This document shows, one piece after another, positions 1-39,974 of a stretch of 39,974 bases of DNA. Position 1 is the first letter of the stretch. Every line of letters begins with the position of its first letter. The notes beneath the pieces are model-generated. The model ran no database searches. It saw only the letters and a list, made by a program, of their open reading frames with translations, and was not told the origin of the DNA. The stretch covers positions 1 to 39,974 of the forward strand of contig JALAIB010000052.1 of assembly GCA_023645945.1 (NCBI GenBank), read 5' to 3'. A program made the translations under genes and the position numbers. Origin of the DNA: Diploschistes diacapsis. Its lineage: Eukaryota.

Positions 1-704
1 GGGGGGGAAGAAGGTGAACGTCTAAACTTCTCTGTTCTGAAATTCTGCTCTGGCTTTCTGATCTTGGTTGATCTGGACGGGGTATGCAGTGGTAGAATGT
101 ACAGGGGATGGGAAGGATGGTTGTTTCGTAGCGGTCGTCTAACTAGCACGGTGAGGAAGAGGCGTTTTCCCATTTTCTACCATGTTTAACTTTTTTTTTC
201 CGTTGTAGTAGTATGCTGGAACTGAGAATATGACTAGGACTGGGGGAACTGGGATTGGAGGAATGTCCATTTATACGATATAGCTAGCGAGGAGAAAAGT
301 GTCTTGATTTGGGATGCCTAGCGTTTGGGGCCGGAGAAAAGTGACATAGTAGAACAGAGACTCAATGCAGGCCTTGAGGCAAAGATTCAACTGGACACGA
401 GAACAGGAAGCCGTTGCTAGAGTAAAAGAACAACTATGATACATTCTCAACTGCCTGAAGCGTATTATGGTATAATGCTAAAGGATACACCAAAGTGGAA
501 AGAAATTTCCCCAGTAAAAGATCCGGCGCGCCAGCTGGATGAACATTATCCAAAGACGAACGACGTAAAGGAGCTTTTCCTATCCAATCCAACCCAACCT
601 GAACAACTTGGACAGAATAAGCGTGATAATAGTAACACAAATTGCGCCAACGCTGAAGCCACCATGTCCATGCCCTCCGCTCTTTCATTCATGCCTCTCT
701 CCCT

Positions 705-3700
705 CTACCCGAGCAGGCCGCCGAGCATACCTCCTCCGCTCTTACCCTTCTTCTTCTTATCGCCTCCGCCAAGCAGTGCATCCAGGCCGAGACCACCTAG
801 CAGTTTGTCGATGCCAAGTCCGCCCAGCAGACCGTTGACCAGCCCGCCGAGACCGAGGCCGCTGAGCAACTTGCCGACGAGACCCAAGACACCGGTGAGC
901 AACAGTCCGACGGCGGCGATGATCTGGAAAAGCGGCTCGCTCAGCAGACCCCACAGCGGGTTGAGCTTCTTCTTCGCGTGTGGCATGTCCGCGATGCGCT
1001 TCTTGCCGTTGTCGATGGTCTTGACGACCGTGCTGGTCAGCTCCTTCAACAACTCTGCCAGCTGGTGCTCCTCCTTTGTGGCTTCGCCCGTGCTGGCGCG
1101 TGCCTTGGCGGTGGCTTGAATGCTGCCGTCTGGGTCGAGGCCGCGGATCGCGCCGTTGCACTCCTGCAGGATACGTCCACCCTCCTCGAGAAGTGGCTTG
1201 ACGTCGTTGACGAGCTGCTCTTCGTCGAGCTCCTCTTTGGGTGTGCGGTCGGCTTTCTCGATGAGCTAAAGGTAAAGGGTTAGCAAACGATCGGACACAC
1301 AGCACGGTATTGAACAGGAAAGCGGGGCTTACATCGGTGATTTGCTTGCAGACGGGCTCGACACGATCCAGCGTCTGGCGAAGGATGTTAATCATTTTCC
1401 TTGCAACTTCGGCATTCTCTTCCCGCTTGCGCTGCTCCTCGAGCTCTTCCTCCGTTGGACCTTCTGGCTCCTCCTCCGGTATGTTCTCAATGAGGGTGCA
1501 TTCGCCAACTTTATTACCGTCGTTATCGACGACATATCCATTATCATCGACCTCCATGCCGACGAGAGTCGGCAAGTTGCCGGCCGTGACCCTTCCGAGA
1601 AGCTCACCATTCTCGTCACGGACCTCGCCATCCTTGTTAACCTTGTGGCCGGACATGGGGTTGACGTGGCGTTTTTTCTCCTCGGGTTCCCAGCGCTCGG
1701 CTTTGCCGATAGAATTGCCATTCTTGTCTAATATCTCACCGTCTTCATCGACCTTCCGACCTTGAAGTTTCTTCGGGTCACCCTCGATAACACGACCGAC
1801 GATGTTGCCAGCGGGGTCTTTGACCATACCTTCCTTGTCCACCGTAAGGTCGTCGAACGCAGCGAATGGACCCTCTCCACCGATTCGTTGTTGGTCGCCG
1901 GTTATAAGTTCTGCGTGGCCAATCACATTGCCAGCATCGTCCCAGATTTGGCCCTTGCCATCGACCTTGCGGCCAGCGAGCTTCTTCGGGTCACCTTCGG
2001 TTATGCGCCCAAAGATAGTACCGTTTTCGTCGACGACGTTGCCTTGCTTGTTGACGATTTTACCGGCCAACGCCGACAGATCAGCCACCTCCTCCTCCAC
2101 TTCAGGCTCTTCATAGGGCTCGGCATGACCCTTGACATTTCCGTACTTGTCGATAATGTCTCCATCCTCATCAACGGCACGGCCAACCAGTTTCTTAGGA
2201 TCGCCCTCGGTGACTTGACCAACGACGTTGCCTTCTTCATCTTCGACGAAGCCGTCCTTGCGGACAATGAGGCCCTCGAGCCCAGCGAAAGGACCCTCTG
2301 GCTTAGCTTCACGTTCATTCTCTGGAATAAGTTCGCAGCGACCGACAACCTTACCGGCATCATTCCATATCTGGCCTTCTTCATCGCACTTTCGGCCAGC
2401 AAGTTCTTTGGCGTTTCCTTCGACCAATCGGGCGATTGGAACTCCTTCGGGACCAATGACGTTTCCTTGCTTATTGACTGCGAGTCCCTTGAGGATCGAT
2501 AGGTCCACCTTCTCCGGCTCGGGTTCTTCTTCCTCTTCGTATCGTTCGGCGTGGCCGACAACGTTACCCTTCTTGTCAATCACGTCGCCGTCTTCGTCGA
2601 CAGCGCGACCGACAAGTTTCTTGGCATCGCCCTCGGTAATGATACCAACTCTGTTACCATTCTCATCTTCGACCCATCCATCCTTCACGACGATGAGACC
2701 TTCGAGACCCGCAAATGTACCCTCTTCCTCCTTGTCTTCTCGAGCGATAGTCTCAGCGCGACCGATAACGTTGCCACGGTTGTCCCAGAATTGACCCTCG
2801 GCGTCGCATTGGGCGCCCGACTTGGAAAGCTTCTTGGCATCACCCTCAACGAGTTTACCAACCGGGTTGCCATCAGCATCGACAATATAACCAGTCTTAT
2901 TAACTTTAAGGCCTTCGAGAATGGATAGCGGTGGAAGACCATCATCAGCGGCACCCTCGCCTTCTTCACCTCCCTCCTCGCCTTCTCCTTCTTCGCCTTC
3001 TTGACCAGCCTGCTGAGCCAATTCTCCGATGAGTTCGACCTTGCCGATGACGTTGCCGTCCTTGTCAAGGATTTCACCCTTTTCGTTAAGCTTCTTGCCG
3101 CGAACGTCGTCCAGCTCACCCTCGGACAGTCTAGCAACAGGCTCACCGTCCTCGTTGAGAACCTCACCATTCTTGTTAACCTTGAGTCCTTCGAGCTGGG
3201 CAAGGGCTTCTTTGGCTTGGTCCGCGGCTTCCTTGGCGGTGTCGGCGGCCTCTTCGGCTCCCTTTTCGGCTTCCTGAGCCTGTTCAGCCTCTTCAGCTCC
3301 CTTTTCGGCTTCCTGAGCTTGTTCGGCCTGTTCGACAAGCTCTGGGTGCAACTCTTTCATAGCGTCAACAGCCGCATCACCTTCAACAACCTCGACACGG
3401 CCAATCACCTCACCCTTGCTATTGAGGATCTCACCCTTCTCGTTCGGAATCTTGCCGATGCACTGCTTGACATCGGAATCTTCGCTTAGTTGGCCAATAA
3501 CTTCACCTTCCTCGTCAAGGATCTTACCCTTCTTGTTGACCTTCTTGCCGGAGAAGATGGAGGCATCAGGAGTAACCTCGCCCTCGTCAGCGTCCTCCGC
3601 CTGTTGAGCAAGAGCTTCAGCACGCCCAATGACATCACCGTCCTCATCAAGCACCTCACCCTTGTCATTGAGTGTTTGGCCAGCAAAGTTGGCTGGATCA

Positions 3701-5892
3701 CCTTCTGTGATCTTGCCAACCACTTCGCCTTCAGCGTTCTTGATGTCGCCGTCCTCGCCAACCTCAAGGCCCTTCAGAATGCCGATATCAGGAACATATT
3801 CTTGCGGCTTGTCAGTTGCCTCGCCCGCTGCCTCGCCGGCTTCATCTTCTCCGCCTTCGGCAGCCTCTTCGGCAGCCTCTTCGGCCTCCGGCTTGACTTC
3901 TTGGGGAAGGACTTCGGCGCGTCCAATAGCGTCTCCGTCTTCGTCGAGAACTTCACCGTTTTCGTTGACGGTCTGACCGACCAAGTCCTCTGGATTGCCT
4001 TCGTTGACCCTACCAACAACATTGCCAGACTTGTCGAGGATGTCTCCGTTCTCTTGGACTTCGAGACCCTTGAGGATGCTGATGTCCGGAAGGTATGTTT
4101 CGACTTGGTCGGCAGCGTCCTCGGCAGTGTCTTCGGCGCTCTCCTCCGCTTTTTCTGGTAGTGTAGTGGCGCGGCCGATGAGATCACCGTCTTCATCGAG
4201 GATCTCTCCATTGTCGCCAATCGTCTTGCCTGCAAGATCTTCCGGGTCACCATCCGTGAGCTTGCCGATCGGATTGCCATCTTTGTCAAGGATGCTTCCA
4301 CCTTCGCCGACTTCGAGACCTTTGAGAACGGAAAGATCGGGAAGATTGTCTTGAGCTTTATCGGCTGCGTCATCAGCGTCTTCTGGAGCTGCGTCCTTGA
4401 CTTTGTCGGCTGCGTCATCAGCGTCTTCTGGACCTGCGTCCTTGGCTTTGTCGGCTGCACCTTCAGCGGCTTCTCCAGCTTCATGAGCCGGGTCTTCTGC
4501 GCCTTCCACAGCATCTTCGGCAGTACCTTTAGCGTCATCAGCTTTGTCTTTTGCGCCTTCCGCAGTGTCCTCTGCAGATTCTTTAGCATCGGCAGCTGTG
4601 TCTGGGGCATCTTCCGCGCTATCTTTGGCGTCATCAGCTTTGCCTTGAGCGCCTTCCGTAGCATCTTCCGTCTTGTTTTTAGCATCATCCGCTGTGTCTT
4701 GCGCATCCCTAGCAGTATCTTCGGCAGTATCTTTCACGCCATCTGCAGTATCTTCGGCAGTATCTTTCACACCATCTGCAGTGTCTTCGGCAGTACCTTC
4801 CGCATCCTCTGCAGTATCCTCGGCAGTGTCTTTGGCATCGCCAGCTGTGTCCTCGGCAGTGTCTTTGGCATCGTCAGCCGTATCCTCGGCAGTGTCTTTG
4901 GCATCCTCGGCTGCGTCCTGGGCACCTTCGGCGGTATCTTTGGCGTCTTCGGCTGTGTCCTGCGCACCATCTGCAGCGTCTTCACCAGCGCCCTTGGCGG
5001 CGTCAGCAACATCACCTTGTCCAGCTTTACTTGCAGCATTGGAGGCGGTATCTTTGGCCCCACCAGCTTTGCCCGCAGCCTTGGTCGCCGTGCCCTTGGC
5101 ACCATCGGTGGCATCTTTGGCTTTACCGGTCGCTTCTTCCGCCTGGTCTTGTGCACCCTCGGTGTCGGGAGTTTCTTCGCCCGCATCGGCAGCGGTATCC
5201 TCGGCCGTGTCTTCGGCCGTGTCCTGGGCTTTACCGGTAGTCTCTTCACCTTCGTCTACCGACTTTGGCGCAGCCTCTTCCCGATCGGTCGACTCTGCTG
5301 CATCGCGTCCAACCTGGCTGACCTTTTTGTCAGGCGCATCGGTGTCTTCGTCGTCGCCCTCGTTCTCTTCATCTTCCATGCCGATCTTTCGGGTAGTCTC
5401 CTCGGAAGTGTCCTCTGCGGACTCGGTAGATTGCTCGGCCTTGGACTTTGTGTCGGTGGTGGTGTTCTTAGCTTTGTCGGCAGCGTCGTCGCCGGCTTTC
5501 GGCCGCGGCGGGAGTTTGGGCGAGCGGCCCGTTGCGCCCTTGGACTGATCCTTTACACTCTGGGCAGCGTTCTTGGGAGTGGAAGCTCCGCTCTTGGCCT
5601 TGTCGCCGGCTTCGCCTGCCTGATTCAGTTTCGGGGTGGTGTTGGAACCGGGGTTTTTGCCGGATTTGGTAGGCGTGCTAGGGAGTTTGGGTGCCTTTCC
5701 GGCAGCCGGTGATGGAGCCATTGCGGTGGGGGTGGGAGTGGAGGTTCCGGCCGAATTTGCAGATTTCTGGGAGGCAACGGAGTGACTTCTGTTGCTTCGC
5801 GAGCTGCTCGGGGTCGGAGAGGCGCGGTTGGGAGTCGGGGGGAAAGAGTAATAGGCGTAGGAGCTCGTTCTGGAATGGGTATCACTGGGCAT
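705..5892 (-). CDS. Large acidic repeat protein, fungal 'LEA domain' type (DUF3659-like repeats plus C-terminal helical/Gly-Leu domain); 2 exons, intron 1266-1332
   Basis: Long ORF with 11-aa A/D/E/K/T repeats and many 'L.GLKVNK.G.I.D..G..IG...EGD.K.L.G...DE.G.I.D..GNVIG.AE' repeats. Intron GTAAGC...CTAAC...TAG joins CKQITD to LIEKADRTPKEELDEE and into the 705..1052 ORF (...GGMLGGLLG*). First ATG is 5892 (the ORF track starts at a TTG); an alternative ATG is at 5721. Confidence 0.88.
4370..4985 (-). repeat. Coding tandem repeat, mostly 33-bp unit (AEDTADDAKDT-like, LEA-like 11-mers)
   Basis: Recurring tcggcagtgtctttggcatc / cggcagtatctttcac at about 33-bp spacing. Confidence 0.85.
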
Positions 5893-6080
5893 ATACAATC
5901 AAATAGACATTAAAGCTAGCCTAGGCGTGTGAGTGAGTGGCTAGCAAGCTTCGGATGTTGTTGTACAAATACTCTTATGCAAAGAGAATTAGGAGGGAGA
6001 TCAACAGTAATAAGAATTGAGAGAGACAGGGAAGGGGAAAAGGAGTAAGCAGGGCAGGTATTAATGGAGGAATTGAGCGG

Positions 6081-6088
6081 CTACGTCA
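6081..6088 (-). promoter_or_regulatory. CRE-like site (TGACGTAG) ~190 bp upstream of the LEA-like gene
   Basis: ctacgtca on the + strand matches the ATF/CREB (AtfA/Atf1-type) core TGACGT. Short motif that could occur by chance. Confidence 0.3.
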
Positions 6089-6884
6089 CATGGACGGCGC
6101 TAGTAGTACTTGCAACAAGGTAAAAACCAGACAGAGATGATGTGAGGTGAGTGAGTGAGTGAGCGAGCAGGGGGAGGGAGGAAGCTCCGCAAGTTAGTGG
6201 ATGGGGGGGGGAGCTTTGGCCAGCGAATTTGCGCTGTATATCCATGCATGTTGCACTACTTGTTGTTCCTGTCCCTGTGCTGGAGCAGCGAGCAACATCT
6301 CCCGGGCCATGTGGCTGGGCGATTGAATGGTGAACACGAGCTGCCTCATTCTGGGAGGCATTGCGTCAGTACTCGATACGTGTCTCTCCTAATCTCGTAC
6401 TTTCACGTTCTCGAGGAAAGGCCGAGAAGGATAAATAAAGAGTGCTGCGGGGTCGTGTCCATTGAAGGTAGCACGGGGGAAGTGGCTGGAGCAGTGTGCA
6501 TCGGTCGATGGCTGTGCCAATAGTAGTAGTTACAGGTTACAGCAGCAGTTAGTGGTGGCTAGTGACGAGAGGCTTGGAAGATGGGGGAATGGGGGAATGG
6601 GAAGAATCAGATCTTCACGCTAGAGCGGGTAGCAGCCTGAGAATGGATAATGAATTGCCAATTTATCCAACGGCTGATTGGCTGATTGGATACCCAATTC
6701 TTGAAATTCGAGACGGGTGAATGTGAATGGACGGTGGGGCTTGTGGCTGACGGCAGGAGAGTGAGAGTACAAGTACAGAGTAAGTAGTAAGTAGTGGCTT
6801 GGTCCTTGATATTTCCCAGAAACTTGCCATAACCCCTGCCCTACACTTTTGATTCGTTGAGGTAATAAGGGTGAAGCAGAACGA

Positions 6885-6913
6885 CGTCATCGTCACCATT
6901 GTCACCATTGTCA

Positions 6914-6954
<41 letters not shown>

Positions 6955-6974
6955 ATCGTCATCATCGTCATCGT
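6885..6974. repeat. Imperfect (CATCGT)n / (CAT)n microsatellite
   Basis: Directly visible; it generates the spurious poly-S, IV and MT ORFs in the track. Confidence 0.95.
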
Positions 6975-7331
6975 TTGGAATTTCACAACCGACGTCATCC
7001 TACTCCCCCTCCGAGTATACCGAGGCCATGGCTCTTATGAGAAGAGACATTACCTCTGTTCTTTTTATGCAACTCATCTTCATTCCATTATTGCCTGTCC
7101 GCTGCTCTGTCGCGGGAGCCGAAACCTTGCCCTGACGATGGAAGGGAAGCGCAGAAAGCGGGTTGAAAAACAGGGAAGACTTGCAAGTGTAACTTTGTAC
7201 CTTTTGCAATCCTCTGCCTTGGAGTTAGCCTCATAGATTCTCACATTATGGCTCTGTCAGTAATAATCGTTCAAGTCGACTTGAACTCTGTATATAGTCT
7301 AAACCCAGAACCTACTAGTAGCCAAAGCTGA

Positions 7332-9397
7332 ATGCCCCTGAACAAAGTGTGGGCGGGACTGCACCAGTGTCTGCCCTATCCCCGCAATCGCTCCTCACCC
7401 CACCATGAAGACGCCGCCATGCGGCCGAGGCTCGCTGACAGGACGAAATCAGAGAAGCATCATCAGGATTATCTCGACAAGCTGGCTGTACCAAGTCTGC
7501 AGGCCGTTGAGCACATCGCCAGGGTACAGGAGGAGAATGAAAAGGAGATCGAAAAGAAGTACGAGCGGGTTCATGAAGGAGGAGAGGGCGATGGCAAGCC
7601 AATTGAAGCCGACCGACGTGACAAAGCAGCCAGCACGATCCAGGTATAAGGGCACACACTGTCACGGCTTGGATGCAACGTTAAAGGGCTAATCTTTTTC
7701 GTAGCGCAATTACAAAGGATACAAGCTAAGACGGGAGCTCTCGGGCCTCAGTCTGCACCCTGCAGCGCGCTGGACCGAGGCCATCAAGCAGGCACAGTAC
7801 CAGAGACTTACAACCCCTCGCAAACCACAAGCTTCGGAGCGTCCTGATAGCTCGGGTGCTGAGTCCCCGGCCAAGCAGAAGTGGAAGCGTATCAGCAAGA
7901 TCACTCAGCATGCACAAGGCGAGTCCCTCATTCCGACAGCAGCGTCCTCGAGCGAGAACGATCATGGCACTGTACCGGGCAAGCTTGCTCACAAGCATCG
8001 CCAGCATGTTCGGCAGAAAGAGAAGGAAATATGGAAGGGCAAGATGATGGACCTGCCTTACTTTCTGGAGATGGTCGATCTGAAGCATCGATATGGGAGC
8101 AACCTGCGATCCTATCATGCTGAATGGAAGAAGACCGATACCAATGAGAACTTCTTCTACTGGCTCGATCGGGGCGAGGGGAAGAACGTTGAGATCCCGA
8201 GCTGCAGCCGCGAGCGGCTCGAGCGTGAACAGGTACGATATCTGAGCCGAGAGGAGCGGCTGCAGTACCTGGTCGTGGTCGACAATGAAGGCAAACTTTG
8301 TTGGCGGAAGAATGGCCAACCAATAGATACAACAGAGGACTACCGTGATAGCGTGCAAGGTATAGTCGCGGTCGGCGATCCGATCAAGGCCTACCGCGAG
8401 GAAGAACTCGAGGATCTCGAAAAGGCCAGCGGAAAGCAGCAGCAGAAGAACAACCCGAGCCGGCCCACCTCTTCAACCCCCCCAAAAATCGACTCTGCGG
8501 ATACCGCCTCCCTATCCTCGAGATCCTCTTCCGCCTCGCTCTCCTCCGAAGGCTCCAAGCGCTACCCTGATCCCCCAGACATCCACCGCACCCGCGGCCT
8601 CGCCAAACTCAAAACCGTCTCCCCCCACCTGATCCTCAACCGCCTGATGCGCACGACGATAACGAAAAATACCTGGATCTTTGTCGCTGACACCTCGATG
8701 AACCTCTACGTCGGCATCAAGCAATCGGGAGTCTTCCAACACTCCTCTTTCCTCCACGGCTCCCGCATTTCGGCCGCAGGACTCATCAAGATCAAGAACG
8801 GCCAGCTGCGGAGCCTGAGCCCACTCAGCGGCCACTACAGGCCTCCTGCAGAAGGTAAATACTGACAATCTATTTCCCACCCTTTCTTGTTTTTGGTGGA
8901 TACTAAACGAGCCACTCCAAATAGCGTTCAGGCACTTCGTGCACCACCTAAAGGACCAAGGCGTCGACATGAGCCGAGTCAGCATCTCCAAAGCCTACGC
9001 CGTGCTCGTCGGCCTGGAAGCGTACAGTTCCTCCAAGCGGCGTGTGCACAGAGCAGGCCACAGGGTGAAGGTGAGCGTGGAGCGCGTCGTGGCGCCAGAG
9101 AAGGCCAAGGAGAGGGCGGAGAGGGAGAAGGATCCGAGTCGTAGCGCGAGGCCGGAGGAGGAGAGGGTGCGGGAGACAGAGGCCCGTAAGGGTACGGGGT
9201 TGGAGAGGGTGCTGAGGGAGGCTAAGGAGAAGGTGGCCGCGTTGGACGGGACGGACGAGGGTGAGGGTGAAGGCGAGGCCATGGCGGAGGTGGAGGAAGG
9301 GAAGATGGAGGGGGCTGGAGCAAGGCAGTTGAAGGGTTCGAGGACGGGAAGGGACGAGCAGGCAGAAAAGGTTGCTGGGGGAAGAGGGGGGAGCTAG
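7332..9397 (+). CDS. IQ calmodulin-binding motif protein (IQM-like); introns 7644-7704 and 8855-8924
   Basis: Splicing creates the IQ motif AASTIQ|RNYKGYKLRREL. Family-like blocks YFLEMVDLKHRYGSNLRSYH, FFYWLDRGEG, WIFVADTS, FQHSSFL..G, SPLSGHYRPPAE|AFRHFVHHLKDQGVDMSRV. Both introns restore the frame. Start codon uncertain. Confidence 0.88.
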
Positions 9398-9965
9398 TAA
9401 ACCGAAAACTGGAGGAAAGGCGGCTGCCCATGCTCTGGAGGACGCGGGTAATGCCAGAGAGGACCTCGAGTACTAATCACAGCCAGGCTGCGCCGGCCGC
9501 AGATTTTTTGACGAGCGAGCTTCGTTTGGCTTTTGTACATATAATTACCGTAACTTCAATAAAGTATATTTGATGTGCTATGGCCCGTTCTTATCGGCAA
9601 CTATCGAAAAGAATTAGCAACCGGTTACATGTCTTTGCGATGGGCAGGTTGTATTTACAGGAAGTAGCAAAAGCCACAGCATATGGATAAAACTCATGAT
9701 ACGCGACAATGAAAATCTGCTGAGCTACCGAAGATAAGTCTACGAGTTACCTGGAAGGCAGCAGCTTGGTACCAGCAGTTCGATGGGCTTGCTAAGCGAT
9801 GGGCCAGCGGTGCGCGTGAAAGCCCACCTCGAGGACTCGGAGCGGAGACGCAGGAAGTAACTGGTAGCCAGTCAAGTGAACCGTTGCTTCCAAAGGCTCC
9901 GGAGACCCGTCGAGCGCTGCAGAGTCGGCCTGGTACGGCAGCACAGCCAGAGTACACGGGATCCC

Positions 9966-11590
9966 TCAGCCCTGGTGATGCTCCTCGCCCTCGTCCCCGT
10001 CCCCGTCCTCGTCCTCGCTTCCTCCCCTGTCCTCGACATCTTCCTCATCCGCGTCTTCGGGCTCCCCTATCTCCTCGTCGTCGTCTTCTCCGTCTCCCTC
10101 GAACGGCTCCCCCATCGCCTCGTCGTCGTCTCCGTCTTCATCTTCGTCACTCCCGCTGTCGTCGCCGTCGCCAAGCATGCCAAGGACCTCCTTGAACGCG
10201 CCGACGACCTGGTCCCCTATAGCCACCAACATTAGCCATCCTCTGACTGACTCCCGACAGCCAATACCTCTCATCATCCCTTGGCACCCCGAGCACCCGC
10301 GCCCACACAAAAAGGTACAACAGAAGAAGAAAACACCAGAACTCACGATGCTCCTCCTTCGCCCTCAACCCCTCCTCCTCCTGCCGCAGCTTCGCCATCC
10401 TCGTCCTCAGCCTCGCGTCCGCGCGCTCCCACTCCCGCGTCTTGGCCACCTCCAGCCAGCACGCCAGCATGCCCAGCAGCTGCTCGTGGCGCTGCTCGCA
10501 CCGCTGCAGCTCCGCCTTGATCGCCGCGTCTTGGGACGCTCGGCGCGCTAGGAAGTCTGCGACGTCGAAGGAAGGCAGCGGAGCGTTGGCGACTGCTGCG
10601 GCGCTGGCGCCGGCTGAGGAGGCTGGGATCTGGGCCCTTTGGGGCTTGCGCTTGTTTGAGCTTTTGAGCTTCCTCTTCTTTGGTTTTTTGCTCGAGATGG
10701 GGCCAGTGGAGCCTGTGTTAGTGGTGCTGGTGGCATCCTTGGGAATCAAATCACTCCTGGGGTTTGAAAGAGGGCGACCTTTGCCTTTAACTTTGCCAAT
10801 GGCGCCGGTGGCGGAAGAGACAGTGTCGGACTGGATGTCGTCCGAGTCGTTGTCGTCGCCTTTACCACCGCGGAGGAAAGTGCCGAGACTAGTCAGTCCG
10901 GCGTCTGCGAAAGGATTGCCGGCGGCGAGACCAGTGAAACCTGGGCTTGAAGTTGCGCGGCTGAGGTAAGCAGCTGCCGCATTCGTGTTACCTGCGTCTG
11001 TACTAGGTGTGATGCTGACACTGGAGTGCATCGAGAAGCTGTGCTTCCCAGCCAAGTTGTGTTTACTAGAGTCATTCCGCTTGGGTTTGAGGTTGAAATA
11101 CCCGGACCGAGCCTTCTTCGCATTGCGGATGATCTTTCCGTCCTCTGTCAGGGCCGGAGATTCGTCATCGTGAAGAGCAGCACGAAAGTGGGCGACGTCT
11201 TCCTCGGACTTGAAGCCTTCGGAGCCAAGTCCTTGGTCTCCGCTACTCTCGCCAGCGCTATTGCGATGACCAGAAATATCAGTGGTACCGAAACGAAGTG
11301 TCGCGTGTGCCTCTGGCTTAATCTTCGCGGGTAGGCCCTCTTCCAGAGCCTGAGAAGCAGTAGTCTAGGAAGTTGTGAGCAGGCTCACATGTGCTGGTCA
11401 ACGTGGAAGTTACCTGAGCACCTAGACCATGCTTTCGATCATTTTTGTGGCCCGGCTCAGTGGTCCTTTCCGTAGGCTCGATCTTGATCTTAGCCGCGTG
11501 GGTTTTGTTAATTGATAATGGTGGCGGCGAGAAAGATCCACGAGGGCCATCATCGAAGGCTATATCAATAGGAGAGCCTGCTTCAGACAT
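9966..11590 (-). CDS. Hypothetical low-complexity protein with basic NLS-like patch, coiled coil and acidic tail; introns 11365-11413 and 10217-10346
   Basis: Two canonical GT-AG introns with branch sites join the ORFs 11318..11590, 10147..11055 and 9966..10346 in frame (GLGAQ|TTASQ; EEHR|DQVVGAF). Contains KKPKKRKLK and a D/E-rich C terminus. The true start may lie further upstream. Confidence 0.65.
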
Positions 11591-12019
11591 GCTGGTGACG
11601 GACTTATGGAAGGCACTGACACCTTTGGGATTTCCTGCGAAGCCTATCGAGTTAGGGTTTCCCGAAAGCCTTGAGGATAGTTCTCGATGAAAATTATGGT
11701 TAGGGTATGTAGGATTGGAAACCTAGTGTTTTGTTCAGGCCTTTCGAAAGGAGGGTTTGTGGTTGGAGCCTTCTTCCTTCACAAAGACGAGATATGATTT
11801 CTGCGAGCGGAACATGATTGTAAGATTTGGTGTGATTGAAAGTTCAAGTGGTTTTGAAGGTGCTACATTTTCTATCGTGAGCTGTGGAATGAGGTGTCGT
11901 TGACTGTAACAAATGGTCAAGTGAAAGAGAAAACGACCCGGAATTGTTAGGCTTTAAGCCTAGAAATATCACGTTACTTGTAGACATTCTCCATAAGTCT
12001 AAGTAAAGATAACAAAAAA

Positions 12020-13078
12020 ATGCCATCTCGAAGCCCATCTCCGACGGATCTCGACCTACTCTCCCGTCTGAAGGCATTGAAGAAGAGTCGAATAGGTTTA
12101 GATGCATCGTCTCCATTGCCGGTCCCACGGCCTGAAGCCACCGACGATCTAGCCGCTCGATTCCTTAGATTCAATGCAGACCGTAAGCCATCCATAGCGG
12201 CTGAAGAAAACGGGCGACATTACAAGCCCGGAGAAAAAGTTCAACATGGTAGTGACAGAGAAGCTACGGATTCAGAAGATGACAAGACGGTAGAGGAGCT
12301 TTTGGCAGATATAGGACCTGATGACCAGTGGACGTTGAAACCAGAGGATCCTCGGGATATAGCTCAGCTGATGAACCAAGCCAAGGAAACATTGGCAACA
12401 CGAGAAGAGTCTACTGAAGGAAAGCGTAGTCCTAGTCAGTCTGATAAAGCATCGCAACGGGAACAGCATGGAGATATCGTGCCTGTTATCCAGCCAGATA
12501 AAAGGGGGTCTCATGAATTGAACGACCATGAACATGATGATCCGGATAATGAGCAGACGGCCGACGCAGAGGCAGAGGCTTACTTGCAGCAAGTCTTGGA
12601 TGAGCTAGTTCTAGAGGAAGGCGACAGTGGCGCCGTCTCAGATGCTACGACGCCGAAAAGAGGTACTCTAGAAGGCACGATACCGCCTTCTACGGAGAAC
12701 AAAGCTGCCACATATCCTACTACGCCGCCACTGGATTTTCCCTCTACGCCAAGTACCCTTCCCTTACCAAGATCCGATTCTCTTCCTGCTGAAGACATGG
12801 CCAACGACTCGGGTCCACTCCAGCTCCCCTCAGCACCTACGACGATGCCTGGTCGCAAGCCTAAGAAGGCAGATTCCAAGCTTCCCACCTACACGGATGC
12901 CGAGATCCAAACCTGGTGCATCATCTGCAACAACGACGCTACGGTCCGTTGTATAGGATGTGACGGAGATCTGTACTGCGCTAAGTGTTGGAGAGAAGGA
13001 CACGTAGGGCCCGATGTAAGTTTCGAAGAGAGGAAACACCGATGGACCAAATATGAGAAGCCTGGATGGAGGGGATAA
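12020..13078 (+). CDS. ZFYVE19/ANCHR-like protein with C-terminal B-box-type zinc finger
   Basis: Intronless 352-aa ORF; C-terminal WCIICNNDATVRCIGCDGDLYCAKCWREGH...H pattern; N-terminal LLSRLKALK and DLAARFLR motifs. Confidence 0.78.
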   Translation: MPSRSPSPTDLDLLSRLKALKKSRIGLDASSPLPVPRPEATDDLAARFLRFNADRKPSIAAEENGRHYKPGEKVQHGSDREATDSEDDKTVEELLADIGPDDQWTLKPEDPRDIAQLMNQAKETLATREESTEGKRSPSQSDKASQREQHGDIVPVIQPDKRGSHELNDHEHDDPDNEQTADAEAEAYLQQVLDELVLEEGDSGAVSDATTPKRGTLEGTIPPSTENKAATYPTTPPLDFPSTPSTLPLPRSDSLPAEDMANDSGPLQLPSAPTTMPGRKPKKADSKLPTYTDAEIQTWCIICNNDATVRCIGCDGDLYCAKCWREGHVGPDVSFEERKHRWTKYEKPGWRG

Positions 13079-13174
13079 ACGCAAGTCTCTGTATCGAGCT
13101 TAGGGGTTCTGTATAATCATTATGACACGATGTCAAACTATGGCTGACGGTAGATCAAAGTCCCAAGCAAACAC

Positions 13175-16100
13175 TCAAAAAAACCCCAAGCCCCTACCAA
13201 GAACACCTTCCAAGAGCGCCCGTACCTCCCATTCCCCTTGGCCCCCAGTCCTTGCCACTGCCTCTGCTTTCTTCCACTTACCGAGCTCCGACCAACGCCT
13301 TAGCACGTTGCCGTCGAGCATTGCGCGTCCGCTGACGCTCATGTCAACTTCTACGTTCCGGTAGGCTTTCGGACTCAGGCCGAGAGGATGAGGCAGCGTG
13401 CTGGTCAAATAAGATTGCAGAGCTGCCAACGTCCGGTATGAATCCGCAGAGGCGCCTGTGGCAACGACAGGCAGGGATGTGATGAGAGATATAGCGCCGC
13501 TGTTAGTAGTTATAAGGATCTGCTGCTGAATCTCAGGATGTTCGAGCCCATCCACTTGCATATCGTCGTCTGCAGGTTCTTGCGCCAGATAGCGTTCCCA
13601 GGAGGTCTTTGATCGGGGAAGAAGCATCATCTTGGAGACGTCCAAGCCGGTATGAAAGGAGCTCAAATGAAGAAGGTGTTGGCCAGACAGTGACTTAGGG
13701 TCTAATCAAATCAGTATTCAAGTCAACGACCTGTGGATGTTTTCAAGAGCACGTACTGTGTGGATCAAAACGGAGAATGTGCATGTTAGCGTCCGCATCA
13801 GCAAGCAGGATGCAGAGGCCTCGTCCATCAGGGAGGAACTCTGCCGAAGCCACCCTGACATCACGTGCGGACTTCCCAAACAGCTTTAAATGGTATGGAT
13901 CTTCCTACGCTGGGCATTAGCTATTCCACCAAAGGACGCGGTAGGGAGGAATTACGCACTGTGTAGCCAACCAACCAAATCCCTTTGACAGCGTCTCCAA
14001 GTAAGCAAAGGCCTGTTCCTCTAAGCTCCCTTGCAACGCTGATGTAACACTGAACATCAATGAACGCTACTGGGAGCAATGTATTGTCTTCCTTCAACCC
14101 CCGTACCATGCACTTCTGACCGTGCGCGGCAATTAGGAAACCTTCGGTTCCTACCTGCGATATTGCTGTCACTGCTCCTTTATCTTTGTGCCGCGCCAGA
14201 GCTTTGAATTTCCAGCCTGTTTCCGGACAGCCGGGCTCAGGTACGACGGGAATGACGTCCAGAACGTACACGGAGCCCTGCGTGTTGATGTCCTCTCCCC
14301 GTATGAGGGCAGTTCCGACGGCGATCATATGACTTCGAGAGTGCGTGTTTTCGGATGTCTCTAGCGATACATTCTCAATGCACATCACTACCTCGCAATT
14401 TTCAAGCGTGAAGAGGTCAGTTTCTACCCAGGTAGATGGATCAACGAGACGGATGATGTCCTGATCCACTTGCGGGAGGAAGTCTGTTGTTTCTGATTCC
14501 CACTCAGGGTGGAACTCGTCATGTGGGAGCTTGAAATCCACTTTCAGGCTGGTTCCAACCACGTAGCGATCTGATGGCTCATGGTATCTGAAGGCTTTGA
14601 TCGTACTTGTCGTGTACATTCTTTCGACAGCCCACCCCGTCGAGAAATCCGCTTTCAAAGGTAATTTGGCAAAGGTAAGCCGTCCATATTTCCCAGGATA
14701 AGCAATATAATCGGGGCAGGCTTTCGTCCGTATCCTGGTCAAACTAGGTACTCCATCCATTTTGAGGTCTATGACCTTTGGGCTACTAGAGAGAGCTTTG
14801 AAGACGAAGCTTGGGGATCTTCCAGACAGGAAGACAGCGTGTTGACCGCCGAAATCCGACAGTACACGCAATTGGCTTGAGGTAGGAGCTCTCGAAGACC
14901 CAGATGGTTCATGCCGAAGAGCTTTAGGAACCTGATGATTGTCAACCTTTCGAAATCGTAGTGCGTGACTTGAGGAGGATTTTGTCTCATGATAGGGCGA
15001 GTAGATGATCAAATCGTCTTCTGTGGACCGTAGCTAAATTCGATGAGCAGTGGCAGCCGTGGCATGATGAAAGGTCTTACAATGAGGAACGGTGATCTGT
15101 GAAATTTGTCACCAAGGTCGGCAACTAGAATCTCCATTAAACGCTCACGAGCGTTAGACCGCCGTACAGTAAAGTCCACGGATAGGAAAGGGGGCAAAAA
15201 GCCTAAGCCTGGTGCAAGGTATATTGGGTTTTCAAGATCAGGCATGCGGTAAACCTGCGTGTTATGGTTAAATCGGAATTGCAACTGCATGAGGGATAGC
15301 ATTACCTGCAGGCCTCCATCTGGTCCAAGTAAGAACATCAAGACACTAGTGAGATCATCCTCTTCTGCATCCGAAGCTAGGTGGAAAGCGTCGTTCACAT
15401 CATCATATAAGGAACCAGACTGCCACTTCTGCGACGCCAACGCATCGCTGATCTGCATCTCTTCGAGATCACCAGAATCATCCGCTCGAAGAATGCCGAG
15501 TCGTCCATCGTCTCCCACGAGCAAGACAAAAGTATCCACGAAGCTTGCGGCTGCAACAGATAGTTCATCCGATAGGGGAATAATTTGTGCCAAACCAAAA
15601 TCTATGCGAACAATTAGACTTACGGCACGGGGAAGCATGGAGAAAAGAGCAAGGCTGAGGAATGGATATCATTGTCGCTACATCAAACATAGTTACATTT
15701 ATTGTTGGAAGATGACTGCCAACGAAGACACGTGCGTTATCCGGGACAAGATCATAGTTCATGGGCATCCAGCTGCGTAAAGTCGACAAACCCCGCATAG
15801 TTGCAAGACCAAAAGAAGAGCTTTGAGACCTACCTCCATCAAATGATCGTAATTCATTCTTCAAAGCTTGAACAATCCTTAACCCGCCGAGCAATGTCCC
15901 GATTTCAACTGTCGGGCCTGCTTCAGGCTCAAATTCGCAGTCCCGCAACGGTAAAATATTTTCCCCCTCAAGAATATAAGCGTTTGTAATTGCCTCACTG
16001 TAGTCCGGATCCATAGAAACTAACAGCACGTTATGATGATCGAACTCGGTCTCAGGAACTTTTCCAGATGACCCTTCCGCGTGGACGGCCCATAGGCGTG

Positions 16101-17811
16101 CAGCACCTGCAATATCGAACCTCTTAGTCACCAAGGGACATATGGTTGGGCTCATTCGGACCAAGCTAGACGAGCGACCTTGTCCACAGGCACCCACAAG
16201 ATCGAGCTTGTCCCAGGCTTTGTCCTCTCCATCGGAAGGATTTGGGAGCTTCGATTGCACGAGAGAGACATCCTTCAGGGGACCTAAATTCAGGAGACGG
16301 TCGTGGACTTTGAAAGACAAGTCACGGCCAAACTCTTCGGCTGATATAGTAGCAAATTGCTGCTTCTCCACATCCCTATCGTTCTCCATGTAGAGGTCAT
16401 CCTCCAGTTCGCTGTCTTCGGTTTCTTCCTCATCCTTGTCCGTTCCATTTGGCGTATCTTGGTTCATCGATGACTGTCTTCTCGACTGCTGTCTCCAACT
16501 TCTCGAAGACCAGCCAAGCACTGTGGCGTCCGCGTCTCGGCTGCCGATAAATATACGTGCGGGGCCAACGGATGAAGCACAGGATGCCGGTGCAGCGAGA
16601 AGCGAGCCCCCATTCGACGCGGGTATTTGGTATAGATTCATTCCTGAAACCGAACGACCGTCCAGCTTAAAACCTATTATCACGAGCTCGCCAAGACTTG
16701 TGACCAGCAAGAGATCTCCGTTCAAGGTTCCCAATTGCTCGGTAATGCAGCCCTCTAGCCTCAGGTCTAAGTCGCTCCAATCAACAAGGGGATAGGATGA
16801 CGAAGTTTTCGCCAGGGAATTGACCGCAACCCCATTCGCCTTGCCAGCTTGTCCCACATGTACAAGCACATTGCTTCCAATCAGTAAAGCCCCTCCAATG
16901 GGTGAAGGAAGTGGTATGACCTTGTCAACATCATTGGGCAAGCCGGAGACGGACAGTAACGGAGTCGACGCTTGCTGGTCCAAATCCAGCGTGTACACGG
17001 TATAGGCAACAACATCTCTCCGCTCGTGCAGTAAAGCTGATGATCTTGCGATTCGACAAGATAAAATTCCAATAGTTGGCTCACGATACTCGTGAAGGAA
17101 AGCAAGATGTAAAGGATGGGTCAATGCAGGGTCTAATTGTAGCAAAGAGAGGACAAAAGATGCCGAAGATGGCGATGAGCCTGGGTGCATGTCGCCATTG
17201 ACTTGCCGAGCGGATTGGCGGTTCTTGAGTTGAGAATCGAACTCAGACTCGAAATCATCCATCGCAAGATCATCTCCGCCTTGATTCAGAGGTAGAATAG
17301 CAAGGGAGCGAGCTCCAAATTTCAGAGCAGCACATCTACTTCCCGGATCAACAGTCAATATGCTATCACATTTGTTCAAGGCGGGTGCCCATGGGGGACC
17401 TTGAAGATCATCACGTTCGTAGTAGTGGATTGATACTGTCGAGATGCTATAACTTTCAGGGTCCCATTCCACCAAGCTCAGCTTCGCGTCCCGTACCGAA
17501 ACCAGGAGGAGTTCCCCTCCGGATTTAGATTGCTGCGATTTGACCCTTGCCAGAGATGTGATGGTGCCAGCAACGTCGAACTCGCTGACCAACACCAGCT
17601 TCGATAAATGTAATCTATCGCGCCGCTGTATCTTTGGCGGATTAGGCTGTGCTGCTGAGGGAACGGCGTCTGTGATGACCGATTTCACCGTGAATATCTG
17701 CAAGATGGATGATTTCGCAACGACAAGATTATTGGCGGATGAGGAGAGAAAAGGAAGAGAGACGGAAGAAGTGACGGCCGTTGGCGGTGTAAGGTCTGCA
17801 TAGCATTGCAT
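13175..17811 (-). CDS. CFT1: Cleavage and polyadenylation specificity factor subunit Cft1 (CPSF160/CPSF1); introns 15602-15833, 15255-15305, 15034-15080, 13905-13959, 13702-13756
   Basis: MQCYADLTPPTAVT start, DAKLSLVEWDP, STVSIHYYE, FLHEYREPTIGIL, GQKCMVRGLKEDNTLLPVAFID, HPLGLSPKAYR..LDGNVLRRWSEL. All five introns are GT-AG and restore the frame. Confidence 0.95.
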
Positions 17812-18174
17812 CTTCGCAGAGGCGGGGTGAAAGTGTCGCAGAGTCTTATCACCTTTCGTCACTTAGACTCCAGGAGCATGGAAGCAGCCTTGACGGTCCA
17901 TGAAGAGTGAGATACTTTATGCTTCATGCTGTAGGTATGCAGCATGGATGTGAACTGAAATGCAGAATTGTTTATTTGCGAGAAGCAATATTATTGTAAT
18001 CCCTGCTAGTGCATTCCTTATGATACCTGTGGCGCAGTTCAGCCCCCGTTTCAGACATGTGCGGGCTGCGCCACAATGACGACTTGTTGATGAGATGTCA
18101 GACGAGCTCTCTGCTCCCACCTTAAGTCATGATAGCTTCGCTCTTCATCAAACCTACGGACTGTGTCTATAACG
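17812..18174. promoter_or_regulatory. Compact bidirectional promoter between CFT1 and the LMBR1-domain gene
   Basis: 363 bp between divergent start codons. Confidence 0.6.
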
Positions 18175-20038
18175 ATGGCTTTGATTCAACTTGCTGTGAG
18201 TCGTTTCGGGCTACTTATGCCTGCTTGTACTGACATGACATATGTAGCTTATCTGGGTAGTGTATGCTATCGTTGTTGTCTTGCTCGCAGCAATTTCCGC
18301 TGTGTTCGTCTTCGTTTACCAGAAGCCTAGCGACCGAGCCGCATCGGTCACCGTTGTCTCTATATTCACCATCACTGCGCTGCTTGCGACGGTGCTGCTG
18401 CTGCCTGTCGATGTCGCTTTGGTGTCTTCAACGGTGTCTTCCAAACTAGGCCAGCGGAAAGAGTGGGCTACTCAGCAGAAAGTGGATGAAATCGTTCAAA
18501 CCCTCACCATCCTCTACTATACGCTCTTCTCCTTGGATGCCCTCCTCTGTCTCGTCGTAGTGCCCTTCACGTACTTCTGGTATGAGGAATATGACGAAAT
18601 CGAAACTGAAGAGGGGAGGCAGACAATCGGATCGAGGCTCTGGGGAGCGTTCAAATACACTATAGGCTTTATCTTGTTTGTCGTCATCCTCTTCTTAGTA
18701 GGATTCTTCATACCAGTTGCAGCTCGGGACAACTCAGGCCATTATGATTTGGACTATTTCCGACACCTCTTGGGCGACGAAAATCAAGGCGTGCGCGCAT
18801 TGACTTTTGCCCTCGGGTTGTTGACCACTCTAGGGACGTTGCTGTACGTTTTATATACCGGTGCTGGTCTTTCTCTATTACCAGTAGCGTTGATCAAGTC
18901 CGCGCCTGCCATGTCTGCGCCAGCCTTTTCAGCTACTACCGACTCAAAGCTTGAAGCCAACCGTGAGAGACAGAGGCAGCTTGAAGGTCGAAATGCTGGC
19001 CAGGAGGGTGGCTTGAATCCAAAAGAGCGTCGCGAACTTGATGCGCTGGTGCGAGAAGAGCGAACCCTTGTTCGACGCCAACATGTTGCAGCAGAAGCAG
19101 CCGGAGAACACGATAGCTGGCTGCTCAAAACATGGCACAAGGTCGAAGCTGTATTCCGCCCATTGAAACTTCTTGGAGGACTCCTCATGCTTCTTGTCAC
19201 CGTTGTTCTATGGGTGTCCATGCTCCTAACCGGGATAGACAAAGCATCGCATTCGATCTGCAAGCATAAGTGCGGTTATATCCTTGCTCATGTCCAGCTC
19301 TTCAACCCTGTCAATGCGGCTCTGGTCCAATCCGCCAAGCTTTTCCCGATCGATTATATCATTTTCCTCCTCGTCACAATGTACTTTTTCTTCGGTTCTG
19401 TTGTGGGAATTGCAACCATTGGCATTCGCTTCCTCTGGCTGCGGCTCTTTGACATCCGCAAGGGTCATACATCGCCTCAGGCTATGCTAATGGCCACGGT
19501 TATGCTCACGCTCCTAGCTCTGGCAATTAATTACGCTTTGGCTATGATGGTTGCTCCTCAGTATTCTCATTTCGGGCCTCAAACCTTCTGCAACCATAAG
19601 ATACGTCCTGGTGAGCAGCCGGACTGTTCTAACCATCCCAATCACATCGAGCCATGCACAGAAGCAACAGATAATCCTGCAGCTCGCAACGTTTGCACGG
19701 CCAGTGTAGCTAGCACTTTCCTGGACCGAATCACGGTTAACTTTTCTTTCTTTGGAATAATTGACTTTTGGGCTCAATTCTTCTTCCTTGGTAAGCATAT
19801 CTTTAGAAACGTTATTGATCCAATGCTAACACTGGAAGGCGTGCTTTTGGTTATTTTCGTAACGACGCTTTTCCGGACACCGAAGTTACGAGAATATGCT
19901 ACTGAACAGGACGCGGAGGTGGAAGAGGAAGAGGGTCTTTTGGCGAGCACCGGCCGCCGCTTCGGCGCAACATGGCAAGATATTACGGGTAGAGCAAGCA
20001 AGCAAGGAGTAGCACGGAATCGGCAATCGGATGAATGA
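18175..20038 (+). CDS. LMBR1-domain membrane protein, probable lysosomal/vacuolar cobalamin transporter (LMBD1-like); introns 18196-18247 and 19791-19838
   Basis: Multi-TM protein with [33 protein letters not shown] and [13 protein letters not shown] motifs. First exon MALIQLA splices to LIWVVY. Confidence 0.88.
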
Positions 20039-20683
20039 AAATCGACGAGAGGATTCCGGGTTGATGGCTAAGCAAAGAATAGTTTGACTGTTGTTATGGT
20101 ATTTTGATGGAGGTCAGGAAAGAGACTGTATACCAGAGGTTCGTCTAGTTATTCAGAGCTGTCATATCTGGAGATTAGAATTCTATGCTTCAGTCAATCC
20201 CTCCGTTGCCCGTTTTAAAATGCTATGTTCAAGTATCTTATGTCCTTGGACTGCTCTACTTAACCTTCCCTTGTAGCTACTACTTGACCGGTTTCGATAA
20301 TGGTGCCAGTGCCAATTGTCGTCATTGTTCGTTTTGTTAGAGGACACGCCAGCACCCGTGTATCAGGTAGCGAATCTTAATAGTCTTTCACAGGTACCAT
20401 TGAACAATCAGTACATGTGTGAAGTATGATTGTGTAAGGATCGGATGTTTACTTTCGTAACCTTCGACTGTATTGGAACATTTGAACCTTGTAGAGAAAC
20501 TAGCGGAAAATTCTGGATGCGGGATCTACCGACTAAATTAGCAAACCTCGAATGCCAAGACATCATATCAGAAGCGGCGCCTCCACAGCCGAGGCTAAGG
20601 AACAAGAACTTCGGACTACCTCCCTCTGCACATCAGTTAATCATCCTTACTCTCCACATTACCATAGAGGTAGAGCCCTGTGG

Positions 20684-22108
20684 ATGGCCTCCCAGTCGCC
20701 CCCAAAACCATGGGAAAGAGGCGGGACTGCTAGTGAGTCCTCCGGGGTGGCACTTGAAGCTTGACTGATGTCGCTGCTCACGATAGCTACCTCAGCCGTC
20801 TCCGCATCGGCTGGAGGCAATAACATCCCATCCACAAATGCGAATGCACTATCGCAACCTCCGGATCTCCCGACCAAGCCCTCCTCTTTATCAGCCATCG
20901 CAAATCGTAACGCTTCCAGTTACTCCCCATATGCAAATACAACTGGCTACGGGTCCGCTCCATACAGCGGGTATGGCGGGTACAACAATTTTTCCTCGCC
21001 CTATTCGCGATTCAGTGCTATGGGTGGTTCTATGTACGGAGGCTATGGCTCTCCATACGGAGGAATGGGTGGAATGGGTGGCATGTACGGAGGCTACCCT
21101 GGTCGACCCGGAATGGCGGGAGAGGATCCAAACAGCCTCACGAACAGCTTCAACCAAAGCACCCAGGCAACTTTCCAGATCATCGAAAGTATTGTCGGCG
21201 CTTTTGGTGGGTTCGCCCAGATGCTTGAGAGTACATACATGGCAACACATTCCAGCTTCTTTGGTGAGCAAGCCATACTCTCTATTGCATTAATGCGCTA
21301 ATCCTTGCAAGCAATGGTCTCCGTGGCTGAACAGTTTTCAAATCTACGAGATACACTCGGGTCGGTGTTGGGAATATTCGCTATTCTTCGGTGGATCCGG
21401 ACACTCCTCGCAAAGTTGACGGGCCGTCCGCCACCAGCTGATGCCACATCCCTAACGCCAGCTGCTTTTGCCAAGTTCACTGGCCAAGCTGTTATCCCCC
21501 CTGACGGTACTTCCGCACCTCCTCGCCCTTCCAAGAAGCCATTCATCGTTTTCATCCTGGCCGCTTTTGGCCTACCTTATCTTATGGGGAAACTAATAAG
21601 AGCTCTCGCCCGATCGCAAGACGAGGCAGCACAAAGGCAACAAGGCCTGCTTCTTGGCCCTGACGGTCGGCCATTGCCACCAGAACAGCAGACACAGCAA
21701 CTGGACCCGAGTCAGCTTGACTTCTGCCGCGTTCTGTATGACTATACCCCAGAGACCCAAGGCCAAGCGCCAACCCTGGGGGTTGATATTGAAGTGAGAA
21801 AGGGCGACCTTGTCGCGGTTCTCGCAAAGGCAGATCCTACAGGAAACGCCTCTGAGTGGTGGCGATGCCGAGCTAGGGACGGCAGGGTCGGGTATCTGCC
21901 AAGTCCATACCTTGAGATTATCAAGCGAAGCCCGAAACAGTTGACTTCAGGGAGTCCACCGACTAGCAGGGCGCAAACAATGTCGTTTGAAGGGAACAGT
22001 AGGATATCTTCTATGAAAGTGCCTGTCCCTGCGCGAGCGCCGGAGATGGAGCGTAAGGCCGGGGACATTTCTATTGAGAGCTTCCAGAAAAGTCAATTCT
22101 ACGGTTGA
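20684..22108 (+). CDS. PEX13: Peroxin 13, peroxisomal docking protein with SH3 domain; introns 20733-20786 and 21264-21311
   Basis: SPPKPWER N terminus, Y/G-rich region, STQATFQIIESIVGAFGGFAQMLESTYMATHSSFF|AMVSVAEQF, and SH3 FCRVLYDY...KGDLVAVL...WWRCRARDGRVGYLPSPYLEII. Confidence 0.96.
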
Positions 22109-22447
22109 GCGAGAGAAGGATAAGCACGGCGCAAGGGCGTTGGATAATCTTGCAAATGTAGCTTCGGATGGGAGCACTGCGGCTTAGTAGGATCCCCCAT
22201 TGCTGTACGCACATGGCTTGTGGAGATATATCTACCTCGAACTCGTCCATGATAGGCGATAAAATACTGTAAACATGTATAAAACACGGACAAGACTTGA
22301 GTAAGCAATATGTCTGTATATGATACTACAAAGTCAAGAAGTTTGAAAACATGCTAAAGTGACTAACAAAGTCGCTTCATTGAAGAGGGCATCTGGACTA
22401 TGGAGTGCTCCCGAGTCGTCTAGAGCTGTGCTTGCTTAATCTCTATG

Positions 22448-23741
22448 TTAGTGTCCTACGTCAGCATAAGCACTTTCCCCAATCCCTAGTTTTTGACTAA
22501 TTGTGCTCTCTTGCTGTAAAGCAATGATACGAGCCAATAGATTGACCGTAGGGTTCTCATAAACCGTCTTTGCCTGGATGGGGCCACGCTTCGGGTCCGA
22601 GCTGTCCAGAGTTCGAGTTGATGCGCTCGACAAACGCTTGTAGTTGAACGGAATCCAAACCACAATCAAACAGGTTAGTATCGTCGTCCTTCAGATCATA
22701 GAGATAGGCAGTCTCGGACAATAGTTTGTGAAGCTTTTGGTTTTGCGGTCTGTCGCTGATAGCATCGACCCTAGCATTGAAGCATCCATTGGTGGAACCT
22801 GATCGAACTTTGCCTCGTTGAACTTCGTAGGCATCTCACAGTGATGGCTTAGGAGACTCGGGAGGTTGCTCTGATAAGCAAGACCGAAGAAGGTTTGCCA
22901 CAGTCTGTCCTATTAAATCACCGAAAGCTTGACTCAGCTGGTGAGTAAGGATCTGCGGCAGCAGACGTTCCACAGCCGCCCCAACCTGGCCTTTGATTTC
23001 TATACTTAGATCTTGATTCGTTGGTGATGCGCGCAAGGTTTCAGTTGTATCGGATTTCTTTCTTTTGATTAGCATGAGAAGCAAAGGGCGCTTAATCTGC
23101 ATACTTACCTTGCATAACCAACGGGGCCATGCTTACTTGCATAGAAGGCTTTGAATTCGTTTTCATATAGCTTGTGCGTTGCGTGGCGCTGTACCGCATC
23201 CTTTCCAGCCCTAGGAATGGGCTTCTCTGGATTCGATGGTATGATGAAATCCTTCATCACTCTGCCGTGGGCAGGGCAGTCCTTGTTAGCTTCCTTGATA
23301 CTCGGCCAAACGTCCTCCATCAACTGCTTCTTTTCCTCCGCTGTACGAGGATGTACTTTGGGCTCTAGCAGCAGACGTGCTTGGAATTGTCCGGTGCCAC
23401 CAATAACTGAGTAAGCGTTTTTCAGGACAATAACGAAACTGAATGCAAGTATCTCGTCGACTTCACAGTAATGATGTAAAAAATATATACTCCAGTGGAG
23501 TATATATATCTGTATCTGTTCATCCTTACTCAGGCAGCTTCCAACTTCTGAAAGACTCTGCGCCATGCATTAGACAGCTATTGGCATCAGCTCTTAGCCT
23601 GCGATTTAATCTCGTAGGCACTATCAAGGAGTATGGGACACCCCTTACGGAGCCTTGCCACAAGGCTTGTGAGTGGGTTTTATCTTGAAACTCGTTGACT
23701 GAACAGTTGCATTGTTGAAATGCTGTTCTCGCAGAAAGCAA
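22448..23741 (-). pseudogene. Relic of NRPS-like (adenylation-thiolation-reductase) gene
   Basis: VIGGTGQFQARLLLEP...VWPSIKEANKDCPAHGRV...PIPRAGKDAVQRHAT resembles the A-domain C terminus; TVYENPTVNLLARII resembles a carrier-domain end. Fragments are broken by stops and deletions, and no reductase domain is visible. Confidence 0.72.
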
Positions 23742-24399
23742 AAGCGGAGATAGTAATAAGTAGGTCGTGCAAAAGCAGCAAGATACGCTATACCTTTAAT
23801 GATTATTAACATAAGGGGAGTTGCTGCGACGCGCGGAATGAATCGGAGCTCAAATATCCCATGAAGCTATTGATTGACAAGGCAGTGAGCGAGGCAGATG
23901 AGACGGACATACGAAAGTTGACCCCCAGAATAGTGCGGCGCCCACGCAAGCAGGGGGTCTTTTGCCCTACAAAAAAAGGCTCAGCTGAAAGATATATGCA
24001 TCTGGCAAAAGGCAACAAAGGCAACAAGGCAACAGGAAAAGCCAGGTTCAGTAGCACACCCCAAATGAGAATGAAGAACAGCAGCCTGAGTTGTTGCACC
24101 AGGGCCGCAGGGGTATATATACTACTTCTGATCGATTTTGAAGGGCGTTCTGTAAGGCTGCTTACTAGCTGTCCCATCCATTCTTAATCCGGGTTATCAT
24201 GCCCACTAAAACAACTCTAGTTTCAGTCTTTATTGGACTTTCAGCTGATTGATCGGCATCCAAACCCTCGTCTATTCTTAATTGATGCAATTCGTCGGCG
24301 TTACTCAAAGGGATCACAAGAGGTAGATCAATCGGGTCTTTGAAGTCATGTGACTTTCATGCTTAGACTCGTAGCGTCGATCCAACTGCTAGTACTCTA

Positions 24400-25843
24400 G
24401 CAGTGGTAGCAAAGATTACAAAGACCAAAAGAAGGCTATCACACCATAGTTGCAAGCCAACCCAGCTGTTAGCACTACGAAGAATCGCTCCGGCAATGGG
24501 CTCTCAAACCAAGGCTCCAATTCCCGCAATAGTAAGGGGCGATTCCTGTCTGAATACCGATCGTGTTAAGCTCGGGCGATAAGCTGATAATCGTTACGCC
24601 AGGTAGGGAGTTGAATGCTCCGGCCAAAAAACCCGTAGAGCACTGCAAATACAAGGATCCCAACGGGGGTTTTGATTCCGATCCAACAGAAGGATAAGAT
24701 TGTTGCGCACAATGCATTCGGAAGCTGCATGTTTGAAGGACCGATCTTGTCCGCAAGGTAATTTGAAATTAGGCGACCAAGCAACGTACTAGCATTCACA
24801 ATCGATAGGAGGTGGTTCTGGCTGATGTCGGTTTGCGCAAGGGCACAGAGCTGGATATAAAAGAAAGCAATATAAACGCCCATGAAACCGAATAGATTGC
24901 CGATGGCGTAGATTGCAAGAGGATTTGATCTATAGGCTTTTGAACCTGTAAATCAACGGTGCCTCGGGATGGGAGGTTTCATGAAAATTAGTGGTATCGT
25001 CTGCAGCGTAAGAATAATGAAGCCAAGGTCCGGACAGTCCAACCAAATCCTATCCGAGGCTCTAGTTCCCTAAAAATCAATGGATAGAGAACACCTCCTG
25101 ATTGATCAAGATTAGAGATTCCTGACCATATATAGCATAAGCGTAACAGTACCTATACTTCCTCCAAGAGATGTAATACCAAAAGCAATCGACTTTTTGG
25201 TGGTGAAGTATTGGGCCACAAAGGTTATGGTAGGCAGAAAGAGACAACCAAAGCCTAAACCAATGACTGGACCCTGGACCAAGAGAAAGTGCCAGTACTC
25301 GTAAAGATGCTGGTGATGAACATGCCAAAACAAATGAACAAGGTTCCAAGTGCCAACAACATGCGTAAAGATCCTCTATCAAATATAGGACAGGCGACCA
25401 GACCGCCCAGGAACAGAAGAAAGACTTGTAATGAGCCTATCCAGCATATGTTATCAGGAGTCTCAAGATAGAACGTCTCGAAGACACGGAAGGAATTTGC
25501 CAGGCCCCTAGGATGTAAGTATAAGGTATTTAGTGAATGCAGATAGAAACTTAATCGCCCTCATGCACATACCATGTATTGAAGGATAAACAAAACCCTC
25601 CTAGAACTTGGAGCCAAGCTTTATGTCCTCCATCTGGGATGGGAGTTTCCGTAGACGGGTCCGCTGCGATAAGAGACCGTTGAGAATTCTCGGTGGTATG
25701 GTAGTCGATAAAATCAATCTCGGTTTTCTGAAATTGAATAGTTTTGCGAAAGTGCGCGTAATGAGGCGTGGAGAGAACGCGAAGCTGCCATCGGATAAAC
25801 ACTTGAAGATGAAGAGAAGATATCCTTGGTAGGGAGAACACAA
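24400..25843 (-). pseudogene. Degraded MFS monocarboxylate (MCH-like) transporter
   Basis: PDGGHKAWLQVLGGFCLSFNTW, QGPVIGLGFGCLFLP...AQYFTTKKSIAFGITSLGGSIG, LLSIVNASTLLGRLISNYLADKIGP. Pieces lie in different frames with in-frame stops. Confidence 0.8.
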
Positions 25844-26151
25844 AAGGGGTTGGGTAGGATCTCGGGCTTTTTAGCTTCTTAAAGCGGCCATGGGTGTTGT
25901 TGCAGCGCCGCCTACGGGATTAAAAAGCATCCTGGACGGGGGAAATCCCACAGGCACCGTTTAGTTTATGTTGCTGATACCCCTACAATAATCGTCGATT
26001 GTATTGTATTTGATGCACACAATCGAGATGACTTGCGGGGAACTTCGAATGCTATTCTAATCATGTCTAGTTTCGATCTTTATTTATTCTTTACTCCTCT
26101 CGTCGTTTCTCATCCTGAAGATAAGCTCGCTCTCGGAGGAATTCACTCACA

Positions 26152-27315
26152 ATGTCATCTCCTAGCAGCCAAGATGACAGACGCAGCGACAACATTGGGG
26201 CATCAGCTGTTGTTCTTGTTCTTGCCTTGGTCTCTATCTCTCTAAGGTTTTGGTCTCGTATGACTTCTAAGAGCGCCGGGCTATGGTGGGATGATTGGCT
26301 AGCGTTAGCATCAGTCGTATGTCTATTCCAGAGCTACCCCACTAAAGATTCTTTCTAAAGATCTTGATAGCCTTTTATCATTGTGAGCTGCTCGCTATCG
26401 TTTTGGTGGACCACCTTAGGTCTTGGACTGCACGTCAACCAAGCATCCGGAAATCTAACGCAATGGCTTCTCATTCTTTGGATCTACAACCTTACATATA
26501 ACACCGGCTTGTCCTGCGTTAAGCTTTCTGTTGTTCTATTTTACTTTCGGGTATTCCAGCATCTTCGCATATATAGTATTGCTCTTTGGTTCACCGCCTT
26601 CCTTGTAGTCGCTTGGTTTCTTGGGACCAATCTTTCATCGATTTTCCAGTGCTCTCCCGTCCAGAGTGCATGGGACAAAAACATCAAGGGTCACTGTATT
26701 GCTAGCGGACCAGACTTTCTGGGTACCGCTATCTCAAACCTCGTGGTTGATTTGGTCATCTTGCTTATACCACTTCCTGCATTATGGAGATTGCATGTCA
26801 GTCGAACTCGAAAGCTTGCTCTAACCGGTGTATTTATTTGTGGCTATTGGTAAGTGGATACAGCCCCAATTCCGATGTCGATAGTTGACAAAATTTAGTG
26901 TTGTAGTCATCTCTATTGTACGTCTAGTATCCATTGTTCAACTTGGAAATCACGAAATGGATGACTTGACCTGTGAGTGGGATTCCATGAAACCTTCTGC
27001 TAAAAGTTAGGACTTGGAAGAGACTGATGTGCTTCAGGGGTCTTTGTGAACCCTCAGCTTCTTGTCTTAATCGAAACACCGATAGCACTGTTTAGCTCTT
27101 GCCTCCCGGCCATCTTTCAGCTCTTTAAGCGCCTATACGAGAAACGACGATTTGGTACGACAAAGACCTCGAAGCATCTAACTTGCAACCCAAACATCAA
27201 AATGGGGCCTCTTGGGAACCCCCTAGATAGAAAAGATGGCCATGACTTCGAGCGACTACCAGATCAAGGAGACGGGCTTGCATCAAGGGAGAGATTAGAT
27301 TCAGGAACAGGCTAA
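26152..27315 (+). CDS. PTH11-like (fungal rhodopsin-domain) integral membrane protein; introns 26317-26370, 26850-26898, 26973-27037
   Basis: SLRFWSR, GLWWDDWLALAS, VKLSVVLFYFRVF, IFQCSPVQSAWD, DLVILLIPLPALWRLH, SIVRLV. Three canonical introns give an uninterrupted frame. Confidence 0.88.
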
Positions 27316-27569
27316 CAGTCCGGAAGATGCTACAGACAATCAAATAGCAAATAGCGTAAGAAACATGATACTGCTCTGATGATTTGAACTCAGGACAAAT
27401 ACTATAGTACGACTGCCCTTGTTTTGAAATATAGCAGGAACAACTCGTCGGACATGCAAAGGTAACCGGGCGATTTCTCTGTTGCTTCCTTGGCAGAGAA
27501 AATGTCTTGGATAGTTAGCTATTAAGGCAAGGTGCATTCCTGCCTACGCCCCTTAGCAACACTCTGCAT

Positions 27570-27676
27570 GGAGGGCATCAACGATCGCATACATCCGAGC
27601 TGATTCCAGCACAGTATCACGCCAGGGAAGGGGCAATCAACGATCGCACACCTCCGAGCTGACTCTAGTACAGTCC
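27570..27676. repeat. Diverged tandem duplication, 60-bp period
   Basis: tcaacgatcgcatacatccgagctgattccagcacagt versus tcaacgatcgcacacctccgagctgactctagtacagt, 60 bp later. Confidence 0.85.
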
Positions 27677-27832
27677 CCCTCAGGCTGCAAAAATATTTGC
27701 CGGAAACATTCGACCACCTAATTACCTAGCAATGATAGCCTTGACTATTCCCCAAATCTTTCATCTCTACTATCCTATATCATTGATCTCTAATGTTTCA
27801 TGAAGCACCATCTGGTTTCAGAATGAATCAAG

Positions 27833-29200
27833 GTGTCTCCATCTCCTACAAATCATAAACCTTCCACTAGAAGCGCCAAATTGAAGCTTATCATCGAGAA
27901 GTACCGTACTGATCTTGCCCCGTTTGAAGAGGTCTACAAAGATATCCATCGAAAATCACGAACTCTCCGGCACAGAATCGCTTACTGCTGCCATTGCTGC
28001 CGATTACGTCGAGAGCCTAGGGGCTTTTCGTGTACACCGCAAGATCGGTGGACATGGTGTTGTTGCTGTAATGGATAATGGGGATGGTCCGACGGTGCTG
28101 CTCAGAGCGGATATGGACGCTTTACCACATCTCGAACAGACGGGTCTCCCCTATGCAAGCAATAAGACTGCGAAGGACCGGCAGGGAAATGACACCCCCG
28201 TTATGCACGCATGCAAGCAACGTTAGAGCTTTGGTTTCTAACCAGTACTGATATCTTACCTCAAAGCGGCCATGATATGCATGTCGCCTTACTTATGGGC
28301 GTCGCAAAATTGCTCCAGGCCGCCCGTTCAGAATGGAGTGGTACTCTTATTTGTCTGTTTCAACCGGCTGAGGAATTAGCCGAGGGAGCAGTTGCTATGA
28401 TAGAAGATGGGCTTTATGATTACAAGAAATATGGCGTGCCCAAGCCAGACATGGTCTTGGCGCAACATACACATGCTGTCAGAGCAGGGAGAATCACACT
28501 TAGCCCGGGGCCTATCTTGACCGCCATCGACTCCTTGGAAGTAAGGATATTCGGAAAAAGCGGACACGTTTGTCGAGTTGATCTTTGTATCGATCCTGTT
28601 CTTATCGCTTGTTCCTGCGTGGTACGGATGCAGAGCATCGTCAACAAGGAAGTGCGGCCTGAAGAATTTGCCGGAGTAGCTTGCAGCAGCAGTCACGGTG
28701 GTAATGCTGCCAATATAGTTCCGGATTTTGTTGACTTTAAAGTCACGATCCGGTCCTATACCCCCACCATTCATGAGCGGATCGTCGAAGCCGCTAAACG
28801 GACAATTTGCGCCGAATGCGAGATATCCAAGGCACCGGAGCCGCAGATTAAGCATTTCATGAAGGCTCCTTCGACCATCAACGACGAGCGCAGCGAAGCT
28901 ATCTTGAAAAGAGAATTCAGTGCATACTTTGGAGAGGATTCTACCGCTTTGTATCCCTTCGGTGCGAGCGAGGATTTCTCTTATCTTGCCAACGCATGTG
29001 GCGCCCCCTGTCTTTTTGGGATGTTTGGATGCATCGACCCCAACCTATGGGACTTGAAAGAGAAAGAAGGAAAGCCCAATGAGGTCCCACATCATTCCAC
29101 CAACTGTGCACGAATAATACAGCCCACAATGACCAAAGCTTTGGATGCATTAGCTTTAGCTGCACTAACTCTCCTAGACGGACCGGAAAAGGCTTCATAG
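27833..29200 (+). pseudogene. M20 family amidohydrolase (hippurate-hydrolase-like), probably inactivated
   Basis: GPTVLLRADMDALP, MHAC/GHDMH, FQPAEE and SEDFSYLA motifs. There is a +1 frameshift in the A-run 27952-27955, no usable in-frame ATG, and an intron (~28213-28265) with GC/AA rather than GT/AG ends. Confidence 0.8.
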
Positions 29201-29499
29201 AAAAGCTATAACCATGCTTATGCTTTGGAATGAACTTACGTCAAACGACCCACCAGAGGAGAAGTTGACCTTTGAAGATTCTGGTATTCATTGCCTATTA
29301 TGTCTTGCTCTAGCAGTGTAGCTGTGAACATATGTACGAGCTTGCAAGTAAATAGAGGCTAGATCTGTCCAATCAACCCAAGAATGTGTCCATTAAGTTC
29401 TTTGATTTGATATGATTGGGCAGGAATGCAATGTAATGAGGGGCTGAGTGGGGAAGAGGGGAGGCCAAAAAACTTGCTACGCCCCTTAGTTTTTTTGGC

Positions 29500-29780
29500 A
29501 ACACCATTTCATATAACCTAATAATCTCTAATAATTGTTGGATCTCTTAATCCAACATTAATTAATTTATAATCCAACATAATTATGGAATCTAATTATC
29601 CAACATTTATTAGATCCATGGTCCAATAATCTTCAGATACTAGTAGAATCATCGATTATTATTAATAGGATCCTCGATAATGTTTTATTAGGTTTTAGAC
29701 TAGTGTAGAACCTCCTAGAACCTTCGAGTCCCATTAGTTGCTGAGTCAGACTAACTAGCCTATTGGGTTAATAATCTGAC
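29500..29780 (+). mobile_element. AT-rich RIP-like transposon relic, repeat family copy 1
   Basis: Aligns by eye with the reverse complement of 39231-39522; internal tccaa(c/t)a subrepeats; TpA-rich. Confidence 0.75.
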
Positions 29781-30104
29781 AGTTTACAAGGCACTAAATG
29801 AAGTATTTAAAAATTCGGCCAGCTTACGTTGTTGGCCTTCTTCGCGAATATTATATATACCAAACTCAGGGCTTCCCGTATTTAACTTTTTGGCTTAATT
29901 TCTTCGAGTCGGTTCTCTACACTTTCTGCAGTAGACGGAGTGTGTAGTGTATTGAATTGAATTGAATTATGATGATGGCTAGCTAGGTGGGCCAGCGAGC
30001 ACTATATAGCCATAGTGGGCAGCATCGCCATAGATGCTGCTGCAGCGACGTCAGCAGCGACGTCAGCAGGACCTACCCCTGGCAGCACCAGCTATGCCAT
30101 TATC

Positions 30105-31064
30105 ATTAGCTATTGGTCTAAGTCTTATACGCGCTCTTACTAAATCATATTTTAGATGGATATGACACTTTCTGTCGTCTTCGTGCGGACGTTATCCCTG
30201 TGCTGATCCCAATTCAAAGCCTCGAAGAGCTGAGTTCTTTTATACCGCAGCTTGAAAATACCATTCAAAGAGCAGACTGTCCAATCAAAGCTTTAGTACT
30301 GTCTAATCCACATAATCCCTTGGGTCGATGCTATTCTCGACAAGCTTAGGAGAGCTGCTTGAAGTTTTGTCAAAAAGAAAATATACATCTGATTTCGGAC
30401 GAGATTTTTGGGCCTGTGACTTTTCATTGCCCTGACCTGCCCCTTGATGAACCTTTTGTATCTGTTCTGTTACTGGATTGTGAAACCTTTGGCTGTGACT
30501 TATCTCGCGTACATACCATCTGGAGCCCAAGCAAGGTTTTTGCGATGACTGGACTAAGATTGGTAAGTCAGCTTCATTTAGAATATCGAAGAATTTATCG
30601 ACAAGCTGATTTCCTTCCAAGGGATGCACCATAACACACGCAAACCACGACTTACGAGATGGCCTAGCACTGGCAGCTTTTACGAATGTTTCTACTCTAT
30701 CGGCTCTGCTGACGACTGAGCTACTTGCATCCTCCCATCTGCAAAGGATTATGGATAAGAACTCGCGGCGCTTCGAGCAATCGTACAAGGTCCTTATCTC
30801 GTGGCTGAAAGCTATCGGTTTACGGTACCTTCCTTGCAATGCGGCACCTTTTGTACTCGTTCATATTGTACCAGACGCTCAGACTTGGGAAAGCGAAGCG
30901 ACCGTGGTCCAGAGATTAAGAGACGTCGGTATATGGGTTAGCCCAGGAAGAAGCCATCATATGCCTGAATATGCTAAAGCTGGGTGCGTATTACATTTGC
31001 TGTGAGAGCGGAGCGAGTTGCAAGAAGCATTGCCAAAGATTGAAGCAATCGTCCATTCAAAATA
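30105..31064 (+). pseudogene. 5'-truncated class I/II PLP aminotransferase (ACC-synthase-like)
   Basis: IKALVLSNPHNPLGRCY, HLISDEIFG, IWSPSKVF..TGLRL (PLP lysine) and WVRITFA. In-frame TAG at 30347-30349, frameshifts near 30978-31020, intron 30563-30621, N terminus absent. Confidence 0.85.
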
Positions 31065-31450
31065 ATCAAGAAAGAGAAGCTGTTGATCCTTATAAGTCTT
31101 CAATGCAGCTCCGCCGCTAAACCGTTATTATGTTATGACATTTTTGACATACGATCCTTACTCATGTTGAATTAACGAAATAACGAATAGATTTAAAAAG
31201 CCAATTCAATAAAAGTAAAACAAACGATCACCTGAACCAGTAATGACCTGAACCAGTAATGATTTTAATAATATAAGCCCTGCAGCACATGTCGTAGATC
31301 TGGACGTATAGAAACAGGTTATCCAAACTTGCTTATAGAATTTCACCCGCACATATTCCAACCATATAATATTTAACGTAAACTTATAATATATATAGCA
31401 TAATAAGTAAATTGTCACGATCCAGCTAAGCTTAAAAATTAATTTAAGTA

Positions 31451-31565
31451 TCAGGTTATTAACCTAGAAAGGCTATTAAGTTATTAGATTCTTAACCTAA
31501 ATCAGTTAGTCTGTCTTATTAAAAAGCTATTAGTGGGATCTCGAAGGTTCTAGAAGGTTCTAGTG
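31451..31565 (-). mobile_element. AT-rich repeat family copy 2 (partial) within an AT-rich tract ~31120-31630
   Basis: Reverse complement tagaaccttctagaaccttcgagatcccactaatagct...ggttaataacctga matches 29706-29780. Confidence 0.65.
31542..31561. promoter_or_regulatory. Perfect 4-unit heat shock element (nGAAnnTTCnnGAAnnTTCn)
   Basis: cGAAggTTCtaGAAggTTCt, ~110 bp upstream of the ATG at 31669. Motif match only; function not shown. Confidence 0.5.
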
Positions 31566-31668
31566 TAAATAAAAAAAGTGTTGGCCAGTATTTGCCGACA
31601 CATGATATTATCCGTAACAAAACCACATAATTATATTCCTCACCCCTCTACTTCTCTCACATTGACAG

Positions 31669-33284
31669 ATGGACACAAATGGTCCACCATGCCAGGTCTG
31701 TCTCCGGATACCTGACCGTACTATACCCTTTTTCTGCTTGAACTGTGCTCGCAATGTGCTCTATGAGCCGCGAATAAAACGTACAAAAGCGCTTCTTGAA
31801 AAAGAAGCTCTTGCAAAAGAGGTAGATAAAATTGCAACTCATGCCAACGATGTAGTGGCTAGCAATGCTATCAAGGCGCTGCTATTAGATAATACTGGGA
31901 GCTTGGGTGACTGTCTTGAGGTTGAGGAGGCTAAGTCTGAGACGGCTCAATCCAAGGCGCGAGCTACGACTATCCTCGAAGAAGCTAGAAACGTACGCGA
32001 TCAAATCGGCAAAATGCGCGGGAACATCATGAGAATGAGAAGTGAACACACCAAGCGCGCATCTGCTCTCGAGCCAGCTAGAGATTTTCTTAAGCTGGAG
32101 GTGGACAAAACCATGGTAGCTTTGCAAGAGGATATCTCGTCTACGCAGGGCAGCTGGGACCGGTTACATGAGCGCGCAAGAGAAGCAAGGATCTTTCTTT
32201 GCAGAGAGGCTGCGGCTCTATATCGGTTAGAGCAAAGAAAGAAAAGGAAGGGAGTACAGGGGAGGGATACATATCTCATCGGCGGCGTTCCTATAATAGA
32301 CCTCCGGGACCTGAACAGTAAAATCACGGCCCTTCCGTCGAGCAGAATCAGACTAAGCGCGTATTAGATGCAGATCCAGAGCAAGTGACCACGTCAATAT
32401 CCCGAGTAGCTCATCTACTTCACCTAGCTTCGCATTACCTTGGTCTGCGACTACCTGCCGAGATATCTCTTGCGACGGCCTCCCAGCCCTACTGTCACAT
32501 ACACACTCCTCTATCCTCATATAAAGTTGCCATGTTACCATCTGGGCCACGTCATCAGTCTTCCGTTGCCCCTTCAGTGCCTCGACAAAGGATACTCCAG
32601 TTAGACCGCCCTCTTCATCAGTTGGCCTCCGAGGAGCCCATCAACTATTCACTTTTTGTAGACGCTATCACTCTCCTTGCTTGGGACATAGCTTGGGTTG
32701 CAAAGACTCAGGGGCTTGATGTCGGTGCGAAGACGTGGGAAGATATTTGTGCTCTAGGTAAGAATATGTGGAACCTCTTGGTTGCACCCCCTCGTCCACC
32801 TAGGCCGAGGGGACGCGATGCGATAACCAACTCATCGAAAGTCCCGCCATCGTCACCATCACGGTCGCCGTCAGCACTAGCACAAGGCCTGCTTTCACCC
32901 GCCTCTCAGGTTGCGGTCGCTCCTCCTAGTCCTGGGCAGTACACCCATAATTCTTCTCACTCGTTCCTCCCTTCATCAGGTCCAGATGGAGGTGCTGAAC
33001 ACCTCCGCGGCTGGCGCTTTGCGAATCCAGTGCGCATCATCGACCGAATCAAATCCGCCCTGCTAAATGAGCGAACCGGCGCTGAATGGGAGGTCTTAGA
33101 AAAACCGGACTCTGAGGATGCAGAAGAGGAAACCTTGAAGACTTTACAAGTGACGCCAAATCAGCATCTTTCTACCGGTCTGAAGACAGCAGAAGAAATG
33201 GGGCCCTCAGAGGAAGTGGCCTACGAGCCTTCCAAGTCCAGGAAGGGATGGACAAAGCTGAAAAATCCTAATGCAGATCCATAG
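31669..33284 (+). CDS. ATG14/UVRAG (Vps38) family PI3K-complex subunit; intron 32318-32367
   Basis: N-terminal CxxC...FFCxxCAR zinc motif, long coiled coil, RIFLCREAAALY, IGGVPIIDLRDLN, YLGLRLPAEISL, LLAWDIAWV..TQG, EWEVL and GWTKLK. Confidence 0.85.
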
Positions 33285-33642
33285 GCTGTCGCGCTGACAT
33301 TCGCTGACCTCTACTCTATCCATGCTCTTGATGACTTTTGATGCCAACCAGCGTCCAGAGTTCTGCCAGCAAAGCTATGTCTAGCTCTCATCAGGTATGT
33401 TTGTGTTTTGCACTGGGCATATGGTTCCTACATGACATGTCTCTTTATTCTTTCTTTAATAGATGAGTATTGCGTCTTAACCGTTTGTCACTTTTTTAAA
33501 TATCTATCTCTTGCTATCTTTCAACGTACACGTATTCTCTCTTGCTGCTAGTTACTGTAGCTGTACGAACCGAAAGCACCCTCAAAGCTTATGTATACTC
33601 AAAAACGCTTACAGCTTTCTATTGTTATCTCACACTCCCACT

Positions 33643-34046
33643 ATGCCAATTGAGAAGTACTACAGCACTCTTACATGATTTACTAACCTAATGCATTCTT
33701 ATTAGATTGCCGTGCCCTGTCCCGGAGGGTCCCTTATTGCCCTATGTCTCAATGTCAAGGCCGACAACGCCTGAGCTCCTTGACACTACCCGGCTGGATA
33801 ATGTCACGACTCGGCGATCCGCATCTGCTCCACCATCTCCGTGTCAGGAATTCAGAATTCCAGCTCTCCTACTCTTTTTCAACGTCGATGAAGTAAGTCT
33901 GGACCGAACCCCAGAGCACACCGTGGATGCAAACTGACACGGTTCTCTTGTCACAGGGGGATTTCGCTCAAACAAGGAAACCAACTCCCGAGTCCCTCTT
34001 CGATGATGGGCAACGGTTTGCTGTCAAATTCCCCGCCAGCTTCTAG
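33643..34046 (+). CDS. Putative small spliced orphan gene (~96 aa); introns 33657-33705 and 33893-33956
   Basis: Two intron-like segments with branch sites (CTAAC/CTAAT; GTAAGT...ACTGAC...CAG) join MPIEK, the 33707 ORF and a last exon in frame. No recognisable homology. Confidence 0.4.
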
Positions 34047-34480
34047 ATTGCCAGCCAGCCATCATGTGTCTTTCCAGCCGTGCTGGTTGAAGCAGCGCTT
34101 GAGGACAGAGTGAAAGGGTTCTGCATCAACAGCCACAAGCACTTTTAGTTCGAACCTCCTACTCATCCACCCCACGAAAGTGCTTGTTGAATGGAGAGGC
34201 AATCAAGCGTAGTAGGGAGAGCTTACGCCAAAATGCCGAGAATTAATCGGCTATTGTATACTAGTTTAGTGTAGTGGGTGGAGAAAGTCAAAAAAAACAC
34301 CTTTGCAGCAGTTTGTACGCGACAAGTTTTTCCAGACATGTGATTAGCATTTTTAGGAAAGATTGCACGCAGCAAGCAGGAGAGTACCTTGGGGCCTACG
34401 AAAACCTACAACCACCTACCCTTTCATGTGTTTTTTTGCACGCTAGCAAAGTCAGTACCCAAATCTCCACGAAACCGAAG

Positions 34481-35596
34481 CTACCTCCAATAGTGCAGAT
34501 AATCGCGGCTGAGCAAGAAGCCGACGTGAGTGCGAGCAATGGCCCTGCCACGCGCGACGAACTCGGAGTCGGCCGCGTGTGCGCGCTCCCACGCCGCACG
34601 CCACCGCACGCCCTCCCAGTCGGCGCCGAGGCGGTCGGGCGGCCAGAAGCCGCGGTGGACGAGGTAGTCGAAGAGGTCGGCGGCGGACGCGCGCGTGAGC
34701 CGCTGCACGCACGCGCCGACCACGAGCTCCAGGCCGAAGCGCTCGCCCCGCCACCCGCGCCGCGCCCCGTCGTAGAAGCGCGGCCCAAAGTCCGGGAACC
34801 CCTCGCCGAACATGGCCGCCGTCCGCCTGTAGTCGTCGGCGGAGTCCGTGGGCGGGCGCCCGCTGCCGGCATCGGCATCGGCATTGGCATCGGCATCGGC
34901 CGTGCCACTGGCGCCGGTGTTGTTGTTGTTGTCCTCCGTTCTGGCCTCCATGGTCCCGGCCATCGGCCCGGCATCCTCGTTGCTTGGATCGGCGGCCGGC
35001 CGTCGTGCGGAGGGTGTGTGGAGCCGATCGAAAGGCAGGTTCGGGATGCCGGCCGCGGAGCCGCCATCGTCGTCGTCGTCAAAGCCCTGCAGCACGTTCT
35101 CGAACTCTTCGCCAGTCACCTCCACGTAGGCGTCCAGGAGGCTATCCGTGGGGGCCACCAGCAGTTGGTCTGCCGCCTCTCGGGCGTCCTGGATCCTGCG
35201 CGCCAGCGCCGCGTCCGACATGGTGGCGAATCGCGTAATGCGCCCAAGGTCGGCGGCCATGCGCTCGGCTCGCCCCAGCAGGGCGAAACTGTCCGTGATG
35301 GCACGCTCCACGTGCGGCGGTGGCCGGGACCCGGACCCGCCCCGCGAAGCCTGCACCAGGCCCTGGTTCAGTCGCCTGGCTCGGTCGTGGTACTCGAGCA
35401 CGTCCAGCTCCAAGTCTCGGATACGCCCCCGGGGCACCCGAGCCCGCGGTGAGAGACTGCGCATGTTCCGCAATCGTAGACCGTCCGCCGTTGCGCTATG
35501 CTCTCGGCCGTGGTTCGGAGCGGCGGCGCGCACAGGCCGCGGCGGCGGCGGCGGCGGCGGGTCCTCGGACGGACTGCGCGGCATGGGGAGGCTCAT
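34481..35596 (-). CDS. GC-rich hypothetical protein (371 aa)
   Basis: ATG-initiated ORF with strong G/C third-position bias, sharply bounded by AT-richer flanks. Pro-rich N terminus, helical middle, Trp/Arg-rich C-terminal region. Confidence 0.65.
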   Translation of the reverse strand: MSLPMPRSPSEDPPPPPPPRPVRAAAPNHGREHSATADGLRLRNMRSLSPRARVPRGRIRDLELDVLEYHDRARRLNQGLVQASRGGSGSRPPPHVERAITDSFALLGRAERMAADLGRITRFATMSDAALARRIQDAREAADQLLVAPTDSLLDAYVEVTGEEFENVLQGFDDDDDGGSAAGIPNLPFDRLHTPSARRPAADPSNEDAGPMAGTMEARTEDNNNNTGASGTADADANADADAGSGRPPTDSADDYRRTAAMFGEGFPDFGPRFYDGARRGWRGERFGLELVVGACVQRLTRASAADLFDYLVHRGFWPPDRLGADWEGVRWRAAWERAHAADSEFVARGRAIARTHVGFLLSRDYLHYWR

Positions 35597-36772
35597 GTCG
35601 ATCCCGGTTGGAGAGGTTACTGTCCCTGTTCACCTTTCAGCTAATCTAGAGTTGTTGCCGAGGGAAACCTTCTATGCAGAATGATGACGATGGCAGGGTT
35701 GAGAAGAAGGCTAGGAGAAAAGACGGACTCGAATGGGTCTTATGGCCTTTGCTCCTAAGCGAAGGCACTGGGCATGGGGTTGGGTTGGAGGCCCCCACAA
35801 TGGCTGTGTAAGAAGGCCATTGTCCAGTAGTCATACAAAGCCGGTGGGACAACGAATTAGAACGGCGCTCTTGTATAAAGAAAGAGAAATCGCATTGAAC
35901 AATGACATGGAAAGCGAAGTGCAAGAGAGAGAGCTGCAGCTGACAAAGGAAAACCCAAAAAGGAGTGCAAACAGGATAGCTCAAGCTTTGTCGACCATCT
36001 ACTCAATCCTAATGGCCGCGGTGCATGGGACGCTGTTGCACAATTCGAAAGGAGAAGACTTCAAGCCCATCGAGCTAGGTCTCGGCTTTACACAGGCTAT
36101 TGATCTAGCGTGGTCTTGTCCACTACCAGGTTATACCAAGATAGTAGCCTACCAGTCCCGGACTCAGCGTATGGGACTGAAGAAACACAGTACTATACTA
36201 AAAGTAACAGACCATCCCCCAAATTACATCAAAATGCGCTTTGTTTATAAAGCTACCATATCACCCATAAGCCTTTTTTGTTAATAAAAAAATAAAGTTT
36301 AAACAGGTTGGGGGGGGAAAAATTTTTTTTTTATGTATTTTGATGTGTTTTGGGGGCAGGGCCCATTACTTTTTAGAACGTGACTGACTACCGTGGCGCA
36401 AGGTCAGCATCAGAATTTGATCGACACTGTTATACTCCCATAGGGAGTGAACCAAAGGTGTGGCCTCCTGAACAACACAATCCGAATGACGCACATACTC
36501 CACCTACAGAGTCTTGACATCCGATGTGATTTTTCTTCTTGATTGTTCTATTGACTAACGATCTAGTCAAGCATCTTGGCCAGTTCTGCCTGAAAGTCGT
36601 ACAGGCTCGTTTCTGGTACGTTGCATCACGCTATATGGGGTATTCATCCAACATCTTTGCCAATCTCCACGCGCACTCTGCGATGCCGAACAATAGCGAC
36701 CTCGAAGCCAAGAAAAGAAAGCCATGCACAAGACGTAAAGAAACGGCTGAAGCCAGCTACCGTCTCAATCGA

Positions 36773-38125
36773 TCAGGCTTTTGCCGAACGGAGATGGCGC
36801 GCAAGATGCCTTCGTCTGCGCTCGCCCATCCTCATGTCAGCTGCGCGCTTCCACCCTTCGGAGCCGGCAGGAATGCCCCCGCTGCCTGATCCAAAATCGT
36901 TCGATGCCAGAGGGTCAATCGTCGGTATGGCCTTGGCCTTCGGCTGGGCAGGGGTCGGGGTCGAAACGATCGAGGATGTCGAGGCTACTGTGGAGAATGA
37001 GGTGGAGATTGCGACGGTGGAGGGTAGCGCAACTGAAGAGGATGAAACGACGGGTGAAGCTGACATGGTGGAAGAAGATGATGAAGCCTTTGAAGGAGAT
37101 GAAGGAATTGGAGTTGCCGATGGAGAGGCTTTTGCCATCGCGGACGCAGAAGATGCGGATGGTTTGGCCCCTTGGCCACTGTTGGTCGAGGAAGACTGCT
37201 GCTGGTATACTCTTAGGTTACTGACGCCCCAGTAAGCGTTGGCAAAGGCAGCGGGATTGTTGGACACAAAAGTCTGGCAAGCATCGAGGCCGCCGTCGTA
37301 CACGGCACCGGCCCAGGATCCACAGAAGGTAGTATCGAAAATAATGTTGTGCCGTGATAGAGAAGTTTCGAAGTCGCAGTTGGCGTCAGAAGAGGCCCAA
37401 TTGGCGGATGGCGCGCCCCATCCCGATGGGTTCGGACCGTCCCCAAAGACGTCGCCAGGTTGGCTTCCCTGCGGCCATCGCCATATGCTGACCCCGTCCG
37501 CCGTCCATTCCATGGCAAATACTCCTCCACCGACGGAGTTGAAGCCGGTGCCGTAAGACTTCGGGTCAGGGTCGTGGAAGGAGCAGCCTGCGTTGCTGTT
37601 GTCGTTTGCGTTGCAGTCGCTTAAGAAGGGTTGCAGCAGGCCGTTTCCACCGCCGTTCAGGGTGCAAGAGCTCCCAGTATGAATGGTCATGGAATTCGAG
37701 TTTGCCCCGTTGACCCCTTCGACGATGTCGATCTCTCCGTTGCTGGGCCAGTCCGGACCAAATGTCCAAAAAGCAGGCCACGTACCCGGAATGCCTCCGG
37801 GCATGTTGTAAAGTTGGAGCGTAAGCAGCATGTGTGTGTACGCGTTGTTGCTCGAAAGACGCACACTGTTGCGGCCAGGGGCAGCGACATTGTTGGTGGT
37901 CGAGTCCACGCCGATGAAAGCGCCCTTGTTAGTGTTGATCAGGCCGTCGTTTTGGGCCGTCGCTCGGTCGACGTAGTTCACCCAGCCAGCAGTAGGGTCG
38001 GCGCCAGTGTAGAAAGTAAAGTGGTCGAAGAAGTTTCCGCTGAAGAAGTCTTCGACGAGGCCATACTGAGCAGCGGCGAGGGAGAGGGTCCCCGCAGCAG
38101 TGAAGAGAGTAAAGAAGAAGCGCAT
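36773..38125 (-). CDS. Secreted GH16 endo-1,3(4)-beta-glucanase with Ser/Thr-rich linker
   Basis: Signal peptide, DPTAGWVNYVD, GRNSVRLSS, GTWPAFW, catalytic GEIDIVEG, IIFDTTFCGSWAG, and an S/T/P-rich tail. Confidence 0.95.
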   Translation of the reverse strand: MRFFFTLFTAAGTLSLAAAQYGLVEDFFSGNFFDHFTFYTGADPTAGWVNYVDRATAQNDGLINTNKGAFIGVDSTTNNVAAPGRNSVRLSSNNAYTHMLLTLQLYNMPGGIPGTWPAFWTFGPDWPSNGEIDIVEGVNGANSNSMTIHTGSSCTLNGGGNGLLQPFLSDCNANDNSNAGCSFHDPDPKSYGTGFNSVGGGVFAMEWTADGVSIWRWPQGSQPGDVFGDGPNPSGWGAPSANWASSDANCDFETSLSRHNIIFDTTFCGSWAGAVYDGGLDACQTFVSNNPAAFANAYWGVSNLRVYQQQSSSTNSGQGAKPSASSASAMAKASPSATPIPSSPSKASSSSSTMSASPVVSSSSVALPSTVAISTSFSTVASTSSIVSTPTPAQPKAKAIPTIDPLASNDFGSGSGGIPAGSEGWKRAADMRMGERRRRHLARHLRSAKA

Positions 38126-38885
38126 GGTGGTGCAAAGATGGTCAAAGCTGTGATGGGCAGCGTGGCAAATGAGTGTGATGACCTTGCTCAGGCAGGTCCT
38201 TGAAAGGAAGGAAAAGGAGTGACTGAAGAGAAAAGGCTACAAAGGCTGGGGAGAGAAAAGAATGGCGTCCAAAGGCAAGACCAGTCAAGCTGGGGGAGAA
38301 AGGAAAAGCAGAGAAGCGCGAAAGGGATTATATGTAGATAGCTGCTGCTATTCATCGTGGGGTATGTAGAGCTCACCTTGAATGGTGTGTGGAAGCCTGT
38401 TTCGGCAGGGTGGGGCAGGGGTTTTCCTCGCACCGCACGAGGCAATTTCGCTGCTGTATGGACATTTGGACATTTGACAATGTAGGCAATGAAAGCAAAC
38501 GAGGAGAAAGTCCAGGAAAGGGAAGGAGTACAGCCAGATCCTTGTGATTGAACAAGCGCAGAGGATGAGAGTGAGAAACGTCGGGGCCTCATTAGTTCGA
38601 TGGGATGGACGGAGAAGACAACAAACAGGCTTAGATGGAAACGGCGGGCAATCTCTCGAAGCTGTGGAGAGATCCAATGGACACGAGTTCCATGTTCGTG
38701 GCTAGATGCTTAGACGGTGGGCTGGAAAAGTGGCGAAGGGGAGAAAGGGAAGAGGAGAGGAAGAGGAAGAGAAAGAGAATGAGAAAGAGAAAGAAGGAAG
38801 AGCAGGTTTGGCCAGTGAGGATGCGGAACAGGCGTTGGGCGGCTGCACGACAGAGATCAGATCAGATCACGCACCAGTGAGACCG

Positions 38886-38922
38886 TTTTACTATAATTTT
38901 ACTATAATTTTACTATAATTTT
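38886..38922. repeat. 11-bp tandem repeat (ttttactataa)x3
   Basis: Directly visible. Confidence 0.9.
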
Positions 38923-39061
38923 GCTTTAGTGCACATCTCAAACCCGGCCACTAATGCAACCAACAGCACCATCTAACTGACTGAAACACTAATTGTTCAT
39001 TGATCGATTGGCATTGGCAACTTTAACTGGCGCGCCCTACTATCTACATTCTTGTACCGAA

Positions 39062-39092
<31 letters not shown>
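39062..39092. repeat. (TCTG)n microsatellite
   Basis: Directly visible. Confidence 0.95.
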
Positions 39093-39096
<4 letters not shown>

Positions 39097-39230
39097 GTGT
39101 TTATCTGCAGTTACATTGACCTTCAACTATCACAGCAATTACTTATAAGTGTACAGTGTATAACAGGAATTTTCCAGCAACAGGCAGTGTTAATAATATC
39201 ACGTGTCGAAGTAAAAAATCGAAGCTTAAT

Positions 39231-39522
39231 GTCAGATGATTAACCTAAATGGGTTAGTTTGTCTGACGAAGCAACTAGTTGGACCCGAAGGTGCTAGACA
39301 ACTATCGAGGATCCTACTAGCAATGATCGATCATTCTACTAGTAGCTGGAGGCTACTAGGAAGCATGTTTAGATTATTGGATTATTGGATTCATGATCCA
39401 ATAATATTTGGACCAGGGGTCTAATAAATGTTGGATAATTAGATCTAATATTTATGCTGGATTGTGGGACAAACAACGTTGGATTAGGAGATCCAACATT
39501 ATCGGAGATTACTAGATAATAT
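39231..39522 (-). mobile_element. Repeat family copy 3 (least AT-shifted copy)
   Basis: Reverse complement is colinear with 29511-29780, with indels. Confidence 0.75.
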
Positions 39523-39646
39523 TGTAATAATCAGGTGAAAGTATCTATAAAAGATCTTTAACCTCCCACCATCTACTATTAATCTTTATTTTTATCTATC
39601 TATTAATTATCTACATTAATAATAAATATCTCTTCATTCATTACCT

Positions 39647-39974
39647 CCTACAATAATAATCATTTAGCATTGTATGCAGGCTATCTGGCATTTATTTCAC
39701 TAGTCATCACTGCCTATTTTGTGACCCCACTTCCACTTTCAATATTAATAAGCCGAATATTTTTTAATATTCTATATTCTAGAACCTTCTAGAGTCTTCT
39801 AAAATATTCAAAACATATTAAAAGCTTTATAAACACTCACGCTAACCTATTTAGGTTAATATTCTAATAATATTTATTATTATTGTGTTGAAAGTGGAAG
39901 TGTGGTGACTAAATAGGCAAGTAATGACTAGGGAAATAATGCTGAGTACAATAGTAATGTATTACTATTATAGG
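39647..39974. mobile_element. MITE-like foldback element with ~90-100-bp inverted arms; may continue past the window end
   Basis: 39688-39742 (gcatttatttcactagtcatcactgcctattttgtgaccccacttccactttcaa) pairs with 39888-39942. Similarity extends outward to 39647 and 39974. Non-coding and AT-rich. Confidence 0.75.

Follow-up and report, generated by a model that had tools for sequence, protein, structure and literature searches.

Cft1/CPSF160 is the scaffold of the cleavage and polyadenylation machinery. In Diploschistes diacapsis, the gene for this scaffold carries a long first intron whose coding frame stays open, and the locus raises the question of whether the machinery could limit its own scaffold by polyadenylating the transcript inside that intron. 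The original prediction proposed such a switch, from an AATAAA followed by TGTA within the intron. Here, we analyzed the window, i.e., the whole stretch of 39,974 nt of contig JALAIB010000052.1 (assembly GCA_023645945.1), together with orthologous fungal loci.

The CFT1 gene and its long first intron

The minus-strand gene is CFT1/CPSF160. The minus-strand frame at 15565-17862 matches human CPSF160 (PDB 6fuw/6bly, E 1e-40), yeast Cft1 (6eoj) and 574 long fungal CFT1 proteins, the top identity being ~47%, and Pfam PF10433 is present on exon 1. Homology covers the whole length of the protein, with exon blocks in tblastn spanning orthologue residues 1 to end. The gene model was assembled from PDB and orthologue matches, the tblastn exon blocks and splice sites read from the sequence; it starts with ATG at 17811 and ends with TGA at 13177-13175 on the minus strand.

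13175..17811, minus strand: CFT1/CPSF160 gene
17811-15834, 15601-15306, 15254-15081, 15033-13960, 13904-13757 and 13701-13175, minus strand: the six CFT1 exons
15602..15833, minus strand: CFT1 intron 1, 232 nt, phase 1 (G|AT = Asp), from tblastn and splice sites
15305-15255 (51 nt), 15080-15034 (47 nt), 13959-13905 (55 nt) and 13756-13702 (55 nt), minus strand: the other four CFT1 introns, read from the sequence
15618..15623, minus strand: internal GTAAGT in intron 1, in phase (offset 210), 22 nt from the 3' splice site

Intron 1 reads as a spliceosomal intron, with GT-AG ends (5' splice site GTAGGT at 15833-15828, 3' splice site CATAG at 15606-15602) and a branch site (CTAAT, 15617-15613). 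Its boundaries are set by tblastn with eight orthologues, whose residues are consecutive across the gap, e.g., residue 702 of the orthologue P0013 ends at 15835 and residue 703 begins at 15602. The internal GTAAGT is specific to the window, being missing at the equivalent place in orthologues, and is probably unusable as a donor because it lies too near the 3' splice site.

The size difference on which the original prediction was built, 232 nt for this intron and 47-55 nt for the remaining four, agrees with these coordinates, and the motifs lie where they had been placed on the minus strand (AATAAA at 15703-15698, TGTA at 15697-15694 and again at 15682-15679). Translation of the frames bears out that the exon-1 frame is open across the intron: it has no stop inside intron 1 and reaches its first stop at 15567-15565, against 5 and 7 stops in the remaining sense frames. 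When the intron was dinucleotide-shuffled 5000 times around fixed splice signals, the chance of a stop-free exon-1 frame was P = 0.074 and that of an AATAAA was P = 0.039; counting both strands, the whole window has 22 AATAAA, which corresponds to 0.064 per 232 nt. Taken singly, the open frame and the AATAAA of intron 1 are only mildly unusual (P 0.04-0.07).

A conserved core in the orthologous introns

The comparison set consisted of 55 fungal CFT1 loci from metagenome contigs, all covering the intron-1 junction. An intron is present at the same position, in phase 1 within a Tyr-Asp-Gly|Asp motif, at 44 of the 55 loci, and at 36 of the 55 the intron at this codon position is long (200-454 nt), with the remaining introns of these orthologous genes measuring about 30-104 nt. 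Among the loci that lack the long form, eight have a short intron (47-68 nt) and nine have no intron.

The long introns have in common a core of ~25 nt with the consensus CATGTCCTATAGCATCAATGAAAGC and an invariant AAT-N-N-A hexamer. This core is present in 22/22 representative long introns, 99-137 nt from the 3' splice site, and is absent from both kinds of loci without the long form; since the long intron is missing in some lineages, any device that it holds would be dispensable there. A stretch of ~15 nt within the core is near-invariant across classes. Over the 713 kb of loci, both strands, matches to a position weight matrix (PWM) of the core scoring at least 19 bits are confined to this intron, and the best match elsewhere reaches 18.0 bits. 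At the invariant AAT, 12 of the 22 introns have the hexamer AATGAA, 6 have AATACA, 3 have AATGGA and 1 has AATATA. Around it, the composition is rich in A over 0 to +10 (A = 0.55), then rich in T and poor in G over +10 to +20 (T = 0.38, G = 0.07). The 5' splice sites of the orthologous introns are mostly strong (GTAAGT or GTGAGT). Two codon phases of the core occur among the orthologues, which means that it is conserved as nucleotides and not as peptide.

Comparison across Pezizomycotina had been suggested as a check of the original prediction, and it went in its favor: the length of the intron, a core resembling a poly(A) signal and an exon frame free of stops are jointly conserved in many CFT1 genes. 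Conservation of both size and an apparent internal poly(A) signal extends over the 36 long introns with the core; in the window the length is kept and the core is weak.

The core in the Diploschistes intron

Three features of the window bear on the core.

15698..15703, minus strand: AATAAA of the original prediction, then TGTA (15697-15694), read from the sequence
15665..15689, minus strand: degenerate match to the core, TGTTTGATGTAGCGACAATGATATC, 10.3 bits with the PWM from 22 orthologues
15623..15633, minus strand: second, weaker conserved block from the alignment, consensus CCATGTGCC, TCCCCGTGCCG in the window

The original prediction had put forward the AATAAA/TGTA block for a test of conservation. 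In the orthologues a poly(A)-signal-like core is conserved; AATAAA itself is found in 3 of 33 distinct long orthologous introns and is not conserved. At the position of the conserved hexamer the window reads AATGAT (15673-15668), ~30 nt downstream of the AATAAA, and the second TGTA (15682-15679) sits on the conserved TATAG position, just upstream of AATGAT. In an unscored by-eye alignment to the orthologue L055, the AATAAA reaches the conserved hexamer only when a 5-nt gap is allowed.

The core match scored 10.3 bits, a value that 0.5% of 2000 shuffles and 16 of the 686 tiles of the window attained (P ~0.005-0.02); it equals that of the weakest orthologue (L053), the other 21 orthologues scoring 17.3-33.1 bits. 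The second block lies ~50 nt past the TAG of the core, as in the orthologues, and is preceded by a pyrimidine-rich tract. With core and second block combined under a spacing constraint, the score was 16.6 bits, which was reached by none of 1000 shuffles and by 8 of 686 tiles. By these comparisons, the core of the window has drifted to a degenerate form, and its AATAAA differs from the conserved hexamer. What the window retains is the position and length of the intron, the open frame, an AATAAA and, for the core, a weak match in two blocks.

These remains could also mark a relic, in which position and length were inherited but the core was lost to decay, with the AATAAA, both TGTA motifs and the open frame being due to chance. 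The modest P values of the individual window features and of the PWM match point this way, as does the nhmmer search, in which core profiles from the orthologues (43 and 95 columns) gave no match at intron 1 whether the whole window or the intron alone was searched. The core in the window, moreover, lies 80 nt from the 3' splice site vs 99-137 nt in the orthologues, and lineages exist that lost the element. Yet the core-less lineages also lost the length of the intron, which in the window is still 232 nt, and the open frame, the AATAAA and the correctly spaced two-block match occur together here. We regard a relic as unlikely.

Absence of stop codons in the exon-1 frame

Stop codons were counted from the 5' splice site through the core in 23 lineages, i.e., over 1438 codons per frame. 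There are 10 stops in the exon-1 frame, whereas the remaining sense frames contain 66 and 71 (Poisson P = 1.3e-18), and 20 of the 23 lineages have no stop in the exon-1 frame, vs none of 23 in either other sense frame. All 10 stops belong to three lineages (L003, L005 and L047), in which the core is present and the in-frame stops come early. The antisense frames are not depleted (100, 55 and 66 stops). From core+45 to the intron end there is no depletion, with 29 stops in the exon-1 frame vs 34 and 31. Of the 20 stop-free lineages, 16 have an open frame that runs 34-124 nt beyond the core start and then meets a stop within the intron, and the positions of these first stops downstream of the core look random.

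Because the open zone ends just past the core, it matches what is predicted for a stop-less transcript made by intronic polyadenylation. Such a transcript would be free of stops from start codon to poly(A) site: the frame is open throughout the intron in the window and through the core in the 20 orthologous lineages, the cleavage site being a predicted one. Purifying selection appears to keep the exon-1 frame open up to the core.

A proposed feedback by intronic polyadenylation

The intron belongs to the gene of a 3'-processing factor. Its position and length, the core with its hexamer, the surrounding composition and the frame-specific lack of stops as far as the core are direct observations. 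On the strength of these, we consider it moderately probable that intron 1 of the window is a copy of an ancient, unusually long intron retained in many Pezizomycotina, and that it holds a regulated poly(A) site giving rise to stop-less truncated transcripts.

In the mechanism that we propose, the cleavage and polyadenylation machinery, with Cft1 as its scaffold, would compete with splicing for the nascent CFT1 transcript. When 3'-processing activity is high, the transcript would be cut within the intron, ~15-35 nt past the conserved A-rich hexamer. The resulting short mRNA would consist of exon 1 and intron sequence, with no stop codon; it would be directed to non-stop decay and its protein product, with the first beta-propeller complete, the second partial and the third absent, to ribosome quality control. 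Full-length CFT1 mRNA would drop, closing a negative feedback loop. Cleavage at the site, decay of its product and the response to Cft1 dosage are the steps that we infer. In the window, either the drifted AATGAT or the canonical AATAAA 30 nt upstream might serve as the hexamer, or neither. As a proxy for a translated poly(A) tail, lysine-run ends were looked for in 17 read-through ORF fragments of the protein collection and in the cluster member P0140, and none was found. This result counts against the proposal, as do the early in-frame stops of the three core-bearing lineages, the mostly strong 5' splice sites and the degenerate core of the window.

Alternative readings of the conserved intron

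The invariant stretch of ~15 nt is more constrained than a fungal poly(A) signal usually has to be, and the core may bind something else. It could be the binding site of a regulator of splicing, perhaps Cft1 or the whole processing complex, that slows removal of the intron so that a non-productive mRNA with the intron retained is made, with no intronic cleavage. The strict conservation and single-stranded look of the core, the length of the intron compared with its neighbors, and one protein-level assembly (P0138) that runs from exon 1 into an orthologous intron would all fit this. However, a retained intron yields a premature stop wherever the first stop falls, and retention alone therefore cannot account for a zone in which stops are excluded up to the core and not beyond; it would also be a coincidence that the A-rich hexamer precedes a U-rich, G-poor profile. 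We judge this explanation improbable, at about the level of a relic in the window.

It is less probable still that the intron serves a stable, functional short Cft1 isoform, in which the N-terminal propeller would carry an intron-coded tail up to the first in-frame stop past the core, produced by polyadenylation or by retention. Such a protein would be consistent with the continuation of the frame past the core and its stop within the intron in most stop-free lineages, and fragments of a scaffold could act as competitors. The tail peptide is not conserved, however, with the core read in two phases and first stops beyond it that look random, and earlier stops would face no counter-selection. 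The break would also fall inside the second beta-propeller (P0013 residue 702 lies within Pfam PF23726, 595-759) and leave an incomplete fold.

Conserved long introns of fungi frequently host snoRNAs, and the fairly constant distance from core to 3' splice site could fit a small non-coding RNA of this sort, but such a host role is highly improbable: neither C/D or H/ACA boxes with a fold nor an Rfam match were found for intron 1, Rfam gave no match in the window intron or 10 orthologous loci, the window intron contains no CTGA D box, no consensus structure emerged (RNAalifold gave 0 pairs on 23 sequences), covariation was not above controls, and the frame-specific scarcity of stops would be left unexplained.

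Several other candidates were rejected. Two hairpins drawn up by eye form pairs in just 65% of cells, and their covariation does not exceed that of shuffles. An origin of intron 1 from a duplicated exon 2, to which a weak tblastn extension had pointed, was dismissed, the intron having no DNA similarity to its flanking exons above shuffles and its frame-0 translation no match to a CFT1 profile from 60 orthologues. An alternative splice site, poison exon or micro-exon was judged by eye and set aside: in most lineages no canonical branch site accompanies the conserved TAG, and no donor-like sequence follows the core, a G at +5 being absent. The two codon phases of the core exclude an alternative donor that keeps the frame.

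Relation to known systems

Intronic polyadenylation with feedback, the reading that we prefer, has precedents. Conserved intronic poly(A) sites autoregulate CstF-77 (PMC3708835) and PCF11 (PMC7471841). CstF-77 (CSTF3) has an unusually large intron 3, conserved in size and in its internal poly(A) signal, which exerts negative feedback, and short isoforms with no apparent protein product (PMC3708835). Vertebrate CstF-77 intron 3 and Drosophila su(f) resemble the CFT1 intron in being a core 3'-processing-factor gene with an oversized intron of conserved size and internal signal. Unlike CstF-77, the gene here is the CPSF160/Cft1 scaffold in the fungal kingdom, the intron measures ~0.2-0.45 kb, and site use and feedback are proposed from sequence. 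The 5' splice site of CstF-77 is conserved and weak, whereas those of fungal CFT1 are mostly strong, and in the CFT1 intron the lack of in-frame stops ahead of the site is conserved as well.

Vertebrate PCF11 and Arabidopsis FCA and FPA are likewise 3'-end factors that attenuate their own genes through early polyadenylation (PMC7471841). They are, however, different genes in different lineages. We know of no report of a stop-free-frame signature in PCF11, FCA or FPA autoregulation. The predicted CFT1 mRNA, polyadenylated before any in-frame stop, is similar to the stop-codon-less transcripts that arise from premature polyadenylation and are substrates of non-stop decay; an Arabidopsis FPA/NLR paper reportedly concerns non-stop transcripts (PMC8116057). 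To our knowledge, however, the sites of those transcripts are exonic and have not been described as conserved autoregulatory devices, whereas the CFT1 site would be intronic, with its frame apparently held open by purifying selection.

The core itself resembles fungal poly(A) signals. In Neurospora, AAUGAA is the most abundant poly(A) hexamer of 3'-UTRs; the A-rich element is located at -30 to -10 and flanked by U-rich sequence, and the transcript is cleaved between C and A (PMC5869017). The CFT1 core is similar to that description in having an AAUGAA-type hexamer and then a U-rich, G-poor stretch with C-A dinucleotides, and the UAUAG upstream of its hexamer recalls the yeast UA-repeat element (PMC12667328). 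Ordinary fungal poly(A) signals are degenerate, whereas the CFT1 core is near-invariant over ~15 nt and has nothing equally high-scoring elsewhere in the 713 kb of flanking DNA.

Implications

Full-text literature searches gave no description of fungal CFT1/CPSF160 feedback through intronic polyadenylation. The principle of such feedback is known from animal CstF-77 and PCF11 and plant FCA and FPA; a conserved CFT1 intron with its core and stop-free frame is new evidence from comparison. We tentatively suggest, with less confidence than we have in the poly(A) site itself, that filamentous ascomycetes may have kept a self-limiting device in their poly(A)-scaffold gene, probably predating the divergence of classes, which would combine a tuned site, an oversized intron and a selected stop-free frame with non-stop decay and ribosome quality control as the means of disposal.

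If true, the principle would come to include a third kingdom and the protein that scaffolds the signal-recognition module, and the element, at ~25-60 nt, would be a compact one for studying the competition between splicing and polyadenylation in organisms with short introns. The signature, in which an intron is oversized, its A-rich core is conserved and stops are depleted in a single frame as far as the core, could be searched for in other genes. The intron would also be a rare visible case of selection keeping a transcript free of stop codons, in which non-stop decay would be used on purpose, avoiding a truncated and possibly dominant-negative fragment of the scaffold.

Results

The CFT1/CPSF160 reading frame of the window matches human CPSF160 (PDB 6fuw/6bly, E about 1e-40) and yeast Cft1 (6eoj). 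In a protein-collection search, 574 long fungal CFT1 proteins also matched it, the best being from lichen-forming Lecanoromycetes at only about 47% identity; the source is accordingly a filamentous ascomycete whose close relatives are absent from that collection. Eight orthologues resolved five exon blocks by tblastn. The CFT1 orthologue P0013 aligns up to residue 702 at 15835 and resumes with residue 703 at 15602; because these residues are consecutive across the gap, intron 1 can be placed between them.

Features of CFT1 and its first intron
15565-17862, minus strand: CFT1/CPSF160 reading frame
15833-15602, minus strand: CFT1 intron 1, 232 nt, phase 1, with 5' GTAGGT, CTAAT branch site and 3' CATAG
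15703-15698, minus strand: AATAAA in intron 1, read from the sequence

Four further introns, read from the sequence, measure 51, 47, 55 and 55 nt. The 51-nt second intron (15255-15305, minus strand) is in frame and stop-free, so tblastn ran through it; it is visible only as a 16-17-residue insertion relative to orthologues. Intron 1, its AATAAA and both TGTA motifs lie where the original prediction had put them, and the exon-1 frame, described there as open through the intron, does first reach a stop at 15567-15565. In 5000 dinucleotide shuffles of the intron, this frame was open in 7.4% and AATAAA was present in 3.9%; taken alone, the features of the window are suggestive, not significant. 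A perfect GTAAGT also lies inside the intron (15618-15623, minus strand), in phase with exon 1 (offset 210) and 22 nt from the acceptor; its pairing with an AG at 15552-15551 (73 nt) is frame-compatible too, but deletes 17 conserved residues. On the opposite strand, a 175-codon stop-free frame (15253-15780, plus strand) overlapping intron 1 and exon 2 was read as no more than the antisense shadow that coding regions usually cast.

An alignment of 37 orthologues was used to scan metagenome contigs, yielding 66 fungal CFT1 loci whose nearest named proteins come from Leotiomycetes, Lecanoromycetes, Dothideomycetes, Eurotiomycetes and others.

State of the intron 1 position in 66 fungal CFT1 loci
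Canonical intron at the same codon position (Tyr-Asp-Gly|Asp): 44 loci
Same-position intron of 200-454 nt: 36 of those 44 loci
Same-position intron of 47-68 nt: 8 of those 44 loci
Gap of about 70 nt at the junction, intron call not made: 2 loci
No intron at this position: 9 loci
Junction not covered: 11 loci

Other introns in the same genes measure about 30-104 nt. The oversized intron is therefore a conserved trait and not a peculiarity of the window. Among the nine loci without this intron, at least L011 (96% identity to a Rutstroemia protein) has no introns at all and is possibly a transcript contig; L041 likewise carries CFT1 without any intron, so some records of the metagenome collection look like spliced transcripts. 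L012 (1289-1543) has an orthologous intron of 255 nt that is divisible by three and stop-free throughout, so that its retention would add 85 residues in frame with no truncation. The longest versions (L032, L047 and L049) span 425-454 nt. That of L032 has no exon-frame stop anywhere in its 454 nt, and those of L047 and L049, which have similar 5' ends, contain six in-frame stops each, which may reflect recent relaxation of constraint or a contig indel error.

Aligned together, 33 distinct long introns and the window intron proved unalignable apart from one core block (consensus CATGTCCTATAGCATCAATGAAAGC, variant ...AATAGCATCAATACAAT), located 99-137 nt from the 3' splice site in the orthologues. 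A weaker second block, CCATGTGCC, lies about 50 nt beyond it. A core matrix run over both strands of all loci (713 kb) scored at least 19 bits only in this CFT1 intron (best elsewhere, 18.0 bits), and found no core in loci with a short intron or none. At the invariant AAT, the hexamer in 22 representatives is AATGAA (12), AATACA (6), AATGGA (3) or AATATA (1). Counted from the hexamer, A reaches 0.55 at 0 to +10, and T is 0.38 and G 0.07 at +10 to +20; a U-rich, G-poor stretch follows the hexamer. In Neurospora, AAUGAA is reported as the most abundant 3'-UTR poly(A) hexamer; the A-rich element that contains it spans -30 to -10 and is flanked by U-rich sequence, and cleavage falls between a C and an A (PMC5869017). 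Rfam gave no match for the window intron or 10 orthologous loci, no consensus RNA structure was found among the aligned introns, and two proposed hairpins were rejected because covariation gave them no support, which makes the core look like a single-stranded sequence signal. One 1943-nt metagenome contig, L018, continues from CFT1 exon 1 to within the intron (1740-1943). Its sequence ends ...CAATGAAAGCATTT, 13 nt past where the conserved hexamer begins, at the predicted place of cleavage. L023 from the same dataset keeps two introns, so these data are probably DNA, and L018 may end there because the assembly broke at a block common to related species.

Each long intron was translated in the exon-1 frame, and stops were counted in 23 representative lineages, the window included.

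Stop codons by sense frame in 23 representative long introns
5' splice site through core (1438 codons per frame): exon-1 frame, 10; sense frame 1, 66; sense frame 2, 71
Lineages with zero stops, 5' splice site through core: exon-1 frame, 20/23; other sense frames, 0/23 each
Core+45 to intron end: exon-1 frame, 29; sense frame 1, 34; sense frame 2, 31

For the upstream region, the Poisson P for at most 10 stops with 68.5 expected is 1.3e-18, and all 10 exon-1-frame stops are confined to L003, L005 and L047; antisense frames showed no depletion (100, 55 and 66 stops). Upstream of the core, identity among the representatives does not exceed 75%, so a single inherited open frame is not the explanation. 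Translation passes through the core in either of two codon phases, with products such as ..CPIASMKAF.. or ..SYSINESL..; selection therefore appears to act on the core's nucleotides and on keeping stops out, and not on an encoded peptide. Four introns, the window's among them, have no stop up to their last base; in the 16 stop-free lineages with a stop inside the intron, the first falls 34-124 nt after the core start.

Read-through translations searched against the protein collection gave 17 ORF fragments, plus one additional member of a cluster. None of these ended in a lysine run, and several reach through the core in further lineages. P0138 (source label 'merc'), assembled at the protein level, passes from exon 1 via Tyr-Asp-Gly into intron sequence of an L007-like fungus and ends near the AATAAA of that lineage, about 12 nt before the core. 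If this source is transcript-derived, RNA with the 5' part of the intron exists.

Position, length and open frame are all kept in the window intron, and its core is degenerate.

Core features in the window intron
15689-15665, minus strand: best matrix site, TGTTTGATGTAGCGACAATGATATC, 10.3 bits
15673-15668, minus strand: AATGAT, at the conserved hexamer position

This score, reached by 0.5% of shuffles and 16/686 window tiles, is at the level of the weakest orthologue, L053; the other 21 score 17.3-33.1 bits. With the second block at the right spacing it rises to 16.6 bits (0/1000 shuffles, 8/686 tiles). Profiles built without the window gave no nhmmer match at the intron. The AATAAA on which the original prediction rested lies 30 nt upstream of AATGAT and is present in only 3/33 distinct long orthologous introns; this lineage may have acquired it as a replacement or an extra signal, or it may have arisen by chance. 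The second TGTA coincides with a conserved TATAG just upstream of AATGAT. The caveat that the TGTA motifs lie downstream of the hexamer disappears if AATGAT is the relevant hexamer.

Discussion

The comparison leans towards a conserved intronic poly(A) site in CFT1 of this clade, giving a stop-less truncated mRNA; that the window's copy is still active is somewhat less likely. This one model explains together the oversized intron, the core resembling a poly(A) signal, the stop-free zone ending just after it and the fact that the gene is CFT1. In the protein, the intron junction falls in the second beta-propeller (P0013 residue 702; PF23726 at 595-759, CPSF_A at 1065-1410). With a stop upstream of the site, the product would be a normal, stable mRNA encoding an N-terminal fragment; with the frame kept open, non-stop decay would take the message and ribosome quality control its peptide.

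Against this model, L003, L005 and L047 bear the core yet have early in-frame stops, the element has been lost from several lineages, and none of the read-through matches ends in a lysine run. The core is also stricter than usual fungal poly(A) signals, so it may bind a specific factor. In CstF-77 negative feedback, intron size and poly(A) site are described as conserved, with short isoforms lacking an apparent protein product (PMC3708835); unlike there, the 5' splice sites of the CFT1 intron are mostly strong, a further point against the model. The same feedback principle is reported as established for PCF11, FCA and FPA (PMC7471841). In the full-text literature searched, we came across neither an intronic element in fungal CFT1 nor a report that this gene autoregulates, and the available text of a 2025 review of fungal alternative polyadenylation names Cft1 once, as a complex subunit (PMC12667328).

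The original interpretation is thus partly supported and considerably strengthened by comparison: the long intron, the core and the open frame are conserved, whereas cleavage, decay and dosage response are what we infer from them. Use of the site by the machinery that Cft1 scaffolds would place CFT1 under negative feedback from its own product.
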